Source: Escherichia coli (GTDB lineage: Bacteria > Pseudomonadota > Gammaproteobacteria > Enterobacterales > Enterobacteriaceae). From it: a stretch of DNA of 64,000 bases. Both the position numbers and the translations under genes were made by a program. The notes under the pieces were generated by a model. It was not told the origin of the DNA. It was given only the letters and a program-made list of their open reading frames with translations, and searched no databases. Location of the stretch: assembly GCF_050920415.1 (NCBI RefSeq), contig NZ_CP169309.1, one strand, 5' to 3'. Within the stretch, counting starts at the first letter, position 1. The number at the start of each line of letters is the position of its first letter. Of the stretch, positions 1 through 64,000 are shown piece by piece.

Positions 1-781
1 GTTGCCACTCATCTTCTGAAGCGAGTGAAAGATGATGACATAGACGTTGATGCCAACTCGGTAGCGATTCTGCTTCGTGATTAGGTGGAATGATGGTGGT
101 TACTGCGCCTTTTACTGGTTTATATTTGAGTTGAAGAGCGAGAAGGGCGATTTCAACGGCACTTTCCAGACCACAGCGAATGACTAAGTCATCGACCAGT
201 TCATCTTGAGAGTAAGAGTTCCAAAAGCCCCAGAGCAATGCTGCATCAGATTGCGCACTCCCTGTCGGTTGATTACCCTGAACTCGCATTTGTAACTCAG
301 CAAAAGCCTGCTGCCAGTTTTCTGGATAAGAGCGGTAATTATTGTCGGGGTCATATGCCCTCGTGTTATTCGCGATGCGCTTCCATATTTGGCCATCTTT
401 GTGCAGATAATTGATATCTCTGGGGCGAGAGCGATGTGGAAAAGCAAATCGGTTAATATCGTCGGTTAGCGGAATGGCTGCATCATCAGCCAGCCATGGG
501 CGTTTGTTTTTACTCTCAGGTGAAGTTTCAACGTCAGGAGTGACTTTGGTGACGGGGGGGATATGCACGTTTGCCGAAGCGTCTTCCACATAGCCTTTTT
601 TCGTTTTCTCAGCGATAAGCTTCAGTTCCGCTTTTTCCGCCGCCGCAGCATCCGCAAAGCTTTTTATCTGGCTTTGCCCTTGGGTGCCAACTTTTCCCCA
701 ACTGATATGCAACTCGTTACCTTGCTGCTCCACCGCCCAGAATTTATGTGATTTTTCGTCCTGATAGATATAACTCTTCAT
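1..781 (-). CDS. WGR domain protein, MolR/YehI family; N-terminal ~260 codons only, continues past window edge
   Basis: Hand translation of the minus strand from ATG at 781 is open to position 2 (MKSYIYQDEKSHKFWAVEQQGNELHISWGKVGTQ...), a typical WGR-domain start; AGGGAA RBS-like upstream. Missing from the ORF track because no stop lies inside the window. In K-12 this position is the molR pseudogene. Confidence 0.6.
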   Translation of the reverse strand, partial: MKSYIYQDEKSHKFWAVEQQGNELHISWGKVGTQGQSQIKSFADAAAAEKAELKLIAEKTKKGYVEDASANVHIPPVTKVTPDVETSPESKNKRPWLADDAAIPLTDDINRFAFPHRSRPRDINYLHKDGQIWKRIANNTRAYDPDNNYRSYPENWQQAFAELQMRVQGNQPTGSAQSDAALLWGFWNSYSQDELVDDLVIRCGLESAVEIALLALQLKYKPVKGAVTTIIPPNHEAESLPSWHQRLCHHLSLASEDEWQ

Positions 782-877
782 CCGCGTTCCCTGTATTTAT
801 ATCCAGTTATAAGCGGATGCTAGCAGTTAATGAAAAAAATTAAGAGCGTTGAACAAACAAGAAAACAACTTTAGGAA

Positions 878-911
878 TTCATAAAGAAAAGGCGCTGTCG
901 ATGCAGCGCCT
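878..911 (-). terminator. Rho-independent terminator downstream of metG
   Basis: GGCGCTG-N6-CAGCGCC hairpin followed by a U-rich tract on the minus strand, just 3' of the metG stop. Confidence 0.5.
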
Positions 912-921
912 TGAAGGGGGA

Positions 922-2955
922 TTATTTCACCTGATGGCCCGGTTTAGCACCGGCATCCGGGCTTAGCAGGAAGATATCTTTCCCGCCAGGACCGGCAGCC
1001 ATCACCATGCCTTCGGAGATACCGAAGCGCATTTTACGTGGTGCCAGGTTAGCCACCATAATGGTGTGACGACCAATCAATGCCTGCGGATCCGGGTAAG
1101 CAGAACGAATGCCGGAGAAGACATTGCGTTTTTCACCGCCGAGATCCAGCGTCAGGCGCAGCAGTTTGTCAGAACCTTCAACAAACTCTGCGTTTTCGAT
1201 CAACGCCACGCGCAGGTCAACTTTGGCGAAGTCGTCAAAGGTGATGGTTTCCTGAATCGGATCATCTGCCAGCGGGCCAGTAACTGGTGCGGCAGTGGCT
1301 TTCACTTCTTCTTTAGATGCTTCCACCAGTGCTTCAACCTGCTTCATGTCAATACGGTTATACAGCGCCTTGAACGGATTCACTTTGTGGCCCAGCAGCG
1401 GTTGCTGGATACCATCCCAAGTCAGTTCCGTATTGAGGAATGCTTCTGCACGCTCGGTCAGTTTTGGCAGTACCGGTTTCAGGTAGGTCATCAGCACGCG
1501 GAACAGGTTAATGCCCATAGAGCAAATCGCCTGCAGGTCAGCATCGCGACCTTCCTGTTTTGCGACTACCCACGGAGCCTGTTCATCGACATAGCGGTTA
1601 GCCAGGTCAGCCAGTGCCATGATTTCGCGCACTGCTTTACCAAATTCACGGCTTTCCCACGCTTCGCCAATCACTTCAGCGGCATCCGTGAAGGTTTTGT
1701 ACAACTGCGGGTCAGCCAGTTCGCTTGCCAACACGCCGTCAAAACGCTTGTTGATAAAGCCCGCGTTACGGGATGCCAGGTTTACAACCTTATTAACGAT
1801 ATCGGCATTCACGCGCTGGACGAAATCCTCGAGGTTGAGATCGATATCATCAATGCGCGAAGAGAGTTTCGCAGTGTAGTAGTAACGCAGGCTGTCAGCG
1901 TCAAAATGATTCAGCCAGGTGCTGGCTTTAATAAAGGTGCCGCGAGACTTGGACATCTTCGCGCCGTTCACCGTTACATAGCCGTGAACAAACAGGTTGG
2001 TCGGCTTGCGGAAGTTGCTACCTTCCAACATGGCAGGCCAGAACAGGCTGTGGAAGTAAACAATATCTTTACCGATGAAGTGGTACAGCTCGGCGGTGGA
2101 GTCTTTCTTCCAGTATTCATCGAAGCTTACGCTGTCGCCGCGCTTGTCACACAGATTCTTGAAAGAACCCATGTAGCCAATCGGTGCGTCCAGCCAGACG
2201 TAGAAATATTTGCCCGGCGCGTTCGGAATTTCAAAACCGAAGTAAGGGGCGTCGCGGGAGATATCCCATTGTTGCAGGCCAGATTCAAACCACTCCTGCA
2301 TTTTGTTTGCCACCTGCTCCTGCAACGCACCGCTGCGGGTCCATGCCTGCAGCATTTCGCTGAAAGAGGGCAGATCAAAGAAGAAGTGTTCAGAATCACG
2401 CATTACCGGGGTAGCGCCAGAAACCACCGATTTCGGCTCGATCAGTTCAGTCGGGCTGTAGGTCGCGCCGCAGACTTCGCAGTTATCGCCGTATTGATCC
2501 GGGGATTTACATTTCGGGCAGGTGCCTTTTACAAAACGGTCCGGCAGGAACATGCCTTTTTCCGGATCGTACAGTTGAGAGATGGTGCGGTTTTTAATAA
2601 AACCGTTTTCCTTCAGGCGAGTATAGATAAGTTCTGACAACTGTCGGTTCTCTTCACTGTGCGTCGAGTGATAGTTGTCATAGCTGATGTTAAAGCCTGC
2701 GAAATCAGTCTGATGCTCCTGACTCATTTCGCCAATCATCTGCTCCGGAGTGATACCAAGCTGCTGAGCTTTCAGCATGATTGGTGTACCGTGGGCATCG
2801 TCGGCGCAGATGAAGTTGACCTCGTGGCCGCGCATTCGCTGGTAACGGACCCAGACATCAGCCTGGATGTGCTCCAGCATATGGCCGAGGTGGATTGAGC
2901 CGTTAGCGTACGGCAGTGCGCACGTCACCAGAATTTTCTTCGCGACTTGAGTCAT
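922..2955 (-). CDS. metG: Methionine--tRNA ligase
   Basis: ORF 922..2964; protein [29 protein letters not shown] with HLGH motif. Start set at the internal ATG (2955) to give the 677 aa K-12 length. Confidence 0.93.
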
Positions 2956-3086
2956 AGTAGGCATTACTTCTTAATAGTGAAAAGGGGTTAGATAGTACCA
3001 AATGGGAAAATGTTAAGTAAGTACTTCTCTATATTCTTCAGGTAAACTATCAGCTGATGGTTTATCTATACAAAAAAGGAGTCGGG

Positions 3087-4196
3087 ATGAACGAACAATC
3101 CCAGGCCAAATCACCAGAAGCCTTGCGCGCAATGGTCGCCGGGACACTGGCCAATTTTCAGCACCCAACCCTGAAGCATAACCTCACCACGCTGAAAGCG
3201 TTGCACCATGTCGCCTGGATGGACGACACGTTGCATGTGGAACTGGTTATGCCATTCGTCTGGCATAGCGCGTTCGAAGAGTTAAAAGAGCAATGTAGCG
3301 CTGAACTGCTGCGCATCACCGGGGCGAAAGCTATCGACTGGAAACTGTCGCACAATATCGCCACCTTAAAACGCGTGAAGAATCAGCCGGGAATTAACGG
3401 CGTGAAGAACATCATTGCGGTCAGCTCCGGTAAAGGCGGCGTGGGTAAATCCTCCACGGCGGTAAATCTGGCGCTGGCACTGGCGGCGGAAGGGGCGAAA
3501 GTCGGCATTCTGGACGCCGATATCTACGGCCCATCAATACCCACCATGCTGGGCGCAGAAAATCAGCGTCCAACTTCGCCGGACGGTACCCATATGGCAC
3601 CGATTATGTCTCATGGACTGGCAACCAATTCAATTGGTTATCTGGTCACTGACGACAATGCGATGGTGTGGCGTGGTCCGATGGCGAGCAAGGCGTTAAT
3701 GCAGATGTTGCAGGAAACCTTGTGGCCGGATCTCGACTATCTGGTGCTTGATATGCCGCCAGGCACCGGTGACATTCAATTGACACTGGCACAAAACATT
3801 CCAGTAACTGGCGCGGTAGTGGTCACCACCCCGCAGGACATTGCGTTGATCGATGCGAAAAAAGGCATTGTGATGTTCGAGAAAGTCGAGGTTCCGGTGC
3901 TCGGTATTGTCGAGAACATGAGCGTGCATATTTGCAGTAACTGTGGTCACCATGAACCGATTTTCGGTACCGGTGGTGCAGAGAAACTGGCCGAGAAATA
4001 CCACACGCAGTTGCTGGGGCAGATGCCGTTACACATCTCCTTACGTGAAGATCTCGATAAAGGCACGCCAACGGTTATCAGCCGTCCGGAGAGCGAATTT
4101 ACCGCTATCTACCGCCAGCTGGCTGACCGCGTTGCAGCCCAGCTTTATTGGCAGGGAGAAGTCATTCCTGGCGAGATTTCCTTCCGCGCGGTCTGA
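3087..4196 (+). CDS. apbC: Fe-S cluster carrier ATPase ApbC/Mrp
   Basis: ORF 3057..4196; start moved to MNEQSQAKSPEAL (AAGGA RBS upstream); Walker A GKGGVGKSS; divergent from metG as in K-12. Confidence 0.9.
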   Translation: MNEQSQAKSPEALRAMVAGTLANFQHPTLKHNLTTLKALHHVAWMDDTLHVELVMPFVWHSAFEELKEQCSAELLRITGAKAIDWKLSHNIATLKRVKNQPGINGVKNIIAVSSGKGGVGKSSTAVNLALALAAEGAKVGILDADIYGPSIPTMLGAENQRPTSPDGTHMAPIMSHGLATNSIGYLVTDDNAMVWRGPMASKALMQMLQETLWPDLDYLVLDMPPGTGDIQLTLAQNIPVTGAVVVTTPQDIALIDAKKGIVMFEKVEVPVLGIVENMSVHICSNCGHHEPIFGTGGAEKLAEKYHTQLLGQMPLHISLREDLDKGTPTVISRPESEFTAIYRQLADRVAAQLYWQGEVIPGEISFRAV

Positions 4197-4458
4197 CGCG
4201 TATTAACCTTTTTGGTTGTTTTTCGTACACCGCAGAGATGTTACATTGATGCGGTGTATTTGTTTTTGCCGCATTAATGAACACTTATTTAATGCTGCGA
4301 ATATTCTGCGGACCTTCGTCCGAAACTCTATAAAGTCGATTGATCGTACAGGCAATGCTTCATTATCATCCTTCGTGGCTGTGTAGTGGATGTACAGCTA
4401 TAGTTTGTTATGCACTCATTCTATCCAGGCATAACCTTTACTACAGGGATAACGTTCA

Positions 4459-4740
4459 ATGAATAAGTACTGGCTGTCAGGAATTATTTTTCTTGCCTAT
4501 GGAATGGCTTCTCCCGCGTTCTCTTCACAGACTGCCACATTAACGATTAATGGCAGGATCAGTCCCCCAACATGCAGTATGGCTATGGTTAATGGTCAAC
4601 CTCAACAGCATTGTGGTCAGTTAACGTATGATGTTGATACCCGTCATCAGGTTTCTTCGCCAGTCAAAGGTGTGACGACAGAAGTGGTTGTTGCAGGTAG
4701 CGATAGCAAACGTCGAATCGTGTTAAATCGCTACGATTAA
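4459..4740 (+). CDS. yehE: Small secreted protein YehE (DUF2574)
   Basis: 93 aa ORF with N-terminal signal peptide, upstream of the yeh fimbrial genes. Confidence 0.8.
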   Translation: MNKYWLSGIIFLAYGMASPAFSSQTATLTINGRISPPTCSMAMVNGQPQQHCGQLTYDVDTRHQVSSPVKGVTTEVVVAGSDSKRRIVLNRYD

Positions 4741-4773
4741 TTTGCCACCCTAGTTCTTTAAGCGGATTTAGAA

Positions 4774-4812
4774 AGCTGAAATCATTCGCGTGAATGATTT
4801 CAGCTTTTTTAT
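4774..4812 (+). terminator. Rho-independent terminator after yehE
   Basis: 14 bp perfect stem AGCTGAAATCATTC / GAATGATTTCAGCT followed by a T6 run. Confidence 0.7.
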
Positions 4813-5035
4813 TGATATTAATAATACCATTTAAAAAAATCTGCATTAATTAATAGATGTGATAAATATTTAATATGCTTAAGTATTTGTTGTATTTATA
4901 TTGCAATGGTTAATTTGTTTTAAATCAATAAAACAATATGTTTACATTGCGGCAACTTTTTTGATGTGAGAAATTTGTTTCCAAGAGATACAGACTCTTA
5001 ACAACCAAAAAATAAATTTTATTAAGGAACATATT

Positions 5036-5578
5036 ATGAAACGTTCAATTATTGCTGCCGCTGTCTTTTCTTCTTTTTTTATGAGCGCTGGGGTATTTGC
5101 CGCAGACGTTGATACCGGAACATTAACCATTAAAGGGAATATTGCAGAATCTCCGTGTAAATTCGAAGCGGGTGGCGATTCAGTAAGTATTAATATGCCA
5201 ACTGTACCAACCACTGTCTTTGAAGGTAAAGCTAAATACTCGACCTATGATGATGCAGTCGGTGTAACCAGCAGCATGTTAAAAATTAGCTGTCCGAAAG
5301 AAGTTGCTGGTGTAAAACTCTCGTTGATTACCAACGATAAAATAACCGGAAACGATAAGGCGATAGCCAGTAGCAACGATACCGTGGGGTACTATCTCTA
5401 TTTAGGTGATAACAGCGATGTCCTGGATGTTTCTGCACCTTTTAACATTGAAAGTTATAAAACAGCGGAAGGTCAATATGCCATTCCGTTTAAAGCGAAA
5501 TATCTGAAACTGACAGATAACTCAGTGCAATCAGCTGATGTGTTATCTTCTCTGGTTATGCGTGTGGCGCAGGATTAA
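5036..5578 (+). CDS. yehD: Fimbrial major subunit (chaperone-usher)
   Basis: 180 aa, signal peptide, pilin-like size and composition; first gene of yehDCBA. Confidence 0.88.
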   Translation: MKRSIIAAAVFSSFFMSAGVFAADVDTGTLTIKGNIAESPCKFEAGGDSVSINMPTVPTTVFEGKAKYSTYDDAVGVTSSMLKISCPKEVAGVKLSLITNDKITGNDKAIASSNDTVGYYLYLGDNSDVLDVSAPFNIESYKTAEGQYAIPFKAKYLKLTDNSVQSADVLSSLVMRVAQD

Positions 5579-5612
5579 TAAATAAAATTTCAAATTTCCC
5601 CAGGTAATAAAC

Positions 5613-5641
5613 ATGGCCGCTATCCCCATGGCGGCCTTTTA
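5613..5641 (+). terminator. Stem-loop plus T-run after yehD (attenuator/terminator)
   Basis: GGCCGC...GCGGCC hairpin followed by TTTT between the pilin and chaperone genes. Confidence 0.5.
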
Positions 5642-5658
5642 ATTTAAGAGGCATTAAG

Positions 5659-6333
5659 ATGAAAGGATTATTAGCTTTACTTATTTCTTCTATGGTCCTT
5701 CCTGCGCATGCCGGAATTGTTATCTACGGGACGCGCATTATTTACCCGGCAGAAAATAAAGAAGTGATGGTGCAGTTGATGAACCAGGGAAACCGTTCTT
5801 CGCTGCTGCAGGCGTGGATTGATGATGGCGATACGTCGTTACCACCAGAAAAAATTCAGGTTCCTTTCATGTTAACGCCACCAGTGGCAAAAATAGGGGC
5901 AAATTCCGGGCAGCAAGTAAAAATCAAAATTATGTCGAATAAACTGCCCACTAATAAAGAGAGCATTTTTTATCTGAATGTTCTGGATATTCCACCAAAT
6001 AGTCCAGAGCAAGAGGGCAAGAATGCACTGAAATTTGCAATGCAAAACAGAATCAAATTGTTTTACCGGCCTGCGGGTATTGCACCGGTAAATAAAGCGA
6101 CATTTAAAAAGTTACTGGTAAATCGCAGTGGCAATGGATTGGTGATAAAAAATGACTCAGCAAATTGGGTAACGATTTCGGATGTCAAAGCTAATAATGT
6201 TAAAGTCAATTATGAAACTATCATGATTGCACCATTGGAAAGTCAGAGTGTTAATGTCAAAACTAATAATGCGAATAGCTGGCATCTGACCATTATCGAT
6301 GACCATGGCAACTATATTAGTGACAAAATTTAA
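5659..6333 (+). CDS. yehC: Periplasmic fimbrial chaperone (PapD-like)
   Basis: 224 aa ORF with signal peptide, immediately upstream of the usher. Confidence 0.88.
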   Translation: MKGLLALLISSMVLPAHAGIVIYGTRIIYPAENKEVMVQLMNQGNRSSLLQAWIDDGDTSLPPEKIQVPFMLTPPVAKIGANSGQQVKIKIMSNKLPTNKESIFYLNVLDIPPNSPEQEGKNALKFAMQNRIKLFYRPAGIAPVNKATFKKLLVNRSGNGLVIKNDSANWVTISDVKANNVKVNYETIMIAPLESQSVNVKTNNANSWHLTIIDDHGNYISDKI

Positions 6334-6348
6334 TTGCAGGAGCTACCT

Positions 6349-8829
6349 ATGTTGAGAATGACCCCACTTGCATCAGCAATCGTAGCGTTATTGCTTGGCA
6401 TTGAAGCTTATGCAGCTGAAGAAACTTTTGATACTCATTTTATGATAGGTGGAATGAAAGACCAGCAGGTTGCAAATATTCGTCTTGATGATAATCAACC
6501 CTTGCCAGGGCAGTATGAAATCGATATTTATGTCAATAAGCAATGGCGAGGGAAATACGAGGTTATCGTTAAAGATAATCACGAAGAAACATGCCTGGAA
6601 AGGGAAATTATAAAGCGATTGGGTATTAATACCGATAACTTTGCCAGCGGTAAGCAATGTTTAACATTTGAGCAACTTGTTCACGGTGGGAGCTATACCT
6701 GGGATATCGGAGTTTTTCGTCTCGATTTCAGTGTACCGCAGGCGTGGGTGGAAGAACTGGAAAGTGGCTATGTTCCACCGGAAAACTGGGAGCGGGGTAT
6801 TAATGCGTTTTATACCTCTTATTATGTGAGTCAGTATTACAGCGACTATAAAGCGTCGGGTAATAGCAAGAGTACATATGTACGTTTTAACAGCGGGTTA
6901 AACTTACTGGGGTGGCAACTGCATTCTGATGCCAGTTTAAGTAAAACAAATAGCAATCCAGGGGTGTGGAAAAGCAATACCCTGTATCTGGAACGTGGAT
7001 TTGCCCAACTTCTCGGCACGCTTCGCGTGGGTGATATGTACACATCAAGCGATATTTTTGATTCTGTTCGCTTCAGCGGTGTGCGGTTGTTTCGTGATAT
7101 GCAGATGTTGCCTAACTCGAAACAAAATTTTACTCCACGGGTGCAGGGGATTGCTCAGAGTAACGCGCTGGTAACTATTGAACAGAACGGTTTTGTGGTT
7201 TATCAGAAAGAGGTTCCTCCTGGCCCGTTTGCGATTACAGATTTGCAGTTGGCCGGTGGTGGAGCAGATCTTGATGTCAGCGTGAAAGAGGCGGACGGTT
7301 CGGTAACCACCTATCTGGTGCCTTATGCAGCAGTGCCGAATATGCTGCAACCCGGCGTGTCGAAATATGATTTTGCGGCAGGTCGTAGCCATATTGAAGG
7401 GGCGAGCAAACAAAGTGATTTTGTTCAGGCGGGTTATCAGTATGGTTTTAATAACTTATTGACGCTGTATGGCGGATCGATGGTCGCGAATAATTATTAC
7501 GCGTTCACTTTGGGGACTGGCTGGAATACACGCATTGGTGCCATTTCCGTCGATGCCACGAAGTCGCATAGTAAACAAGACAACGGCGATGTGTTTGACG
7601 GGCAAAGTTATCAAATTGCCTACAACAAATTTGTGAGCCAAACGTCGACGCGTTTTGGTCTGGCGGCCTGGCGTTATTCGTCGCGTGATTACCGGACATT
7701 TAACGATCACGTTTGGGCAAACAATAAAGATAATTATCGCCGTGATGAAAACGATATCTATGACATTGCCGATTATTACCAGAACGATTTTGGCCGTAAA
7801 AATAGCTTTTCTGCCAATATGAGCCAGTCATTGCCAGAAGGCTGGGGTTCTGTGTCCTTAAGTACGTTATGGCGAGATTACTGGGGGCGTAGCGGCAGCA
7901 GTAAGGATTATCAGTTGAGTTATTCCAACAACCTGCGACGGATAAGCTATACCCTCGCGGCAAGCCAGGCTTATGACGAGAATCATCATGAAGAGAAACG
8001 TTTTAATATTTTTATATCGATTCCCTTTGATTGGGGTGATGACGTTACGACGCCTCGTCGGCAAATATATATGTCTAACTCAACGACGTTTGATGATCAG
8101 GGTTTTGCCTCAAATAATACGGGATTATCGGGAACCGTTGGAAGCCGGGATCAATTTAACTATGGGGTCAACTTAAGTCATCAGCATCAGGGAAATGAAA
8201 CGACAGCTGGAGCGAATTTAACCTGGAACGCGCCGGTGGCAACGGTGAATGGCAGTTATAGTCAGTCGAGTACTTATCGACAGGCTGGAGCCAGTCTTTC
8301 AGGGGGCATTGTCGCCTGGTCGGGTGGCGTTAATCTGGCGAACCGTCTTTCCGAAACGTTTGCTGTGATGAATGCGCCAGGAATTAAAGATGCTTATGTC
8401 AATGGGCAAAAATATCGCACAACAAACCGTAATGGAGTGGTGGTATACGATGGAATGACACCTTATCGGGAAAATCACCTGATGCTGGATGTGTCGCAAA
8501 GCGATAGCGAAGCAGAATTACGTGGCAACCGGAACATTGCCGCCCCTTTTCGCGGCGCGGTTGTACTGGTTAATTTTGATACCGATCAGCGCAAGCCCTG
8601 GTTTATAAAAGCGTTAAGAACGGATGGGCAACCATTAACGTTTGGTTATGAAGTCAATGATATCCACGGTCACAATATTGGCGTTGTCGGCCAGGGAAGC
8701 CAGTTATTTATTCGCACCAATGAAGTACCGCCATCGGTTAATGTAGCAATTGATAAGCAACAAGGGCTTTCATGCACAATCACCTTCGGTAAAGAGATTG
8801 ATGAAAGTAGAAATTATATTTGCCAGTAA
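6349..8829 (+). CDS. yehB: Outer membrane fimbrial usher
   Basis: ORF 6334..8829; start set to ATG 6349 after a GGAG RBS (826 aa); large beta-barrel usher-like protein. Confidence 0.9.
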   Translation: MLRMTPLASAIVALLLGIEAYAAEETFDTHFMIGGMKDQQVANIRLDDNQPLPGQYEIDIYVNKQWRGKYEVIVKDNHEETCLEREIIKRLGINTDNFASGKQCLTFEQLVHGGSYTWDIGVFRLDFSVPQAWVEELESGYVPPENWERGINAFYTSYYVSQYYSDYKASGNSKSTYVRFNSGLNLLGWQLHSDASLSKTNSNPGVWKSNTLYLERGFAQLLGTLRVGDMYTSSDIFDSVRFSGVRLFRDMQMLPNSKQNFTPRVQGIAQSNALVTIEQNGFVVYQKEVPPGPFAITDLQLAGGGADLDVSVKEADGSVTTYLVPYAAVPNMLQPGVSKYDFAAGRSHIEGASKQSDFVQAGYQYGFNNLLTLYGGSMVANNYYAFTLGTGWNTRIGAISVDATKSHSKQDNGDVFDGQSYQIAYNKFVSQTSTRFGLAAWRYSSRDYRTFNDHVWANNKDNYRRDENDIYDIADYYQNDFGRKNSFSANMSQSLPEGWGSVSLSTLWRDYWGRSGSSKDYQLSYSNNLRRISYTLAASQAYDENHHEEKRFNIFISIPFDWGDDVTTPRRQIYMSNSTTFDDQGFASNNTGLSGTVGSRDQFNYGVNLSHQHQGNETTAGANLTWNAPVATVNGSYSQSSTYRQAGASLSGGIVAWSGGVNLANRLSETFAVMNAPGIKDAYVNGQKYRTTNRNGVVVYDGMTPYRENHLMLDVSQSDSEAELRGNRNIAAPFRGAVVLVNFDTDQRKPWFIKALRTDGQPLTFGYEVNDIHGHNIGVVGQGSQLFIRTNEVPPSVNVAIDKQQGLSCTITFGKEIDESRNYICQ

Positions 8830-8844
8830 TAGTCAGGTGGTTCT

Positions 8845-9879
8845 ATGAAAATTCGCATAATGCTATTTATATTAACGATGATGGTTATGCCTGTGAGCTA
8901 TGCAGCATGTTATAGTGAGTTATCTGTTCAGCACAATTTGATTGTTCAGGGGGATTTTGCACTTACTCAAACACAAACGGCGACATATGAGCATAATTTC
9001 AACGATTCATCATGTGTGAGTACAAATACCATCACTCCCATGAATTCATCGGATATTATTGTTGGGCTGTATAACGATACAATTAAATTAAATTTACATT
9101 TTGAATGGACCAATAAAAACAACATCACGTTGTCAAATAATCAGACCAGTTTCACTAATGGTTATTCGGTAACGGTGACACCTGCGGCCAGTAATGCAAA
9201 AGTGAATGTTTCTGCGGGGGGCGGCGGTTCAGTGATGATTAATGGTGTTGCGACATTATCCAGTGCTTCATCATCGACACGCGGGAGTGCTGCAGTACAA
9301 TTTTTACTGTGTTTATTCGGTGGCAAGTCATGGGATGCATGTGTAAATAGCTACAGAAATGCATTGGCACAAAATGCAGGTGTCTATTCCTTTAATCTGA
9401 CATTGTCATACAACCCGATAACCACAACCTGCAAACCGGACGATTTATTAATTACTTTAGAGAGTATTCCCGTTTCACAATTACCAGCTACAGGTAACAA
9501 AGCAACAATAAATAGTAACAAAGGGGATATTGTTCTGCGTTGTAAAAACTTATTAGGTCAACAAAATCAAACATCACGGAAAATGCAGGTGTATTTATCA
9601 AGTTCTGACTTGTTAACCAACAGCAACACAATACTGAAAGGTGCGGAAGATAATGGCGTAGGATTTATTCTTGAAAGTAATGGTTCTCCAGTCACACTTT
9701 TAAATATCACTAACAGCAGTAAAGAATACACAAATTTAAAAGAAATTGCGGCAAAGTCAAAACTTACAGATACAACGGTTTCAATTCCGATAACTGCCAG
9801 TTACTACGTCTACGATACAAATAAAATTAAATCTGGCGCACTGGAGGCAACCGCATTAATCAACGTGAAATACGACTAA
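8845..9879 (+). CDS. yehA: Fimbrial adhesin-like tip subunit
   Basis: 344 aa, signal peptide, last gene of the chaperone-usher operon. Confidence 0.85.
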   Translation: MKIRIMLFILTMMVMPVSYAACYSELSVQHNLIVQGDFALTQTQTATYEHNFNDSSCVSTNTITPMNSSDIIVGLYNDTIKLNLHFEWTNKNNITLSNNQTSFTNGYSVTVTPAASNAKVNVSAGGGGSVMINGVATLSSASSSTRGSAAVQFLLCLFGGKSWDACVNSYRNALAQNAGVYSFNLTLSYNPITTTCKPDDLLITLESIPVSQLPATGNKATINSNKGDIVLRCKNLLGQQNQTSRKMQVYLSSSDLLTNSNTILKGAEDNGVGFILESNGSPVTLLNITNSSKEYTNLKEIAAKSKLTDTTVSIPITASYYVYDTNKIKSGALEATALINVKYD

Positions 9880-9935
9880 TAACAAGCAAGACGAGCAAGT
9901 GGCTAATAATAAAAAATAACAAGGTGTCTGCATTT

Positions 9936-9962
9936 CCCCCTCATGATGAGGGGGCTTTTTTT
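9936..9962. terminator. Bidirectional terminator between yehA and rcnB
   Basis: CCCCCTCA-TGA-TGAGGGGG hairpin flanked by T-run (plus) and A-run (minus reads as U-run). Confidence 0.65.
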
Positions 9963-10299
9963 AGCGATGATAAAAAATCTCACCATCGTAGGCTTTAATG
10001 ATTTTACCGTCGGTGTCGCTGATCAACACGTACGCGCCACCCATATAGGTCCAGTGCGTCCCGGCATCAGGCGCGGGCAGGTTACGTAACTGCCACTGCT
10101 TAATGTTGTACTCATCGGTGCGGTACATCTCTGGGACGGTATCGCCTGGTTTGAAATGCTTAAAGTCAGCAATGAAACTGCTTAACTCATACTTAGAAAT
10201 TCCCGAGGTATTGGTCGAACCCGCGGTGGCTGGTGCGGCCCAGGCGGCACTGGTAACCAGCAAAAGCACACCCAGCAACATCTTATTTTTAATGGTCAT
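9961..10299 (-). CDS. rcnB: Periplasmic Ni/Co homeostasis protein RcnB (YohN)
   Basis: Internal start MTIKNKMLLGVLLLVTSAAWA within ORF 9961..10479 gives the 112 aa secreted protein; sits downstream of rcnA. Confidence 0.85.
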   Translation of the reverse strand: MTIKNKMLLGVLLLVTSAAWAAPATAGSTNTSGISKYELSSFIADFKHFKPGDTVPEMYRTDEYNIKQWQLRNLPAPDAGTHWTYMGGAYVLISDTDGKIIKAYDGEIFYHR

Positions 10300-10503
10300 A
10301 AACTCTCCACTTTGGGGATCTGTAATATCAGTCGCATATCTTTCCTGCCATACAATATAACTGACAAGCGATATTTTGTTAGTGATCCCATGATTTCGTA
10401 AAAAGTGTAAATGAAAGGATGCCCTAAAAGCATCCTTAGCGAGCAGAGAGCCAGCGGAAATAGCTGATTTAAGAATCATCCTGGGCTGAAGATAACATGC
10501 AGC

Positions 10504-11325
10504 CTATCGCATAATGCCCATAAAGCCATGCACGCCCATATACACCCCAACTAAGCCAATCAACAGACTGGAAAAATAGGGGGCACGTTTAGCGAGAGTG
10601 TTAAATCCGCTCCAGCGTTTTGCGACCTGCTGAACGCTGATTGCTGCGCCAACGCCTACGGTGACTAGCGTTAACGCCAGGCCAATGCTGAAACTGACGA
10701 CCAGTGTTGCGCCTAGTGTCAGGGCTTTCAACTGAATACAAATCAACAGCACGGTAATTGCTGCCGGGCAGGGGATCAGTCCACCTGTTAACCCAAACAA
10801 TAAAATTTGCCAGTTGGTCACTTCTCTGCCATTGAAGCGTCGTTTGATGTCATTGGCATGGGCTCGTGCATGAGCATCCTGATACTCCCCATGTTCGTGA
10901 TGGTGATGATGTCCATGGTCGTGGTGATCTTCGTGATCGTGATGATACTCATGATCATGCCCGTGCATATTCTCCAGCCAGTTGCGTTCGCCGCGCCAGG
11001 TACGCCAGAACATCCAGAACGCGGTGCCAATAATGATCACCGCGGAAATCAACTGGAGCCACGGTTCTGCAGATTGAGCAGTAAAACGTTTGCTGATCAC
11101 CATCCCGCCAAAGGCAATCAACCAGACCACCGCGGTATGCGAAATGGTTGCTGCCAGTCCGAGCATCACCGCCTGTTTAATGGTGCCTTTGATGGCGATG
11201 ATAAACGCCGCCATCATCGTTTTTGAGTGCCCTGGTTCCAGGCCATGAAGCGCACCAAGTAAGATGGCGCTGGGAATGAAGAACCAGGCGTTTCCTTGCT
11301 GAAGAAGAGTGGTAAATTCGGTCAT
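10504..11325 (-). CDS. rcnA: Nickel/cobalt efflux permease RcnA
   Basis: 273 aa membrane protein with His-rich loop HGHDHEYHHDHEDHHDHGHHHHHEHGE. Confidence 0.92.
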   Translation of the reverse strand: MTEFTTLLQQGNAWFFIPSAILLGALHGLEPGHSKTMMAAFIIAIKGTIKQAVMLGLAATISHTAVVWLIAFGGMVISKRFTAQSAEPWLQLISAVIIIGTAFWMFWRTWRGERNWLENMHGHDHEYHHDHEDHHDHGHHHHHEHGEYQDAHARAHANDIKRRFNGREVTNWQILLFGLTGGLIPCPAAITVLLICIQLKALTLGATLVVSFSIGLALTLVTVGVGAAISVQQVAKRWSGFNTLAKRAPYFSSLLIGLVGVYMGVHGFMGIMR

Positions 11326-11362
11326 GATAATAATTCTTAGTATTAATTCGGCAATCCGATTC

Positions 11363-11397
11363 TACTCCCCCCCAGTACCTGATACTACCCCCCAGTA
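11363..11397. promoter_or_regulatory. Tandem RcnR operator sites (TACT-C7/C6-AGTA) in rcnA-rcnR divergent promoter
   Basis: TACTCCCCCCCAGTA at 11363-11377 and TACTACCCCCCAGTA at 11383-11397; matches the known RcnR G/C-tract operator. Confidence 0.8.
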
Positions 11398-11445
11398 GAA
11401 TAATAGTGCTATGATTTTTCATGTTCTTGTTAACCAGGTGTTGCC

Positions 11446-11718
11446 ATGTCTCATACAATCCGTGATAAACAGAAACTGAAAGCGCGTGCCAGTAAGATTC
11501 AGGGTCAGGTCGTGGCGCTCAAGAAAATGCTCGACGAGCCGCACGAATGCGCAGCTGTTCTACAACAGATTGCTGCTATCCGTGGCGCGGTAAACGGCCT
11601 GATGCGCGAAGTGATTAAGGGGCATCTGACGGAACACATCGTTCACCAGGGGGATGAGCTAAAACGTGAAGAAGATCTGGATGTCGTTCTGAAGGTGTTG
11701 GATTCATATATCAAATAA
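11446..11718 (+). CDS. rcnR: Ni/Co-responsive transcriptional repressor RcnR
   Basis: 90 aa ORF, CsoR/RcnR family, divergent from rcnA. Confidence 0.92.
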
Positions 11719-11799
11719 TTTCACAACGTTATTGTAATACCGCCGTTTTTCCTCGTTTACAACGTGTGCGCGGGACATTACCATCCATCTCTGCGATTC

Positions 11800-11940
11800 A
11801 TCATCGCAACCAAACGACTCGGGGTGCCCTTCTGCGTGAAGGCTGAGAAATACCCGTATCACCTGATCTGGATAATGCCAGCGTAGGGAAGTCACAGACC
11901 ACCAGGTCATTGCTTCTTCACGTTATGGCAGGAGCAAACT
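11800..11940 (+). promoter_or_regulatory. TPP (thi-box) riboswitch, thiM leader
   Basis: Contains GGGGTGCCCTTCTGCGTGAAGGCTGAGAAATACCCGTATCACCTGATCTGGATAATGCCAGCGTAGGGAAGTC, which matches the thiM aptamer as I recall it; lies just upstream of the thiM start. Confidence 0.9.
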
Positions 11941-12729
11941 ATGCAAGTCGACCTGCTGAGTTCCGCGCAATCAGCGCACGCGTTAAACCTCTTTTACCAA
12001 CACTCTCCTCTTGTGCATTGCATGACCAATGATGTGGTGCAAACCTTTACTGCCAATACTTTACTGGTGCTCGGTGCATCGCCAGCGATGGTTATCGAAG
12101 CAGAAGAGGCCAGTCAATTTGCGGCTATCGCCAGTGCCTTGCTAATTAACGTTGGCACGCTGACGCAGCCACGCGCACAGGCAATGCGTGCTGCCGTTGA
12201 ACAGGCAACACACTCCCAAACGCCCTGGACGCTTGATCCGGTCGCGGTTGGCGCACTCGATTATCGTCGCCGTTTTTGTCATGAACTTTTATCTTTTAAA
12301 CCGGCAGCGATACGTGGTAATGCTTCGGAAATCATGGCATTAGCTGGCGTTGCTAATGGTGGACGGGGAGTGGATACCACTGACGCCGCGGCTAACGCGA
12401 TACCTGCTGCACAAACACTGGCACGGGAAACTGGCGCAATCGTCGTGGTCACTGGCGAGGTGGATTATATTACCGATGGTCGTCGCACCGTTGGCATTCA
12501 CGGCGGCGATCCGTTAATGACCAAAGTGGTAGGAACTGGCTGTGCATTATCGGCAGTTGTCGCTGCCTGTTGTGCATTACCAGGCGATATGCTGGAAAAT
12601 ATCGCATCTGCCTGTCACTGGATGAAACAAGCCGGAGAACGCGCCGTCGCCAGAAGTGAAGGGCCTGGCAGTTTTGTTCCCCATTTTCTTGATGCGCTCT
12701 GGCAATTGACGCAGGAGGTGCAGGCGTGA
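11941..12729 (+). CDS. thiM: Hydroxyethylthiazole kinase
   Basis: 262 aa ORF downstream of the TPP riboswitch. Confidence 0.93.
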
Positions 12730-13526
12730 AACGAATTAACGCTCTGACGATTGCCGGTACTGATCCGAGTGGTGGTGCGGGGATTCAGGCCGATCTTAAA
12801 ACCTTCTCGGCACTTGGCGCTTATGGTTGTTCAGTAATAACCGCCCTGGTAGCGCAAAACACCCGAGGCGTGCAATCGGTGTATCGCATAGATCCTGATT
12901 TTGTCGCCGCGCAGTTGGATTCGGTGTTCACTGATGTGCGAATCGACACCACTAAAATCGGTATGTTGGCGGAAACCGATATTGTTGAAGCGGTGGCAGA
13001 ACGGTTGCAACGTTATCAGATCCAAAACGTGGTACTCGACACCGTTATGCTGGCAAAAAGCGGCGACCCGCTGCTTTCACCTTCGGCAGTTGCCACGCTA
13101 CGCAGTCGATTATTGCCATATGTTTCATTAATAACGCCAAACTTGCCCGAAGCAGCCGCCTTGCTCGACGCGCCACACGCGCGCACCGAACAGGAAATGC
13201 TGGAACAAGGGCGATCGCTGTTGGCGATGGGCTGTGGCGCAGTGCTAATGAAAGGTGGTCATCTGGATGATGAGCAAAGCCCGGACTGGCTGTTTACCCG
13301 CGAGGGTGAACAACGGTTTACCGCACCGCGCATTATGACCAAAAACACTCACGGCACTGGTTGTACGCTCTCTGCGGCGTTGGCTGCACTGCGCCCGCGC
13401 CATACAAACTGGGCTGACACCGTACAGGAGGCAAAAAGCTGGCTTTCATCGGCATTAGCCCAAGCCGACACGCTGGAAGTTGGTCACGGTATTGGTCCGG
13501 TTCACCACTTCCACGCCTGGTGGTGA
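12726..13526 (+). CDS. thiD: Hydroxymethylpyrimidine/phosphomethylpyrimidine kinase
   Basis: 266 aa; GTG start overlaps thiM stop (GTGA); [16 protein letters not shown] motif. Confidence 0.93.
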
Positions 13527-13581
13527 GCACCGTACTATAGCTGCTTTGGTTATTGTCAGCCTTTGGCGCTGACATTCAGGG

Positions 13582-14409
13582 ATGAAACCAATGCAGCTTA
13601 GCATCACCAGTCGAAAAAAATTCACCGCTTTATTATGCGCTCTTGGGCTAATTTCCATCGTTGCAATTTATCCGCGTCAGACGGTGAATTTTTTCTATTC
13701 GACAGCTATTCAGATTAAAGACTACATCCACTTCTACGGTTATCGCCCGGTTAAATCTTTCGCTATTCGCATTCCTGCCAGTTACACCATTCACGGAATA
13801 GATGTTTCGCGCTGGCAGGAGCGGATCGACTGGCAGCGGGTGGCTAAAATGCGCGATAACGGTATTCGTTTGCAATTTGCCTTTATCAAGGCGACGGAAG
13901 GCGAAAAGCTGGTGGACCCGTATTTTTCGCGTAACTGGCAACTAAGCCGCGAAAATGGCCTGTTGCGTGGGGCGTATCATTATTTTTCCCCGTCGGTATC
14001 CGCCTCAGTTCAGGCGCGATTATTTCTGCAAACGGTGGATTTCTCACAAGGCGATCTACCTGCCGTGCTGGACGTAGAAGAACGGGGAAAATTATCGGCA
14101 AAAGAATTACGCAAGCGGGTAAGTCAGTGGCTAAAAATGGTCGAAAAACGCACGGGAAAAAAGCCGATTATTTACTCAGGAGCCGTTTTTTATCACACCA
14201 ATCTGGCGGGCTATTTCAATGAATATCCGTGGTGGGTGGCTCACTATTATCAACGTCGTCCGGACAATGACGGCATGGCCTGGCGCTTCTGGCAACATTC
14301 CGACCGTGGCCAGGTGGATGGCATTAATGGCCTGGTGGATTTTAATGTGTTTAATGGCACGGTGGAGGAGCTGCAGGGATTCGTTGATGGGATTAAAGAA
14401 ACGCCTTAA
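13582..14409 (+). CDS. yegX: GH25 lysozyme-like glycoside hydrolase
   Basis: 275 aa ORF; GIDVSRWQ and DFNVFNG motifs are typical of the GH25 muramidase fold. Confidence 0.8.
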   Translation: MKPMQLSITSRKKFTALLCALGLISIVAIYPRQTVNFFYSTAIQIKDYIHFYGYRPVKSFAIRIPASYTIHGIDVSRWQERIDWQRVAKMRDNGIRLQFAFIKATEGEKLVDPYFSRNWQLSRENGLLRGAYHYFSPSVSASVQARLFLQTVDFSQGDLPAVLDVEERGKLSAKELRKRVSQWLKMVEKRTGKKPIIYSGAVFYHTNLAGYFNEYPWWVAHYYQRRPDNDGMAWRFWQHSDRGQVDGINGLVDFNVFNGTVEELQGFVDGIKETP

Positions 14410-14460
14410 ATAAGAAGCAGTGATATACTCCCTCCAGACTCATCGCCTGGAAAAAGACAA

Positions 14461-15207
14461 ATGGAACAAGCGCATACCCAGCTGATTGCCCAACTGAACG
14501 AACGTATTTTAGCAGCGGATAACACGCCGCTTTATATTAAGTTTGCCGAAACGGTGAAAAATGCCGTGCGCAGCGGGGTGCTGGAACATGGCAATATTTT
14601 ACCCGGCGAGCGCGATTTAAGTCAGTTAACCGGCGTTTCGCGTATTACGGTGCGCAAGGCGATGCAGGCGCTGGAAGAAGAGGGCGTGGTGACACGTTCG
14701 CGCGGCTACGGCACGCAGATTAATAACATCTTTGAATACTCGTTAAAAGAAGCGCGAGGATTTTCTCAGCAGGTGGTGTTGCGCGGGAAAAAGCCCGATA
14801 CGCTATGGGTTAACAAGCGAGTGGTTAAATGCCCTGAAGAGGTGGCGCAGCAATTGGCGGTCGAAGCGGGTAGTGATGTCTTTTTGCTTAAGCGTATTCG
14901 CTATGTTGATGAAGAAGCGGTCTCTATTGAGGAGTCGTGGGTTCCGGCGCATTTAATTCATGATGTTGATGCCATCGGAATCTCTCTTTATGACTACTTC
15001 CGCAGTCAGCATATTTTTCCAAAGCGTACCCGTTCCCGCGTTAGCGCCCGGATGCCGGATGCCGAGTTTCAGTCACATATTCAATTAGATAGTAAAATAC
15101 CGGTGCTGGTGATCAAGCAAGTGGCGCTTGACCAACAGCAACGGCCTATTGAGTACAGCATCAGCCACTGTCGCAGTGATCTATACGTTTTTGTGTGTGA
15201 GGAGTAG
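14461..15207 (+). CDS. yegW: GntR-family transcriptional regulator
   Basis: 248 aa; N-terminal HTH (LPGERDLSQLTGVSRITVRKA) plus UTRA-like C-terminus. Confidence 0.85.
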   Translation: MEQAHTQLIAQLNERILAADNTPLYIKFAETVKNAVRSGVLEHGNILPGERDLSQLTGVSRITVRKAMQALEEEGVVTRSRGYGTQINNIFEYSLKEARGFSQQVVLRGKKPDTLWVNKRVVKCPEEVAQQLAVEAGSDVFLLKRIRYVDEEAVSIEESWVPAHLIHDVDAIGISLYDYFRSQHIFPKRTRSRVSARMPDAEFQSHIQLDSKIPVLVIKQVALDQQQRPIEYSISHCRSDLYVFVCEE

Positions 15208-16146
15208 TTCCTCGCGGGTTGGCGCGCAATCACCGCCGCGATGCCCGACAACCCACGACGCCACTGCATTGCCCAGCAATACGGCATCCGCCAGTGGCAA
15301 ACCAGAGGCCAGTCCAGCTAATACGCCACCTGCATGACTGTCGCCCGCCCCAATGGTGTCTACAACTTGCGTTGGAAATGCCGGGATGCAGCCAGAAGCG
15401 TTATTGCTGAAATACCATGCGCCTTCTTTATCCAGACGAACGATCAACGGCGCGGCAAATTTCTCCTGCCATTGCTTGCCAAGTGTTGTTATCTCTGCTG
15501 ATAAAGCAAAACGTTCGGCGGCAATCTCAACCTCCTGACGATTGAGTGACACTAAAGGTCGACAGGCCATGATTCGCGCCAGTAATGCATCCGGGATATC
15601 GCCAATACGTGGGCCAAAATCGATGAACGGCGTCACGTCTTGCAGACTCTCCAGCCATTCCACTAACAATTCACCGCAGGGCGAGGCCAGTTGATAACCG
15701 GAAAAATAGAGCAGGCTGCCAGGCGCAACGGTTAATCGCGCCAACCATTCGCGATTCCACTGATTTTCCACACCACTGAACGACATAAACGTGCGTTCAC
15801 CATCAGGCTCAACCAGCGCCAGACACCAGCCGTTATCGCCTTCGGCGTTATCGATGAGGCTGATTAATCCTTCTTTCGCCATCCGGTTACGAATAATTTC
15901 CGCCCACACACCCTGGCCGAGCGGCAGGGCATTACCCGCTTCGATACCGAGGCGATTTAACGCCACGGCAATATTCAGTGCACAGCCGCCAACGTTAACG
16001 CTCTGCTGTTTCAGTTCGATATCGCACCCACGCCAGGGTAGGGCATAAGCGTCGGCGATCACATCAATGACCGCCGCGCCGACGACCATCACCGGCTGAC
16101 GCGTGGTTAATTCAGGCAGCAGCGTGTGTAATCGAGCGCCGCTCAT
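15181..16146 (-). CDS. yegV: PfkB-family sugar/nucleoside kinase
   Basis: 321 aa; GG motif and C-terminal DTIGAGDSHAGG ribokinase-like signature. Confidence 0.85.
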   Translation of the reverse strand: MSGARLHTLLPELTTRQPVMVVGAAVIDVIADAYALPWRGCDIELKQQSVNVGGCALNIAVALNRLGIEAGNALPLGQGVWAEIIRNRMAKEGLISLIDNAEGDNGWCLALVEPDGERTFMSFSGVENQWNREWLARLTVAPGSLLYFSGYQLASPCGELLVEWLESLQDVTPFIDFGPRIGDIPDALLARIMACRPLVSLNRQEVEIAAERFALSAEITTLGKQWQEKFAAPLIVRLDKEGAWYFSNNASGCIPAFPTQVVDTIGAGDSHAGGVLAGLASGLPLADAVLLGNAVASWVVGHRGGDCAPTREELLLTHKNV

Positions 16147-17147
16147 ACCGCCTCCCGTTGTTGGCGATACTTTGCCAGCGCCGTGGCATAATGATTAAAA
16201 TCAAGCTGATTTACCGCATCCAGCTCCGTCTTAAACGCAGGATCGATAGCGTTAACGCCATGCAATGCGCCGCAAATCGCCGTCGCCATAGCGCCGATGG
16301 TGTCTGTGTCGCCGCCAAGGTTAGCGCACAGGATGGCGCAACGGTTCGGGTCGGTTTGTGCCAGTTCAACCAGCGCAATGGCGCACGGAACGGACTCAAT
16401 AGTACTGGTACCTGCCCCAACCACCTGATACAGCTGTTCGCTGGCGGATTCGGTGCCGTCGGCATTGCGCACAATTTTCAGCGCAATCTCCAGACGTGCT
16501 GCCAGTGAGGCGCTGAAGGTAGTGATGCGTTTTTGCTGTGCATGTCGCGCAATCGAGGGTAGAGAATCAACAATCGCTGACCAGCTTTCTCCGTCAATGG
16601 CACGGGAAATCGCCCATGCGATGACTACTGCACCTGCCACCGCCAGATCGGATTTATGGGTCGGGCTGGACGCCAGCGCCACATCATCAATAAAGGAATC
16701 AACATCGCGCGCCGGAAGCAAACAACCTAATGGCGAGACGCGCATCGCTGCGCCGTTGGTCACGCCATTGTTTTCCAGTTCAGCAACGGGTTTACCGTCG
16801 CGAATGGCGTTAAGCGCAATCTTCGAAGTTGGGCCAAGCACGTTTTTGTTAAAGGCGTTGAAACGCAGCGCCCAGTCGAGAATATTACGCCCAATCAGAT
16901 CCGGATCAATCTCGCCTTCACGTTCCAGTAACGCATCAGCCAGGCAAAGAGCCATTGAGGTATCGTCGGTAAATTCGGCGCGGTTAAAATAACAGGCCGC
17001 GTTATTCTCCTTTGGTCCAGGCAGAAAACGGTCAATCCAGCCAAAGTGTGCTTTAACGCGGCTGCGTGGCCAAAGCTCGGAGGGCATCCCCATCGCATCC
17101 CCTAACGCCTGCCCATAAAGAGCACCGAGAATACGTTCTGTTTTCAT
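16143..17147 (-). CDS. yegU: ADP-ribosylglycohydrolase family protein
   Basis: 334 aa; 4 bp overlaps with both yegT and yegV. Confidence 0.85.
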   Translation of the reverse strand: MKTERILGALYGQALGDAMGMPSELWPRSRVKAHFGWIDRFLPGPKENNAACYFNRAEFTDDTSMALCLADALLEREGEIDPDLIGRNILDWALRFNAFNKNVLGPTSKIALNAIRDGKPVAELENNGVTNGAAMRVSPLGCLLPARDVDSFIDDVALASSPTHKSDLAVAGAVVIAWAISRAIDGESWSAIVDSLPSIARHAQQKRITTFSASLAARLEIALKIVRNADGTESASEQLYQVVGAGTSTIESVPCAIALVELAQTDPNRCAILCANLGGDTDTIGAMATAICGALHGVNAIDPAFKTELDAVNQLDFNHYATALAKYRQQREAV

Positions 17148-18421
17148 TTAACTTCCCCTTGTGTCAACGCAATATCGCGATCATCGACCTTGATAGCCGT
17201 AATTTCGTTGTCGGATTCGCGGAAAAAAATCATGAACAGCACGGCGATAATGGCAATCATCACCGCGCCGAAAGTCCACATCCCGGACCAGTTGAAAGTC
17301 AGTCCGTTTACCGGTTCCGGATAAGCGAACATCTTTTCCATCATCACACCGCCAAGACGATAGCCGAGCAAACTGCCGAATCCCTGGCAGCAGAGCGTGA
17401 TCAGCCCCTGCGCAGCGGTACGCATATGCACGGGGGCTTTTTTATCGACATAGATGTAAGCGGTAACGTAGTAAAAATCGTAACTTACTCCATGCAGCAA
17501 AATGCCGAGGAACAGTAACGCGTAGGTGAAATATTCATCCGCACTACCGTAAATAAAGAAGCCATAGCGGATCGCAGCGGTGACCAGACCAAGTAATAAT
17601 ACCTTTTTGATACCAAAGCGTTTGGTAAAAAACGGCAATGCCAGCATAAAGAAGATTTCAGAGAACTGGCCGAGCGTCATCCAGCCGGTGGCGTTTTTCA
17701 TGCCGACTTCTGTCAGATAACCGTTGGCAAAGATGTAATAGAACGCCAGTGGCATCGCAAACAGGAATGAACAGAAGAAAAAGACGAGGAAGTTTTTATC
17801 GCGTAGCAGGATCAGCGCATCCAGGCCGAGCATGACTTTAATGTCCATTTTGCCGGTGCTTTTTGGCGGCGTGTCGGGCAGGAAAAACGCAAACACACCG
17901 AGCAGAGCAGAACTTCCGGCGGTAATCAGCAGCGGGATGTTAGTCGGAGAGATATCGGCATAACCCAGCATTTGCGGCAAAAATCCACATGCCAGACCGG
18001 AGGCAATCCAGCCGATAGTGCCCATCACACGAATGCGTGGGAAATCACGCTCCACATCCGGCACGTTGGCAAAAGCGATACTGTTAGTCAGCGCAATGGT
18101 CGGCATATAGGTTAGCGAGTAGGCCAGCAGTAACGGGAAGAACCCGGCAAAAGTGGTCTGTTGCGCAGCGAAATACATCAGCGCCGCACCAGCGAACATC
18201 AATACCGCCAGCACTTTCTGCGCCGAGAAAAAGCGGTCAGTGATGGAGCCAACCAGAATTGGCGACAGGATCGCCGCAATGGCGGTACAGGCATACGACC
18301 AGCCAATTTCTCCGGCACTAAAACCGCTTTTACTTAACCACAACCACAATGGCACAAACCACGCGCCCCAGATAAACCATTCAACAAACATCATGAACGA
18401 CAGCTTTGCTGTTGTTTTCAT
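17144..18421 (-). CDS. yegT: Nucleoside:H+ symporter family transporter (NupG-like)
   Basis: 425 aa polytopic membrane protein; first gene of yegTUV. Confidence 0.85.
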   Translation of the reverse strand: MKTTAKLSFMMFVEWFIWGAWFVPLWLWLSKSGFSAGEIGWSYACTAIAAILSPILVGSITDRFFSAQKVLAVLMFAGAALMYFAAQQTTFAGFFPLLLAYSLTYMPTIALTNSIAFANVPDVERDFPRIRVMGTIGWIASGLACGFLPQMLGYADISPTNIPLLITAGSSALLGVFAFFLPDTPPKSTGKMDIKVMLGLDALILLRDKNFLVFFFCSFLFAMPLAFYYIFANGYLTEVGMKNATGWMTLGQFSEIFFMLALPFFTKRFGIKKVLLLGLVTAAIRYGFFIYGSADEYFTYALLFLGILLHGVSYDFYYVTAYIYVDKKAPVHMRTAAQGLITLCCQGFGSLLGYRLGGVMMEKMFAYPEPVNGLTFNWSGMWTFGAVMIAIIAVLFMIFFRESDNEITAIKVDDRDIALTQGEVK

Positions 18422-18677
18422 CTTTTAATTCCTTCATGACAGGTAATGTAAGGTACGCGATGACAATACCATTTAATAATACCTTTTAAATACCTTTGCG
18501 GTGAAAACTTGACCGCGGTAACATTTTTTCTGATGAATCGAGCCAACAGAAAACGCTGAAAAAACATCCAAAAGATGGAAAAACTCGCCTGTAACGACCA
18601 GGATTATGATTGCCCGCAAAAGGCGGGCCAGGACAATCCATAGCCGATATCCAATCGGAATTTACGGGAGCATAGTA

Positions 18678-19730
18678 ATGACAGATATTGCGCAGTTGCT
18701 TGGCAAAGACGCCGACAACCTTTTACAGCACCGTTGTATGACTATTCCTTCTGACCAGCTTTATCTCCCCGGACATGACTACGTAGACCGCGTGATGATT
18801 GACAATAATCGCCCGCCAGCGGTGTTACGTAATATGCAGACGTTGTACAACACTGGGCGTCTGGCTGGCACAGGATATCTTTCTATTCTGCCGGTTGACC
18901 AGGGCGTTGAGCACTCTGCCGGAGCTTCATTTGCCGCTAACCCGCTCTACTTTGACCCGAAAAACATTGTTGAACTGGCGATCGAAGCGGGCTGTAACTG
19001 TGTGGCGTCAACTTACGGCGTGCTGGCATCGGTATCGCGGCGTTACGCGCATCGCATTCCATTCCTTGTCAAACTTAATCACAACGAGACGCTAAGTTAC
19101 CCGAACACTTACGATCAAACGCTGTATGCCAGCGTGGAGCAGGCGTTCAACATGGGCGCGGTGGCGGTTGGCGCGACCATCTATTTTGGCTCGGAAGAGT
19201 CACGTCGCCAGATTGAAGAAATTTCTGCGGCTTTTGAACGTGCGCACGAGCTGGGCATGGTGACCGTGCTGTGGGCCTATTTGCGTAACTCCGCCTTTAA
19301 GAAAGATGGCGTCGATTATCACGTTTCGGCTGACCTGACCGGCCAGGCTAACCATCTGGCGGCAACCATAGGCGCAGATATCGTCAAACAAAAAATGGCG
19401 GAAAATAACGGCGGCTATAAAGCGATTAATTACGGTTATACCGACGATCGCGTGTACAGCAAGTTGACCAGCGAAAACCCGATTGATCTGGTGCGTTATC
19501 AGTTAGCTAACTGCTATATGGGCCGGGCAGGGTTGATAAACTCCGGCGGTGCTGCAGGCGGTGAAACTGACCTCAGCGATGCAGTGCGTACTGCGGTCAT
19601 CAACAAACGCGCTGGCGGAATGGGGCTGATTCTTGGACGTAAGGCGTTCAAGAAATCGATGGCTGACGGCGTGAAACTGATTAACGCCGTGCAGGACGTT
19701 TATCTCGATAGCAAAATTACTATCGCCTGA
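18678..19730 (+). CDS. fbaB: Fructose-bisphosphate aldolase class I
   Basis: Internal start [22 protein letters not shown] within ORF 18606..19730 gives 350 aa. Confidence 0.9.
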
Positions 19731-19744
19731 TACGCCTCATACGA

Positions 19745-19885
19745 ACAGCACTACCCCGTAGGGCGGATAAGGCGTTCACACCGCATCCGGCAACCTATGC
19801 CTGATGCGACGCTGAAGCGTCTTATCATGCCTACACAGCGCTGCCCCGTAGGCCGGATAAGGCGTTCGCGCCGCATCTGACATAA
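19745..19885. repeat. REP/BIME cluster
   Basis: Repeated GCCGGATAAGGCGTTCACGCCGCATCCGGCA-type palindromic units downstream of fbaB. Confidence 0.85.
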
Positions 19886-19969
19886 AACAACGTGCACTTT
19901 GTTACGGCTTCCCCCGGGAGGCCGTTTTTATTGCCTGTCATTCTGGATTGATTTTCATATTGTCTTTTT

Positions 19970-19991
19970 TGTGATCGATATCGCGACATTT
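19970..19991. promoter_or_regulatory. Candidate CRP site in gatY promoter
   Basis: TGTGATCGATATCGCGACA resembles TGTGA-N6-TCACA; about 70 bp upstream of gatY. Weak call. Confidence 0.3.
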
Positions 19992-20035
19992 GGAAACAAA
20001 AAATTTCATTATATTTTGAAATCGAAAATAAATAA

Positions 20036-22193
<2,158 letters not shown>

Positions 22194-22202
22194 GGACGGT
22201 AT

Positions 22203-22655
22203 ATGACTAACCTGTTTGTTCGTAGCGGAATTTCTTTTGTCGATCGTAGCGAAGTTTTAACCCATATCGGTAATGAGATGATCGTGAAAGGTGTGGTTCA
22301 TGAAACCTGGCCACAGGCATTAATTGCCAGAGAAGCAGAATTCCCCACCGGGATAATGCTTGAACAGCACGCCATTGCAATACCGCATTGTGAGGCGATT
22401 CATGCTAAGTCGTCAGCCATTTATCTGTTAAGGCCAACAAATAAAGTTCATTTTCAGCAAGCGGATGATGATAGCGACGTGGCGGTATCGTTGGTTATTG
22501 CGTTGATTGTGGAAAATCCGCAGCAGCAATTGAAACTTTTACGCTGTTTATTTGGCAAGTTACAACAGCCCGAGATCGTCGAGACACTAATCACTCTTCC
22601 TGAAACCCAGTTAAAGGAATATTTCACAAAGTATGTTTTAGATTCAGACGAATAA
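22203..22655 (+). CDS. gatA: PTS galactitol-specific EIIA
   Basis: 150 aa ORF in gat operon order. Confidence 0.9.
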   Translation: MTNLFVRSGISFVDRSEVLTHIGNEMIVKGVVHETWPQALIAREAEFPTGIMLEQHAIAIPHCEAIHAKSSAIYLLRPTNKVHFQQADDDSDVAVSLVIALIVENPQQQLKLLRCLFGKLQQPEIVETLITLPETQLKEYFTKYVLDSDE

Positions 22656-22685
22656 ATCCCTCTGTAACAATAAAAAGGACTATTT

Positions 22686-22970
22686 ATGAAACGCAAGATT
22701 ATTGTCGCTTGCGGAGGCGCGGTTGCGACCTCTACGATGGCGGCGGAAGAAATTAAAGAGTTGTGTCATAGCCATAATATCCCCGTTGAATTAATCCAGT
22801 GTCGGGTTAATGAAATAGAAACCTATATGGATGGTGTACATCTTATTTGTACTACCGCCAGAGTTGACCGCAGTTTTGGCGATATTCCGTTAGTTCACGG
22901 CATGCCTTTTGTTTCTGGTGTCGGTATCGAAGCATTACAAAATAAAATTCTGACTATCTTACAGGGGTGA
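22686..22970 (+). CDS. gatB: PTS galactitol-specific EIIB
   Basis: 94 aa; active-site Cys near N-terminus ([12 protein letters not shown]). Confidence 0.9.
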
Positions 22971-22973
22971 CCT

Positions 22974-24329
22974 ATGTTTTCAGAAGTCATGCGTTATATT
23001 CTCGACCTCGGCCCTACGGTCATGTTGCCGATTGTCATCATTATTTTTTCTAAGATATTAGGCATGAAGGCAGGCGATTGCTTTAAAGCGGGTCTGCATA
23101 TCGGGATTGGCTTTGTTGGCATTGGCCTTGTGATTGGCTTAATGCTGGATTCCATTGGTCCGGCGGCGAAAGCGATGGCGGAAAATTTCGACCTGAATCT
23201 GCATGTGGTCGATGTCGGCTGGCCGGGCTCTTCACCAATGACCTGGGCGTCGCAAATTGCGCTGGTGGCGATTCCGATTGCGATTCTGGTTAACGTGGCG
23301 ATGCTACTGACCCGTATGACGCGGGTGGTAAATGTTGATATATGGAATATCTGGCATATGACCTTCACCGGCGCATTGCTGCATCTGGCAACCGGTTCAT
23401 GGATGATAGGGATGGCGGGTGTGGTAATTCACGCGGTGTTTGTTTATAAGCTCGGCGACTGGTTTGCCCGCGATACCCGAAATTTCTTTGAGCTGGAAGG
23501 CATTGCTATTCCGCACGGTACGTCGGCGTATCTGGGGCCAATTGCGGTGCTGGTGGATGCTATCATCGAGAAAATCCCAGGCGTTAACCGTATTAAATTT
23601 AGCGCCGACGATATTCAGCGCAAATTTGGCCCATTTGGCGAACCTGTCACCGTGGGCTTTGTGATGGGGCTGATTATCGGCATCCTCGCGGGTTACGATG
23701 TCAAAGGTGTATTGCAGCTGGCGGTAAAAACGGCGGCAGTTATGCTGCTGATGCCACGGGTGATTAAACCCATCATGGATGGTTTAACGCCCATCGCTAA
23801 GCAGGCCCGTAGTCGTTTACAGGCGAAGTTCGGCGGTCAGGAGTTCCTGATTGGCCTTGATCCGGCGTTGCTGCTGGGGCATACGGCGGTGGTATCGGCA
23901 AGCCTGATTTTTATCCCGCTCACCATTTTAATTGCTGTTTGTGTTCCGGGTAATCAGGTACTGCCGTTTGGCGACCTTGCCACCATCGGCTTCTTTGTTG
24001 CGATGGCAGTTGCCGTGCATCGTGGAAATCTGTTCCGCACCTTAATCTCGGGTGTCATCATTATGAGCATCACCCTGTGGATCGCGACGCAAACTATTGG
24101 TTTGCACACCCAACTGGCGGCTAATGCTGGGGCGTTAAAAGCCGGGGGCATGGTGGCTTCAATGGATCAGGGCGGTTCTCCCATTACCTGGTTACTGATT
24201 CAGGTTTTCTCCCCGCAAAATATTCCCGGTTTCATTATTATCGGTGCCATTTATCTTACCGGTATTTTCATGACCTGGCGTAGAGCGCGCGGCTTTATTA
24301 AACAAGAGAAAGCCGTTCTCGCAGAATAA
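22974..24329 (+). CDS. gatC: PTS galactitol-specific EIIC permease
   Basis: 451 aa polytopic membrane protein. Confidence 0.92.
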   Translation: MFSEVMRYILDLGPTVMLPIVIIIFSKILGMKAGDCFKAGLHIGIGFVGIGLVIGLMLDSIGPAAKAMAENFDLNLHVVDVGWPGSSPMTWASQIALVAIPIAILVNVAMLLTRMTRVVNVDIWNIWHMTFTGALLHLATGSWMIGMAGVVIHAVFVYKLGDWFARDTRNFFELEGIAIPHGTSAYLGPIAVLVDAIIEKIPGVNRIKFSADDIQRKFGPFGEPVTVGFVMGLIIGILAGYDVKGVLQLAVKTAAVMLLMPRVIKPIMDGLTPIAKQARSRLQAKFGGQEFLIGLDPALLLGHTAVVSASLIFIPLTILIAVCVPGNQVLPFGDLATIGFFVAMAVAVHRGNLFRTLISGVIIMSITLWIATQTIGLHTQLAANAGALKAGGMVASMDQGGSPITWLLIQVFSPQNIPGFIIIGAIYLTGIFMTWRRARGFIKQEKAVLAE

Positions 24330-24376
24330 TTTTTACCTGAGGGGGAGTTTATCCCCCTTAATAATCAGGAGTTTTT

Positions 24377-25417
24377 ATGAAATCAGTGGTGAATGATACT
24401 GATGGTATCGTACGCGTTGCCCAACGAGTCATTCCTGAAATTAAACATCAGGATGAGGTGCGGGTAAAAATTGCCAGCTCGGGATTATGTGGTTCCGATT
24501 TACCCAGAATTTTTAAAAATGGTGCACATTATTATCCAATAACGTTAGGCCATGAATTTAGCGGCTATATTGATGCTGTGGGATCCGGTGTTGATGATTT
24601 ACATCCTGGCGATGCGGTTGCCTGTGTGCCGTTATTACCCTGTTTTACTTGTCCAGAGTGTCTGAAAGGGTTTTATTCCCAGTGCGCAAAATATGATTTT
24701 ATTGGCTCACGGCGGGATGGTGGGTTTGCCGAATATATTGTCGTTAAGCGGAAAAATGTCTTTGCTCTACCTGCGCATATGCCTATTGAGGATGGGGCTT
24801 TTATTGAACCGATTACCGTTGGCCTGCATGCTTTCCATTTAGCGCAAGGTTGTGAGAATAAAAACGTTATTATTATTGGTGCCGGAACCATTGGCCTGCT
24901 GGCCATTCAGTGCGCTGTCGCGCTGGGAGCAAAGAGTGTGACGGCTATCGACATTAGCTCAGAAAAACTGGCACTGGCAAAATCTTTCGGTGCGATGCAA
25001 ACATTTAACAGCCTTGAAATGAGCGCGCCGCAAATGCAGGGCGTTTTACGCGAGCTGCGCTTTAATCAGCTTATCCTCGAGACGGCTGGCGTCCCGCAAA
25101 CCGTCGAACTGGCGGTAGAGATTGCCGGGCCTCATGCCCAGCTGGCGCTGGTGGGCACGTTGCATCAGGATCTGCATATAACATCGACAACGTTTGGCAA
25201 AATATTACGTAAAGAGCTGACGGTTATCGGCAGTTGGATGAACTACTCCAGCCCTTGGCCGGGGCAGGAGTGGGAAACGGCGAGCCGGTTGCTGACAGAA
25301 CGTAAGTTAAGCCTGGAGCCATTAATCGCTCACCGTGGAAGCTTTGAAAGCTTCGCCCAGGCGGTGCGTGACATCGCTCGTAATGCTATGCCGGGCAAAG
25401 TGTTGCTTATTCCCTGA
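24377..25417 (+). CDS. gatD: Galactitol-1-phosphate 5-dehydrogenase (Zn-dependent MDR)
   Basis: 346 aa; Zn-ADH motifs (GHEFSG, CxxC cluster) and Rossmann GAGTIG. Confidence 0.92.
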   Translation: MKSVVNDTDGIVRVAQRVIPEIKHQDEVRVKIASSGLCGSDLPRIFKNGAHYYPITLGHEFSGYIDAVGSGVDDLHPGDAVACVPLLPCFTCPECLKGFYSQCAKYDFIGSRRDGGFAEYIVVKRKNVFALPAHMPIEDGAFIEPITVGLHAFHLAQGCENKNVIIIGAGTIGLLAIQCAVALGAKSVTAIDISSEKLALAKSFGAMQTFNSLEMSAPQMQGVLRELRFNQLILETAGVPQTVELAVEIAGPHAQLALVGTLHQDLHITSTTFGKILRKELTVIGSWMNYSSPWPGQEWETASRLLTERKLSLEPLIAHRGSFESFAQAVRDIARNAMPGKVLLIP

Positions 25418-25516
25418 AACCGCGGGCCAGCGTGATGCTGGCCCGGTATTGTGCAAAACAGATCATTCACCAATGGTCCCCCTTCGTTTACACTAGCCAC
25501 AATTGAATATGGGTAA

Positions 25517-26296
25517 ATGACGATGAATTCATTCGAGCGAAGGAATAAGATCATCCAATTAGTGAATGAACAGGGAACCGTGCTTGTTCAGGATCTGGCG
25601 GGAGTATTTGCTGCCTCGGAAGCGACAATCCGTGCCGATTTGCGCTTTCTCGAACAAAAAGGCGTGGTTACGCGCTTTCATGGCGGTGCGGCGAAAATAA
25701 TGTCCGGTAATAGTGAAACCGAGACCCAGGAAGTCGGGTTTAAAGAGCGATTTCAGCTCGCCAGCGCGCCGAAAAACAGAATAGCGCAGGCGGCAGTCAA
25801 AATGATCCACGAAGGGATGACCGTTATTCTCGACAGCGGAAGTACGACAATGCTTATCGCCGAAGGTTTAATGACCGCCAAAAATATCACGGTGATTACC
25901 AACAGTCTCCCGGCGGCGTTTGCCCTTTCCGAAAATAAAGACATTACTCTGGTCGTCTGTGGTGGCACGGTCCGTCATAAAACGCGCTCGATGCATGGCT
26001 CCATTGCCGAGCGTTCATTGCAGGATATTAATGCCGATTTAATGTTTGTCGGTGCTGATGGTATTGATGCGGTTAATGGTATTACGACCTTTAATGAAGG
26101 TTATTCGATTAGCGGTGCGATGGTCACAGCCGCTAATAAAGTGATTGCCGTTCTCGATTCATCGAAATTTAACCGTCGCGGTTTTAATCAGGTACTGCCA
26201 ATCGAAAAAATTGATATTATTATTACTGATGATGCCGTGTCAGAGGTGGATAAACTGGCATTGCAGAAAACACGGGTGAAATTAATTACGGTGTAG
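25517..26296 (+). CDS. gatR: DeoR-family repressor of gat operon (intact)
   Basis: 259 aa continuous ORF (alternative start at 25523); N-terminal HTH plus DeoR C-terminal sugar-binding domain; no IS interruption. Confidence 0.88.
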   Translation: MTMNSFERRNKIIQLVNEQGTVLVQDLAGVFAASEATIRADLRFLEQKGVVTRFHGGAAKIMSGNSETETQEVGFKERFQLASAPKNRIAQAAVKMIHEGMTVILDSGSTTMLIAEGLMTAKNITVITNSLPAAFALSENKDITLVVCGGTVRHKTRSMHGSIAERSLQDINADLMFVGADGIDAVNGITTFNEGYSISGAMVTAANKVIAVLDSSKFNRRGFNQVLPIEKIDIIITDDAVSEVDKLALQKTRVKLITV

Positions 26297-26377
26297 CATT
26301 GTTCTTTATGCCGGATAAGGTGTGTACACCGAATCCGGCATCACTGATACTCCCTGAATTAAGAAAGGGAAATTTGA

Positions 26378-27277
26378 TTAACGCAATAATGGACAATCCG
26401 GTGGTAATCGACAGCGCAATGCTGCCGGAAGTATTTCAATATGGAAGTTTTGCCCACTCAACGGTTCGCCATCAAGATTAAAGGTAATTTCGTGTGGCGC
26501 TTGTATATCGAACCACGCCGAAGCACCTTCGATAATATTCGGGTTATCTTCGTCAGATTTTAAGGTTGATACGAGAGCCGGAAGAATTTCATCGCCGGTG
26601 AAAATGCGTAGTTGCAGCAAGCCGTCGTTAATTAATGCGTTCGGGCACAATTGCTGACCGCCACCTGCCTGACGGCCGTTACCAATACCAATGACTAGTG
26701 CGTCACCTTGCCAGTGAAAGTTTTCACCGCGGATTTCACAACGGTCCGGTTGCAGTGTATCCATGCGCATTAAGCCGTGAATGATGTAAGAGACGCCACC
26801 CAGCGCTGCTTTTAATTTTTCCGGCGTTTCTGTGGTAATACGTGTCCCAAACCCACCCGTTGCCATATTAATAAAACAGGTTTGTTTGTTGACCTGCGCC
26901 ATATCAATCGCAATAGCGTCACCAGCAATTGCTAGTTTCAGCGCCTTATCCAGTGCCTCAGGTATACCCACGCTGGTCGCGAAATCGTTCGCTGTACCTA
27001 GTGGCAAAATCCCCAGCGCGGGTATGTCATCGCCCTCACACTGAATCAGCGCCGAGGAAACTTCATTAATAGTGCCATCGCCACCACCGGCAATTACCGT
27101 TGCGACGCCCAGCTTCCGGGCCTCTTCTACAAATCGGGCGGCATCGCCTTTCTCCCAGGTGACCCGCACATGGATCGTCATTCCTTCCTCGCGCAACAGC
27201 ATAATTGCTTCGCGCAAGGGTTGATTGTCAGTACTTTTGCCGTTAAGAATCAGTAAGCTGGCGGGAAATTCTGCCAT
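26378..27277 (-). CDS. yegS: Lipid kinase YegS (DAGK catalytic domain)
   Basis: 299 aa; GGDGT motif. Confidence 0.9.
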
Positions 27278-27759
27278 AATCGTATGCCTTTATGATTGGT
27301 CTGTAGATAGTGTAGAGCAGAAAAGAAAAGGCGGAGTCAGAACAGGATGAAAATCGGAGGATAAAAAATCAGTTCAAGGATGGGGAATTCAGTGGTTACC
27401 AGTAAGGGGGGCAACGGTACACTCGGTTTTTATCGGCATAAATGATCACTGAAAGCACTTAAGCATTATTTTACTGTGGATTCAGCGTGGCAGCGAACAT
27501 TAACGGTAATCAGGGACAAACTTCAAAAGAGCATATGCATCATATTCAACAAAGCAATGGCATCCTCAATGTACGATTCCAATTATATTAAATAATTCCT
27601 ATGAGGTTATCTGTGATAGGCCTCCATGTCTGTATTTCCTACTTATGTAGGAAATTCTGCACAAAACATTTATTATAATCCTATTCAATAATGACAATGA
27701 TGTCATTATTATATTTCAACACTAGAGAGTGTCGTTGGTGTTTAATGGGGGAAGGTGAG

Positions 27760-28077
27760 ATGAAAAAGACAGCTGCTATATCATTAATTAGTGTTTTTCT
27801 TATGTCTGGTTGTGCTGTGCATAATGATGAGACAAGTATCGGTAAATTCGGTCTTGCCTATAAAAGTAATATCCAGCGTAAACTCGATAACCAATACTAC
27901 ACTGAAGCCGAAGCATCTTTAGCCAGGGGCAGAATATCTGGTGCGGAAAATATAGTGAAAAATGATGCAGCTAATTTCTGTGTTACTCAGGGCAAAAAAA
28001 TGCAGATAGTTAACCTGAAGACTGAAGGGGCAGGATTACATGGCGTCGCGCGTCTGACATTCAAATGTGGAGAGTGA
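27760..28077 (+). CDS. yegR: Small lipoprotein YegR
   Basis: Internal start MKKTAAISLISVFLMSGCAV (lipobox) within ORF 27691..28077 gives 105 aa. Confidence 0.75.
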   Translation: MKKTAAISLISVFLMSGCAVHNDETSIGKFGLAYKSNIQRKLDNQYYTEAEASLARGRISGAENIVKNDAANFCVTQGKKMQIVNLKTEGAGLHGVARLTFKCGE

Positions 28078-28407
28078 GAATAGATTCAAGACTACCATGG
28101 ACACATCCATTTTTATCTCTGATAAGGTATTCTTCAACACCATTATTGAATGTGAGTAATAATGACAAGCAGATAGATGAAACTACAGCAGAATTTTTAT
28201 TTTATGCGGCTATCAGAAAATGATGGCATAAATATTCCTATGCTTTAGCTTCATTTTTTGTAAGCGTCAAACATGCGCGTTCTGGGTGTGCGTAGCCGGA
28301 CCCTGTGCGAGCACGATGCCGTTAAGTGAAAGGCATCGTGCTATGAAGGGGGATTCTATCGATGTGGTCAATGGAAGACGGTCACCTGGGATCAATCCGT
28401 CTCTATG

Positions 28408-28494
28408 GTTTATGCATAAAAAATAAGCCCGTGTAAGGGAGATTACACAGGCTAAGGAGGTGGTTCCTGGTACAGCTAGCATTTTATGGGTTAT
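28408..28494 (-). ncRNA. cyaR: CRP-dependent Hfq-binding sRNA CyaR (RyeE)
   Basis: Minus strand reads GCTGAAAAACATAACCCATAAAATGCTAGCTGTACCAGGAACCACCTCCTTAGCCTGTGTAATCTCCCTTACACGGGCTTATTTTTT; matches CyaR as I recall it, including the terminator hairpin and U-tail. Confidence 0.88.
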
Positions 28495-28588
28495 GTTTTT
28501 CAGCGAAACGGATGATAACCTTAATAAATGCAGCTGTATGTGATCGGTTTCTAAGAATTTTCCATCCGGGAAAAATAATCGAAATTAA

Positions 28589-29950
28589 TCACTTACCGTG
28601 GGGGTTACGCGTGGTTTCCCCGGAGAAATTTCGCATCAGCAGCGCGTAATTTAGCTCAAGATCCTGCGGGACCGGGATCCACACAGTATAACCATCGCCA
28701 GGTGCGACCGGCATTGCTTCGCCTTTGGCGTTTTCCATATGCTCAAGGGTAAAGTTAATGTTCCCTTGCGGCGTCATCAGCTCAAGGCTGTCGCCAACGG
28801 AGAATTTATTTTTCACCGCTACCGCCGCGAGGTCGCCCTTGCGCTCACCGGTAAACTCACCAACAAACTGCTGGCGGTCAGAAACTGAATAACCGTATTC
28901 GTAGTTCTGATAATCGTCGTGAGTATGACGACGCAGGAAACCTTCGGTATAGCCACGATGCGCCAGACCTTCCAGAGTTTCCAGCAGGCTGGTATCGAAT
29001 GGTTTTCCCGCAGCTGCGTCATCGATAGCTTTACGGTAAACCTGCGCGGTGCGTGCGCAATAGTAGAAAGATTTTGTACGACCTTCGATTTTCAGCGAAT
29101 GCACGCCCATTTTGGTCAGGCGTTCAACGTGGGCGATAGCGCGCAGATCTTTCGAGTTCATGATGTAAGTGCCGTGCTCATCTTCAAACGCGGTCATATA
29201 CTCGCCCGGACGCTGAGCTTCTTCGATCATAAACACTTTGTCGGTTGGCGCGCCGATACCCAGCGTCGGCTCAACATTTTGCACCGGAATCGGCTCGTAC
29301 TTGTGCACGATGTTGCCAACGTCATCTTCTTTCCCTTCCTGGACGTTGTACTCCCAGCGGCAGGCGTTGGTGCAGGTGCCCTGGTTCGGGTCGCGCTTGT
29401 TGATATAGCCAGAGAGCAGGCAGCGACCGGAGTAGGCCATGCACAGCGCGCCGTGAACGAAGATCTCTACCTCCATATCCGGCACCTGATTGCGGATCTC
29501 TTCAATCTCTTCCAGCGACAGCTCGCGAGAGAGGATCACGCGGGTCAGGCCCATTTGCTGCCAGAATTTCACCGTCGCCCAGTTCACGGCGTTAGCCTGT
29601 ACCGAGAGATGGATCGGCATTTCAGGGAAGTGCTCACGCACCAGCATAATCAGCCCTGGATCGGACATTATTAGCGCATCCGGCCCCATTTCCACCACCG
29701 GTTTCAGGTCACGGATAAAGGTTTTCAGCTTGGCGTTGTGCGGTGCAATGTTGACCACAACATAAAACTTTTTCCCCAGCGCGTGGGCTTCATTAATGCC
29801 GAGCTGAAGATTTTCGTGGTTGAATTCGTTGTTGCGCACACGCAGGGAGTAACGCGGCTGGCCCGCATAAACAGCATCTGCGCCATAAGCGAAAGCGTAA
29901 CGCATATTTTTCAGCGTTCCCGCCGGGGAAAGGAGTTCCGGTTTAAACAT
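28589..29950 (-). CDS. yegQ: U32-family peptidase-like protein (tRNA U34 hydroxylation factor TrhP/YegQ)
   Basis: 453 aa ORF; U32 family Cys-containing core. Confidence 0.88.
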   Translation of the reverse strand: MFKPELLSPAGTLKNMRYAFAYGADAVYAGQPRYSLRVRNNEFNHENLQLGINEAHALGKKFYVVVNIAPHNAKLKTFIRDLKPVVEMGPDALIMSDPGLIMLVREHFPEMPIHLSVQANAVNWATVKFWQQMGLTRVILSRELSLEEIEEIRNQVPDMEVEIFVHGALCMAYSGRCLLSGYINKRDPNQGTCTNACRWEYNVQEGKEDDVGNIVHKYEPIPVQNVEPTLGIGAPTDKVFMIEEAQRPGEYMTAFEDEHGTYIMNSKDLRAIAHVERLTKMGVHSLKIEGRTKSFYYCARTAQVYRKAIDDAAAGKPFDTSLLETLEGLAHRGYTEGFLRRHTHDDYQNYEYGYSVSDRQQFVGEFTGERKGDLAAVAVKNKFSVGDSLELMTPQGNINFTLEHMENAKGEAMPVAPGDGYTVWIPVPQDLELNYALLMRNFSGETTRNPHGK

Positions 29951-30096
29951 AATTCTCTCGTTCTGATGACAGGTCAGATCCGCTTCACCTGATGAAGCGG
30001 TTGGGGGAGTGCCCCCACTTTAAGGGCGGGCATTGTAGCGCTGTGGGGGGATCTGGTAAAGCGCCGGACGCCAACAACCCACGCCCGGCATCGTCA

Positions 30097-30429
30097 TTAC
30101 GTATTGTCTTTCACCGTCTGGCTTGTGCCATTGGCTTTAACGGAGGCAATTCCGGTTTCACGAGATTGCGCGGTGGCGTACATCTGGCTGGAGCCGATAA
30201 TTTGATGATTGGCGGCTTTCAGATTAAAATAGAATTTGCCGTTGCTTGCCGTTTTTTTCTCATAGCGTTCTTCTTGTGGGCTGTTGCTACGCACTGACGC
30301 GATGCCCTTTTCCGCAGAGGCTTTTGAGGTATACAGCTCGCTGGTGAGGATAGTCTCACCATTGCCCGCTTTTAGCACAAACCGGAATTGATTATCACTG
30401 CTCCTACTGAGTTCAAACCAACCAGCCAT
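30097..30429 (-). CDS. yegP: UPF0339/DUF1508 tandem-repeat protein YegP
   Basis: Internal start MAGWFELSRSSDNQFRF within ORF 30097..30468 gives 110 aa; two related half-repeats. Confidence 0.8.
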   Translation of the reverse strand: MAGWFELSRSSDNQFRFVLKAGNGETILTSELYTSKASAEKGIASVRSNSPQEERYEKKTASNGKFYFNLKAANHQIIGSSQMYATAQSRETGIASVKANGTSQTVKDNT

Positions 30430-30608
30430 AATGACTCCTTGATTGAAATTGCGTATCGAAAACAGCATCTAAAAGGACTGTTTGCCGATTAAAGTATGAG
30501 CGATTTTCAGGTGCTTGCCAGGGCGGAGAGATAATGTCAGATAGCCGAAAATGCGCGGGATAATGCTGCCGGATGCGGCGTGAATGCCTTCTCCGGCAGG
30601 TAAAAATG

Positions 30609-31331
30609 TTAAACGATGCGGCAGGCGTCGGCTTCCCAGCGATAACCGACACCGTAGACGGCGCGGATAAAAGACTGCTCTTCGTCCAGAGCTTCCAGCT
30701 TGCGACGCAGGTTTTTAATGTGGCTGTCGATGGTGCGGTCAGTTACTACGCGGTAGTCGTCATAAAGATGATTGAGCAATTGCTCGCGGGAGAACACTTT
30801 TCCTGGTTCATGAGAGAGTGTTTTCAGCAGACGAAATTCCGCAGGCGTCAGGTCAAGCATTTTACCGCGCCATGAAGCCTGAAAACGACCTTCGTCGATA
30901 ATCAACGGGCTTTCAGCATCCTGTTGCTGCAACTCACGCTGCGGTTTGCAACGGCGCAAAATGGTTTTGACGCGTGCTACCACTTCCCGTGGGCTGTACG
31001 GCTTGCAGATATAATCATCTGCGCCAATCTCTAGCCCGAGCAGGCGGTCGATCTCTTCGATTTTTGCTGTCACCATCACGATCGGAATGTCAGAAAAACG
31101 ACGAATCTCCCGACACAACGTCAGGCCATCGGTGCCAGGGAGCATCAGATCCAACAGGATCAGATCCGGTGGTGTCTGGCGCACATATGGCAGTACCTGA
31201 TCGCCGTGGCTGATAAGCGTCGGCGCATAGCTCGCAGCACGCAGATAATCAATAAGCAACTGCCCCAGCTTCGGTTCATCTTCCACGATCAAAATACGTG
31301 GCGTGTTTTCGTCGATTGGTAACTCGGTCAT
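30609..31331 (-). CDS. baeR: Envelope-stress response regulator (OmpR family)
   Basis: 240 aa; receiver domain plus winged-helix. Confidence 0.93.
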
Positions 31332-32731
31332 ACTTCTCTCTGTAAATCCCGTTCCAGCGGTAACTCTACTGTAATGCTTACCCCGCCAAAAGGCGAATGA
31401 GCGGCAACAATGCGACCATTATGTGCTTCAACAATGTTAAGACAAATAGCCAGCCCCAGGCCGGAACCGCCGCTGGCACGGTTGCGGGAACCTTCGGTGC
31501 GATAAAAACGCTCAAACAATTTTTGCAGTTGATCGTCACTAACGCCCGGTGCACTGTCGGCAAAGGTCAGGCGCACCGTTTTGTCATGTTGCTCGGCAGA
31601 GATATGCAGGCTGCCGCCGCTGTCGGTATAGCGCAGGCTGTTTTCCAGTAAGTTATTGAACAACTGCATTAAACGATCGCGATCGCCAAATACGGTAATG
31701 CTGTCTGGTAGGGAAAATTGCAGTTTCAGCCCGCGGCTGGCGAAACGCTCACGAAATGCGCCACCCGCGACTTCCAGTAGCGGGATCAGATCCACCGACG
31801 ATTTCTGGTAGGCGAGAGCGCCTTCATCAGACATCGACAATTGATGAAGATCATCCACCAGTTTGGTCAGTGTACCGACCTCTGCCTGTAAAGAAGCCAC
31901 CGTCTCCGGCGTGAATTTACGCACGCCATCCTGAATAGCTTCCAGTTCGCCGCGCAGTACCGCTAAAGGCGTGCGCAGCTCGTGGGAGATATCGGCCATA
32001 AAATCGCGGCGCATCTGTTGGTTTTTCTCCAGCGTGCTGGCGAGCTGGTTGAAGTCTTGCGCCAGTTTGCCCAATTCATCTTCGCTGGTGGGCGTCACGC
32101 GAGTAGTGAAATCGCCCGCTGCCAGTTTGTGTGTACCGTCCACCAGTCGTTTGACCGGAGCCAGCAAACCGCGCGCCAGTGGGAATGTCGCCAGCGCCGC
32201 TAACAAGGTAGATAAAGCGACAATCAGCCAACTGGTTTGCCTCTGTTGTCTGTCAAAATTGATGTCGGTATTGCGGGTCAGTCGTTCAACAGGGGAGGCG
32301 ATCACCGCACCCACTTCCGCCCCATTGACCATAATGGGCCGCCGTGTGCCGTCTGGTGGAATCGGTGCTCGCGGGCCAACCAGCACTTTGTTGTTTTGAT
32401 CAACCACCCAGAATTGCGTGCGCCAACCGTGTGGCGGCATACCGGGGCCGGGCTTATCTTCGTTGTTATCATGCTCCAGCGAACGTAGGATCTGAAATAC
32501 AAAGCGATCGTTATTACGCAGGAAGCGCCAGTTCCCGTGCTGGGCGTACTGCTCACCAAGCGCATCGCCGAGCATTTGCAGCCGTTGTTCATTACCATGC
32601 TTGATGTAATCGATAAAGCCGCGCTCAAAACTGATACGTACCGCCCAGTGCATCGTGATCAATAAGACAATGCAGGTGGCGAAAATCGCCAGAAACAGTT
32701 TGCCGGTAATACCGGGTCGCCAGAACTTCAT
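31328..32731 (-). CDS. baeS: Envelope-stress sensor histidine kinase
   Basis: 467 aa; H-box [12 protein letters not shown], ATPase G-boxes; 4 bp overlaps with mdtD and baeR. Confidence 0.93.
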
Positions 32732-34143
32732 TGCGCGCTCCTTTTTCGTCGCGAAATAGCGACATTTTGATGCGTATCGTTTGGCACTCTGGCAAAGACA
32801 AACGCCGGAAGGGCGATGATAAACGCCATGCTAAGCCAGGTGTACATAAAGACGGTTTGTGTGGTGCTGCTGTCTACGCTGACATGCTGTGAACCAAAAA
32901 GCCCCAGCAACAGCCCGGCGATGGTGACGCCGATACTCATCGATAATTGCATAATCATCGACAGCAGGCTGTTGCCGCTGCTCGCCAGATTGTCTGGTAG
33001 ATCTTTCAGCGTCAGGGTGTTCATGGAGGAGAAACGTGTCGAGTTGACCATTCCTTGTAAAAACAGGACGAACGGCAAAACGTAGTACCAGCCCAGCAGC
33101 GCGGTAGTCATAAACAGCAGGGTGACCAGCGACAGGCCCAGCGTGGTCGCCACCAGTACCCGACGATAACCAAAGCGATTCACCACCTGCACTACAATTC
33201 GCTTCATTCCCATGCTGCCGAGCACCATCGGGATCATCATCAATCCGGCATGAAACGGCGAGAAACCGAGGCCAATCTGTAAGAAAACCGGTGTCATAAA
33301 GGGCAACATGCCACTGCCGATACGTCCGGCAAAGCTCCCCGCCAGGCCCAGCGAAAAGGTACGAGTGCGGAACAGTTTCAGACTGAACAGGGCGCGGTTG
33401 TTGTTTCTGGCGTGCAGCAGATAAAGCACCAGTGCCACCACGCCAATCGCTGCCAGTCCGGCAATCGCCTGCGGTGAAAGTCCCGTGCCTTTACTGCCAT
33501 CCAGCGCCAGCGTTAATACCGCCATGCCGACCGCCAGCAACAAAAAACCGGAGAGATCGAAACGCCGCGTCTGCATGGTGTAGTTTGGCATTAACATCAG
33601 CGTGGCGATCGCACCGATAATCCCTACCGGAATGTTGATCAAAAAGATCCAGTGCCAGGACGCGTATTCCACCAGCAGGCCGCCGAGCGCCGGACCAAGC
33701 AGCGGACCGACTTGCCCGGGCAGCGTAACAAAGGTCATCGCCGCCATATATTGCTCGCGCGGTACAATTTTCATCACCGTCAACCTGCCAACCGGCACCA
33801 TCATCGCGCCGCCAACGCCCTGTAACGCGCGTGCCAGCAACAGTTCGTTTAGCGTGCCGGAAAGCGCGCAAAACAGTGAACCGAGAGTAAACAGTACGAT
33901 GGCGGTAAAGAAAATATTGCGCACGCCGACTTTGTCCGCCAGCCAGCCGCTGGCGGGCAGCATCACCGCCACGGTCAGTACATAAGAGACAATGACCATG
34001 TGCATATGCAACGGACTTTCCCCAAGGCTTTGCGCCATTGAGGGAAGGGCGGTGTTTACGATGGTGGTGTCCAGCGACTGCATAAAGAAGCCGAAAGCCA
34101 CAATCCACAATTGCCAGCGGGTGCTGTCGGGAAGATCTGTCAT
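32728..34143 (-). CDS. mdtD: MFS transporter MdtD
   Basis: 471 aa, 14-TMS-like MFS protein in operon position. Confidence 0.92.
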
Positions 34144-37100
34144 TTACTCGGTTACCGTTTGTTTAGGTTTACGCGAAAAACGCAGCCGCAGACGGTCAAA
34201 AAAGAGATACACCACTGGCGTGGTATACAGCGTCAGAAGCTGGCTCATTACCAGACCTCCGACAATGGTGATCCCCAGGGGTTGGCGCAGCTCCGAGCCG
34301 TCACCGCCCGACAATACCAACGGCAGCGCACCAAACAGCGCCGCCAGGGTAGTCATCATAATCGGGCGAAAACGCAGCAGACAGGCCTGGAAAATAGCTT
34401 CCTGCGGCGTCAGGTTACCGTGCCGTTGGGCTTCGAGCGCAAAATCGACCATCATAATAGCGTTTTTCTTCACGATGCCGATTAATAGCATGATCCCTAT
34501 CAGGGCGATTAGGCTGAACGGGGCATTGAACAGCTCCAGCGCCAACAGCGCTCCAACGCCCGCCGAGGGCAGGGTGGAGAGAATCGTCAATGGATGTACG
34601 TAACTCTCGTAAAGGATACCCAGCACGATATACACCGTGGCGATGGCTGCGATAATCAGGATCACCTGCGAGTTCATCGTCTCCTGGAATACCTGCGCTG
34701 TTCCGGCAAAACTGCCGCGCACCGTCGAAGGCACACCTAGCTGGGTCATTGCGCGGTCAATCGCCGCACTGGCGTCCGAGAGCGATTTTCCGGTCGGCAA
34801 GTTGAACGAGATGGTCGAGGCCGCCGATAATCCCTGATGATTCACCGACAGCGGGGCATTCGCCGGTTGCCATTTAGCGAAATACGACAGCGGGATCGCT
34901 TTTCCTTCGTTATTAATGACGAACATTTTTTCCAGTGCACTGATGTCCTGGGTATAGCGTGGATCCACTTCCATCACCACTTTATACTGGTTCATGGGCT
35001 GGTAAATGGTCGAGATTTGCCGCTGCCCGAAGGCGTTATTCAACAGGCTGTTGGCGGCCTGCACGTCGATTCCCAGTCGTGCCATAGTGTCGCGGTCGTA
35101 AACCAGATTCATCTCCGCGCCGTTATCCTGCTGGTCGGAATTCACGTCCGCCAGTTCCGGTAACGTTGCCAGTTTTTTGCGGATTTTCGGCTCCCATTCG
35201 CGCAGCGCCGCCAGGTCGTCGGACAGCAACGTGTACTGATAACTGGCGTTCGACTGACGTCCGCCAACGCGAATATCTTGCACCGCCATCAGGAACAGAT
35301 TCGCTCCCGGTTCTTTCGCCAGCTTCACCCGTAGACGGTCGATAATTTGCTGCGCCGTTTCGCTGCGCTCGTCGCGTGGTTTGAGAGTGATAAACATCAT
35401 CCCACTGTTCACCCGCGAGCCACCGGTAAAGCCGGTGACATTATCCACTGCCGGATCGTCACGGATAATTTTCATGAAATCCTGCAACTTACCGCGCATC
35501 GCCTGAAACGAAATGCTCTGATCCGCCTGTATCCCGCCCATCAACACGCCGGTGTCCTGCTCCGGGAAGAAGGTTTTCGGGATCGAGATATACAGCCAGA
35601 TATTCAGCGCAATGGTGCCAAGCAGCACTACACCCACCAGACGGGTATGATTGAGCACCCATTTCAGCGACTTGCCGTAGCCTTGTTGCAGAGCAACCAA
35701 CATGCGACCAAAACCACGCAGACGCTTTTGCTCGCGCGGCTTGCTGGCTTTTAGCATCCAGCCGCACATCATCGGCGTTAACGTCAGGGAAACCAGCAAC
35801 GAAATACCAATGGCGACAGAAAGCGTCACGGCAAATTCGCGTAACAGTCGGCCCGGCAATCCGCCCATCAACAGCAGCGGCAGGAACACCGCCACCAGCG
35901 ACAGACTCATCGACAGCACCGTAAAGCCGACTTCGCGAGTACCTTGCAGCGCGGCTTGCAACGGTTTCATCCCCGCTTCCAGATGACGGGCAATGTTTTC
36001 CAGCACCACGATGGCATCATCCACCACAAAGCCAGTGGCGATGGTCAGCGCCATTAACGAAAGATTATTGAGACTGAAACCACACAGATACATCGCGGCA
36101 AACGTACCAATCAGCGAAACCGGCACCGCAACGGCGGGAATAGTAGTGGCGCGACCCGAGCGCAGGAATAAAAACACCACCAGAATCACCAGCGCCACCG
36201 AGATAATCAGCGTTTGCTCGACTTCCTCCAGTGAGGCGCGAATGGTGGGGGAGCGATCCTGGGCAATTTGCAGATCAATCGCCGCCGGAATGGTCTCCTG
36301 CAACTCCGGTAATTTTGCCCGGATGCTGTCAACCGTCTGGATAATATTGGCTTCCGGCAGCTTGCGGATCATCAGCAAAATAGCCGGTTTAGCGTTGGTC
36401 ATCCCGGCGTTGCGCACATCCTGCACCGAATCGGTCACCGTCGCCACATCGCCCAGACGAACCGCGCCGCCGTTGTTGTAATGAATAATCAGCGGTTGGT
36501 ATTCGGTAGCGGTTTTTAGCTCATCATTGGTCTGTATCTGCCAGCGGTGAGTGCCATCTTCCAGCGCCCCCTGCGGTTTACGCACGTTGGCATTGCTGAT
36601 GGCAGTGCGCACATCGTCCAGCGAGACGCCCTGATTAAACAGCGCCTGCGGGTTCAGCCCAACGCGCACGGCGGGCAACGAGCTGCCGCCGACATCGACA
36701 TCACCGACGCCGTCGATTTGCGAAATTGTCGGAGCCAGTTGCGTCGAGGCGAAATCGTACAGTTCACCTTGCGAATAAGTATCGGATGTCAGCGTGAGGA
36801 TCATAATTGGCGCATCCGAAGGATTCGCTTTGCGATAGGTCGGACGGCTTGGCATCCCACTGGGCAGCAAACTTTGCGCGGCGTTGATCGCCGCCTGCAC
36901 ATCGCGCGCCGCGCCGTTGATATCCCGGTCAAAATCAAACTGCAAAATAATACGCGTGCTGCCAAGCGAACTGCTGGAGGTCATTTCACTGACCCCGGCG
37001 ATGCGCCCAAGTGAGCGCTCCAGCGGCGTGGCGACGGAAGACGCCATTGTCTCCGGTGATGCACCGGGCAGCGAGGCGCTGACCATAATCACCGGAAAAT

Positions 37101-37221
37101 CGACCTGTGGCAGCGGGGCGACCGGCAGCATACGGAAACCCAGTATTCCGCACAGGGTAATGGCGACCGACAGTAAAATCGTCGCCACCGGGCGGTAAAT
37201 GAAGAGGGCAAAAAACTTCAC
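34144..37221 (-). CDS. mdtC: RND multidrug efflux permease MdtC
   Basis: 1025 aa RND transporter. Confidence 0.95.
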
Positions 37222-40200
37222 TTACGCCTCCTCTTCATGACGGACAAAGCGACTTTTGGTCCACAATGCCAGGCGGTCGAACAGCAGATAAATCACCGGC
37301 GTGGTGAACAGCGTCAGCACCTGGCTAACAATCAGGCCGCCGACCATGCCGATGCCTAACGGACGACGTAGTTCCGCGCCGACTCCGGTGCTCAACATCA
37401 GCGGCAGCGCGCCAAGCAGTGCCGCCAGAGTGGTCATCAGGATCGGACGAAAACGCAGCAAACAGGCCTGGTAAATTGCATCGCGCGGCGACATGCCTTG
37501 CTCGCGCTCGGCAGCCAGCGCGAAGTCGATCATCATGATGGCGTTTTTCTTCACAATACCGATCAGCAAAATAATGCCGATGATGGCGATCACATCCAGC
37601 TCACTTCCGGCAATCATTAGCGCCAGCAGTGCGCCAACACCTGCCGTTGGCAACGTCGAGAGAATGGTGATCGGGTGGATAAAGCTCTCGTACAGAATGC
37701 CGAGCACGATATACATCGCCACCACCGCTGCGACAATCAGCCAGACAGTGCTGCCCAATGCCGACTGGAAGGCGAGGGTGCTGCCCTGGAATTGTGTGGT
37801 GATATCCACCGGCAGATTCAGTGTCTTTTCGGTATCCATAATTGCCTGCACCGCATCACCGAGAGAATAGTTATCCGGCACGTTAAAGGAGATGGTCGTT
37901 ACCGGGAACTGATCCAGATGGTTGATGGAGAGCGGCGCAAAACGCTGCTCAATTTTGGCAATTGAGCTTAACGGCACCACGCCACCGTCGCTGCTGGTCA
38001 GGCGAATGGTATCCAGCGCCGCAAGCCCTGGGGTATTTTCGGTATTGTGCTCCAGCACCACGCGATACTGGTTAGCCTGAGTATAAATAGTGGAAATCAG
38101 CCGCTGACCAAACGCGTTGTACAGGGCGTTATCGACGTCCGCCATGCTGATCCCCAGACGGCTGGCGCTGTCGCGATCAACATTGACATACGCCACCAGC
38201 CCTTTGTCCTGCCAATCGCTGGAGACATCAGAAAGCTGCGGCAGCTGCTGGAGTTTTTCCACGAGTTGCGGCACCCAGGTACTGAGCGCATCCAGCGATG
38301 TGGCCTGCAAGGTAAACTGGTACTGGGTGCGGCTGACCTGAGTATCGATAGTCAGATCCTGCGTTGGTTGCAGGAAGAGATCGACACCCGGCACTTTATC
38401 GACCGCCGATTGCAGACGGGAGATAACTTTTTGCACCCGGTCATCACGTTCATCCAACGGTTTGAGGTTGATCTGTAAACGCGCACTGTTCAGCGACGGG
38501 TTAGTGCCATCAACGCCAACAAACGAGGTCAGACTTTGCACTGCCGGATCCTGCAAAATCACATCCGCGACCTGGCGTTGCCGCTGGGCCATATTGGCAA
38601 AGGAGCTGGACTGCGGTGCCTGCAAAGTGCCCTGAATAATGCCGTTGTCCTGTACCGGGAAGAAACCTTTCGGAATGAACACCCACAATAGAACGCTCAG
38701 CAGCAGCGTGCTGAGCGCCACGCTTAAGGTCAGCCACGGATGATTCAGCACTTTCGCCAGTCCACGACCATAGGCGGCAATTATCCTGTCGAACATTTTT
38801 TCCGAGGCCCGGGAGAAGCGGTTCTGTTTACGCAGCGACTCCTGGCTGAGCATCCGCGCGCACATCATCGGTGTCAGGGTCAGCGACACCACGGCTGAGA
38901 TCAAAATCGCTACCGCCAGGGTAATGGCAAATTCGCGGAACAGTCGCCCGACGATATCGCCCATAAACAGCAGCGGGATCAGCACTGCAATCAGTGAGAA
39001 GGTCAGCGAGATTATGGTAAAGCCGATTTCACCCGCGCCCTTGAGCGCCGCCGCCAACGGTTTTTCGCCTTTTTCGATATAGCGGGAAATGTTTTCGATC
39101 ACCACGATGGCGTCATCGACCACGAATCCGGTGGCGATGGTTAACGCCATCAGCGTCAGGTTATTGATTGAAAAATCGAGAAACACCATAACCGCAAAGG
39201 TGCCAATTAACGACAGCGGCACCGCGACGCCAGGAATGATGGTCGCCGGAATATTGCGCAGAAACAGGTAGATAATCATGACTACCAGCGCGATAGCCAT
39301 CATCAGCTCAAACTGGGTATCGTCGACCGATGCGCGGATATTGGTAGTGCGATCGGAAAGTACCGTCACCTTCACCGATTTCGGCAGACTCTCGGTGAGC
39401 TGTGGCAGCATCTGCCGGATGCTGTCGGCGGTAGAGATAATGTTAGCACCGGGCTGGCGCTGAACATTCATCACAATGGCCTGTTCTTTGTTCGCCCATG
39501 CGCCAAGCCAACTGTTTTCTGCGCCTTGTTCAACGGTTGCGACATCACCAAGACGAATCGGCGCGCCGTTCTGGTAGGCGATAATCAACTGGCGATATTC
39601 ATCTGCAGATTGCATCTGGTCGTTCGCGGAAAGCGTGACCGCGCGGGAAGGGCCGTCGAGGCTACCTTTAGCCGAGTTAACGTTAGCGCCGGTAATGGCG
39701 GTGCGCACGGTTTCGCTGGTCAGGCCGAGGGCGGCAATCGCCTGGGCGTTAAGTTTGACGCGAACAGCCGGACGCTGACCGCCGGAAAGCGTCACCAGCC
39801 CGACGCCGGAAATCTGCGAGATCTTCTGCGCGACGCGGGTTTCCACCATGTCTTCCACTTGCGTCATCGGCATGGCGGTTGATGTGACGGCAAGCGTCAT
39901 GATCGGCGGATCTGCCGGGTTCACTTTGCTGTAAACCGGCGGGTTAGGCAGATCGCTCGGCAACAAGTTGGTCGCAGCGTTAATCGCGGCCTGCACTTCC
40001 TGCTCGGCGACATCCAGCGGTAATGTTAGCTGGAACTGCAAAGTGATAACTGACGCGCCGCCGGAACTTTGCGACGACATCTGTTTCAGGCCGGACATCT
40101 GCCCGAACTGGCGTTCGAGCGGTGCGGTAACGGCAGAGGTCATGACATCCGGGCTGGCACCTGGGTAGAGGGTGACCACCTGAATGGTTGGATAGTCCAC

Positions 40201-40344
40201 TTCCGGCAGCGCCGAAACGGGCAGGGCACGATAACCGATAATCCCGGCGAGTAAGATCGCCACCATCAGCAGCGTGGTGGCGACAGGACGCATAATAAAC
40301 AGGCGCGACGGGCCGCCTGTGCTGCTCGGGGGTAACACCTGCAT
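37222..40344 (-). CDS. mdtB: RND multidrug efflux permease MdtB
   Basis: 1040 aa RND transporter; paralogous to mdtC. Confidence 0.95.
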
Positions 40345-41591
40345 CAGGAGCGTGCTCCTTTTTTCACGTATTCGCGGCTGGTGGCTTTCTCTTCCGAAGT
40401 GGTGGCGCTTTGAGCTTCAACCACTTCCACTTTCGCCCCTTCGGTCAGACGATCAATGCCATCCGTCACTACGCGGTCGCCTGCAGAAATACCTGCGCGG
40501 ATCACCACTTTCTGACTGTCCTGAATGCCCGGCGTCACCAGATGTTTGCTGACTTTGTTTTCGCTATTCAGCACCCAGACAAAATGGCCTTCGTTGCCCA
40601 TTTGCAGGGCGGCGGTGGGGATCACCACGGCGTTTTGTTCGGTGTCGACTAACATGCGAGCGTTAACAAACTGATTGGGAAACAGCGCATCATCCTGATT
40701 ATTAAAGCGTGCTTTCACTTTAATCGTACCGGTAGTGGCATCGATTTGGTTATCGAGACTTAACAGCGTGCCTTCACTTAATTTCTTCGAGTTGGTGCGA
40801 TCCCAGGCTTCAACAACCAGCGGTTTTCCGGCTTTTTGCGCCTGTACTACGGTAGTGATATCGCTTTCCGGCAGGGTAAAGAGCAAATCGATAGGATGCG
40901 TCTGGGTGATCACCACAATCCCGGTGGTATCACCACTGGAGATTTGGTTACCAACATCAACCTGCTTGAGACCAACGCGACCATCGACTGGTGCGGTGAT
41001 GCGGCTCCAGTCGAGTTGCAGCTGCGCACTGGCGACGCTCGCTTCATCAGCCTTAATGGTACCTTCGGTTTCACTGACCAGCGCCTGTTGGGCATCCAAT
41101 TCCTGACGGGAGACGAGATTGGTTTTTGCCAGTTGCTGATAACGCGCTAAATCACGGCGGGCGTTGGCTAGCGTGGCTTTATCTTTTGCCAGTTGCCCCT
41201 GAGCTTGTGCTAATGCAACTTTGAACTGGCTGGGGTCAATTTCTGCCAGTAAATCGCCTGCTTTGACCTGCTGACCCTCCTGGAAATGTAATGCCATCAG
41301 TTGACCATCTACGCGACTGCGCACCGTAACGGTGTTAGCAGCGGTAATCGTACCAAGCCCGGTGAGGTAACGCGGAACCGCCTGTTCCACGGCAGTTGCT
41401 GCCTGAACCGGGGCCAATGGGCCGGAACGCATACCACGGCGGCCACCGGCTGGCGACTGCTGTGCTTGCTTCGTCGCACCTGGCGCTGCGCTCTGGGATT
41501 CATTGCGGCCTTGCCAGAACCAGAAAGCGGCGATGGCGGCGATAACCACCACGATTACGATTACCCAACGGGATTTATAACTGCCTTTCAT
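40344..41591 (-). CDS. mdtA: RND efflux membrane fusion protein MdtA
   Basis: Internal start [16 protein letters not shown] within ORF 40344..41738 gives 415 aa. Confidence 0.92.
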
Positions 41592-41821
41592 CGTTAAGAG
41601 TTTCTCTTCCTGAAACGTTTCGCGGAATGATACTAGTGTAGCCAGCCAATAAGGGAGAAAAATGGAGGAATTATGAAACACTGTCGGGAATCGTCTGAAT
41701 GACGGGCACTTTTGCGAGCACGCATCCAGTAATAACACAGGAAACTATTTTATCTACGCGTTAGCGATAGACTGCATTAAGGGCAAAAGGAGGTAGGCCG
41801 ACGATTTCAGCGGGACGCTGA

Positions 41822-41962
41822 AACGGGAAAGCCCCTCCCGAGGAAGGGGCCTTAAATAAGGAAAGGGTCATGATGAAGTGGATCATCATCGTGGTGCTCT
41901 TAGTCGTTAGCTACCCAGCTTACTAAGACTACCAGGGCGGGGGAAACCCCGCTCTACCCTCA
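41822..41962 (-). ncRNA. Sib-family antisense sRNA (antitoxin), copy 1; ends approximate
   Basis: Minus strand has TTGACA (41992-41997), 17 bp spacer and a weak -10 (TACTTT); transcript would fully overlap the ibs ORF and end at a GC-rich hairpin + U tract near 41822. Confidence 0.6.
41869..41925 (+). CDS. Ibs-family type I toxin, 18 aa hydrophobic peptide (MMKWIIIVVLLVVSYPAY)
   Basis: ATGATGAAG start 8 nt after AAAGGG RBS; hydrophobic 18-residue peptide; below the ORF-track size cutoff. Confidence 0.8.
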
Positions 41963-42150
41963 CTCCTGAAAGTATGCCTTCACAATCAGATTGTCAATCC
42001 GCAGGCTTTGTAGTCTGCGATCCTGCCAGCAAATATTCTTTGCGAGACGTTACGCAATAATCACAGATGAAACTATTTTATCTACGCGTTAGCGATAGAC
42101 TGCATTCAGGGCAAAAGGAGGTAGGCCGCCGATTTCAGCGGGACGCTGAA

Positions 42151-42291
42151 ACGGGAAAGCCCCTCCCGAGGAAGGGGCCTTAAATAAGGAAAGGGTCATG
42201 ATGAAGATACTCATCATCGTGGTGCTCTTAGTCATTAGCTTACCGGCTTACTAAGACTACCAGGGCGGGGGAAACCCCGCTCTACCCTCAC
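42151..42291 (-). ncRNA. Sib-family antisense sRNA, copy 2; ends approximate
   Basis: Same promoter and terminator elements as copy 1, shifted by the repeat period. Confidence 0.6.
42198..42254 (+). CDS. Ibs-family type I toxin, 18 aa (MMKILIIVVLLVISLPAY)
   Basis: Same architecture as copy 1, 329 bp downstream. Confidence 0.8.
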   Translation: MMKILIIVVLLVISLPAY

Positions 42292-42478
42292 TCCTGAAAG
42301 TATGCCTTCACAATCAGATTGTCAATCCGCAGGCTTTGTAGTCTGCGATCCTGCCAGCAAATATTCTTTGCGAGACGTTACGCAATAATCACATGTGAAA
42401 CTATTTTATCTGCAAGTTAGCGATAGACTGCTTGCATGGCGAAAGGAGGTAGGCCGCCGATTTCAGCGGGACGCTGAA

Positions 42479-42625
42479 ACGGGAAAGCCCCTCCCGAGGA
42501 AGGGGCCTTAAATAAGGAAAGGGTCATGATGAAGCTACTCATCATCGTGGTGCTCTTAGTTATTAGCTGGCCAGCTTACTAAGACTACCAGGGCGGGGGA
42601 AACCCCGCTCTACCCTCACTCCTGA
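42479..42625 (-). ncRNA. Sib-family antisense sRNA, copy 3; ends approximate, promoter region diverged
   Basis: TTGACA -35 retained, but the spacer and -10 differ from copies 1 and 2. Confidence 0.5.
42526..42582 (+). CDS. Ibs-family type I toxin, 18 aa (MMKLLIIVVLLVISWPAY)
   Basis: Same architecture; third copy. Confidence 0.8.
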   Translation: MMKLLIIVVLLVISWPAY

Positions 42626-42799
42626 AGTTATGTTACTCCACCCTTATTGTCAATCTGTAAGTCCACGTTCTTGCGGGGCGAATAGCAAAACCCTCTGCGC
42701 TTATGGGCCGAATTCTGAAAGTTGCTTTGCCTGCTCTTATTTCATTATTGCAGTCGGTATGATACCGGACCTCAATAATTCTCTAAGAAAGGATTTCTT

Positions 42800-43459
42800 A
42801 TGAGCGAACAAATCACGTTTGCCACCAGCGATTTTGCCAGTAACCCGGAACCACGTTGCCCCTGCATTTTGCTGTTGGATGTTTCTGGTTCGATGAGTGG
42901 TAGACCTATTAATGAACTTAACGCCGGATTGGTTACCTTTCGCGATGAGCTGCTTGCCGATTCGCTGGCCTTAAAAAGAGTGGAACTCGGTATTGTGACG
43001 TTCGGCCCGGTGCATGTGGAACAACCATTTACCAGCGCCGCTAATTTTTTCCCGCCCATCCTGTTTGCCCAGGGCGATACACCAATGGGGGCCGCCATTA
43101 CCAAAGCCCTGAATATGGTTGAGGAGCGCAAACGTGAGTATCGCGCCAATGGTATTTCCTATTATCGTCCGTGGATTTTCCTGATTACCGATGGCGCACC
43201 AACCGATGAGTGGCAGGCTGCTGCCAACAAGGTGTTTCAGGGGGAAGAAGATAAGAAGTTTGCCTTCTTTTCCATCGGTGTTCAGGGGGCGGATATGAAG
43301 ACGCTGGCCCAAATCAGCGTTCGTCAGCCTTTGCCTCTTCAAGGATTACAATTCCGCGAACTGTTTAGCTGGTTATCCAGTTCGCTGCGTTCGGTTTCCC
43401 GCTCCACGCCGGGAATGGAAGTTGTACTGGAAGCGCCAAAAGGCTGGACGTCAGTGTGA
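42800..43459 (+). CDS. yegL: von Willebrand factor A (vWA) domain protein
   Basis: 219 aa; MIDAS-like DxSxS motif ([11 protein letters not shown]) plus downstream T and D residues (ITDGAPTD). Confidence 0.88.
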
Positions 43460-44217
43460 GCTGGCGTCTGGTTTATGCATCAGCCGTTGGAACGTCGCAC
43501 ATCAGCGCTGACTTGTCTTGCCAGGATGCCTGCCAGATGCAGGTTGTCTGGCTAAATGACCAGCAGCCATTATTGACGGTATTTGTCGCTGATGGCGCAG
43601 GCAGCGTTTCGCAGGGTGGCGAAGGTGCGACGCTTGCCGTCAATGAAGCGATGGCTTATATGATGCAAAAAGTGCAGGGCGGGGAATTGGGGCTTAATGA
43701 TGTCCTCGCAACGGATATTGTGCTGACCGTTCGTCAGCGACTTTTTGCCGAGGCGGAAGCTAAAGAATTAGCAGTTCGTGATTTTGCCTGCACGTTTCTG
43801 GGACTGATTTCATCGCCTAACGGCACATTGATTATGCAGATTGGCGATGGCGGCGTGGTGGTAGATTTGGGTCACGATCTGCAATTGCCGCTCACGCCGA
43901 TGGTGGGTGAATATGCCAACATGACGCATTTCATTACCGATGAAGATGCCGTTTCCAGACTTGAAACTTTCACCAGCACTGAGCGTGCGCATAGAGTTGC
44001 AGCATTTACGGATGGTATTCAGAGACTGGCGTTAAATATGCTGGATAATTCTCCGCATGTGCCTTTCTTTACCCCGTTTTTCAATGGACTGGCGTCAGCA
44101 ACGCAGGAACAACTCGATTTATTACCTGAATTGTTAAAGCAGTTTTTGTCCAGCCCAGCGGTAAACGAGCGTACCGATGATGATAAAACGTTAGCACTGG
44201 CTATGTGGACAGAATGA
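43456..44217 (+). CDS. yegK: PP2C-family Ser/Thr protein phosphatase
   Basis: 253 aa; GTG start overlaps the yegL stop (GTGA), suggesting translational coupling; PP2C-like acidic motifs (VADGAGS, QIGDGG). Confidence 0.85.
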
Positions 44218-44281
44218 ACATCGCATGGCGGTTGAAGACAACGGTTCAACCGCCAGTTTAAGCAATCAATATAATGGCTGG

Positions 44282-44743
44282 CTAGCGAACTAATTTTGCT
44301 CTTAGCTCGTCGGCTTCTTCTTTTGGATAGGTGACCAATAAAGGATCAATGGTATAACCACCGTAAATTTTATCCCCGCGCGTATACATCCAGTCTGAAA
44401 TATCTTCTTTCTTGATTTTCCACTCCTGGCCATATTCTACGTTTGTAACAATACCAGGGTCATTGCTTATTATACCAATAAACATGCCGTTAGAATAAGT
44501 GACATCCGTGAGCCAGAAATGCTCGGTTTCTCCGCGATCGGTTATCGGGGCTTTGACTGCGAAAGTATCAGCATCTTTTTTATTCATAACTTCGATGAAT
44601 TGATCGGTTTCTTTCCGCGCATGTTTAATCGCGTCAGACATCGCCTTTTTATCATAACCTCCTGTCACTAACGTATCCGAAATCTCACTAAAGCCCGCGG
44701 TAGTAAAAAATAGCAGACTCAACATAAGTAATATCTTTTTCAT
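44282..44743 (-). CDS. yegJ: Secreted DUF2314 protein
   Basis: 153 aa; signal peptide MKKILLMLSLLFFTTAGFS; AT-rich gene on the opposite strand between yegK and yegI. Confidence 0.8.
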   Translation of the reverse strand: MKKILLMLSLLFFTTAGFSEISDTLVTGGYDKKAMSDAIKHARKETDQFIEVMNKKDADTFAVKAPITDRGETEHFWLTDVTYSNGMFIGIISNDPGIVTNVEYGQEWKIKKEDISDWMYTRGDKIYGGYTIDPLLVTYPKEEADELRAKLVR

Positions 44744-44943
44744 TTTTTCTCCAGAATCCCTGTGTAGTAAAAGTTAGCAAAAAACCTGTGGAAGTGAATC
44801 ATTATCAGGTTGGAATTGAATTGTATCCTGATGAAATTGCATTATCATTTTTATTCTTGAGTGGGACTCTTCCAATATAGAAATAATTATAATGGGCAGT
44901 GTTATTATTCATTGAAATATAATATGACTGCCCTTGAAACATT

Positions 44944-46890
44944 ATGAAGACAAATATAAAAGTATTTACATCGACAGGTGAATTGACCACTCTCGGGCGT
45001 GAACTGGGCAAAGGCGGCGAAGGCGCGGTTTATGATATCGAGGAGTTTGTCGATAGCGTTGCCAAGATTTATCACACACCTCCACCCGCCTTAAAACAGG
45101 ACAAACTTAGCTTTATGGCTGCGACAGCTGACGCGCAGTTGTTGAATTATGTCGCCTGGCCGCAGGCAACGCTTCATAGTGGACGAGGTGGGAAGGTTAT
45201 CGGTTTTATGATGCCAAAAGTTTCTGGTAAAGAACCGATTCATATGATCTATAGCCCGGCACATCGTCGTCAGAGTTACCCTCATTGCGCGTGGGATTTT
45301 CTCCTCTATGTTGCGCGCAATATTGCTTCATCTTTTGCTACGGTTCACGAGCACGGGCACGTCGTGGGTGACGTAAACCAGAACAGCTTTATGGTAGGCC
45401 GTGACAGCAAAGTGGTGTTGATTGATAGCGACTCCTTTCAGATTAACGCCACTGGAACGCTGCATTTATGCGAAGTCGGCGTGTCGCATTTTACGCCGCC
45501 AGAGCTGCAAACCTTGCCATCATTTGTCGGCTTTGAACGCACCGCGAATCACGATAATTTTGGCCTTGCGTTGCTGATTTTTCACGTATTGTTTGGTGGG
45601 CGGCATCCTTATTCTGGTGTGCCGCTTATCTCTGAGGCGGGTAATGCGCTGGAGACGGATATTGCCCATTTTCGTTATGCCTACGCGTCAGACAATCAGA
45701 GACGTGGCTTAAAACCGCCGCCACGATCGATTCCGCTATCGATGTTACCGGGTGATGTTGCAGCCATGTTTCAGCAGGCATTCACGGAAAGTGGCGTGGC
45801 AACCGGGCGTCCGACGGCAAAAGCGTGGGTTGCGGCACTTGATTTACTACGCCAACAATTAAAGAAATGTACCGTTTCAGCAATGCATGTTTACCCTTGT
45901 CATTTAACCGACTGCCCGTGGTGTGCGCTGGATAATCAAGGCGTTATCTATTTTATTGATCTCGGCGAAGAGGTCATTACCACCAGCGGTGATTTTGTGC
46001 TGGCGAAAGTCTGGGCGATGGTGATGGCGTCAGTAGCACCACCAGCATTGCAACTGCCATTACCCGATCATTTCCAACCAGCTGGCAGGCCGCTTCCTTT
46101 AGGCCTGTTACGGCGTGAATACATTATTCTGATTGAGATCACACTGTCAGCGTTATCGCTGTTGCTTTGCGGTCTTCAGGCAGAACCGCGTTATATTATT
46201 CTGGTGCCTGTGCTGGCGGCTATCTGGATTATTGGCAGTCTGACAAGCAAAGCTTACAAAGCAGAAGTCCAGCACCGTCGTGAGGTATTTAATCGTGCGA
46301 AAATGGACTATGACCATTTAGTCAGCCAGATCCAACAGTTGGGCGGGTTGGAAGGTTTTATCGCCAAACGGACGATGCTCGAAAAAATGAAGGACGAAAT
46401 TCTCGGTTTACCGGAAGAAGAAAAGCGCGCGGTGGCAGCACTTCACGACACCGCAAGGGAACGGCAGAAGCAGAAGTTTCTGGAGGGATTTTTTATTGAT
46501 GTTGCCTCTATTCCCGGCGTTGGCCCTGCGCGTAAAGCGGCGTTACGGTCTTTTGGTATTGAAACAGCAGCAGATGTTACCCGTCGTGGTGTTAAGCAAG
46601 TGAAAGGGTTTGGTGATCATCTGACACAGGCGGTTATCGACTGGAAAGCGAGTTGCGAACGCCGTTTTGTGTTCAGGCCGAATGAAGCGGTAACGCCAGC
46701 AGACAGACAAGCGGTAATGGCGAAAATGACCGCCAAACGACATCGGCTGGAATCGGCGCTGACTGTCGGCGCGACAGAGTTGCAGCGATTCCGCCTTCAT
46801 GCTCCTGCACGGACCATGCCGTTGATGGAACCATTACGTCAGGCAGCGGAGAAACTGGCTCAGGCGCAGGCTGATTTAAGCCGCTGCTGA
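44944..46890 (+). CDS. yegI: Atypical Hanks-like Ser/Thr protein kinase with membrane segment and C-terminal HhH-like domain
   Basis: 648 aa; Gly-rich loop LGKGGEGAVYD, VAKIYH lysine, degenerate catalytic loop VGDVNQNSF, DSDSF, TPPE; hydrophobic stretch around residues 390-440; C-terminal IPGVGPARKAALRSFGIETAADV. Confidence 0.85.
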   Translation: MKTNIKVFTSTGELTTLGRELGKGGEGAVYDIEEFVDSVAKIYHTPPPALKQDKLSFMAATADAQLLNYVAWPQATLHSGRGGKVIGFMMPKVSGKEPIHMIYSPAHRRQSYPHCAWDFLLYVARNIASSFATVHEHGHVVGDVNQNSFMVGRDSKVVLIDSDSFQINATGTLHLCEVGVSHFTPPELQTLPSFVGFERTANHDNFGLALLIFHVLFGGRHPYSGVPLISEAGNALETDIAHFRYAYASDNQRRGLKPPPRSIPLSMLPGDVAAMFQQAFTESGVATGRPTAKAWVAALDLLRQQLKKCTVSAMHVYPCHLTDCPWCALDNQGVIYFIDLGEEVITTSGDFVLAKVWAMVMASVAPPALQLPLPDHFQPAGRPLPLGLLRREYIILIEITLSALSLLLCGLQAEPRYIILVPVLAAIWIIGSLTSKAYKAEVQHRREVFNRAKMDYDHLVSQIQQLGGLEGFIAKRTMLEKMKDEILGLPEEEKRAVAALHDTARERQKQKFLEGFFIDVASIPGVGPARKAALRSFGIETAADVTRRGVKQVKGFGDHLTQAVIDWKASCERRFVFRPNEAVTPADRQAVMAKMTAKRHRLESALTVGATELQRFRLHAPARTMPLMEPLRQAAEKLAQAQADLSRC

Positions 46891-46902
46891 GCCATTTTTC
46901 AA

Positions 46903-48255
46903 TTAACGAAACACCACTTCTGCCCAACGTGCCAGCCCGGCGGTAACCGACCCAAAGTCATCGCCGCCTGCAATCGGAATGCCCGGCAACTGTTCTGCCA
47001 GCGCTTTTTTAATCAGCGGCGATCGGGCGCTACCACCAGTCAGATAGATGACATCCGGTTTTTCCTGGGCGTTATCCAGCGCCAGTTGCACCTGTTCCAG
47101 AATTCGCGCCAGCGGCTGACTGAGGGCGTTTTCCAGCCCTTGTTGGCTAATCAGTGTTGCCAGCTCATCGCTGATAAACGGCAGCGATGCGCGGGTTTCC
47201 GCTGCGCTGGAAAGGGCGATTTTGCTCTCTTCCGCGCTGCGTACCAGCCGATAACTTAAACGCTGACGCCAGACTTTCTGTAACAGGGCCACTTTCTCCG
47301 GTTCGCGGGCGTCGCGTACCAGATCGTTAAGCAGACGACCGTTAGCACTACTGTAGAAATCACTCTGCGCAGGTACATCGTTGATGGCAACTGCATTCCA
47401 CCACGGCAGGATCGGCAGGGCGATGCCTTTTTCAGTTTCGCCACCCATGCCCAGTAATGGCATCAGATTTTTAAACGCCAGTGCGATATCCAGATCGTTA
47501 CCGCCAATACGGCAACCACTGTGACCCAGCAGGCTGGCTTCACGATCGAGGCGCGAACGCCACTGTGGCCCCATTAGCAGTAAAGAACAGTCAGTCGTAC
47601 CACCGCCGATATCCACCACCAGTACGCGTTTTTCTTCCTGCAAGGTGGCTTCGTAATCCAGCCCAGCCGCCACCGGCTCGTACTGGAATACCACGTCCTT
47701 AAACCCGGCACGCTTCGCTGCACGCTCCAGAATCCCTTGTGCCTGGGCGTTTGCCTCATCGCCGCCCAGCCCCTGGAAGTTGATCGGGCGACCAATCACC
47801 GCCTGGGTAATCGCTTCTGGCAGCTGTGTCTGGGCCTGCTTGCGAATGTGCAACATCATTGCGCAGACCAGATCCTCAAACAGCGCCACCTGCTGCGGTT
47901 TTAAGCCGCTGGCACCGAGGAACGATTTTGGTGATTTAACAAACCACACTTCTTCCGGATCATCAATGTACTGCGCCAGTGAGGAAAGGCCGAACTGCAC
48001 GCTTTTCGCCGTGACATCGATATCTTCTTCGCGGTTATAACGAATCGCCCGACGTAATAGCGCCTGCGTTTCATTGTCGTCTGCCGGAACATCATGATGG
48101 CGGTACAGCCATTCGCTTACCGCTTCACGCGTTGGCGCGCAAAGCATTGAAGGCAGCAGCGTGCTGTCGTTTTCCATTTTCAGTAATTGCGGTTTACCGT
48201 CACGCATGACCGCCACTGAACAGTTTGCTGTACCGTAATCAAAACCAATAAACAC
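46903..48255 (-). CDS. yegD: Hsp70-family actin-like ATPase YegD
   Basis: ORF 46903..48318; likely GTG start at 48255 (MFIGFDYGTANCSVAV) gives 450 aa; DnaK-like phosphate loops (VVDIGGGTTD). Confidence 0.85.
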   Translation of the reverse strand: MFIGFDYGTANCSVAVMRDGKPQLLKMENDSTLLPSMLCAPTREAVSEWLYRHHDVPADDNETQALLRRAIRYNREEDIDVTAKSVQFGLSSLAQYIDDPEEVWFVKSPKSFLGASGLKPQQVALFEDLVCAMMLHIRKQAQTQLPEAITQAVIGRPINFQGLGGDEANAQAQGILERAAKRAGFKDVVFQYEPVAAGLDYEATLQEEKRVLVVDIGGGTTDCSLLLMGPQWRSRLDREASLLGHSGCRIGGNDLDIALAFKNLMPLLGMGGETEKGIALPILPWWNAVAINDVPAQSDFYSSANGRLLNDLVRDAREPEKVALLQKVWRQRLSYRLVRSAEESKIALSSAAETRASLPFISDELATLISQQGLENALSQPLARILEQVQLALDNAQEKPDVIYLTGGSARSPLIKKALAEQLPGIPIAGGDDFGSVTAGLARWAEVVFR

Positions 48256-48333
48256 GAAATAATCCCCATGCCGGTGAAGAAGGGGCGTGACTTTAGCGAA
48301 ATGTTGCCGTCGCGACAACCGGAATATGAAAGC

Positions 48334-48341
48334 AAAGCGCA
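48334..48341 (+). promoter_or_regulatory. Ada box (AAAGCGCA) in alkA promoter
   Basis: AAAGCAAAGCGCA about 50 bp upstream of the alkA start; alkA is a known Ada regulon member. Confidence 0.55.
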
Positions 48342-48388
48342 GCGTCTGAATAACGTTTATGCTGAAAGCGGATTAACAAGGAGATGCG

Positions 48389-49237
48389 ATGTATACCCTG
48401 AACTGGCAGCCGCCGTATGACTGGTCGTGGATGTTGGGTTTTCTCGCCGCCCGCGCGGTGAGCGGTGTGGAAACGGTCGCTGACGATTTTTATGCCCGTA
48501 GTCTGGCGGTGGGCGAATATCGCGGCGTGGTGACTGCTATTCCGGATATAGCCAGCCATACTCTGCACATAAATTTAAGTGCAGGTTTAGAACCTGTTGC
48601 CGCTGAGTGTCTGGCGAAAATGAGCCGCCTGTTTGATCTGCAATGTCACCCGCAGATTGTTAACGGTGCGTTGGGCAAGTTAGGCGCGGCGCGGCCCGGA
48701 TTGCGTTTACCTGGTTGTGTTGATGCTTTTGAGCAGGGCGTGCGGGCGATTTTAGGCCAACTGGTGAGCGTGGCGATGGCGGCAAAATTGACCGCCAGAG
48801 TGGCACAGCTTTATGGCGAACGGCTGGATGATTTTCCGGAGTATGTCTGCTTCCCCACGCCTCAGCGGCTGGCTGCAGCCGACCCGCAGGCATTAAAAGC
48901 GTTAGGTATGCCGTTGAAACGGGCAGAGGCGCTGATTCATCTGGCAAATGCGGCGCTGGAGGGCACCTTACCAATGATAATACCGGGCGACGTAGAACAA
49001 GCGATGAAAAAACTGCAAACTTTTCCGGGTATCGGGCGCTGGACGGCGAATTATTTCGCCTTGCGCGGCTGGCAGGCGAAAGATGTTTTCCTGCCGGATG
49101 ATTATCTGATTAAACAGCGATTTCCGGGAATGACACCGGCACAAATCCGCCGATATGCCGAGCGCTGGAAGCCTTGGCGTTCTTATGCGCTGTTGCATAT
49201 CTGGTATACGGAAGGCTGGCAACCAGACGAAGCATGA
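48389..49237 (+). CDS. alkA: DNA-3-methyladenine glycosylase II
   Basis: 282 aa; HhH-GPD fold with FPGIGRWTANYFALRG. Confidence 0.93.
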   Translation: MYTLNWQPPYDWSWMLGFLAARAVSGVETVADDFYARSLAVGEYRGVVTAIPDIASHTLHINLSAGLEPVAAECLAKMSRLFDLQCHPQIVNGALGKLGAARPGLRLPGCVDAFEQGVRAILGQLVSVAMAAKLTARVAQLYGERLDDFPEYVCFPTPQRLAAADPQALKALGMPLKRAEALIHLANAALEGTLPMIIPGDVEQAMKKLQTFPGIGRWTANYFALRGWQAKDVFLPDDYLIKQRFPGMTPAQIRRYAERWKPWRSYALLHIWYTEGWQPDEA

Positions 49238-49244
49238 CGTTGGT

Positions 49245-49340
49245 CGCCGGATGCGGTGCGAGCGCCTTATCCGGCCTGGGGAATGAGCGATTTGTAGGCA
49301 TGATAAGACGCGTTAGCGTCGCATCAGGCAATGGGCAAAC
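49245..49340. repeat. REP/BIME elements
   Basis: GCCGGATGCGGTGCGAGCGCCTTATCCGGCC and TGATAAGACGCGTTAGCGTCGCATCAGGCA palindromic units between alkA and dgcE. Confidence 0.85.
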
Positions 49341-49346
49341 GCTCCC

Positions 49347-52300
49347 TCAGTTAATCGCGAAATAACTGTTATTCACCAGCAAATCCAACGGTTGGGCATC
49401 GGCAATCACATCACCATAAATCAGATCAACGCCGATGCCAGAAAGCGTATCCATCACTAAGGGTAAAACAACTGGCCCGGCGATAGTCTTCACCCCGAGT
49501 CGCTGAGCGTGCCCCTGAATAATCGTAATCAGCATCTCATCCATCAAATTACCCTGCACGCTGGCGCATAGCTCACCGTCAAGTAGCAGGTAATCTGCCA
49601 TATTCGCTTTCAGCGTGTTGAAAATTTGCAGATCGCGACCCACCTGGCTGAGCACTATCCGACATCCCGCCAGCCGTAGTTTTTGCACGCTTTCTGCGTG
49701 ATCGAAAACCGCTTCTGCCGGAATAATCAGATGTAATAACCGTGGTGGTAGAGGGCTATTTTCCAGCTGCTCAATTAGTTCATTCACCAGCGAGGCGCTA
49801 CTCAAACCGGCAACAGAAAGGGGGAGGGCGATGCTTAAGCCTTTACTGGCAATCGCTTTTGCGGTCTGCTGGAAAAATTCATTGAGTACCCGGCGGTCAA
49901 GAGCATGGTTAAGCGCCGGATCACTGAAGCTACGACGAAATGTTTGTTCATCAAAAATCTCGCCTTCGCAACCCCAGAGTTTTAGTGATATCAACCACAA
50001 ATTACGCGCTTCCGGGATCCGTGGCGAAGCGACGCCGTGGGCGATCATCATCAACTGATTCTCTTTAATCATCCGCCACTGTTCATCAATCGACATCGCC
50101 GCCCGTTCGCTATGTGCGTCAGCATGCTGCGGTTCGTAAACTGTCACCCGGCCGCGGCCACCATTTTTGGAGGCATAACAGGCGATGTCAGCCTGCGACA
50201 TCACTTCAACCGCCTGATGATTGTTGTCATCAATCAAGGTAATCCCGGCACTGGCACCTACCCGATGTACACGTCCTTCCCATATAAAGTGATAGTCATT
50301 CACGGCACTGATAATGCGTGTAGCGATAAAACGCGCACTTTCGACATTACAATCTGGCAGCAGCAGACCAAATTCATCGCCACCGAGTCGCGCCAGCACG
50401 TCGCTGGAGCGCAGCATACTCAGCATCAATGACGCCAGTTCGCGCAACAAAGCGTCGCCAGCGGCGTGTCCGGCGCTGTCATTCACCGCTTTAAAGCGAT
50501 CAAGATCGATAAACACCAGTGCATGTCGCTGATGTGTACTGTTTACCGTTTGCAGCAGGATGCGTAGTTGCTTCTCAAAACTGGCGCGATTGGCGAGATG
50601 CGTCAGTGCATCATGGGAGGCGCTGTAGCTCAGCTGCCGTAACATTTTGCGTGATTCGGTGACGTCCTGAATCACCAGAACCGAACCAATATTGCTGCCA
50701 TCCAGAGTACTTAGCGGTGTAATACTGTAATGCACGTCGTAGCTGCCGCCGCTTCGACAGTGCAACACTACATCTTGTTCAATCGCGGAACGCGAGGTGT
50801 CGGCACTGTAAATGTTCTCCATTAATGGCCCGTTGTCGCCAAAAGTAATATGCAACACCGTCAGGAGCGGAACACCTAACGCTTCTTCCTGCGTCCAGCC
50901 GCTCATCTTCTCCGCCACTGGATTCATAAAGGTAATTTTCATCGCCATGTCAATACAGACCACGGCTTCGCCGATGGAGTCCAGCGTAATATGCAGGCGC
51001 TCTTTTTCCTGAAACAGTGCCTCGTTAAGCTGTTTCACTTCAGTCATATCCATATTGATGCCAAGCAGGCGTTCAACTTCGCCTTCTTTATTCAGTACCC
51101 GGTTGGCGAGGGCGCGGATATGGCGGATACCGTCTTTCACGGCAATGCGAAATTCCAGTTTAAAGGGAGAGCGCGATTGCAATGAATCGCGAATCACTTT
51201 TTCGGCGTGCTGGCGATCTTCCGGCAGCACGCATTCGTACCACACCTGCCAGTTCGGTTTGATATGCGGAGGAATTTCATACAGCTCGAACATCCGCTTA
51301 TCCCAGCTAAAAATATTCGGCTTTAGCTCCCACTCCCAGATGCCAATCCCGCCCGCTTCGTTAGCCAGCGTGATGCGCTCCATCAGTTGCTGGTTCACCT
51401 GTTCGGTGCGTTTTAGCTCGTTAATGTCTTCAATCTGAGCGATAAAATAGAGCGGCGTACCATCGGTGTGGCGCACCAGTGAGACGGCAAGCAACGCCCA
51501 GACAACATCGCCATTGCGGTTGTAGTAGCGTTTTTCCATTGAATAGGTGTTTATTTCACCGCTTATCAGCTTTTCAACCTGTTGCAGATCTTTATTGAGA
51601 TCCTCCGGCCAGGTCAGTTGCTGAAAGGTAAGTCCGCGCAGTTCTTCCTGACTGTAACCGAGAAACTGGCAGAGCGCTTTGTTGGATTGCAGCCATTGCC
51701 CCTCGGTGCCCACTAATGCCATGCCGATGGCGGAATATTCCATCGCGTTCCGAAAGCGGGTTTCGCTTTCGGAAATGTGTTTGCGTTCCGCACGAAAGGC
51801 ATACATCACCATCGTCATGATGTTGGCGGGCAGCAGGATCAGCAAAAACGGTAGCCACGGCATATGGCTCATCAGGTATGTACGCGGCGTAGCAAGCAGG
51901 GAGGGATCAGCGGCCATCATCAGTGACACCATCATCACCGTGGTAAGGAAGATCAAAAAGGCTTCCATTCGTGGCAGGCGCACGGCGCTCCACATCAACA
52001 GCACAATAATGAAAGTAAAAGGCCACGGCAGATACAGCATCGAAAGCCAGCTTAACGTCAGTGTGATGGCTAACGTGAGCAGCGACTCAAAAAGCAACCT
52101 TGGGTTGCGATGGCGCAGCAGATAGTGTGGTTTAAATAACAATCCCAGCGGCACCAGTGCCAGGGCGCCGATGGATTCTGACAGTACCCATATCAAAAAT
52201 GCCCTGAGAGGATCGTCTCCGGGCGTCAGCAGGATAACCAGAATACCCCCTAACAGAGGTGGAACAATGGCGCTGCCGAGTGCCAGACGCAGCCAGTCAG

Positions 52301-52664
52301 CCAGATTTTGCAAGGGGTTATACCACGGCAGCAATTTACGCAGTAGCACTGCCCCGACCACGGCTTCAACAATATTGATGGTCGTCCAGGTCATGTTCAG
52401 CGAGCTGGTGGAAAAAAGCAGGATGGATGCGGCGATATTTCCCAGCGAGCAGCTCAGCGCTATTCCCGGCCACATGCGCCCGGCATGGCGATAAAACGCC
52501 ACCATCATGATGGACGTCGGGAACCACAGTGGGGCGAGTTGGGTGCCAAACTGCGAAAGCTCAAGCGAGAAAAGGGTGAAGATAAACGAGACTAAACCTA
52601 AACTGACCAGGTGAAGCAGCGGGTGGGGCAGGGCAATTAATACATGCTGTGATTGTTTGCTCAT
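49347..52664 (-). CDS. dgcE: Diguanylate cyclase DgcE (MASE1-PAS-GGDEF-EAL)
   Basis: 1105 aa; N-terminal polytopic region, PAS repeats, GGDEF (RLGGDEFGLL) and a degenerate EAL-like C-terminus. Confidence 0.92.
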   Translation of the reverse strand: MSKQSQHVLIALPHPLLHLVSLGLVSFIFTLFSLELSQFGTQLAPLWFPTSIMMVAFYRHAGRMWPGIALSCSLGNIAASILLFSTSSLNMTWTTINIVEAVVGAVLLRKLLPWYNPLQNLADWLRLALGSAIVPPLLGGILVILLTPGDDPLRAFLIWVLSESIGALALVPLGLLFKPHYLLRHRNPRLLFESLLTLAITLTLSWLSMLYLPWPFTFIIVLLMWSAVRLPRMEAFLIFLTTVMMVSLMMAADPSLLATPRTYLMSHMPWLPFLLILLPANIMTMVMYAFRAERKHISESETRFRNAMEYSAIGMALVGTEGQWLQSNKALCQFLGYSQEELRGLTFQQLTWPEDLNKDLQQVEKLISGEINTYSMEKRYYNRNGDVVWALLAVSLVRHTDGTPLYFIAQIEDINELKRTEQVNQQLMERITLANEAGGIGIWEWELKPNIFSWDKRMFELYEIPPHIKPNWQVWYECVLPEDRQHAEKVIRDSLQSRSPFKLEFRIAVKDGIRHIRALANRVLNKEGEVERLLGINMDMTEVKQLNEALFQEKERLHITLDSIGEAVVCIDMAMKITFMNPVAEKMSGWTQEEALGVPLLTVLHITFGDNGPLMENIYSADTSRSAIEQDVVLHCRSGGSYDVHYSITPLSTLDGSNIGSVLVIQDVTESRKMLRQLSYSASHDALTHLANRASFEKQLRILLQTVNSTHQRHALVFIDLDRFKAVNDSAGHAAGDALLRELASLMLSMLRSSDVLARLGGDEFGLLLPDCNVESARFIATRIISAVNDYHFIWEGRVHRVGASAGITLIDDNNHQAVEVMSQADIACYASKNGGRGRVTVYEPQHADAHSERAAMSIDEQWRMIKENQLMMIAHGVASPRIPEARNLWLISLKLWGCEGEIFDEQTFRRSFSDPALNHALDRRVLNEFFQQTAKAIASKGLSIALPLSVAGLSSASLVNELIEQLENSPLPPRLLHLIIPAEAVFDHAESVQKLRLAGCRIVLSQVGRDLQIFNTLKANMADYLLLDGELCASVQGNLMDEMLITIIQGHAQRLGVKTIAGPVVLPLVMDTLSGIGVDLIYGDVIADAQPLDLLVNNSYFAIN

Positions 52665-52982
52665 TACCGCTTTATCCGCAAGACCAGGTCGCCAGTATTC
52701 GTTTCTGTGTTTATGCTAGTACAAAAGTTTTACATTTTATATGCGAATTGCTCATAAAGTGACGTAAAGGCGGATAATTTGCGCAACGACGTATAACATT
52801 TTTTACCTTGCATTAAAACTGAACAACGTAATTTGCCACCGGGAATTCTTCGTCAACAATTAACTCTGAGCGCGCGGCAGCGCTATTCGACTGGTATCAG
52901 GCGGATGAAATCCCTATAATTGCCGCGTTTGGCGCTTCGTCGCCCCCTTCCTAACATCCAGGTTAATCAGGTCGCTAAATAT

Positions 52983-53624
52983 ATGACTGATCAGTCTCAT
53001 CAGTGCGTCATTATCGGTATCGCTGGCGCATCGGCTTCCGGCAAGAGTCTTATTGCCAGTACCCTTTATCGTGAATTACGTGAGCAAGTCGGTGATGAAC
53101 ACATCGGCGTAATTCCCGAAGACTGCTATTACAAAGATCAAAGCCATCTGTCGATGGAAGAACGCGTTAAGACCAACTACGACCATCCCAGCGCGATGGA
53201 TCACAGCCTGCTGCTTGAGCATTTACAAGCATTGAAACGCGGCTCGGCAATTGACCTGCCGGTTTACAGCTATGTTGAACATACGCGTATGAAAGAAACG
53301 GTAAAGGTTGAGCCGAAGAAGGTCATCATTCTCGAAGGCATTTTGCTGCTGACGGATGCGCGTTTGCGTGATGAACTTAACTTCTCAATTTTCGTTGATA
53401 CCCCGCTGGATATCTGCCTGATGCGCCGCATCAAGCGTGATGTTAACGAGCGTGGGCGTTCAATGGATTCCGTGATGGCGCAATATCAAAAAACTGTGCG
53501 CCCGATGTTCCTGCAATTCATTGAGCCATCTAAACAATATGCGGACATTATCGTGCCGCGCGGCGGGAAAAACCGCATCGCCATCGATATATTGAAAGCG
53601 AAAATAAGTCAGTTCTTTGAATAA
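52983..53624 (+). CDS. udk: Uridine/cytidine kinase
   Basis: Internal start [22 protein letters not shown] (P-loop) within ORF 52920..53624 gives 213 aa. Confidence 0.92.
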
Positions 53625-53715
53625 GCTTGATAAATTGTGTACCGTTCAGTGATAACCTGGTATGCCCTTGACGTAATTGGCGTTAAGGGAGTGATGCGCG
53701 AAAGGAGAAAATGCC

Positions 53716-54297
53716 ATGCGTCTGTGTGACCGAGATATTGAAGCCTGGCTTGATGAAGGCCGTTTGTCGATCAACCCACGTCCGCCAGTGGAGCGTATTA
53801 ATGGCGCGACGGTGGATGTGCGCCTGGGCAATAAATTTCGTACCTTCCGTGGTCACACGGCAGCGTTTATCGATCTGAGCGGTCCCAAAGATGAAGTGAG
53901 CGCCGCGCTTGACCGCGTGATGAGCGATGAGATCGTACTCGATGAAAGCGAGGCGTTTTATCTTCACCCAGGAGAGCTGGCGCTGGCGGTGACGCTGGAG
54001 TCGGTGACGCTGCCAGCCGATCTGGTGGGATGGCTGGACGGTCGTTCCTCACTGGCGCGTCTGGGGCTTATGGTGCACGTCACCGCGCACCGTATCGATC
54101 CGGGCTGGTCTGGCTGCATTGTGCTGGAGTTCTACAACTCCGGTAAGCTGCCGCTGGCGTTGCGTCCGGGCATGTTAATTGGTGCGCTGAGCTTTGAGCC
54201 GCTTTCCGGCCCGGCGGCGCGACCTTACAACCGCCGTGAAGATGCGAAATATCGCAACCAGCAGGGCGCGGTAGCCAGCCGAATCGATAAAGACTAA
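53716..54297 (+). CDS. dcd: dCTP deaminase
   Basis: 193 aa; [17 protein letters not shown] start. Confidence 0.93.
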
Positions 54298-54318
54298 TTC
54301 AGGCCCATTGAGGATACC

Positions 54319-56172
54319 ATGAGACGATTTCTGACGACGCTGATGATACTCCTGGTCGTGCTGGTGGCCGGGTTATCTGCGTTAGTGTTGCTGGTGAATC
54401 CGAATGATTTCCGCGACTATATGGTCAAGCAAGTTGCTGCACGTAGCGGTTATCAATTGCAGCTCGACGGGCCACTGCGTTGGCACGTCTGGCCGCAACT
54501 TAGTATCCTCTCCGGGCGAATGTCTCTCACTGCCCAGGGCGCGAGCCAGCCACTGGTTCGCGCAGACAACATGCGTCTGGACGTGGCGCTTTTACCACTG
54601 CTGAGTCATCAACTGAGCGTTAAGCAGGTGATGCTAAAAGGGGCAGTGATCCAACTGACGCCGCAGACGGAAGCGGTACGCAGCGAAGATGCCCCGGTTG
54701 CACCGCGCGACAATACCTTGCCGGATCTGTCAGACGATCGCGGATGGTCGTTTGATATATCCAGTCTTAAGGTGGCGGACAGCGTGCTGGTGTTCCAGCA
54801 TGAAGATGACGAGCAGGTGACAATCCGTAATATCCGCCTGCAAATGGAACAAGATCCCCAACATCGTGGTTCATTTGAGTTCTCCGGGCGGGTTAATCGC
54901 GATCAGCGCGATCTCACGATATCCCTTAACGGTACGGTAGATGCTTCTGATTATCCGCATGATTTAACGGCGGCTATTGAACAAATTAACTGGCAGTTGC
55001 AGGGTGCCGATTTACCAAAACAAGGTATTCAGGGGCAGGGGAGTTTCCAGGCCCAGTGGCAGGAGTCACATAAACGCCTTTCATTTAACCAAATTAGTTT
55101 GACCGCCAATGACAGTACGCTGAGCGGGCAAGCACAGGTCACGCTGACAGAGAAACCGGAATGGCAGCTGAGACTGCAATTCCCGCAACTGAATCTTGAC
55201 AACCTCATCCCGCTTAAAGAAACAGCGAACGGTGAAAACGGTGCCGCGCAGCAGGGGCAGAGCCAATCCACGTTGCCGCGCCCGGTCATTTCTTCGCGTA
55301 TTGATGAACCGGCCTATCAGGGATTGCAAGGCTTTACGGCTGATATTTTGTTGCAGGCCAGTAACGTGCGCTGGCGCGGAATGAATTTTACAGACGTTGC
55401 CACGCAAATGACCAACAAGTCGGGTTTGCTGGAAATTACTCAACTGCAGGGCAAGCTTAACGGTGGACAGGTTTCGCTGCCGGGCACGCTGGACGCGACA
55501 TCAATAAGTCCGCGGATAATCTTCCAGCCACGGCTGGAAAACGTTGAGATTGGCACCATTCTGAAGGCGTTTAACTATCCGATTTCGTTGACCGGAAAGA
55601 TGTCACTTGCGGGTGATTTCTCCGGTGCTGACATAGATGCCGACGCATTCCGCAACAACTGGCAAGGGCAGGCGCATGTTGAGATGACCGACACACGCAT
55701 GGAAGGGATGAACTTCCAGCAGATGATTCAGCAAGCGGTAGAGCGTAATGGTGGTGATGTGAAGGCCGCTGAAAACTTCGATAACGTGACGCGTCTTGAC
55801 CGCTTTACCACCGATTTGACGTTGAAGGATGGCGTCGTGACGTTAAACGACATGCAAGGTCAATCGCCTGTGCTGGCGCTGACAGGGGAAGGCATGTTGA
55901 ATTTGGCAGATCAAACCTGCGACACCCAGTTTGATATTCGGGTCGTGGGTGGCTGGAACGGGGAAAGCAAACTGATTGATTTCCTCAAAGAAACGCCAGT
56001 ACCGCTGCGGGTTTATGGCAACTGGCAGCAACTTAATTACAGCCTGCAAGTGGACCAGCTGCTACGCAAACATCTACAGGACGAAGCGAAACGTCGCCTG
56101 AATGACTGGGCCGAGCGGAATAAAGATTCCCGCAATGGCAAAGATGTGAAGAAGTTGCTGGAGAAGATGTAA
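54319..56172 (+). CDS. asmA: Outer-membrane assembly protein AsmA
   Basis: 617 aa; N-terminal membrane anchor then a long soluble domain. Confidence 0.92.
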   Translation: MRRFLTTLMILLVVLVAGLSALVLLVNPNDFRDYMVKQVAARSGYQLQLDGPLRWHVWPQLSILSGRMSLTAQGASQPLVRADNMRLDVALLPLLSHQLSVKQVMLKGAVIQLTPQTEAVRSEDAPVAPRDNTLPDLSDDRGWSFDISSLKVADSVLVFQHEDDEQVTIRNIRLQMEQDPQHRGSFEFSGRVNRDQRDLTISLNGTVDASDYPHDLTAAIEQINWQLQGADLPKQGIQGQGSFQAQWQESHKRLSFNQISLTANDSTLSGQAQVTLTEKPEWQLRLQFPQLNLDNLIPLKETANGENGAAQQGQSQSTLPRPVISSRIDEPAYQGLQGFTADILLQASNVRWRGMNFTDVATQMTNKSGLLEITQLQGKLNGGQVSLPGTLDATSISPRIIFQPRLENVEIGTILKAFNYPISLTGKMSLAGDFSGADIDADAFRNNWQGQAHVEMTDTRMEGMNFQQMIQQAVERNGGDVKAAENFDNVTRLDRFTTDLTLKDGVVTLNDMQGQSPVLALTGEGMLNLADQTCDTQFDIRVVGGWNGESKLIDFLKETPVPLRVYGNWQQLNYSLQVDQLLRKHLQDEAKRRLNDWAERNKDSRNGKDVKKLLEKM

Positions 56173-56193
56173 GTCATCCAGATGACATATGCT

Positions 56194-56229
56194 GTAGGCC
56201 TGATAAGACGCGTAAGCGTCGCATCAGGC
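56194..56229. repeat. REP palindromic unit (left arm of inverted pair)
   Basis: GTAGGCCTGATAAGACGCGTAAGCGTCGCATCAGGC; exact reverse complement of 56589-56624. Confidence 0.85.
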
Positions 56230-56588
56230 AATCACGTAGATTACTTTCAGCAAAGATGAATCATCTGTATAAGTAAGATACTTCAGCGAGGGTGTTGGTC
56301 CGGCTGTAAATCGCCGAATCGTTTCCTGTAGGCCGGGGCAGCCCACATGGATGTGGGCTGAGGGCGCGTTTTACAGGGATGTTACCTCGCGCCCGTACCC
56401 GATAGCCGAAAGGAATAAGATGAGGGGACCGCGCTAGCGGCGATTTACCGCCGGGAGCCCGGGTTGCCAGGGTGGTGGCGATTGAGCCACCCTGGCACGT
56501 TCACCGGCTTGAGCGTTCCAAAGTAGCGAGGAACATAAAGTGAACGGAACAGCCTCTAATGTCACATACTCTCCCGGTTGAATGAAAC
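56230..56588. other. GC-rich structured ~360 bp insert between inverted REP units, function unknown
   Basis: Long perfect hairpins CAGCCCACAT-GG-ATGTGGGCTG (about 56337-56358) and GCCAGGGTGG-N11-CCACCCTGGC (about 56467-56497); no convincing ORF. Confidence 0.4.
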
Positions 56589-56624
56589 GCCTGATGCGAC
56601 GCTTACGCGTCTTATCAGGCCTAC
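56589..56624. repeat. REP palindromic unit (right arm of inverted pair)
   Basis: GCCTGATGCGACGCTTACGCGTCTTATCAGGCCTAC. Confidence 0.85.
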
Positions 56625-56630
56625 ATGCCA

Positions 56631-58214
56631 TCACACCTCATACTCCATTTCGCCATCCTTATGCAGCGGAATAATCTGCACCTTCTGCACGCGATGGCTT
56701 TCCACCTGCAATGTTTTAAGCAAATAATCCCCCACCTGAACTTCTTCGCCAGGTTTTGGAATGCGCTGTAAATATTCCATCAGCAGCCCGGCAATGGTGT
56801 GATATTCACGTTTCTCATCCAGCGGCAGTGGTACATATTGCACCAGATCTTCCAGCGGCATATGACCATTCGCTGTCCAGGAACCGTCGGCATTTTTCTG
56901 AATATCATGACGGGCATCGATCTCTTCCACTTCGTTTGGCAAGTTACCAGCAATGGTTTCAGTGACGTCACTTAATGTCACAATCCCTTCCACCGAGCCA
57001 AACTCATCCACCACAAAAGCAAAGTGCGTGCGGGCATTACGGAACTGCTCCAGGGCAGGTAACAACGGTAAAGTTTCCGGGAACACCAGCGGCTGGCGAA
57101 TCAACACCCGCAGGTTGAGCGGTTCGCCACGCAGTGACTGTTGTAGCAGGTCGATAACGTGAACAACACCGAGCAAATCTTCTGCGTCATCGCCGTCGGT
57201 AACGACCAGACGCGTATGCTGATTTCGCTCCAGCAACTGGCGGATTTCTTCTTCCGGCGCGTTGAGATCGATATGCTCAATATCGTGGCGCGACGTCATA
57301 ATGCTGCTGACGGTACGCTGGTTAAGATTAAGTACCCGCTCAATCATCCGCCGTTCCTGCGGATTAAAGATCTGCTGGTTACCATAATCCACCAGCATGG
57401 ACGCGGTTTCGGCATCCAGTTCCGCATCTTCTTTTTGCCCGCTTAACAAGCGCATTACCGCTTCGGTAGTTCGCTGGCGCAGCGTCTGGTTAGCGGAGAG
57501 AAAACGTCGCCGGTTAAAGATGGCAAGTTGATTGAGCGCCTCGATCATTACCGAGAAACCAATGGCAGCATACAGATAGCCTTTCGGAATGACGAAGCCG
57601 AAACCTTCCGCCACCAGGCTAAAGCCAATCATCAACAGGAAACTTAGGCAGAGTATGACGATGGTCGGGTGACTGTTAACAAATTGCGTTAACGGCTTGC
57701 TGGCCATCAGCATCAGGCTGATCGCGATAACCACGGCGGCCATCATGACCAGTAAATGGTCGACCATCCCGACGGCAGTAATCACCGAGTCAAGTGAGAA
57801 GATGGCGTCCAGCACCACAATTTGCGTCACCACGCCCCAGAACTTCGCACCTTTGCGTTGCGTGGGGTTATTGCTGTCTTTCCCCTCCAGCCGTTCGTTC
57901 AACTCCATCGTGGCTTTGAACAGCAGGAAGAAACCACCAAACAGCATGATTAAGTCGCGGGCGCTAAAGGTAAACGAGCGGAAGCTGAACAGTGGTTGGG
58001 TCAGGGTGACCAGCCAGGAGATTGACGCCAGCAGTAACAGGCGCATTAACATTGCCAGCAGCAGCCCGGTAATCCGTGCGCGGTCGCGCTGCTTCGGCGG
58101 TAGTTTTTCGGCGAGGATGGCAATAAAGACCAGGTTATCAATGCCGAGGACCAGTTCGATCACAATCAGCGTGATTAACCCGGCCCAGATAGACGGATCG
58201 GCAATCCATTCCAT
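56631..58214 (-). CDS. yegH: TerC-CBS-CorC family membrane protein YegH
   Basis: ORF 56631..58280; start set at [13 protein letters not shown] giving 527 aa; TerC-like membrane N-terminus plus CBS pair and CorC/HlyC C-terminus. Confidence 0.88.
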
Positions 58215-58682
58215 AGTAAGTACAAAACCTATTCGTTGTATGACAAATGTCACAATTCGATCATGGATAAATCGGGGCAAAAATGCAATGTTGCAGCACT
58301 ATTTATCTCATATAATTTGAGGGTTATAACCTCACATTATCCCTGAATTAAAAGTGGCAATAATAAAACATTATTTAAGAAATATCGCATATGGAGACAC
58401 TATATTAATTATTGTCAACCTAAAGAAATTCCTAAAAAACATATTGATTGACACTTAATATAATTCTTAAAAATAGCCAATTGCCGAATTGTTACCTTGC
58501 CTGCTATTCCGTTAGCTGTAACACTTCCTCCTGCATTATTGGAAGCCAATATTCAATTACCATAATGCCACCTTATATCTGGAAAATTAATTCACGGAAT
58601 AACGCTTTTTCATAATCAACTGCATGATGAAAGAGTTAGAAAATCTAAACTAAATCAGTGTATTGGTAGCTAAAAAGCCAGG

Positions 58683-58694
58683 GGCGGTAGCGTG
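58683..58694 (+). promoter_or_regulatory. ops element (GGCGGTAGCGTG) in JUMPstart leader of the wza/colanic acid operon
   Basis: Exact ops 12-mer about 180 nt upstream of wza in a long untranslated leader; RfaH-dependent antitermination signal. Confidence 0.8.
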
Positions 58695-58872
58695 TCTGGA
58701 CGCCTGAAAGACCAGTCTGAATTATTCTGTCAATAGCCTGCGGATGAAATCAATTTTTTTAGGACTGATGCCAGTTAAATTTTTATTCAATTAACTGCAA
58801 GGTAAATGTGCATGGCGACATTGCTATTAATAGTGCACAGGATAATTACTCTGCCAAAGTGATAAATAAACA

Positions 58873-60012
58873 ATGATGAAATCCAAAATGAAATTGATGC
58901 CATTATTGGTGTCAGTAACCTTGATAAGCGGTTGCACAGTACTTCCGGGCAGCAATATGTCGACGATGGGTAAAGACGTCATCAAACAGCAGGATGCTGA
59001 TTTCGATCTCGACAAAATGGTGAATGTTTATCCGCTGACCCCGCGCCTGATTGATCAATTACGCCCACGCCCGAACGTCGCGCGCCCCAATATGACGCTG
59101 GAAAGCGAGATTGCCAATTATCAATATCGTGTCGGGCCGGGCGACGTTCTTAATGTCACCGTCTGGGATCACCCGGAACTCACCACGCCAGCTGGTCAGT
59201 ACCGCAGCTCCAGCGACACCGGCAACTGGGTACAGCCTGACGGCACTATGTTCTACCCGTATATCGGCAAGGTTCACGTGGTGGGGAAAACGCTCGCTGA
59301 AATCCGCAGTGATATTACCGGGCGCTTAGCGACGTACATCGCTGACCCACAGGTGGACGTTAATATCGCCGCCTTCCGCTCGCAAAAGGCCTATATCTCC
59401 GGTCAGGTGAATAAATCCGGTCAACAGGCGATCACCAACGTACCATTGACCATTCTCGACGCCATTAACGCCGCAGGTGGCCTGACCGATACCGCTGACT
59501 GGCGCAACGTGGTGCTAACACACAATGGTCGTGAAGAACGCATTTCTTTGCAGGCGCTGATGCAAAACGGTGACCTCAATCAGAATCGACTGCTTTACCC
59601 CGGCGATATCCTCTACGTGCCGCGTAATGATGATCTGAAAGTGTTTGTGATGGGTGAAGTGAAGAAACAGAGCACCCTGAAAATGGACTTTAGCGGCATG
59701 ACCTTGACTGAAGCCCTGGGCAATGCCGAAGGTATCGACATGACCACCTCCAACGCCAGCGGCATCTTTGTCATTCGTCCGCTGAAAGGCGAGGGTGGGC
59801 GAAACGGCAAGATCGCCAATATCTACCAACTGGATATGTCCGATGCCACGTCGCTGGTGATGGCGACAGAATTCCGCCTGCAGCCTTATGACGTGGTGTA
59901 TGTCACCACCGCCCCGGTTTCCCGCTGGAACCGTCTGATCAATCAGTTGCTGCCAACTATTAGCGGTGTCCGTTACATGACGGATACAGCCAGCGACATT
60001 CATAACTGGTAA
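58873..60012 (+). CDS. wza: Outer membrane polysaccharide export lipoprotein Wza
   Basis: 379 aa; lipobox LISGCTV. Confidence 0.93.
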
Positions 60013-60017
60013 TCGTC

Positions 60018-60461
60018 ATGTTTAACAACATCTTAGTTGTCTGTGTCGGCAATATTTGCCGTTCCCCGACGGCGGAACGCTTACTGCAACGTTATCACCC
60101 TGAGCTGAAAGTAGAATCCGCTGGTCTCGGCGCACTGGTCGGTAAAGGGGCTGATCCTACTGCCATCAGTGTTGCTGCAGAACATCAACTGTCTCTGGAA
60201 GGTCACTGTGCCCGTCAAATCAGCCGCAGCCTGTGTCGCAACTACGACCTGATTTTGACCATGGAAAAGCGCCATATCGAACGCTTATGCGAGATGGCAC
60301 CTGAGATGCGCGGCAAAGTGATGCTGTTTGGTCACTGGGATAACGAATGTGAAATCCCCGATCCGTATCGCAAAAGCCGGGAAACGTTTGCAGCGGTGTA
60401 CACATTACTTGAACGGTCTGCCCGCCAGTGGGCGCAGGCATTGAACGCAGAGCAGGTATAA
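60018..60461 (+). CDS. wzb: Low-molecular-weight protein-tyrosine phosphatase Wzb
   Basis: 147 aa; CVGNICRSP P-loop. Confidence 0.93.
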   Translation: MFNNILVVCVGNICRSPTAERLLQRYHPELKVESAGLGALVGKGADPTAISVAAEHQLSLEGHCARQISRSLCRNYDLILTMEKRHIERLCEMAPEMRGKVMLFGHWDNECEIPDPYRKSRETFAAVYTLLERSARQWAQALNAEQV

Positions 60462-60463
60462 CA

Positions 60464-62626
60464 ATGACAGAAAAAGTAAAACAACATGCCGCTCCGGTAA
60501 CGGGCAGTGATGAAATCGATATTGGTCGCTTGGTCGGCACCGTCATTGAAGCGCGCTGGTGGGTAATTGGCATCACCGCCGTATTCGCCCTCTGTGCTGT
60601 GGTTTACACCTTCTTCGCTACGCCGATATACAGCGCCGACGCACTGGTACAAATCGAGCAAAGCAGCGGCAATTCGTTAGTGCAGGATATCGGCTCGGCA
60701 TTAGCCAACAAACCGCCAGCATCGGACGCCGAGATCCAGTTGATTCGCTCGCGTCTGGTGCTTGGTAAAACGGTGGACGATCTTGACCTCGATATTGCGG
60801 TGAGCAAAAACACGTTCCCCATTTTCGGTGCGGGCTGGGATCGCCTGATGGGACGTCAGAACGAGACAGTAAAAGTGACCACCTTTAACCGTCCAAAAGA
60901 GATGGTGGATCAGGTGTTTACGCTTAATGTGCTGGACAACAAAAATTACACTTTGAGCAGCGACGGTGGCTTTAGCGCTCGTGGGCAAGCGGGCCAGATG
61001 CTGAAAAAAGAAGGCGTCACACTGATGGTTGAAGCCATTCACGCCAGCCCGGGCAGTGAGTTTACCGTCACCAAATACTCCACGCTGGGGATGATCAACC
61101 AACTGCAAAACAGCCTGACGGTAACGGAGAACGGCAAAGACGCTGGCGTACTGAGCCTGACTTATACCGGTGAAGATCGCGAACAGATCCGCGACATTCT
61201 TAACAGTATCGCCCGTAACTATCAGGAACAAAATATTGAGCGCAAATCGGCGGAAGCGTCGAAAAGCCTCGCCTTCCTCGCGCAACAGTTACCAGAAGTA
61301 CGCAGCCGCCTTGATGTTGCTGAAAACAAACTGAATGCCTTCCGTCAGGATAAAGATTCTGTTGATCTGCCGCTGGAAGCGAAAGCGGTGCTCGATTCGA
61401 TGGTGAACATCGACGCGCAGTTGAACGAACTGACCTTTAAAGAGGCGGAAATCTCCAAGCTGTACACCAAAGTTCACCCGGCGTACCGCACGCTGCTGGA
61501 GAAACGTCAGGCGCTGGAAGAAGAGAAAGCCAAACTTAACGGTCGCGTAACGGCGATGCCGAAAACCCAGCAGGAAATTGTCCGTCTGACCCGCGATGTC
61601 GAGTCTGGTCAACAGGTCTATATGCAACTGCTGAATAAAGAGCAGGAGCTGAAAATCACCGAAGCCAGCACCGTCGGCGATGTGCGCATTGTTGACCCGG
61701 CAATCACCCAGCCTGGCGTGCTGAAACCGAAGAAAGGGCTGATTATCCTCGGCGCGATTATCCTTGGCCTGATGCTCTCTATCGTGGGTGTGCTGCTGCG
61801 CTCGTTGTTTAATCGCGGCATCGAAAGCCCGCAGGTGCTGGAAGAACACGGCATCAGCGTCTATGCCAGCATCCCGCTGTCGGAATGGCAAAAAGCGCGC
61901 GATAGCGTCAAAACCATCAAAGGGGTTAAACGCTATAAACAGAGCCAGCTACTGGCGGTGGGGAATCCAACCGATCTGGCGATTGAAGCCATCCGTAGTC
62001 TGCGTACCAGTTTGCACTTCGCGATGATGCAGGCACAGAACAATGTGTTGATGATGACCGGGGTTAGCCCGTCAATCGGTAAAACCTTTGTCTGCGCCAA
62101 CCTGGCGGCGGTCATTAGCCAGACCAATAAACGGGTGTTGTTGATCGACTGTGATATGCGCAAAGGCTACACCCACGAGCTGTTGGGCACCAATAACGTC
62201 AATGGCCTGTCGGAAATTCTGATTGGTCAGGGCGATATTACTACCGCTGCTAAACCGACCTCTATTGCCAAATTTGACCTGATCCCGCGCGGTGAGGTGC
62301 CGCCAAATCCTTCCGAACTGTTGATGAGCGAACGCTTTGCGGAACTGGTGAGCTGGGCGAGTAAAAACTATGACCTGGTGTTGATTGATACGCCGCCGAT
62401 TCTGGCAGTGACCGATGCCGCGATTGTCGGGCGGCATGTCGGAACCACGTTGATGGTGGCGCGTTATGCGGTCAACACCTTGAAAGAAGTGGAAACCAGT
62501 CTGAGCCGCTTTGAGCAAAACGGTATTCCGGTGAAAGGGGTGATTCTGAACTCTATCTTCCGCCGCGCCAGCGCGTATCAGGATTATGGCTATTACGAAT
62601 ACGAATATAAGTCGGACGCGAAATAA
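60464..62626 (+). CDS. wzc: Tyrosine autokinase / polysaccharide co-polymerase Wzc
   Basis: Internal start MTEKVKQHAAPVTG within ORF 60428..62626 gives 720 aa; Walker A SPSIGKT; C-terminal Tyr-rich tail YQDYGYYEYEYKSD. Confidence 0.93.
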   Translation: MTEKVKQHAAPVTGSDEIDIGRLVGTVIEARWWVIGITAVFALCAVVYTFFATPIYSADALVQIEQSSGNSLVQDIGSALANKPPASDAEIQLIRSRLVLGKTVDDLDLDIAVSKNTFPIFGAGWDRLMGRQNETVKVTTFNRPKEMVDQVFTLNVLDNKNYTLSSDGGFSARGQAGQMLKKEGVTLMVEAIHASPGSEFTVTKYSTLGMINQLQNSLTVTENGKDAGVLSLTYTGEDREQIRDILNSIARNYQEQNIERKSAEASKSLAFLAQQLPEVRSRLDVAENKLNAFRQDKDSVDLPLEAKAVLDSMVNIDAQLNELTFKEAEISKLYTKVHPAYRTLLEKRQALEEEKAKLNGRVTAMPKTQQEIVRLTRDVESGQQVYMQLLNKEQELKITEASTVGDVRIVDPAITQPGVLKPKKGLIILGAIILGLMLSIVGVLLRSLFNRGIESPQVLEEHGISVYASIPLSEWQKARDSVKTIKGVKRYKQSQLLAVGNPTDLAIEAIRSLRTSLHFAMMQAQNNVLMMTGVSPSIGKTFVCANLAAVISQTNKRVLLIDCDMRKGYTHELLGTNNVNGLSEILIGQGDITTAAKPTSIAKFDLIPRGEVPPNPSELLMSERFAELVSWASKNYDLVLIDTPPILAVTDAAIVGRHVGTTLMVARYAVNTLKEVETSLSRFEQNGIPVKGVILNSIFRRASAYQDYGYYEYEYKSDAK

Positions 62627-62639
62627 CGAGATCCGCTGT

Positions 62640-62745
62640 CGGATGCGATGCTGACGCATCTTATCCGACCTACGTTCACGCCGCATCAGGCAAGCAAACC
62701 CGCTCCGTAGGCCGGATAAGGCGTTCACGCCGCATCCGGCAACAG
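62640..62745. repeat. REP/BIME elements
   Basis: Palindromic units CGGATGCGATGCTGACGCATCTTATCCG and GCCGGATAAGGCGTTCACGCCGCATCCGGCA after wzc. Confidence 0.85.
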
Positions 62746-62803
62746 AACCTGTAAACCAGCTTATAAACCGGCAGAACATCTCGATACTCCGGGAGAACAA
62801 CCT

Positions 62804-63643
62804 ATGAAAGACAATCCGCTGATCTCAATCTATATGCCGACCTGGAACCGCCAACAACTGGCGATTCGGGCGATAAAATCGGTCCTGCGCCAGGACTACA
62901 GCAACTGGGAGATGATTATCGTGGATGATTGCTCCACCTCCTGGGAACAGTTGCAACAGTACGTCACCGCCCTCAACGACTCGCGCATTACGTACATTCA
63001 CAACGACATTAACAGCGGGGCGTGCGCGGTACGTAACCAGGCGATTATGCTGGCGCAAGGGGAATACATCACCGGGATCGATGACGATGATGAATGGACA
63101 CCCAACCGCCTGAGCGTCTTCCTCGCCCATAAACAGCAACTGGTCACACATGCGTTCTTGTACGCCAACGACTACGTTTGCCAGGGCGAAGTTTATTCCC
63201 AACCGGCAAGCTTGCCGCTGTATCCCAAATCGCCGTATTCACGCCGCCTGTTCTACAAACGCAATATCATTGGCAATCAGGTTTTTACCTGGGCGTGGCG
63301 TTTCAAAGAGTGTTTGTTCGATACCGAACTGAAAGCGGCACAGGATTACGACATCTTCCTGCGAATGGTGGTGGAGTACGGCGAACCGTGGAAAGTGGAA
63401 GAGGCGACGCAGATCCTGCATATCAATCACGGCGAAATGCAGATCACCTCGTCACCGAAAAAATTCTCCGGGTACTTCCACTTTTATCGTAAGCACAAAG
63501 ACAAATTCGACCGCGCCAGCAAGAAATATCAGTTGTTTACCCTCTACCAGATCCGCAATAAACGCATGACCTGGCGCACCTTGTTGACGCTGCTGTCGGT
63601 GCGTAACGGCAAACGTCTGGCTGATGGAATTCGGGGGCGCTAA
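62804..63643 (+). CDS. wcaA: Colanic acid biosynthesis glycosyltransferase (GT2)
   Basis: 279 aa; ISIYMPTWNR GT2 N-terminal signature and DDD motif. Confidence 0.9.
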   Translation: MKDNPLISIYMPTWNRQQLAIRAIKSVLRQDYSNWEMIIVDDCSTSWEQLQQYVTALNDSRITYIHNDINSGACAVRNQAIMLAQGEYITGIDDDDEWTPNRLSVFLAHKQQLVTHAFLYANDYVCQGEVYSQPASLPLYPKSPYSRRLFYKRNIIGNQVFTWAWRFKECLFDTELKAAQDYDIFLRMVVEYGEPWKVEEATQILHINHGEMQITSSPKKFSGYFHFYRKHKDKFDRASKKYQLFTLYQIRNKRMTWRTLLTLLSVRNGKRLADGIRGR

Positions 63644-63645
63644 AG

Positions 63646-64000
63646 ATGCTGGAAGATCTGCGCGCCAACAGCTGGAGTTTACGCCCGTGCTGCATGGTTC
63701 TTGCCTATCGCGTTGCTCATTTTTGTTCAGTGTGGCGCAAAAAAAACGTCCTCAACAATCTGTGGGCGGCCCCGCTGCTGGTGCTGTATCGCATTATCAC
63801 CGAATGCTTTTTCGGTTATGAAATCCAGGCCGCCGCGACCATTGGCCGACGCTTTACTATCCATCACGGCTATGCCGTAGTGATCAATAAAAACGTGGTC
63901 GCGGGGGATGATTTCACCATTCGCCACGGCGTCACTATCGGCAATCGTGGTGCCGATAACATGGCATGTCCACACATTGGCAACGGCGTCGAACTTGGTG
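63646..64000 (+). CDS. wcaB: Colanic acid acetyltransferase (hexapeptide repeat), 5' part only
   Basis: ATG at 63646 (MLEDLRANSWSLRP...), open to the window end; hexapeptide-like IGRRFTIHHGYAVVI. Confidence 0.85.
   Translation, partial: MLEDLRANSWSLRPCCMVLAYRVAHFCSVWRKKNVLNNLWAAPLLVLYRIITECFFGYEIQAAATIGRRFTIHHGYAVVINKNVVAGDDFTIRHGVTIGNRGADNMACPHIGNGVELG

Follow-up and report, generated by a model that had tools for sequence, protein, structure and literature searches.

The annotated mdtA-yegL intergenic region of Escherichia coli K-12 holds two ibs/sib units, and the same site in the E. coli DNA investigated here (NZ_CP169309.1 of GCF_050920415.1; the whole stretch of 64,000 nucleotides is called the window) holds three. 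This raises the questions of whether the additional unit is genuine and unusual, whether all of the units are intact, and whether each Sib antisense RNA would restrain only the ibs gene opposite to it or those of its neighbours as well. Our reading, to which we give a probability of about 0.88, is that the region carries a chromosomal ibs/sib type I toxin-antitoxin array at its usual site and in its common three-unit form, whose Sib RNAs would make up a partly redundant, cross-protecting pool.

With reference to its structure, the mdtA-yegL intergenic region was resolved as one tandem array of three 328-bp ibs/sib units (Table 1). Tandem Repeats Finder reported a single array at 41730-42626 with a period of 328, 2.7 copies, 95% matches and a score of 1612, and a repeat search recovered three 300-nt copies starting at 41711, 42039 and 42367, which lie 328 nt apart. 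The layout is the same in all three units, namely an 18-codon ibs ORF on the plus strand and a full-length SIB_RNA match on the minus strand. The original prediction, made from the sequence alone, had described three tandem repeats, each with an ibs and a sib, and this description agrees with both repeat searches, with the translation and with Rfam. Two of its figures needed adjustment: the tandem repeat stood, with a measured period of 328 bp in place of about 329 bp, and the array was found where it had been placed (41741-42640) except for its end, as the -35 box of the third sib at 42648-42653 lies just beyond 42640.

Table 1. Features of the mdtA-yegL interval; positions are counted from the first letter of the window, and sib promoters and RNA ends are placed by homology to K-12
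Feature	Position	Strand	Basis and remarks
mdtA, left flank	40344-41591	-	RefSeq annotation of an identical record
ibs/sib tandem array	41711-42666	.	Three 328-bp units; Tandem Repeats Finder and repeat search
Sib RNA unit 1, SibB-type, 136 nt	41826-41961	-	Rfam, 138.3 bits; alignment to K-12 SibA-E
ibs unit 1 Shine-Dalgarno, AAGGAAAGGG	41858-41867	+	
ibs unit 1 ORF, MMKWIIIVVLLVVSYPAY	41870-41926	+	Translation; RefSeq WP_100733666.1; IbsB-type
sib1 promoter	41969-41997	-	-35 TTGACA (41997-41992), 17-nt spacer, -10 TACTTT (41974-41969); inferred +1 at 41961
Sib RNA unit 2, SibB-type, 136 nt	42154-42289	-	Rfam, 139.9 bits
ibs unit 2 ORF, MMKILIIVVLLVISLPAY	42198-42254	+	Translation; RefSeq WP_100733667.1
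sib2 promoter	42297-42325	-	TTGACA, 17 nt, TACTTT; inferred +1 at 42289; identical to the sib1 promoter
Sib RNA unit 3, SibB-type body, 136 nt	42482-42617	-	Rfam, 139.0 bits
ibs unit 3 ORF, MMKLLIIVVLLVISWPAY	42526-42582	+	Translation; RefSeq WP_100249772.1
sib3 promoter, sibA-type	42625-42653	-	TTGACA, 17 nt, TAACTT; inferred +1 at 42617; -35 box at 42648-42653
yegL, vWA-domain protein, right flank	42800-43459	+	ORF list and RefSeq annotation

The mdtA and yegL flanks place the array at the same site as sibB/ibsB and sibA/ibsA of K-12, with which it also shares the orientation, a unit of about 328 bp and the Sib architecture. The mechanical ORF list runs mdtA to a GTG at 41738 (40344-41738, minus strand) and so overlaps the first repeat unit; the RefSeq start is at 41591, giving a 415-aa product, and the longer ORF is probably an artefact of choosing the longest frame. 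In some strains the match to the window begins only at query base 412-554, indicating that the segment from the 5' end of mdtA to the edge of the array is diverged or rearranged there. Nine plasmid-borne places matching the array query were also noticed.

The Sib RNAs themselves were readily recognised as members of the family. In each unit the minus-strand match to Rfam RF00113 (SIB_RNA) exceeds the gathering score of 56 by a wide margin (E about 1e-29) and covers model positions 1-147 of 147. With the RNA ends set by homology to the annotated ends of K-12 SibB, Sib1 spans the whole ibs1 ORF together with its Shine-Dalgarno sequence, and units 2 and 3 are alike at +328 and +656. The predicted folds are stable, at -61 kcal/mol for Sib1 (z -4.7), -59.3 kcal/mol for Sib2 (z -4.4) and -60.5 kcal/mol for Sib3 (z -4.4), and all three comprise a closing P1 stem, a 5' hairpin, P5, P6, a single-stranded UCCUUAUUUAA and a terminator hairpin, which is the predicted architecture of K-12 SibB. 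Alignment to K-12 SibA-E likewise classed all three as SibB-type, the first 41 nt and the terminator being identical to SibB and the anti-Shine-Dalgarno segment, TRD2, differing from it by a single base.

Upstream of each Sib RNA, the -10 box lies 7 nt from the base aligned with the annotated 5' end of K-12 SibB. Compared with the sequence that precedes the annotated 5' end of K-12 sibB, the sib1 promoter has only two changed bases, both in the spacer, so that the two internal promoters of the array are near-identical to that of sibB. A generic promoter and terminator consensus scan of 41550-42850 called none of the sib promoters and none of the sib terminators, because the -10 boxes match the consensus at only three of six positions and the T tails are short; the promoter calls given here rest on homology to the annotated K-12 sib 5' ends. 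The earlier proposal of putative minus-strand Sib RNAs, each with its own TTGACA, agrees with the Rfam matches and with a putative sigma-70 promoter with a -35 TTGACA, placed by homology, in every unit. The assignment to ibs/sib type I toxin-antitoxin systems, also made at the outset, agrees both with Rfam and with the RefSeq/PGAP annotation of an identical record, where all three peptides are already named 'type I toxin-antitoxin system Ibs family toxin'.

On the plus strand, translation returned MMKWIIIVVLLVVSYPAY, MMKILIIVVLLVISLPAY and MMKLLIIVVLLVISWPAY, letter for letter as first read, and the variable residues are indeed 4-5, 13 and 15. These peptides were expected to be missing from the ORF list on account of their size, and being shorter than its 20-aa minimum is in fact the only reason for their absence. 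All three have the features of Ibs toxins, which are 18-19 residues long, almost entirely hydrophobic, start with MMK and end with S-x-P-A/T-Y. Identity to K-12 IbsB (MMKLLIIVVLLVISFPAY) amounts to 14 of 18 residues for unit 1, 16 of 18 for unit 2 and 17 of 18 for unit 3. The substitutions comprise L/I/W at residue 4, I/V at residue 13 and F/Y/L/W at residue 15, the window alleles giving W or I, V, and Y/L/W, respectively, unlike K-12. Mutagenesis of IbsC has shown that residues 6-19 and the hydrophobic core are required and that the N-terminal residues are largely dispensable (PMC8309996); judged from the translations, the substitutions seen here are conservative hydrophobic or aromatic ones, and the core and C-terminus needed in IbsC are kept. 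In the strains RMDEC465 and M160133 (674-727 of each locus), RefSeq gives the first unit as a 17-aa product begun at the second ATG (WP_224219350.1); ATGATG is nevertheless preserved in the DNA there, and the 18-aa peptide encoded is that of unit 1 of the window, so this is only an inconsistency of start-codon annotation.

It could be argued that at least one unit is a decaying or silent relic, intact in appearance and yet unexpressed or non-toxic. Even in K-12, the annotation of IbsB goes no further than 'putative toxic peptide', and the ibs promoter was not located when the 140 nt upstream of each ibs were aligned with K-12 ibsA-E, because the ibsC, ibsD/E and ibsA/B groups are too different upstream. 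The number of units moreover varies freely, from one to at least four and possibly seven, suggesting that individual units are dispensable. This explanation is nevertheless improbable. In each of the three units the ATG-ATG start and the Shine-Dalgarno sequence are retained, the 18-codon ORF is free of frameshifts, the -35 and -10 boxes of sib are kept at the correct spacing, and the Sib fold is complete with its terminator. Outside two short patches the transcribed region is invariant between units, which is not the pattern of neutral decay. Pseudogenisation was rejected as all the signals are intact.

The number of units was then viewed against the E. coli population, using the 91-nt junction between units as a proxy in 5,426 complete genomes. 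The junction was present in 5,300 of them, with 8,880 occurrences in total, a median of two per genome over the 5,300 (that is, three units) and a maximum of six. In a spread sample of 60 records, the numbers with one, two and three junctions were 25, 25 and 10, corresponding to two units in about 42%, three in about 42% and four in about 17%. Individual strains display the same range: one sewage isolate has a single unit (ibsA only), the B2-like strains SF-166, Nissle 1917 and ATCC 25922 have two, strain 137 has three, and one pig isolate and REL606 have four, those of REL606 being three IbsB-type units plus ibsA. Six junctions in at least one complete genome imply a seven-unit array. Variation of this kind has been described before, with seven ibs genes in O157:H7 Sakai versus five in K-12 and lineage-specific duplications (Fozo et al. 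2010, PMC2887945).

Three units are therefore the typical state and K-12 is a short variant. The original prediction was right that K-12 has two copies here, as its annotation confirms, and that the window has one unit more; to say that the array has expanded by one unit is to describe a well-known polymorphism from the standpoint of K-12, since the median is three units and REL606 reaches four, and neither is the array the K-12 pair plus one, as ibsA/sibA is missing and every unit is SibB/IbsB-type. That the third copy could be a tandem-repeat assembly artefact is scarcely credible. Repeats of 328 bp can be mis-assembled from short reads, with nothing specific pointing to it in this case, but the 1.8-kb interval with its three units recurs at 100% identity in E. 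coli MFDS1022581 (NZ_CP169399) and N96, two independent complete genomes (identical records NZ_CP169399 and NZ_CM169999), and at 97.6-99.4% identity in at least seven further complete genomes; at least eight diagnostic positions separate the units, and three units are the population median. The artefact was rejected because independent genomes carry the same array.

The composition of the array also sets it apart from K-12, as it has no ibsA/sibA body and a chimeric last unit. The sib3 promoter, TTGACAATAAGGGTGGAGTAACATAACTT, aligns with the K-12 sibA promoter, TTGACACTAAGGGCGGAGTGACATAATTT, rather than with the sibB-type promoter of the internal units. Its -35 box, its 17-nt spacer and the TA...T of its -10 box are conserved, and the tandem homology stops at this promoter, where the yegL flank starts. 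In these alignments the last unit combines a SibB-type body with a sibA-type promoter and the yegL flank. The third promoter had been described as diverged, and it does differ from those of units 1 and 2; it is, however, not a decayed copy of the internal promoter and corresponds to the orthologous yegL-proximal, sibA-type promoter found in K-12 and in B2-like strains. Such a unit could have arisen by unequal recombination or gene conversion between neighbouring units in the conserved CAGGAGTGAGGGT, and recombination between a SibB-type unit and an ibsA unit inside this shared segment would yield a structure without ibsA.

Comparable arrangements exist in other strains. The B2-like arrays (SF-166, Nissle 1917 and ATCC 25922) also lack ibsA and end with the MMKLLIIVVLLVISWPAY unit and a sibA-type promoter, and the window has one extra unit on the mdtA side compared with them. 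The unit 3 body is the same as unit 2 of the B2-like array and as the third unit of the four-unit array of Res13-Lact-PEB21-38-A, where it is followed by ibsA; this array and that of REL606 differ from the window in having the ibsA unit. Exact 76-nt cores were searched in the 5,426 genomes, and those of units 1 and 2 are rare, being found in 15 and 5 genomes, respectively, while the unit 3 core is common (421 genomes) and occurs, among others, in B2-like arrays of two units and in an array of four. The patches of units 1 and 2 recur elsewhere in other combinations, for example WI with VISF and IL with VVSY.

Over the 136 nt of the Sib RNA, eight positions distinguish units 1 and 2 and five distinguish units 2 and 3, and all of these fall into two patches. 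Patch A covers Sib +80 to +83, which is the P6 loop and corresponds to ibs codons 4-5; patch B covers Sib +42 to +57, the apical part of P5, and corresponds to codons 12-17, with the differences between units in codons 12-16. In 28 IbsB-type units from 11 strains, several of which are closely related, the columns with a common minor allele were confined to the same two patches, with the exception of one at Sib +7 (4 of 28), and the variable columns include synonymous sites at codons 12 and 16. Considering only elements defined a priori, TRD1 (23 nt) and the P6 loop (about 8 nt) of the 136 nt, all eight differences lie inside, which has a probability of about (31/136)^8, or about 7e-6; other P values for the clustering are only indicative, as the patches were delimited after the data had been inspected.

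The significance of these patches follows from work on SibC, whose fold is the same and in which TRD1 (the P5 loop), the P6 loop and TRD2 (J1/7, anti-Shine-Dalgarno) are placed alike, with an antisense RNA that also spans the entire ORF and the translation initiation region; SibC/ibsC differs from the window in its location at fau-serA, its 19-aa peptide and its ibs promoter region. TRD1 of SibC, at +46 to +68, is sufficient for repression and sets cognate specificity, and either TRD alone represses, so that both must be changed before repression and specificity are lost (Han et al. 2010, PMC2943612). The contact of the P6 loop itself with ibs is non-productive, and the 3' half of this loop assists TRD2 (PMC2943612). 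Mapped onto SibC, the patch at codons 12-17 is TRD1 and that at codons 4-5 is the P6 loop. The earlier suggestion that the variable toxin residues mark sites of specific Sib pairing accordingly fits codons 13 and 15, which lie in the TRD1 target, and is weaker for codons 4-5, given the non-productive contact of the P6 loop.

By homology with K-12, each unit would express an 18-residue IbsB-type peptide from the plus strand and, constitutively, an antisense Sib of about 136 nt from the minus strand, lying over the ibs ORF and its ribosome-binding site. As in SibC/ibsC, the Sib RNA would pair with the ibs mRNA at TRD1, from the P5 loop to ibs codons 10-17, and at TRD2, the single-stranded anti-Shine-Dalgarno segment. 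Such pairing would block ribosome binding and translation and lead to RNase III-dependent decay, which has been reported on Sib pairing (PMC4147584). An unrepressed Ibs would enter and depolarise the inner membrane, as described for Ibs peptides (PMC8309996). With sequence, family, locus, population frequency and complementarity observed, it is expression, toxicity and cross-repression that we infer.

If duplication had been followed by divergence of the toxin codons, each Sib could have become limited to its own ibs, giving three strictly insulated cognate pairs of the kind seen in K-12 SibB-E. The observations on TRD1 agree with this: every pair of units in the window differs there by 4 nt, within the 4-9 nt seen among K-12 pairs and as much as between SibA and SibB or SibC and SibD, and the non-cognate TRD1 duplexes are 10-17 kcal/mol weaker than the cognate ones. 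The 4-nt element that assists TRD2, in the 3' half of the P6 loop, also differs by one base per unit (ACUU, UCUU and GCUU) and could restore some specificity. Lastly, the tight clustering of the differences, some of which are synonymous (codons 12 and 16), points to selection at the RNA level. TRD2, however, tells otherwise. This element of the anti-Shine-Dalgarno and translation-initiation region has no differences in the three window pairs, whereas every K-12 pair differs by 3-11 nt there, and thus in both TRDs. All the sequence 3' of the P6 loop is likewise identical. The perfect complementarity of non-cognate pairs in the window extends over 54 nt, starting at the P6 loop, crossing the ribosome-binding site and reaching the 3' end of Sib, versus 7-36 nt for non-cognate pairs in K-12. 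The predicted TRD2-region duplexes reach -45 to -46.5 kcal/mol in non-cognate and -46 to -48 kcal/mol in cognate combinations, and the two sets of energies are indistinguishable. As either TRD is enough for repression under the rule of Han et al., strict insulation appears unlikely.

We favour the partly redundant, cross-protecting pool of antitoxins, since the differences between units are limited to TRD1 and the P6 loop, and TRD2 is common to all three. From the identity of TRD2 and the published rule that either TRD suffices, we predict substantial cross-repression among the three Sib RNAs. On the other hand, SibA was unable to repress ibsE in spite of a shared TRD2 region (Han et al. 2010, PMC2943612).

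More tentatively, the SibB/IbsB units may be recombining cassettes, in which short-tract gene conversion shuffles the TRD1 and P6 patches between units and strains, differences within a genome are maintained, and the shared TRD2 provides mutual backup in a pooled, loss-tolerant network. We regard this as possible rather than probable. Among the 28 units from 11 strains, several closely related, WI and IL each occurred with both VVSY and VIS-x, and this presence of all four pairings of patch alleles is consistent with recombination. If the proposal is true, a pooled, loss-tolerant antitoxin network could explain why the unit number drifts from one to at least four.

These systems are already known with respect to their family, locus, mechanism and variable copy number, and the exact peptides already have RefSeq accessions. 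A useful outcome of this study is a correction, in that K-12 is the short variant and an array of the present kind is typical. In addition, a shared TRD2 with divergent TRD1 is a natural version of the TRD swaps of Han et al. 2010, and this arrangement could serve to distinguish insulation from redundancy among tandem type I antitoxins.

Other RNA elements were also found in the window. A CyaR/RyeE sRNA at 28421-28506 on the minus strand (Rfam RF00112, 100.7 bits, gathering score 47) lies at the position expected from K-12 synteny. A TPP riboswitch at 11810-11906 on the plus strand (RF00059, 71.5 bits) lies just upstream of the ORFs at 11941-13526 and fits the position of thiMD. At 58656-58694 on the plus strand, about 180 nt upstream of the ORF at 58873-60012, there is a JUMPstart element (RF01707, 57.3 bits, gathering score 35), which we take, by K-12 synteny, to be the leader of the colanic-acid wza operon. 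Finally, a match to naRNA4, a REP-derived nucleoid-associated RNA, at 19761-19831 on the plus strand barely passes its gathering score (60.0 versus 59.5 bits) and is probably just a REP/BIME element.

Follow-up and report, generated by a model that had tools for sequence, protein, structure and literature searches.

The stretch of Escherichia coli DNA that we analysed (the window; 64,000 nucleotides of contig NZ_CP169309.1, assembly GCF_050920415.1) carries four open reading frames, yegL, pphC (yegK), yegJ and yegI, between mdtB/mdtA and yegD, with both flanks on the minus strand (Table 1). RefSeq gives the same gene names in an E. coli record that is 100% identical. Directly upstream of yegL, three ibs/Sib type I toxin-antitoxin units stand in tandem; their ibs reading frames are legible, Rfam SIB_RNA matches three times at 138–140 bits, and TRF finds a period of 328, 2.7 copies and 95% matches. 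An earlier sequence-only reading had placed a four-gene block between mdtA and yegD with the ibs/sib repeats beside it, and the reading frames and flanks agree. It had also described the block as AT-richer than its flanks. The GC content of yegL, pphC and yegI (50–52%) is indeed 3–6 points below that of the immediate flanks (54–57%), but it equals the window mean (50.6%); the true AT-rich anomaly is the segment that contains yegJ.

Table 1. Features of the yegL–yegI region (window positions).
Feature	Position	Strand	Description	Basis
ibs/Sib array	41730..42626	-	three type I toxin-antitoxin units in tandem; context only	
yegL	42800..43459	+	219 aa; cytosolic single-domain TerY-like vWA protein, first gene of the triad	ORF call; Pfam, MIDAS, homologues
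pphC (yegK)	43456..44217	+	253 aa, GTG start; Mn2+-dependent PP2C phosphatase	ORF call; Pfam PP2C_2; published activity
Variable segment	44218..44994	.	strain-variable AT-rich insertion/replacement, 777 bp, 38% GC	haplotype alignment
yegJ	44282..44743	-	153 aa; DUF2314 protein, signal-peptide-like N-terminus, outside the conserved triad	ORF call; Pfam
yegJ/yegI spacer	44744..44943	.	divergent promoter spacer, 31% GC	promoter scan, GC
yegI	44944..46890	+	648 aa	ORF call
yegI residues 1-305	44944..45858	+	divergent Hanks-type Ser/Thr kinase domain	AF2, Foldseek, published mutagenesis
yegI residues 306-331	45859..45936	+	putative zinc-ribbon-like CHCC motif (C309, H315, C324, C327)	conservation, model
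yegI residues 391-440	46114..46263	+	hairpin that crosses the membrane twice, with a short loop in the periplasm	hydrophobicity, model, topology mapping
yegI residues 441-648	46264..46890	+	cytoplasmic coiled-coil stalk with two helix-hairpin-helix (HhH) motifs, then long return helix	AF2, Pfam

YegL matches Pfam VWA (E=1.2e-9) and has a complete MIDAS (D27, S29, S31, T94 and D131) in which the DxSxS motif reads D27-V-S29-G-S31. Across 70 homologues (median identity 65%) conservation at the MIDAS positions is 95% or more, and YegL is the most conserved of the three triad proteins. TerY1, TerY2 and TerY3 of the IncHI2 ter cluster match the YegL family with E=1e-17 to 1e-25. PphC matches PP2C_2 (E=1.3e-50), and its D46-G-A-G-S, G130-D-G, D186-G and D241-D-D-K-T motifs are invariant in 19 homologues. 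The pphC GTG (43456–43458) and the yegL TGA (43457–43459) form a 4-nt overlap that was read directly (...tca gtg tga). Hydrophobic segments were found in neither YegL nor PphC. Published work established that PphC is a phosphatase whose activity is lost in D46N (10.1101/303594), that this Mn2+-dependent PP2C dephosphorylates YegI (Rajagopalan and Dworkin), and that both enzymes favour Mn2+ (10.1101/819920, 10.1101/303594).

YegI has K41, D143 within VGD, and D161-S-D163 in place of DFG. The AF2 model of the full-length protein (pLDDT 89) was matched by Foldseek to PknB, BRAF and Aurora B in the PDB with probability 1.00 and TM scores of 0.66–0.71. Pfam Pkinase matches 21 of 30 YegI homologues but not E. 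coli YegI, whose sole Pfam match is HHH_5 (E=0.0025), which is consistent with the label atypical. Kinase activity and mutagenesis have been published (10.1101/819920), and YegI is described as an inner-membrane, Mn2+-preferring kinase that autophosphorylates on activation-loop serines. The four CHCC residues occur without exception in 30 diverse homologues and with conservation of 95% or more in a set of 66; in the model this region forms short strands (306–308 and 316–318) followed by a helix, and the motif may bind zinc. Hydrophobic segments at 392–413 and 415–437 coincide with model helices at 391–411 and from 420 onwards, and the topology has been mapped by PhoA-LacZ fusions (10.1101/819920). 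The periplasmic part is a short loop without a sensor domain. Beyond the membrane, residues 436–648 were modelled with pLDDT 93.5 and include HhH motifs at about residues 517–573 (nt 46492–46662), which read IPGVGPARKAAL and VKGFGDHLTQAV. HHH_5 was matched at E<=0.1 in 10 of the 30 homologues, and PDB fold and sequence searches with the C-terminal region gave nothing beyond generic coiled coils. From its motifs and model, the HhH module is predicted to bind DNA.

The sequence-only reading had recognised in these three proteins a MIDAS-type vWA domain, a PP2C-like phosphatase translationally coupled to yegL through the GTGA overlap, and an atypical Hanks-like kinase, all of which stand. Its reversible phosphorylation switch survives as a self-contained vWA/PP2C/Ser/Thr kinase module but loses the proposed extracytoplasmic component, given that hydrophobic segments are absent from YegL and PphC. 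The description under-characterised is partly outdated, as the biochemistry of PphC, of YegI and of PphC acting on YegI appeared in print in 2018–2020 and the effects of YegJ overexpression in 2026.

About 76 non-Escherichia genomes of bacteria and archaea keep the genes contiguous, on one strand and in the order vWA, PP2C, kinase; among them are Proteobacteria, Firmicutes, Actinobacteria, Cyanobacteria, Acidobacteria, Synergistaceae, Pirellulales and Methanoregula. Across the 82 loci collected, YegL homologues are present at 78 and PphC homologues at 81, and the genes abut or overlap; the exceptions are L022, L042, L044 and L067, where the contig ends too close upstream, and L028, which is disrupted. 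The homologues retain the catalytic, MIDAS and CHCC residues, and no fourth gene is broadly conserved at these loci. The triad has been co-inherited as a unit in bacteria and archaea, its genes were translationally coupled in the ancestral arrangement, and the functional unit is three genes rather than four. It is the previously named E. coli trio yegL-pphC-yegI.

The variable segment, bounded by alignment to the BLR, O157 and E. whittamii haplotypes, carries yegJ, the divergent promoter spacer and a new yegI 5′ end. Strains without yegJ have about 41 bp in its place, and these hold a 4-nt pphC/yegI overlap (ATGA), the ancestral junction that the AT-rich insertion replaced. The segment is present in 1898–1924 of 5426 complete E. 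coli genomes (~35%), and no YegJ homologue was found at any of the 82 triad loci, the 76 outside Escherichia among them. Because 65% of complete E. coli genomes and all 76 non-Escherichia loci lack yegJ, which lies in an AT-rich insertion, it is a later arrival and not a triad component. Neighbourhood conservation, which the sequence-only reading had offered as a check on a four-gene block, therefore holds for yegL, pphC and yegI and fails for yegJ. The AT-rich yegJ promoter region in that reading corresponds to the spacer, which holds a yegJ promoter-like site, ATGATA-17-TACAAT (44848 to 44820); for K-12 the same hexamers are listed together with an H-NS mark and bound RpoD (PMC3946193). Its secreted yegJ product on the opposite strand is right as to strand and family (DUF2314, E=3.1e-25). 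Secretion is suggested by the single N-terminal hydrophobic segment at residues 3–19 (MKKILLMLSLLFFTTAGFS), which resembles a signal peptide, whereas a study from 2026 regards YegJ as a cytoplasmic protein (PMC13232886).

In other genera the triad often lies on mobile elements or beside defence genes. Its neighbours are GmrSD, type I R-M and SymE in Klebsiella; NYN, SLFN helicase, MazG, ScoMcrA, SNase, BrxR and JetB in Piscinibacter; and McrBC with a PIN toxin-antitoxin pair in Georgenia. In Serratia it lies in an integrase island with IS66 and Rhs, in Chromobacterium inside a Tn7-like element that also holds AbiH and a KAP NTPase, and in Paenibacillus as Tn7-like cargo, and it is also found on megaplasmids, including pQBR103. 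The context is not clearly defence at a Caballeronia locus and on a metagenomic contig. These are eight hand-picked loci and not an enrichment test; a crude marker panel, run without a background control, flagged 16 of 59 loci. YegL and PphC had no significant match to any defence family in PADLOC and NCBIfam.

The architecture of yegL-pphC-yegI matches the TerY-P triad that Anantharaman, Iyer and Aravind described in 2012 (cited after PMC11090510 and PMC4978471), whose kinase carries a C-terminal zinc ribbon. Shared with it are the adjacent genes for a TerY-like vWA protein clearly homologous to the ter-cluster TerY proteins (E=1e-22), a PP2C and a Ser/Thr kinase, the Cys/His zinc-ribbon-like motif after the kinase, and a mobile cassette often near McrBC, GmrSD or type I R-M. 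In contrast to that triad, yegL-pphC-yegI is not linked to Ter or CoCoNuT genes, YegI adds the transmembrane hairpin, coiled-coil stalk and two HhH motifs, and the Escherichia locus is fixed in the core.

We also considered membership in the validated TerY-P anti-phage family (Gao et al. 2020; PADLOC TerY / PP2C / STK_OB), represented by E. coli G3/10 (L093, 7200–10459), and rejected it. The two systems share gene order (a vWA protein with a DxSGS MIDAS, a phosphatase and a kinase), I-D-x-D instead of DFG, weak kinase matches to lanthipeptide-synthetase-type models, and a putative nucleic-acid-binding C-terminal module on the kinase. However, the PADLOC models that score 358–878 bits on the G3/10 proteins (E=1e-108 to 1e-265) left PphC and YegI unmatched, and a direct comparison related only the vWA proteins to each other (hhalign probability 87%, E=4e-6), with no detectable relationship between the phosphatases and a marginal one between the kinases (E about 0.02). 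The kinase C-terminus is an OB fold in G3/10 and CHCC-TM-coiled-coil-HhH in YegI, and the G3/10 system, which adjoins type I R-M, occurs in 5 of 5426 E. coli genomes. With PknB/PstP and PrkC/PrpC the triad shares a PknB-like kinase fold (TM about 0.7), the catalytic Lys and Asp, and activation-loop autophosphorylation reversed by an adjacent PP2C. It differs in that YegI has no extracellular sensor (PASTA) domain, has VGD for HRD and DSD for DFG and is missed by Pfam Pkinase, and in a predicted obligate vWA partner and a DNA-binding-type kinase C-terminus.

We consider it probable that the triad is an ancient, horizontally mobile TerY-P-type cassette that became fixed in the Escherichia core and acts as a switch triggered by DNA or phage, with yegJ outside it. 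YegI would be kept off by PphC, and sequence and models suggest that the MIDAS-bearing YegL would be an obligate third partner, as sensor or adaptor, whose metal site may hold on to YegI or a target through an acidic or phosphorylated residue. The kinase/phosphatase balance would be tipped by a trigger, most likely phage infection or DNA at the membrane that is foreign or damaged, and YegI would then phosphorylate host or invader proteins, leading to growth arrest or interference with the invader. The membrane anchor and the predicted DNA-binding coiled-coil/HhH module of YegI point to such a trigger, and a link to DNA is also seen in overproduction of YegL and of YegI, each of which scored as DNA-damage-up (10.1101/354589). 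The phage or conflict role raised in the sequence-only reading is thus a reasonable hypothesis in view of the contexts in other genera, although the PADLOC TerY-P models fail, the locus is core in E. coli and published work detected no robust expression. Overall, the observations in that reading are confirmed and its interpretation is partly supported.

A less likely alternative is that the Escherichia triad has been domesticated as an endogenous Ser/Thr phospho-relay that acts on host proteins under rare conditions, for instance in stationary phase, during DNA repair or in nucleoid processes close to the membrane, and no longer serves conflict. The triad occupies a single, fixed site in E. 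coli (genes in 5407 and 5401 of 5426 complete genomes; 99.5%), which is atypical for defence and suits housekeeping or stress signalling equally well. All three genes are under purifying selection (dN/dS of 0.06 for yegL, 0.18–0.26 for pphC and 0.10 for yegI) and have the same dS as the core genes that flank them; the triad is therefore functional in Escherichia. The missing defence-model matches also favour domestication, as do a yegI transcript reported only weakly and in stationary phase and the increased DNA damage scored separately for YegL and for YegI overproduction (10.1101/354589). It is less easily reconciled with a patchy, cross-domain distribution outside Escherichia, often on transposons, islands or plasmids or beside restriction or Abi genes, with an operon disruption by yegJ that about a third of E. 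coli tolerate, or with the yegI pseudogenes in two Escherichia lineages.

It is highly improbable that secreted YegJ supplies an extracytoplasmic input to the membrane kinase of a four-gene envelope-sensing module. The position of yegJ between pphC and yegI, its signal-peptide-like N-terminus, and the envelope damage and raised yegD expression on YegJ overexpression (PMC13232886) would fit, but this proposal is largely refuted by the distribution of yegJ; in addition, the segment has 38% GC, the periplasmic loop of YegI is short and no sensor domain is present, and the insertion breaks pphC-yegI coupling. A phospho-switch that senses metal was the original hypothesis for the triad, and metal or tellurite stress sensing was the earliest proposal for the TerY proteins of ter operons. 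Such a sensor, in which the YegL MIDAS would bind a metal ion and gate the enzyme pair, would agree with the TerY homology and shared Mn2+ preference. We regard this as highly improbable, however, as TerD-family genes adjoin the triad at only 1 of 82 loci, ter genes are absent from the window region examined, and neither a kinase nor a PP2C adjoins the TerY genes of the IncHI2 ter cluster.

The Pseudomonas PpkA/PppA system also combines a kinase, a PP2C and a vWA domain. Descent from such a threonine-phosphorylation module (PpkA/PppA/Fha) that lost its secretion apparatus, a resemblance drawn in the sequence-only reading, is scarcely credible: only the domain list is shared, the vWA is a separate cytosolic protein and not a periplasmic kinase domain, FHA and T6SS genes neither flank the E. 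coli locus nor are conserved across the 76 others, YegI has its own CHCC/TM/HhH architecture, and the TerY-P triad is much closer.

In the TerY-P-type cassette that we favour, yegJ came in with an H-NS-marked, AT-rich insertion that about a third of E. coli carry, this window and K-12 among them. The insertion splits the operon, uncouples yegI from yegL-pphC and gives it its own promoter. A defence or DNA-linked stress role for the triad is a plausible hypothesis.

The four open reading frames that the sequence-only reading had placed between 42800 and 46890 were present exactly as claimed, both among the ORFs of the window and in the RefSeq annotation. The RefSeq chromosome of E. coli MFDS1022581 is 100% identical to the window, and in this chromosome the genes are named 'vWA domain-containing protein', 'PphC', 'YegJ family protein' and 'protein kinase YegI'. 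Reading of the sequence also confirmed that the GTG start of pphC overlaps the yegL stop codon, with GTGA at 43456-43459 common to both. In the window, O157 and BLR the three genes yegL, pphC and yegI are flanked by mdtABC, ibs/sib, yegD, alkA and dgcE. The number of ibs/Sib units was strain-dependent, with three in the window, three in O157 (comparison locus L001) and four in BLR(DE3) (comparison locus L002). The block had further been described as AT-richer than its flanks. This description has to be amended, with the yegJ segment at 38% GC and the yegJ promoter spacer at 31% GC, and yegL, pphC and yegI at 50-52%, equal to the window mean.

Features of the yegL-yegI region, in window coordinates
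Feature	Coordinates	Strand	Size	Description
ibs/Sib units	41730-42626		328 bp each	Three tandem type I toxin-antitoxin units, directly upstream of yegL
yegL	42800-43459	+	219 aa	Pfam VWA, E=1.2e-9
pphC (yegK)	43456-44217	+	253 aa	GTG start; Pfam PP2C_2, E=1.3e-50
yegJ segment	44218-44994		777 bp	Swapped for ~41 bp of the yegJ-less haplotype (alignment)
yegJ	44282-44743	-	153 aa	Pfam DUF2314, E=3.1e-25
yegI	44944-46890	+	648 aa	Marginal Pfam HHH_5 match only, E=0.0025

A scan for YegI relatives in one genome per species identified 196 loci, of which 80 were kept; addition of the O157 and BLR loci gave a set of 82. Homologues of YegL and PphC were found in 78 and 81 of these loci, respectively. 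None of the 82 loci contained a YegJ homologue. Wherever enough upstream DNA was available, the genes were on one strand in the order vWA, PP2C, kinase, and were abutting or overlapping; the one exception was a disrupted locus (L028). The triad was present in Gamma-, Beta- and Alphaproteobacteria, Paenibacillus, Bacillus, Clostridiales, Actinobacteria, Cyanobacteria, Acidobacteria, Synergistaceae and Pirellulales, as well as in the archaeon Methanoregula. All-against-all clustering of ~1070 neighbour ORFs yielded nothing but lineage-specific genes and antisense artefacts; a fourth gene with broad conservation was not among them. The three genes are strictly co-inherited, and in the ancestral arrangement the vWA gene is translationally coupled with the phosphatase and kinase genes. 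We consider it highly probable that the locus is a three-gene cassette of the TerY-P type and that yegJ is a later insertion.

Two other gene families recurred at these loci. DUF4236 genes were found beside YegI-type triads in unrelated taxa (L013, L021, L026, L057, L070, L072, L092:3962-5182 and L094:8589-8753; also L083:4838-6046), and in the IncHI2 ter cluster a DUF4236 gene adjoins terW and the TerY genes. TerY-like vWA proteins may have DUF4236 proteins as a common accessory partner. In several Burkholderiales loci, the vWA gene is directly preceded by an SNase-family (staphylococcal-nuclease) gene in the same orientation (L091:7932-8474, L092:7917-8501, L007, L020 and L050), and the nuclease could be a lineage-specific effector.

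Within E. coli, the yegJ segment was found in 1898-1924 of 5426 complete genomes, with yegL-pphC present in 5407 and yegI in 5401. In O157:H7 and BLR(DE3), yegJ is missing and yegL, pphC and yegI are packed into one operon in which neighbouring genes overlap by 4 nt; the yegL/pphC overlap in the window is likewise 4 nt. Rajagopalan and Dworkin described pphC and yegI as split by yegJ in K strains and unsplit in B strains and O157. Alignment of the two haplotypes placed the first ~17 codons of yegI inside the replaced stretch. Thus, the proposed four-gene unit was rejected, since YegJ lacks homologues at the conserved loci and its gene lies in a segment that only part of the species carries in place of a short sequence. 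Genomic SELEX has shown that the yegI/yegJ spacer binds RpoD and carries an H-NS mark, and has given ATGATA-17-TACAAT as the yegJ promoter (PMC3946193); our promoter scan found these hexamers in the window from 44848 to 44820. Among the scanned promoters, only that of yegJ is backed by published SELEX data, and the number of predictions was not above expectation for either promoters (8 vs 5.7±2.5 in shuffled sequence) or terminators (4 vs 5.3±2.6). A perfect hairpin with a 10-bp stem (GGCGGTTGAA-N8-TTCAACCGCC) is present at 44227-44254, within the yegJ segment and between the convergent pphC and yegJ genes; lacking a T-run, it did not count as a canonical terminator. A 2026 paper reported envelope damage on overproduction of YegJ, as well as binding of YegJ to the N-terminal half of RNase E in two-hybrid assays (PMC13232886).

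The genes and both enzyme activities of the cassette are already known from the literature. YegL was the most conserved of the three proteins, with a median identity to non-Escherichia homologues of 65% (n=70), compared with 39% for PphC and 37% for YegI. The vWA domain with a MIDAS motif that had been read from the YegL sequence was substantiated by its Pfam match and by a complete MIDAS in which D27, S29, S31, T94 and D131 are conserved. An NPEPRCPC motif is invariant at the YegL N-terminus, and no hydrophobic segment was found in this protein. The assignment of YegK as PP2C-like was also correct; its PP2C_2 match spans residues 11-220, the motifs D46-G-A-G-S, G130-D-G, D186-G and D241-D-D-K-T are kept, and the metal-binding aspartates D46, D131, D186 and D241-243 are invariant. 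YegK is a Mn2+-dependent PP2C, since renamed PphC, that dephosphorylates YegI and is inactivated by the D46N substitution (Rajagopalan and Dworkin, 10.1101/303594).

YegI is an active Ser/Thr kinase that prefers Mn2+, carries VGD for HRD and DSD for DFG, autophosphorylates at Ser153, Ser160 and Ser162, and is inactive as the K39D or D141N mutant, numbered as in REL606; it is a two-pass inner-membrane protein with cytoplasmic N- and C-termini (10.1101/819920). In our model of the full protein (mean pLDDT 89), residues 1-305 form the kinase domain, which matched PknB, BRAF and Aurora B (Foldseek probability 1.00, TM 0.66-0.71) as well as ~1900 further kinase chains. The Pfam Pkinase model (PF00069) gave no match to E. 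coli YegI at E<=10 and matched 21 of 30 YegI homologues at E<=0.001. YegI thus has the bilobal fold and catalytic Lys and Asp of a Hanks-type kinase but lacks the canonical HRD and DFG motifs; K41, D143 and D161 are invariant among its homologues. Following the kinase domain, C309-x5-H315-x8-C324-x2-C327 is invariant in 30 YegI homologues and coincides with two short strands in the model. No Pfam zinc-ribbon model matched YegI, and the CHCC element is a putative zinc ribbon. The model then predicts a disordered linker, a transmembrane hairpin (residues 391-440) and a long helical stalk with two helix-hairpin-helix (HhH) motifs (IPGVGPARKAAL and VKGFGDHLTQAV) followed by a 60-residue return helix. 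The modelled C-terminal region is all-helical (pLDDT 93.5). Fold comparison of residues 436-648 with the PDB retrieved generic coiled coils only (best E=0.14), and profile searches with C-terminal and full-length YegI alignments against PDB sequences gave nothing significant. YegI is an autophosphorylating inner-membrane kinase whose phosphorylation is reversed by its cognate PP2C.

TerY-P triads in the sense of Anantharaman et al. 2012, a definition that we took second-hand from PMC11090510 and PMC4978471, join a vWA protein of the TerY type to a PP2C and to a Ser/Thr kinase that ends in a zinc ribbon. Restriction or DNA-processing genes frequently accompany these triads, a metal-sensing phospho-switch has been hypothesised as their role, and a version with an OB-fold kinase C-terminus is the stand-alone anti-phage system of Gao et al. 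2020 (PMC11090510, PMC4978471). As in the 2012 triad, yegL-pphC-yegI combines a vWA protein with an intact MIDAS, a PP2C and a kinase encoded adjacently in one operon; the architecture falls in an already described class, and the locus is already known. TerY1, TerY2 and TerY3 of the IncHI2 ter cluster matched E. coli YegL at ~1e-22 and 77 YegL-family members at 1e-17 to 1e-25, and YegL is clearly TerY-like at the sequence level. The Ter (TerD/TerZ) linkage, an association of the TerY-P triad rather than a strict requirement, was not borne out here, as a TerD homologue was found within 10 kb in only 1 of 82 triad loci and nowhere in the window region.

We located the Gao-type system with the initial 399 nt of the 'TerY-p' clone of E. 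coli G3/10, as given in a supplementary table. At this locus of the G3/10 chromosome (L093:7200-14399), RefSeq names three genes 'TerY-P anti-phage system...'; the locus adjoins an IS5-family element and, downstream, a type I R-M system. It was present in 5 of 5426 complete E. coli genomes and is a rare accessory locus, and therefore some strains carry two unrelated vWA-phosphatase-kinase triads. The PADLOC models TerY, PP2C and STK_OB recognized the G3/10 proteins used as a positive control (E=3.5e-173, 5.6e-108 and 9e-265, respectively). The TerY model reached only E=0.012 with YegL, and the PP2C and STK_OB models did not match PphC and YegI. Comparison by BLASTP and hhalign, with values from the latter, indicated that YegL is homologous to the G3/10 vWA protein (probability 87%, E=4e-6), that similarity between PphC and the G3/10 phosphatase is undetectable (0.2%), and that YegI is marginally similar to the G3/10 kinase (2.7%, E=0.017), with the common core GD...N..MV...LIDxD. 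In addition, the Gao-type kinase ends in an OB fold (PMC11090510), whereas the YegI C-terminus contains the transmembrane hairpin, coiled coil and HhH motifs. Since homology was confined to the vWA protein and the PADLOC models failed, we conclude that yegL-pphC-yegI has the TerY-P architecture but belongs to a separate, distant branch. Judged by its protein sequences, it falls outside the tested Gao-type anti-phage family. No phage phenotype of yegL-pphC-yegI was found in the literature.

We retrieved the annotated neighbours of eight loci outside Escherichia, as a sample and not as a statistical test of enrichment. GmrSD, type I R-M, SymE and BrnA genes lie within 10 kb of the triad in Klebsiella spallanzanii. 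In Serratia, a phage-type integrase directly precedes the triad and IS66 and an Rhs toxin follow it. The Chromobacterium haemolyticum triad adjoins AbiH and a KAP NTPase within a Tn7-like element, and that of Paenibacillus tianmuensis is also cargo of a Tn7-like element. In Piscinibacter aquaticus, the triad is surrounded by NYN, SLFN-type helicase, MazG-like, ScoMcrA, SNase, BrxR and JetB genes, and in Georgenia, McrBC is 2.4 kb away with a PIN toxin-antitoxin pair nearby. The Caballeronia locus and a metagenomic contig had a less telling context. Full-length relatives were found on megaplasmids of Pseudomonas (including pQBR103), Cupriavidus, Ralstonia and rhizobia, and the triad was absent from deposited phage genomes. 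A home-made panel of 27 mobile-element and defence markers flagged 16 of 59 loci, a lower bound given its low sensitivity and lack of a background control. Taken as a sample, these neighbours are suggestive of a defence or mobile context. PHROGs v4 lists near-identical full-length families for YegL, PphC and YegI (phrog_28389, phrog_37072 and phrog_37888), all of 'unknown function'; these families probably stem from over-extended prophage prediction.

The main rival to a conflict function is that the triad is a domesticated endogenous stress switch. Overproduction of either YegL or YegI increases DNA damage (10.1101/354589). Over 37222-49237, the window was only ~93-95% identical (dS ~0.2) to O157, BLR and most other E. 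coli, and hence belongs to a divergent Escherichia lineage. Between the window and the O157 and BLR haplotypes, dS was 0.16-0.27 over the triad, equal to that of the flanking mdtA, mdtB and yegD genes, which indicates long vertical residence. The dN/dS values (0.06 for yegL, 0.10 for yegI and 0.18-0.26 for pphC, with 0.015-0.03 for the efflux genes and yegD) indicate purifying selection on all three genes, most relaxed on pphC. PphC is 90-91% identical in amino-acid sequence to the B and O157 alleles, and pphC evolves faster than its partners in Escherichia, in agreement with published work in which PphC activity differed between K and B strains. In two Escherichia sp. reference genomes yegI has decayed to a pseudogene, with a nonsense codon at position 456 in MOD1-EC7003 (L004:8692-10617) and a frameshift after ~codon 513 in E1V33 (L005:4521-6447); thus the triad is dispensable in some lineages.

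In the PpkA/PppA/Fha pathway of type VI secretion (T6SS), the kinase itself carries the vWA domain in its periplasmic portion, and an FHA protein and T6SS genes are encoded nearby. The analogy drawn with this pathway was abandoned, as YegL is a separate protein without a hydrophobic segment, the YegI periplasmic loop is short, the flanks contain no FHA or T6SS genes and no extra gene is conserved elsewhere. An extracytoplasmic component was likewise lost from the interpretation, given this short loop and the position of yegJ outside the conserved triad. What stands of the sequence-only reading is the phospho-switch and a possible conflict module.

In the mechanism that we propose for the three-gene cassette, PphC would hold YegI off, YegL would serve as an obligate sensor or adaptor working through its metal site, and the cytoplasmic coiled-coil/HhH arm would tether YegI to nucleic acid at the membrane. 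Once activated, YegI would phosphorylate host or invader proteins. We lean towards this combined explanation overall; a conflict or defence function of the triad is a serious candidate that falls somewhat short of an even chance. It is unlikely, although conceivable, that the triad is a nearly universal, fixed chromosomal immune or abortive-infection system of E. coli missed by every current defence-finder, in which the coiled-coil/HhH arm of the membrane-anchored kinase would serve at the inner membrane as a detector of incoming or damaged DNA, the MIDAS vWA protein and PP2C brake would gate the kinase, and the yegJ insertion would be partly disabling in K-12-type strains.

To our knowledge, Ser/Thr kinase/phosphatase pairs are very few in E. 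coli. These results also call for caution in annotation, since the triad shares the TerY-P anti-phage architecture and the models of that family do not recognise it; whether it belongs in defence catalogues should not be taken for granted in either direction. The question of function is made testable by a three-gene cassette found across domains, its restriction, Abi and transposon company elsewhere, and a disrupted K-12 version. Should the immune-system reading hold, yegL-pphC-yegI would form its own branch within the TerY-P class, disseminated through bacteria and archaea by Tn7-like elements and islands.

Follow-up and report, generated by a model that had tools for sequence, protein, structure and literature searches.

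The gene yegD occupies positions 46903..48255 on the minus strand of the window, by which we mean the whole stretch of 64,000 nucleotides of Escherichia coli DNA that was analysed. Both the open reading frame and the RefSeq annotation give these coordinates, which run from a GTG start codon at 48255 to the stop codon (included) and correspond to a protein of 450 amino acids; in an identical E. coli record, RefSeq applies the name yegD to the same coordinates. The gene order in the window is mdtA, three ibs/sib copies, yegL, pphC (yegK), yegJ, yegI, yegD, alkA, and dgcE, and the layout at the yegD locus of K-12 is identical. On one side, yegD converges on the kinase gene yegI (44944-46890, plus strand), and 12 bp (46891..46902) separate the stop codons of the two genes. 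On the other side it diverges from alkA (48389..49237, plus strand), which encodes DNA-3-methyladenine glycosylase 2, with a region of 133 bp (48256-48388) between the two start codons. The first-pass annotation had described yegD as lying beside kinase/phosphatase genes, 12 bp from the convergent yegI and 133 bp from the divergent alkA, and every one of its coordinates was correct. yegD itself is an already known, annotated, and classified E. coli gene.

The mechanical open reading frame on the minus strand extends past the GTG at 48255 to a TTG at 48318. The GTG start is supported by the homologues, which align from residue 1, and by the Hsp70 DxGT motif, which falls on residues 6-9. From the sequence we also read a Shine-Dalgarno element, GGGGA (48263..48267, minus strand), 7 nt 5' of the GTG, and the surrounding GGCATGGGGA was unchanged in seven of the eight aligned species. 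Compared with K-12, the YegD protein of the window is identical at 438 of 450 residues, with none of the 12 differences in the motifs discussed below, and there are 2 base changes in the 133-bp region, both close to the alkA start codon. With so few differences, and none in the YegD motifs, the K-12 literature can be applied to the window. As a separate observation, the yegD allele of this strain is unusually divergent, being 90-95% identical at the DNA level to most E. coli records.

At the protein level, YegD matched the NCBIfam model NF008673 with 811.1 bits (cut-off 331), residues 1-450 aligning with profile positions 1-450, and is a full-length member of the YegD family (NF008673/PRK11678, 'HSP70 family protein YegD', E. 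coli b2069). This score and the thousands of YegD homologues found identify yegD as a real gene. Where an organism could be assigned to the closest relatives recovered in our searches, nearly all were proteobacterial. The Pfam HSP70 model (PF00012) covered YegD only through model positions 2-205 and 249-349 of 599, and model positions 350-599 had no match in the protein. Structure prediction from the single sequence was unusable (pLDDT 39) and was replaced by an AlphaFold2 model built from an alignment of 49 sequences. This alignment, of homologues with 30-89% identity, also served for the conservation analysis. The resulting model (pLDDT 95, pTM 0.91) consists of a single nucleotide-binding domain, and the best 50 PDB matches to it were all nucleotide-binding domains of DnaK, Hsp70, BiP, or mortalin (E ∼1e-21, ∼20% identity). 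A search of AFDB50 returned a large set of YegD-like proteins with TM values of 0.8-0.99.

We then placed the Hsp70 motifs with a profile alignment (hhalign, probability 99.9), in which YegD 4-449 mapped onto DnaK 3-383. The DnaK sequence used in the alignments was cross-checked by the PDB alignment to Thermus thermophilus DnaK and by the fold search. YegD residues K110, E193, D215, T220, and D222 were the equivalents of DnaK K70, E171, D194, T199, and D201, and G407-G408 of YegD aligned with the DnaK adenosine motif. K110 sits within the family motif SPKSFLG; a pairwise MAFFT alignment with DnaK had put the catalytic lysine wrongly, and the K110 assignment comes from the profile alignment. 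Residues D6, G8, T9, K110, E193, D215, G217-G219, T220, D222, and G407-G408 were invariant in the 49 homologues. All motifs of the Hsp70 nucleotide-binding domain are thus present in YegD, namely phosphate-1 (DxGTxN), the catalytic Lys and Glu, phosphate-2 (DxGGGTxD), and the adenosine GG. The earlier proposal that YegD has DnaK-type nucleotide-binding motifs is borne out by the alignment of its catalytic residues with DnaK and their invariance among the 49 homologues. The accompanying statement that YegD is shorter than DnaK and lacks a lid also held, since its C-terminal end corresponds to DnaK position 383 and only the nucleotide-binding part of Pfam HSP70 was matched.

Within the divergent region, an Ada-box-like AAAGCGCA had been noted previously, and we found it on the plus strand at 48334-48341. 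It overlaps the published Ada box of alkA, AATATGAAAGCAA (PMC6505713, Table 7), which corresponds to 48323-48335, so that the Ada site upstream of alkA spans 48323..48341 on the plus strand. As a bare 8-mer, AAAGCGCA shows no enrichment, as it occurs 3 times in the window where 5.35 matches would be expected, and its meaning therefore derives from its position and not from statistics. In both the sequence of the Ada box (AAT-N6-GCAA) and its position 5' of alkA, the site is the same as the published element of the Ada-dependent alkA promoter and belongs to alkA, the neighbour of yegD. In an alignment of upstream regions from eight species, the Ada site was kept in every species with an adjacent alkA.

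The same alignment pointed to a separate element for yegD. The hexamer TAAAGT (48290..48295, minus strand), to which we assign a putative -10 role, was invariant in all eight aligned species, and its conservation reached Providencia, where the YegD protein identity is 54%. At a spacing of 17 nt from it lies TTGTCG (48313..48318, minus strand), a candidate -35 hexamer of which the GTTG core was present in six of the eight species and the full TTGTCG in five, with Acerihabitans carrying TTGCCT. The yegD leader down to the GGGGA Shine-Dalgarno was also conserved. This candidate promoter scores 8/12 relative to the consensus and was missed by our promoter scan, which had a threshold of 9/12. yegD thus appears, as judged from these conserved hexamers, to have its own sigma-70-like promoter (TTGTCG-17-TAAAGT), arranged back to back with that of alkA. 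A hairpin in the yegD leader that would mask the Shine-Dalgarno (CCCC/GGGG) was considered and rejected: it is conserved but invariant, showing no covariation, and the leader folded no better than shuffled sequences (z = +1.5).

The closeness of the two promoters raises the idea that yegD takes part in the adaptive response to alkylation, with methylated Ada in the shared 133-bp region also controlling the yegD promoter. The geometry gives this some appeal, because the site at 48323-48341 lies approximately 40-55 bp upstream of the yegD start inferred from TAAAGT, and Ada occupies a similar upstream position at the ada and aidB promoters. However, the box is inverted with respect to yegD, and the yegD promoter footprint persists where alkA is not adjacent, being present in Enterobacter, whose alkA is 1.1 kb distant, as well as in Acerihabitans and Providencia, which have no adjacent alkA. 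In addition, the Ada regulon is consistently given as ada, alkB, alkA, and aidB, and yegD is not mentioned in the main texts of the alkylation transcriptome papers, which cover an MNNG tiling array and MMS with an ada mutant (PMC6505713, PMC2753364); those supplements that were retrievable were uninformative. Membership of yegD in the Ada response is improbable in our judgement, and so is the related idea that methylated Ada modulates yegD, by activation or by occlusion, by virtue of the back-to-back promoters.

Published work points to another level of yegD control. Among the genes that the sRNA RyhB activated in a ribosome-profiling study, yegD responded most strongly; a translational fusion confirmed the activation, which a transcriptional fusion did not show (PMC4666370). 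We looked for a corresponding pairing site using a RyhB sequence that was verified as RF00057. Folded as a full-length duplex with RyhB, the yegD leader gave -50.7 kcal/mol, no improvement on the mean of shuffled sequences (-51.8 kcal/mol), and a seed-restricted scan gave -18.6 versus a background of -18.1, so that no pairing site could be assigned. This null result agrees with the poor predicted RyhB-yegD energy and the CopraRNA rank of 2,422 reported earlier (PMC7154689). An Rfam scan identified no family at yegD and three Sib RNAs, all of them 5' of yegL.

On the opposite side of the gene, no terminator was found in the 12 bp between the yegI and yegD stop codons (46891..46902). A weak terminator-like hairpin in the 3' end of yegI (46732..46747, minus strand) is a possible 3' end of the yegD transcript, but with four terminator-like sites in the region against 2.3 expected by chance it amounts to a weak lead. 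The pair yegD-yegI is included among 165 convergent excludons that recur in half or more of 58 RNA-seq sets of MG1655 (PMC12288877), and such a transcript overlap fits both the terminator-less gap and a weak hairpin inside yegI. The gap and the excludon entry together suggest a scenario in which the sole real link between yegD and yegI acts in cis, through overlapping convergent mRNAs that each damp the expression of the other. We regard this scenario as possible but rather doubtful, because both genes are weakly expressed in standard conditions and because the arrangement is recent and Escherichia-specific, and may therefore represent tolerated read-through instead of selected regulation.

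Since the first-pass annotation had also raised a speculative link between yegD and the kinase module, we wondered whether the genes on this side travel together in other genomes. Besides yegI, the cassette comprises yegL (vWA; 42800-43459, plus strand) and pphC (PP2C; 43456-44217, plus strand), and in E. coli it is interrupted by yegJ (44282-44743, minus strand). Co-occurrence of YegD and the cassette was scored as neighbourhood within 10 kb, with one genome scanned per species, yielding 78 loci with YegD relatives of 27-95% identity, almost entirely from Gamma-, Beta-, and Alphaproteobacteria. By tblastn, yegI, pphC, and yegJ were found within 10 kb of YegD homologues at none of the 78 loci in other species, and the sole match to YegL at these loci was a fragment of 43 amino acids in E. 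albertii. All-against-all clustering of 1,189 flanking open reading frames from 79 loci revealed no recurrent neighbour family of YegD; the commonest neighbours were LysR regulators (12 of 79 loci), followed by chemoreceptors, and the remainder formed local synteny blocks. YegD shows a wide vertical distribution and no conserved gene partner.

Within the enterobacteria, the order asmA-dcd-udk-dgcE-alkA-yegD-(ibs)-mdtABC was found in E. albertii, Citrobacter werkmanii, Enterobacter sp., Salmonella enterica, and one more enterobacterial contig. In all five, yegD directly precedes mdtA, with ibs between them in some. The location of Salmonella ryeC between yegD and STM2126 (PMC2515195) agrees with this yegD-mdtA order, and alkA-yegD-(ibs)-mdtA is the ancestral one. 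In E. albertii, a 5' remnant of yegL survives at a distance of 22 bp from the stop codon of yegD, which indicates that the cassette was already in place at an early stage of Escherichia and that E. albertii subsequently lost it but retained yegD. The G+C content of the cassette (0.47-0.53) and of yegJ (0.39-0.43) is lower than that of yegD (0.55-0.58), supporting a foreign origin. The picture suggested by these data is that, in the lineage of Escherichia, a mobile vWA-PP2C-kinase cassette would have been inserted between yegD on one side and ibs/mdtA on the other.

The converse search, starting from YegI, gave a matching result. YegI homologues with approximately 60% identity have a patchy distribution, occurring in Klebsiella spallanzanii, Piscinibacter aquaticus, Chromobacterium haemolyticum, and Serratia, and in all four cases they lie within a contiguous cassette of vWA (218-219 aa), PP2C (253 aa), and kinase (646-652 aa) genes. 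None of these four loci, each from a different genus, has an Hsp70-like gene within 7 kb of the cassette, and yegJ is absent from all four. The four cassettes sit in islands of defence or mobile genes, and their surroundings contain GmrSD, BrxR, JetB, AbiH, a KAP NTPase, integrases, IS66, Tn7 TniQ/TniB, SymE, and RHS genes. The three-gene architecture is the same as that of the TerY-P triad, which combines a TerY-like vWA protein, a PP2C phosphatase, and a Ser/Thr kinase (Anantharaman 2012 and Gao 2020, summarised in PMC11090510); YegD is no member of this triad, and the E. coli yegL-pphC-yegI copy differs in being broken up by yegJ. The PADLOC v2 models did not recognize YegL or PphC and gave only weak kinase matches for YegI, and with PADLOC there was no meaningful defence-system match for YegD, YegL, PphC, or YegJ.

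These results bear directly on the possibility that YegD is a functional part of the kinase/phosphatase module, acting as a chaperone-like effector, substrate, or sensor together with YegI, PphC, and YegL. The adjacency of yegI and yegD is near-fixed in E. coli, where the 5.5-kb region is present over at least 80% of its length in 5377 of 5426 genomes, and overproduction of the island gene product YegJ, leaky or induced, raised yegD mRNA by log2 values of 3.0 and 1.8 (PMC13232886). However, the adjacency within E. coli is inherited synteny, the two genes cannot share an operon as they are convergent, and YegJ overproduction damages the envelope and membrane and changes hundreds of transcripts. 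The YegJ effect leaves room for some connection in trans to the inserted island. For the part of PphC, it has been reported to dephosphorylate YegI, and no YegD role is reported there (bioRxiv 10.1101/303594). With the cassette genes absent within 10 kb at 78 of 78 YegD loci of other species, no Hsp70-like neighbour at any of the four YegI cassettes of other genera, a G+C content of the cassette unlike that of yegD, and yegD retained in E. albertii after loss of the cassette, we consider a role of YegD in this module highly improbable. The proposed link, judged by co-occurrence of yegD and yegI within 10 kb, fails outside Escherichia.

We can therefore state that, of the two links considered speculative at the outset, the one to the kinase is contradicted by comparative genomics and the one to alkylation is unsupported. 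yegD came to adjoin the kinase module by chance, through insertion of the island, and the Ada box is that of alkA. Transcript overlap and the induction of yegD by YegJ do connect yegD to its neighbours, and neither is a functional partnership; the yegD neighbourhood is uninformative about the cellular role of YegD. This should stop its annotation, through guilt by association, as a kinase-linked or alkylation-linked chaperone. Useful leads for YegD come instead from the effects of RyhB and YegJ reported in the literature, and from its conserved promoter and leader. The analysis sets the record straight and has little significance otherwise; YegD is among the few conserved E. coli Hsp70-family proteins without a known role.

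Altogether, the data make it likely that YegD is a vertically inherited, stand-alone Hsp70-type nucleotide-binding domain, that yegI came to lie beside its gene through insertion of the cassette, and that yegD probably has its own promoter. As an enterobacterial and proteobacterial gene product, YegD would belong to the fold class of actin/hexokinase/Hsp70 ATPases. Judging by its conserved motifs, it would bind and hydrolyse ATP like Hsp70. It could presumably not clamp peptides and would probably not be driven by DnaJ-type partners. Its most likely mode of action would be that of a conformational switch under the control of ATP, with the insertions of YegD serving to contact a partner. The gene would be expressed from a weak promoter belonging to yegD itself and would additionally be controlled post-transcriptionally. 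With YegD seen as a switch and not as a peptide clamp, the label 'molecular chaperone' is not established.

The comparison with known systems bears most directly on that label, which in RefSeq implies that YegD works as a conventional Hsp70 chaperone in a cycle with J-proteins and GrpE. YegD does match Hsp70-family models and structures, and chaperone surveys group it with dnaK, hscA, and hscC, merely naming it among the Hsp70s (PMC3930520; PMC6598250). It has in common with the nucleotide-binding domain of DnaK/Hsp70 the fold, the catalytic residues, and the phosphate-1, phosphate-2, and adenosine motifs, at approximately 20% identity and with target-normalised TM values of 0.64-0.72 for those top matches that comprise the nucleotide-binding domain only. 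DnaK continues with the VKDVLLLD linker, a beta-sandwich substrate-binding domain, and a helical lid, all three of which are absent from YegD. DnaK residues R167, N170, and T173 contact the J-domain, and in the profile alignment they are replaced in YegD by V189, Y192, and V195. Moreover, scores against the DnaK/HscA equivalog models were far under the cut-offs (58-86 bits versus 620-1019), and no J-protein or GrpE gene was recurrent near YegD loci. Taken together, these differences make a conventional chaperone cycle very unlikely, and the RefSeq label overstates the sequence support, which extends to a nucleotide-binding domain without a J-domain interface. YegD also departs from DnaK within the shared domain, with an insertion at ∼43-80, a larger helical region at ∼257-335, and a shortened counterpart of DnaK segment 75-110; its insertions are family-specific and fall in regions matching Hsp70 subdomains IB and IIB.

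A different comparison is suggested by the K-12 literature, in which YegD carries the label 'actin family protein', and would make it an actin-like filament former of the MreB, ParM, or FtsA type instead of an Hsp70-type switch. Weak partial matches to MreB models, of ∼55-100 residues around the phosphate-2 motif, are in line with that label. However, they are limited to the core of the shared ATPase fold and reach 27-40 bits against cut-offs of 293-515, and no MreB or actin-like model matched YegD over its full length. Furthermore, all of the best structural matches of YegD were Hsp70 nucleotide-binding domains, and the equivalents of the Hsp70-specific K70 and E171 are invariant in the YegD family, which makes a filament former extremely unlikely. 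As a concept, an Hsp70 ATPase core that lacks the substrate-binding half is also found in the truncated Hsp70s of eukaryotes, such as HSPA13/STCH, which have no peptide-binding domain.

The sequence upstream of yegD is conserved and comprises a leader with a candidate promoter (window 48256-48318, minus strand), which reads TTGTCG-17-TAAAGT and then CCCCTTCTTCACCGGCATGGGGA. Pairing between CCCC and GGGG in this leader could, judged from the sequence, mask the Shine-Dalgarno sequence, and it might be tied to the published translational activation of yegD by RyhB (PMC4666370). This pairing was checked for covariation and for a folding signal, neither of which was found. As for the genes on this side, E. 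coli carries an inverted alkA between the co-directional dgcE and yegD, whereas in Acerihabitans arboris (locus L005, 6548-11368) dgcE is followed by yegD on the same strand at a spacing of 72 bp, with no alkA in between.

We observed that window 38000-52000 (mdtB to dgcE) is only ~93-97% identical to K-12, as opposed to ~97-99% past 52 kb. In addition, the yegD allele reached at least 99% identity in just 2 of 5413 E. coli records, the majority being at 90-95%. Together, the lower K-12 identity and the rare allele suggest that this segment is a divergent or imported haplotype. The SIB_RNA/ibs toxin-antitoxin is present in three tandem copies (window 41855-42653), compared with two in K-12 (sibA/ibsA and sibB/ibsB) and a single ibs in Salmonella.

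On the other side of yegD lies the yegL-pphC-yegI cassette (window 42800-46890). In E. albertii (locus L002), a 43-aa remnant of the yegL 5' end (11376-11495, minus strand; 51% identity) is separated from the yegD stop by 22 bp, and mdtA comes next after it. Since this stump sits beside yegD, the cassette was evidently lost there by deletion, as opposed to never having been acquired. The E. coli cassette is itself split by yegJ (window 44282-44743), which lies on the opposite strand, 2.2 kb downstream of yegD and co-directional with it. With its very low G+C of 0.39-0.43 and its absence from the cassettes of Klebsiella, Piscinibacter, Chromobacterium and Serratia, yegJ looks like a secondary insertion.

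YegI (window 44944-46890) is named 'helix-hairpin-helix domain-containing protein' in public sources, and no Pfam kinase match was found for it among precomputed public records. Its kinase domain is followed by a Cys-rich CPWC motif and a hydrophobic segment, with a helix-hairpin-helix motif (GVGPARKAALRSFGIETAADV) at the C-terminal end. Against PADLOC v2, YegL and PphC gave no match, and YegI gave only weak kinase matches (PD-T4-6/MkoA). Homologues of yegL-pphC-yegI occur in defence or mobile islands of four other genera, and the architecture of the cassette (vWA, PP2C, Ser/Thr kinase) is that of the TerY-P triad.

Follow-up and report, generated by a model that had tools for sequence, protein, structure and literature searches.

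A TRIP1/RRS-like element between REP units in the asmA–yegH spacer of Escherichia coli

TRIP1 is a family of GC-rich (62–65% GC) intergenic repeats with a "double-Y" fold, located near the 3′ ends of genes and found, at one and the same locus, in either orientation (Rudd 1999; Li 2024, PMC10888264). The survey of Li accepted copies covering more than 80% of the length of the TRIP1 query and described five type-specific loci, a to e. The orientation at one of them, yohP–dusC (TRIP1c), was forward in 2952 cases and reverse in 2789. Members of this family are also described as replication risk sequences, RRS (Pham 2023, 2024; PMC10287960, PMC10592627), in a literature that includes Kusi-Appauh et al. 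2026. Recent work describes the RRS as chromosome-structure elements of E. coli whose loss is tolerated only under some conditions ("conditionally essential"), and this holds for the canonical members in K-12. The focus of these papers is the G-quadruplex, and the G4 sequence GGGGGTGCAGGGGGCGGCGG is held responsible. Canonical RRS form a near-identical inverted pair, placed symmetrically at about 650 kb from dif, and their functional orientation has the G-rich strand as the lagging-strand template. Their activity at the DNA level is experimental, some blocking of polymerases is also seen with the complementary strand, and post-replication ssDNA gaps with loading of RecA and SSB are a trait of the class. 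In MG1655, amplification of the insH7–insH8 interval rescues double-RRS deletions.

A second described system is the TwoAYGGAY RNA motif (RF01731), derived from gut metagenomes, Clostridiales and some gamma-proteobacteria (Weinberg 2010), for which binding of CsrA has been proposed (Gardner & Eldai 2015, PMC4333381). No link between TwoAYGGAY and TRIP1/RRS, or between CsrA and TRIP1, was found in the literature, and searches on asmA/yegH sRNAs returned nothing relevant.

The window considered here is a 64,000-nucleotide stretch of E. coli DNA. Its asmA–yegH spacer contains an element which sequence comparison identifies as a diverged TRIP1/RRS paralogue, i.e., a GC-rich, hairpin-rich intergenic repeat of Escherichia and relatives. 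The family itself is known; the copy was previously uncatalogued.

Arrangement and alleles of the spacer

In the window, asmA ends at position 56172 and yegH, on the minus strand, ends at 56631, leaving a convergent spacer of 458 bp (56173–56630). The original prediction gave this length correctly, but its value of about 160 bp for the K-12 spacer does not hold, as the latter measures 273 bp. The prediction also described two inverted REP units, perfect over 36 bp; the arms are in fact 37 nt each, 100% complementary, and enclose 359 nt (Table 1). The left unit gives a match to naRNA4/REP325 below the Rfam threshold. Compared as direct repeats, the two bounding REPs are also 81% identical. Further copies of the same REP, 92–95% identical, lie at 49293–49332 and 19798–19835 of the window, and the perfect inverted repeat is therefore less special than its appearance.

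Both flanking units are canonical REPs, inverted relative to each other and with other copies in the window, and to this extent the spacer resembles a BIME. However, a BIME comprises at least two alternating REPs joined by short conserved linkers, an arrangement not seen at asmA–yegH, where the REPs enclose 359 bp of unrelated, structured TRIP1-like sequence, and where the common allele and that of CFT073 have a single REP. The only open reading frames overlapping the spacer encode 40 and 66 amino acids, both on the minus strand, and indels between the alleles break their frames; coding potential was therefore rejected, in agreement with the earlier view that no credible ORF is present. A promoter and terminator scan of 55900–56900 found neither within the spacer. 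The single promoter-like match lies inside yegH, and the promoter-like count in the scanned interval is no higher than in shuffles.

Table 1. Elements of the asmA–yegH spacer in window coordinates
Feature	Position	Strand	Remarks
Left REP unit, asmA side	56193–56229	+	Found in every allele type at asmA–yegH
5′ tail ("tail B")	56230–56299	+	Homologous to the yegH-side tail of the opposite-orientation allele, at only ~60–65% identity
Domain 1	56300–56454	+	Long-range stem around a Y formed by two hairpins with GGA loops, together with a small hairpin (56429–56440)
Hairpin 1	56338–56360	+	Stem of 9–10 bp; loop ACAUGGAUGU at 56345–56354
Hairpin 2	56362–56394	+	Stem GGGCGCG/CGCGCCC; UUACAGGGAUGU at 56371–56382
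Terminal G-rich hairpin	56465–56497	+	Positional homologue of the RRS G-quadruplex hairpin; reads CCAGGGTGGTGG...CCACCCTGG
3′ stem region	56498–56555	+	CGTTCAC (56498–56504) pairs with GTGAACG (56540–56546); subfamily-specific
3′ tail ("tail A")	56556–56588	+	A REP comes after it in every asmA–yegH allele, always with the same relative orientation
Right REP unit, yegH side	56589–56625	+	Exact reverse complement of the left REP; window-type allele only

A check for presence or absence at the site had been proposed, and among 5426 complete E. coli genomes the locus proved highly polymorphic in both presence and orientation of the element. The common allele carries the element in the opposite orientation with one intact REP and is of full length in 1425 genomes. 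K-12 has the same orientation with a 178-bp deletion, CFT073 retains only a REP in a 67-bp spacer, O157:H7 has a toxin–antitoxin pair at this place, and one strain has an IS1 insertion. The 178-bp deletion and a 159-bp one are independent, and both remove domain 1. A full-length copy is kept in only ~27% of the genomes. The window allele, with the rarer orientation, occurs in 41–53 genomes (at least 80% coverage), about 1% of E. coli; CV839-06, UMNF18 and ETEC strains are among its carriers. Measured against the CFT073 spacer it shows a clean gain of 391 bp, made up of 359 bp and one inverted REP, immediately behind ...GCATCAGGC. In comparison with the common allele, the element and its adjoining REP are inverted while the second REP remains beside asmA, which accounts for the perfect inverted REPs at the two ends of the segment. 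Between the two allele classes the core keeps 97.8% identity, whereas the tails share only ~60–65%. The genes flanking the element are only 95–97% identical to those of K-12. Both orientations are also seen in other Escherichia species, one of them in E. albertii and the other in E. whittamii.

Membership and fold of the core

The long perfect hairpins expected at about 56337–56358 and 56467–56497 are present, with arms of 10 nt in hairpin 1 (56339–56348/56351–56360) and of 11 nt in the terminal hairpin (56465–56475/56487–56497), while the long-range stem of domain 1 spans 17 nt (56300–56316/56438–56454). Comparison with shuffled sequences, also proposed earlier, places the structure beyond chance. 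Folded as RNA, the core (56284–56555) reaches -128.7 kcal/mol on the plus strand and -115.1 kcal/mol on the minus strand, with z = -5.0 for each; as a DNA fold, z is -7.1. The whole spacer reaches -231.5 kcal/mol with z = -12.4 and is equalled by 0 shuffles. In the family alignment, 98.5% of the cells are paired under the consensus structure, and compensatory changes occur in 25 of 66 pairs, compared with 14.5 ± 1.9 after shuffling (none of 500 shuffles attains 25) and 1–4 in slid controls. The stem of hairpin 1 exemplifies this behavior, occurring as CCCAC/GUGGG, CGCGC/GCGCG and CCCGC/GCGGG around a constant loop. The core fold is thus backed by covariation, which indicates that the structure is selected and answers the earlier point on a conserved structure. 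The suggestion of an unannotated structured RNA fared less evenly: the covarying structure stands, but Rfam annotation of the spacer gave nothing at the gathering score, only sub-threshold hits to naRNA4 (the REPs) and TwoAYGGAY, and the spacer contains neither promoter nor terminator.

The core, first taken for an unknown element, belongs by its similarity to the TRIP1/RRS family. Its centre (56308–56492) is 85.7% identical over 189 bp to TRIP1a of K-12, which is RRS-lysO. Conservation within the family is highest in domain 1, with 87–90% identity to TRIP1a/c and to the Kluyvera RRS. The GC content of 60.5% over 56300–56555, the fold z scores of -5 to -7 and the covariation were counted as agreement with the composition and double-Y fold of TRIP1. 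The copy also resembles TRIP1 in its place near gene 3′ ends and in having both orientations at its locus. The differences lie in the locus, which is not among a to e, in the other 3′ half and in the flanking REPs. The match covers ~185–189 of 266 bp, ~70% of TRIP1a, and this copy is absent from the TRIP1 catalogue because it fails the 80% coverage filter.

With RRS, the copy shares the homologous domain 1 and a terminal G-rich hairpin at the homologous position. The equivalent K-12 spacer (2,139,486–2,139,758) is 89 kb from TRIP1c (RRS-dusC, at 2,229,122), on the same side of the terminus. In contrast to RRS, the copy is not conserved in E. coli, does not belong to the symmetric pair around dif, has no partner on the other replichore and is devoid of the G4 motif: GGGGGTGCAGGGGGCGGCGG does not occur in the window, the G4 potential of the terminal hairpin is below threshold, and the G4Hunter maximum is 1.04 compared with 1.84–1.92 in RRS.

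Matches to the element are present in 5418 of the 5426 genomes, at a median of 3 places per genome, which answers the copy-number question raised at the outset: the core is multi-copy. Other family copies lie at lysO–aqpZ, putP–efeU and yohP–dusC, which are the published TRIP1a–c/RRS loci, and at proX–ygaY. The yohP–dusC locus has the same orientation dimorphism as asmA–yegH. The sister copy at proX–ygaY occurs in 544 of the 5426 genomes, with a BIME in its place in others. Identity to TRIP1a falls from 90% in domain 1 to 66% in the terminal hairpin and 39% in the 3′ region, while the terminal hairpin is 97% identical to that of the proX copy. The 3′ stem region is common to the proX–ygaY and Citrobacter copies and has ~40% identity to TRIP1a/c. 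By these comparisons the asmA–yegH and proX–ygaY copies form a subfamily missed by the published TRIP1 surveys and shared with the Citrobacter copies, in which the family core is kept, the 3′ half is different and the RRS G-quadruplex is gone. The copies of E. whittamii and Citrobacter contain a 78-nt insertion adding two more hairpins. The added loops read AGGGA or CGGGA in both copies, and AGGGAU in E. whittamii but AGUGAU in Citrobacter. A scan of a genome collection with the query GCGTNTTACANGGANGTTACCTCGC, which was too strict, returned 26 stretches from Escherichia, Citrobacter, Kluyvera, one MAG and one Alteromonadaceae genome, and did not reach Salmonella and Klebsiella. The spacer as a whole presents as ordinary, strain-variable TRIP1/RRS biology rather than as a new mobile element.

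Readings of the function

The best guess for the function is an effect of DNA structure of the RRS type. That the asmA–yegH paralogue acts as DNA, like its RRS relatives, is the most likely reading and has about an even chance of being correct. In the proposed mechanism, unwinding of the duplex would allow the G-rich strand to fold into the double-Y hairpin array, which the paired REPs could clamp further. The plus strand of the window has a positive GC skew, and synteny with K-12 (left replichore) places asmA among the leading-strand genes; the G-rich plus strand is therefore the lagging-strand template in the window allele. The folded array would impede lagging-strand synthesis there and could leave a transient gap. 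This agreement with the functional orientation of RRS is confined to the window allele. Across the family the orientation with respect to replication varies, and the G-rich strand is on the leading-strand template in the common asmA–yegH allele, which is reversed, and in about half of the TRIP1c copies. The absence of GGGGGTGCAGGGGGCGGCGG and the low G4Hunter score also weigh against DNA action, as does the repeated loss of the copy through the two deletions, empty sites and toxin–antitoxin replacement. Prominent ssGap-seq peaks in K-12 were confined to lysO and dusC, and the main text of that report has no mention of asmA, yegH or putP, so the partial relatives are not obviously active. A pure obstacle, moreover, leaves unexplained why the loops are invariant while the stems vary. 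Since the orientation of the element follows no consistent pattern across the family with respect to neighbouring genes or replication, it cannot discriminate an RNA-level from a DNA-level function.

An interesting alternative to the DNA effect is a CsrA-binding RNA, although it is unlikely. Transcription running on from asmA, or in the common allele from yegH, would yield a 3′-UTR RNA with domain 1 as a TwoAYGGAY-class module. The two GGA hairpins of this module would bind one CsrA dimer, either titrating CsrA or affecting the host mRNA in its stability or its 3′ end. The scan of 55900–56900 found no terminator between asmA and the element. The loops of the two hairpins with the highest conservation contain ACANGGAUGU and resemble both the TwoAYGGAY motif and the CsrA consensus; hairpin 2 fits 11 of 12 positions of the SELEX consensus RUACARGGAUGU, with ACA, GGA and GU present. 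The two candidate sites (loop positions in Table 1) are 28 nt apart, within the 10–63 nt range of bridging by a CsrA dimer, and are the only matches to ACANGGATGT in the 64 kb, where 0.44 are expected. Loop sequences do not vary among Escherichia, Citrobacter and Kluyvera, whereas the stems covary, though the GCGTNTTACANGGANGTTACCTCGC query itself forces the invariance of hairpin 2 in the scanned loci L011–L036, and the long copies of E. whittamii and Citrobacter add further hairpins. Single-sided stem changes on the plus strand are of G:U type in 12 pairs and of A:C type in 5 (one-sided p = 0.07). As in TwoAYGGAY, a covarying outer stem surrounds two adjacent hairpins with A-Y/G-GGA-Y loops; loop 1 (AUGGAU) fits the motif, while loop 2 (AGGGAU) has G for Y, and there is an extra 3′ domain. 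The TwoAYGGAY scores stay below the gathering score of 43, at 29.1 bits for a partial match in the window and, over the full length, 31.5 for the YJ6 allele (full-length opposite-orientation type) and 30.6 for TRIP1a, whereas the Alteromonadaceae stretch (L020), which shares a 25-nt string of hairpin 2, reaches 53.1. The GGA-bearing loops and the ACA...GGA...GU context recall CsrB/CsrC, but two candidate sites (four in the long variants) compare with about 18–22 there. At many loci, among them TRIP1a, TRIP1b and those of Kluyvera and Citrobacter, the closest gene runs opposite to the strand with GGA, and the stems are very stable, a property that SELEX data suggest to be unfavourable for CsrA binding. 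The E. coli CsrA CLIP-seq tables of Potts 2017 give asmA, dusC and ybjE as unbound and have no entry at the coordinates of TRIP1a or of the asmA–yegH spacer. This negative is weak because K-12 lacks domain 1 at asmA–yegH and because the tables are gene-based, with a coordinate format that is uncertain.

The element could also be a passenger with no function, left over and decaying from a structured element that was once mobile or spread by recombination; it would be kept at this site only by linkage in the recombination hot spot beside the colanic-acid/O-antigen region. The hypervariability of the locus (empty 67-bp sites, two deletions of domain 1, the O157:H7 cassette, one IS1), the retention of a full-length copy in only ~27% of genomes and of the proX–ygaY copy in 544 of 5426, with BIME replacement elsewhere, the 95–97% identity of the flanking genes to K-12 and the mosaic similarities of the domains, suggesting exchange between copies, are consistent with this. 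It is nevertheless doubtful: the stems are preserved by compensatory change, the loops are invariant across three genera, the core stays 97.8% identical between allele classes despite the diverged tails, and canonical members are conditionally essential in K-12. The perfect inverted repeats and the occurrence of both orientations would further permit a phase-variable segment flipping by recombination between the 37-bp REPs. Such an invertible switch was rejected and is extremely unlikely: when the window allele was given a synthetic flipped junction and compared with the 5426 genomes, no full-length match exceeded 84.8%, so no near-identical flipped twin exists, and the matches found represent the old allele of opposite orientation, whose tails have diverged. 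In addition, the common allele has one intact REP only, and no recombinase is encoded among the flanking genes (dcd, asmA, yegH, wza) in annotated relatives. The presence of both orientations in other Escherichia without a flipped twin argues against switching, and the ~35–40% difference of the tails means that the orientations are ancient and do not interconvert. The original prediction suggested, as one of two possibilities, a miniature inverted-repeat element inserted into a BIME. A MITE- or REPIN-like unit with the REPs as its termini would be moved whole, e.g., by a RAYT. The exact 391-bp gain over the REP-only spacer and the BIME as alternative occupant at proX–ygaY accord with such a unit, but REPs adjoin the element at asmA–yegH only, and at least 30 other family copies have none within ~400–500 nt; the REPs are therefore not the ends of a MITE. 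Target-site duplication is absent, the REP–core–REP unit occurs at no second locus, with asmA–yegH as the site in all 41–53 carriers (at least 80% coverage), and a deletion between the two REPs, given their similarity as direct repeats, could produce the same difference. A MITE origin is accordingly very unlikely. The orientation difference at asmA–yegH is an old, fixed dimorphism, neither an active switch nor a MITE.

Implications for the TRIP1/RRS family

Beside the RRS-like DNA effect, a wider and rather improbable reading concerns the family as a whole. The conserved core of TRIP1/RRS would be the TwoAYGGAY-class two-hairpin module, with loops that fit the high-affinity CsrA consensus, and not the G4, with the family working at least in part through sequence-specific recognition of the loops, either by CsrA on a transcript (here the asmA 3′ UTR) or by another protein on the unwound G-rich DNA strand. 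If true, the "conditionally essential" RRS phenotype may depend on the two-hairpin module. The insH7–insH8 interval (2,102,912–2,288,976) contains the truncated K-12 relative at asmA–yegH, which could in that case contribute to the rescue of double-RRS deletions.

The TRIP1/RRS family appears larger than catalogued, with asmA–yegH and proX–ygaY holding a G4-less subfamily, and its members flip orientation and come and go at fixed intergenic sites. Across subfamilies and genera, the covarying two-hairpin module with its invariant CsrA-consensus loops is conserved. For genome annotation, a strain-variable and seemingly odd spacer is thereby explained by a known family.

The asmA-yegH element and its family

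The core of the element in the asmA-yegH spacer very probably belongs, judging by its sequence matches, to the known TRIP1/RRS repeat family. The feature is real and is largely explained by known biology; what is new is a TRIP1/RRS variant without the G4, in a rare orientation and between two REPs. When the stretch between the REPs (56230-56588) was compared by megablast with 5426 complete E. coli genomes, the core was matched in 5418 of them, with three match sites in the median genome, and the copy-number check proposed in the original prediction thus returned a multi-copy sequence. The best K-12 match lies in the lysO-aqpZ spacer (85.7% over 189 bp), with further matches in putP-efeU, yohP-dusC and proX-ygaY. 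The first three of these spacers hold the TRIP1a, b and c repeats, respectively (Rudd 1999; surveyed by Li et al. 2024, PMC10888264). Pham et al. (PMC10287960, PMC10592627) describe TRIP1a as RRS-lysO and TRIP1c as RRS-dusC, "replication risk sequences" which in K-12 trigger lagging-strand post-replication gaps and whose joint deletion needs a compensating amplification.

The predicted arrangement of perfect inverted REPs around a hairpin-rich insert was confirmed, with the dimensions listed in the table. The bounding arms give sub-threshold matches to naRNA4/REP325 in Rfam, are 92-95% identical to other REP copies of the window, and by their sequence are ordinary REPs. Units of the same type lie at 49293-49332, 19798-19835 and 62642-62742. 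The suggested comparison of fold energies with shuffled controls also bore out the structure. Folded as RNA, the 272-nt core (56284-56555) reaches -128.7 kcal/mol (+ strand) and -115.1 kcal/mol (- strand), both at z -5.0 against dinucleotide shuffles, and as DNA it reaches z -7.1; the whole spacer with paired REPs has -231.5 kcal/mol and z -12.4.

Features of the asmA-yegH region (window positions)
Feature	Position	Strand	Description
asmA	54319-56172	+	convergent with yegH
REP arms	56193-56229 and 56589-56625		37 nt each, perfect reverse complements, 359 nt in between
Long-range stem	56300-56316/56438-56454		17 nt
Perfect hairpin arms	56339-56348/56351-56360		10 nt
Hairpin 1 loop	56345-56354		ACATGGATGT
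Hairpin 2 loop	56371-56382		TTACAGGGATGT
Perfect hairpin arms	56465-56475/56487-56497		11 nt
yegH	stop at 56631	-	convergent with asmA

Li et al. 2024 (PMC10888264) demanded more than 80% query coverage and found 99% of the TRIP1 copies at five loci, which do not include asmA-yegH and proX-ygaY; the alignment of the asmA-yegH copy reaches about 70%. Neither asmA nor yegH nor putP is named in the main text of Pham et al. 2023. The asmA-yegH copy is uncatalogued and, by its sequence, a member of a distinct subfamily. Its per-domain identities form a mosaic pattern: compared with TRIP1a/c and the Kluyvera RRS, domain 1 (a stem enclosing hairpins 1 and 2, 56300-56454) is 87-90% identical, the terminal hairpin (56465-56497) 66% and the 3' region 39-41%, whereas the terminal hairpin is 97% identical to that of the proX-ygaY copy. 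The G4 string of RRS is confined to the canonical copies (G4Hunter 1.84-1.92) and is absent from the window element (1.04) and the proX copy (1.08). This sister copy of the same subfamily, between proX and a ygaY-like MFS gene (L006 2001-2290), occurs in 544 of the 5426 genomes; in an alternative allele, its place is taken by a BIME with four REPs, about 198 nt long (L041 503-700).

Alleles and orientation at the site

The asmA-yegH spacer is a polymorphic cargo site with five allele classes among the 5426 genomes. CFT073 carries a single REP only (67 bp). In YJ6 (451 bp; 1425 genomes), one REP accompanies a full-length element with its G-rich strand in yegH sense. K-12 (273 bp, given in the original prediction as about 160 bp) and GPEC856 (292 bp) have the element in this orientation too, but have lost domain 1 through internal deletions. 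A RelE/ParE-HTH toxin-antitoxin pair replaces the element in O157:H7. The window form (458 bp), as in CV839-06, was found in 41 genomes with a 601-bp query and in 53 with core and tails. The YJ6-type allele has matches of at least 95% in 4299 genomes, with at least 80% coverage in only 1425, and the internally deleted forms are probably the majority.

The K-12 deletion of 178 bp is flanked by 8-bp ATCGGGTA repeats and leaves only the 3' half, namely the terminal hairpin, tail and REP (L005 1487-1759, MG1655 2,139,486-2,139,758). The deletion in GPEC856 (L040 451-742) is a second, independent one, comprising 159 bp with a 4-bp junction repeat and both GGA hairpins. The K-12 remnant falls within the insH7-insH8 interval (2,102,912-2,288,976), the amplification of which rescues double-RRS deletions (Pham et al. 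2024). In O157:H7 F8798 (L039 4203-4821), the RelE/ParE toxin gene and the HTH antitoxin gene stand where other alleles have a REP and the TRIP1-like element. JUMPstart RNA (RF01707; 57-58 bits) lies between yegH and wza (L002 356-394; L024 10919-10956), a position fitting the colanic-acid operon leader.

Relative to the common, YJ6-like allele, the window form has the element inverted as a block with its adjacent REP; the cores are 97.8% identical and the tails only about 60-65%. The common arrangement also occurs in E. albertii and strain MOD1-EC7003, and the window arrangement in E. whittamii, in strain E1V33 and in a divergent E. coli; the dimorphism is therefore old or exchanged between species. 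The yohP-dusC spacer has the same kind of whole-spacer orientation dimorphism, and the numbers of forward and reverse copies given by Li et al. agree with this. Its two allele classes (L037 1567-1938 and L009 1929-2315) have nearly the whole spacer inverted, with elements 89% identical and tails unrelated or strongly diverged, and the G4 would therefore lie on the leading-strand template in many E. coli.

In all asmA-yegH alleles the 3' tail is followed by a REP in constant relative orientation, and no REP was found within about 400-500 nt of any other family copy; thus, the REPs belong to the site and not to the element. The original description of a MITE inserted into a BIME was fair as to geometry but not as to the nature of the element. 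Against the CFT073 spacer, the window allele has an exact gain of 391 bp (359 bp and one inverted REP) directly after ...GCATCAGGC, with no direct duplication in this comparison. Since the two REPs are 81% identical as direct repeats, deletion between them is as possible as insertion, and the difference can equally be read as an insertion or, in reverse, as a REP-REP deletion. When the junction that a flip of the window allele would create was searched as a synthetic sequence in the 5426 genomes, no near-identical match covered its full length; the segment is therefore not switching. Together with the missing duplication and the REP-free surroundings of the other copies, this makes a switch or a MITE with REP ends, taken jointly, highly improbable.

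Conserved structure and the GGA hairpins

Escherichia, Citrobacter and Kluyvera contributed 26 distinct copies to an RNAalifold consensus, which comprises 66 pairs, with 98.5% of cells in standard pairs. Compensatory change affects 25 pairs, against 14.5 +/- 1.9 in shuffles (0/500 reach 25) and 1-4 in slid controls, and the covariation score is 0.259 against 0.101 and 0.027-0.051, respectively, for sequences which are related and of which L011-L036 were found with a search pattern containing hairpin 2 but neither hairpin 1 nor the remaining helices. On the G-rich strand, 12 pairs have single-sided stem changes of G:U type and 5 have changes of A:C type (one-sided binomial p = 0.07), mild evidence that this is the folding strand.

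The stems of hairpin 1 vary (CCCAC/GUGGG, CGCGC/GCGCG, CCCGC/GCGGG) around a constant A(U/G)GGAU loop, and the hairpin 2 loop reads UUACA(G/A)GGA(U/C/G)GU across copies. In the window these two loops, 28 nt apart, are the only ACANGGATGT matches on both strands of the 64 kb (0.44 expected); sites 10-63 nt apart are bridged by a CsrA dimer (review PMC7652899). The domain aligns over the full length of the Rfam motif TwoAYGGAY, proposed as a CsrA binder (PMC4333381), at 29-31.5 bits, below the threshold of 43. Alteromonadaceae bacterium BrNp21-10, a non-enteric gamma-proteobacterium, has a genuine TwoAYGGAY match (L020 9852-9996; 53.1 bits) with a 25-nt hairpin-2 string identical to that of the E. 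coli TRIP1/RRS elements. By sequence, the conserved core of the family would be a TwoAYGGAY-like pair of CsrA-consensus hairpins; no literature linking TRIP1/RRS to CsrA or TwoAYGGAY was found.

Kluyvera cryocrescens has a separate two-hairpin unit (L021 2578-2641, -; TwoAYGGAY 41.9 bits, threshold 43) about 120 nt from its RRS copy and on the opposite strand. A 78-nt module of two extra hairpins occupies an identical insertion point in E. whittamii (L024 8604-8693) and one Citrobacter copy (L014 1121-1213); its first loop is CGGGA or AGGGA in both, its second AGGGAU in E. whittamii and AGUGAU in Citrobacter, and its match to Aggregatibacter sRNA 22 (RF02902) is sub-threshold (28-31 bits, threshold 39.8). 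In E. coli 06-00048, a frameshifted IS110-family element sits inside the yohP-dusC copy, TRIP1c/RRS-dusC (L010 2001-2073, 3457-3635), exactly in the second GGA hairpin loop (...TTTTACAGGGAT, IS, ATGTTACCTCGC, with AT on either side), and this IS may have the repeat as its programmed target.

Possible modes of action

The element would act on the DNA level like RRS, through a structure effect that is weak and dispensable at asmA-yegH. We hold this mechanism tentatively, at somewhat less than an even chance: the canonical relatives have experimental evidence and share the hairpin array with the window element, yet the latter has lost the G4. In the window allele, lagging-strand synthesis uses the G-rich strand as its template, because the + strand has positive GC skew and asmA-yegH is syntenic with the K-12 left replichore, but orientation versus replication varies among loci and alleles, and K-12 has just two prominent ssDNA peaks (Pham et al. 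2023). The repeated loss of the asmA-yegH copy would suit a functionless relic carried as a passenger, which we consider rather unlikely. Action as a predicted CsrA-binding RNA is unlikely to a slightly greater degree. Invariant loops matching the CsrA consensus, the TwoAYGGAY resemblance, the G:U bias and the stretch from asmA to the element, where a terminator scan found no terminator, speak for such a candidate RNA; against it, no CLIP-seq entry was found at related K-12 loci, and at many loci the nearest gene runs antisense to the GGA strand.

What the analysis adds is a wider census of the family, its orientation dimorphism and the putative TwoAYGGAY-like pair of CsrA-consensus hairpins as the family core. 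This hairpin core is testable, and it is relevant to the mode of action of RRS.
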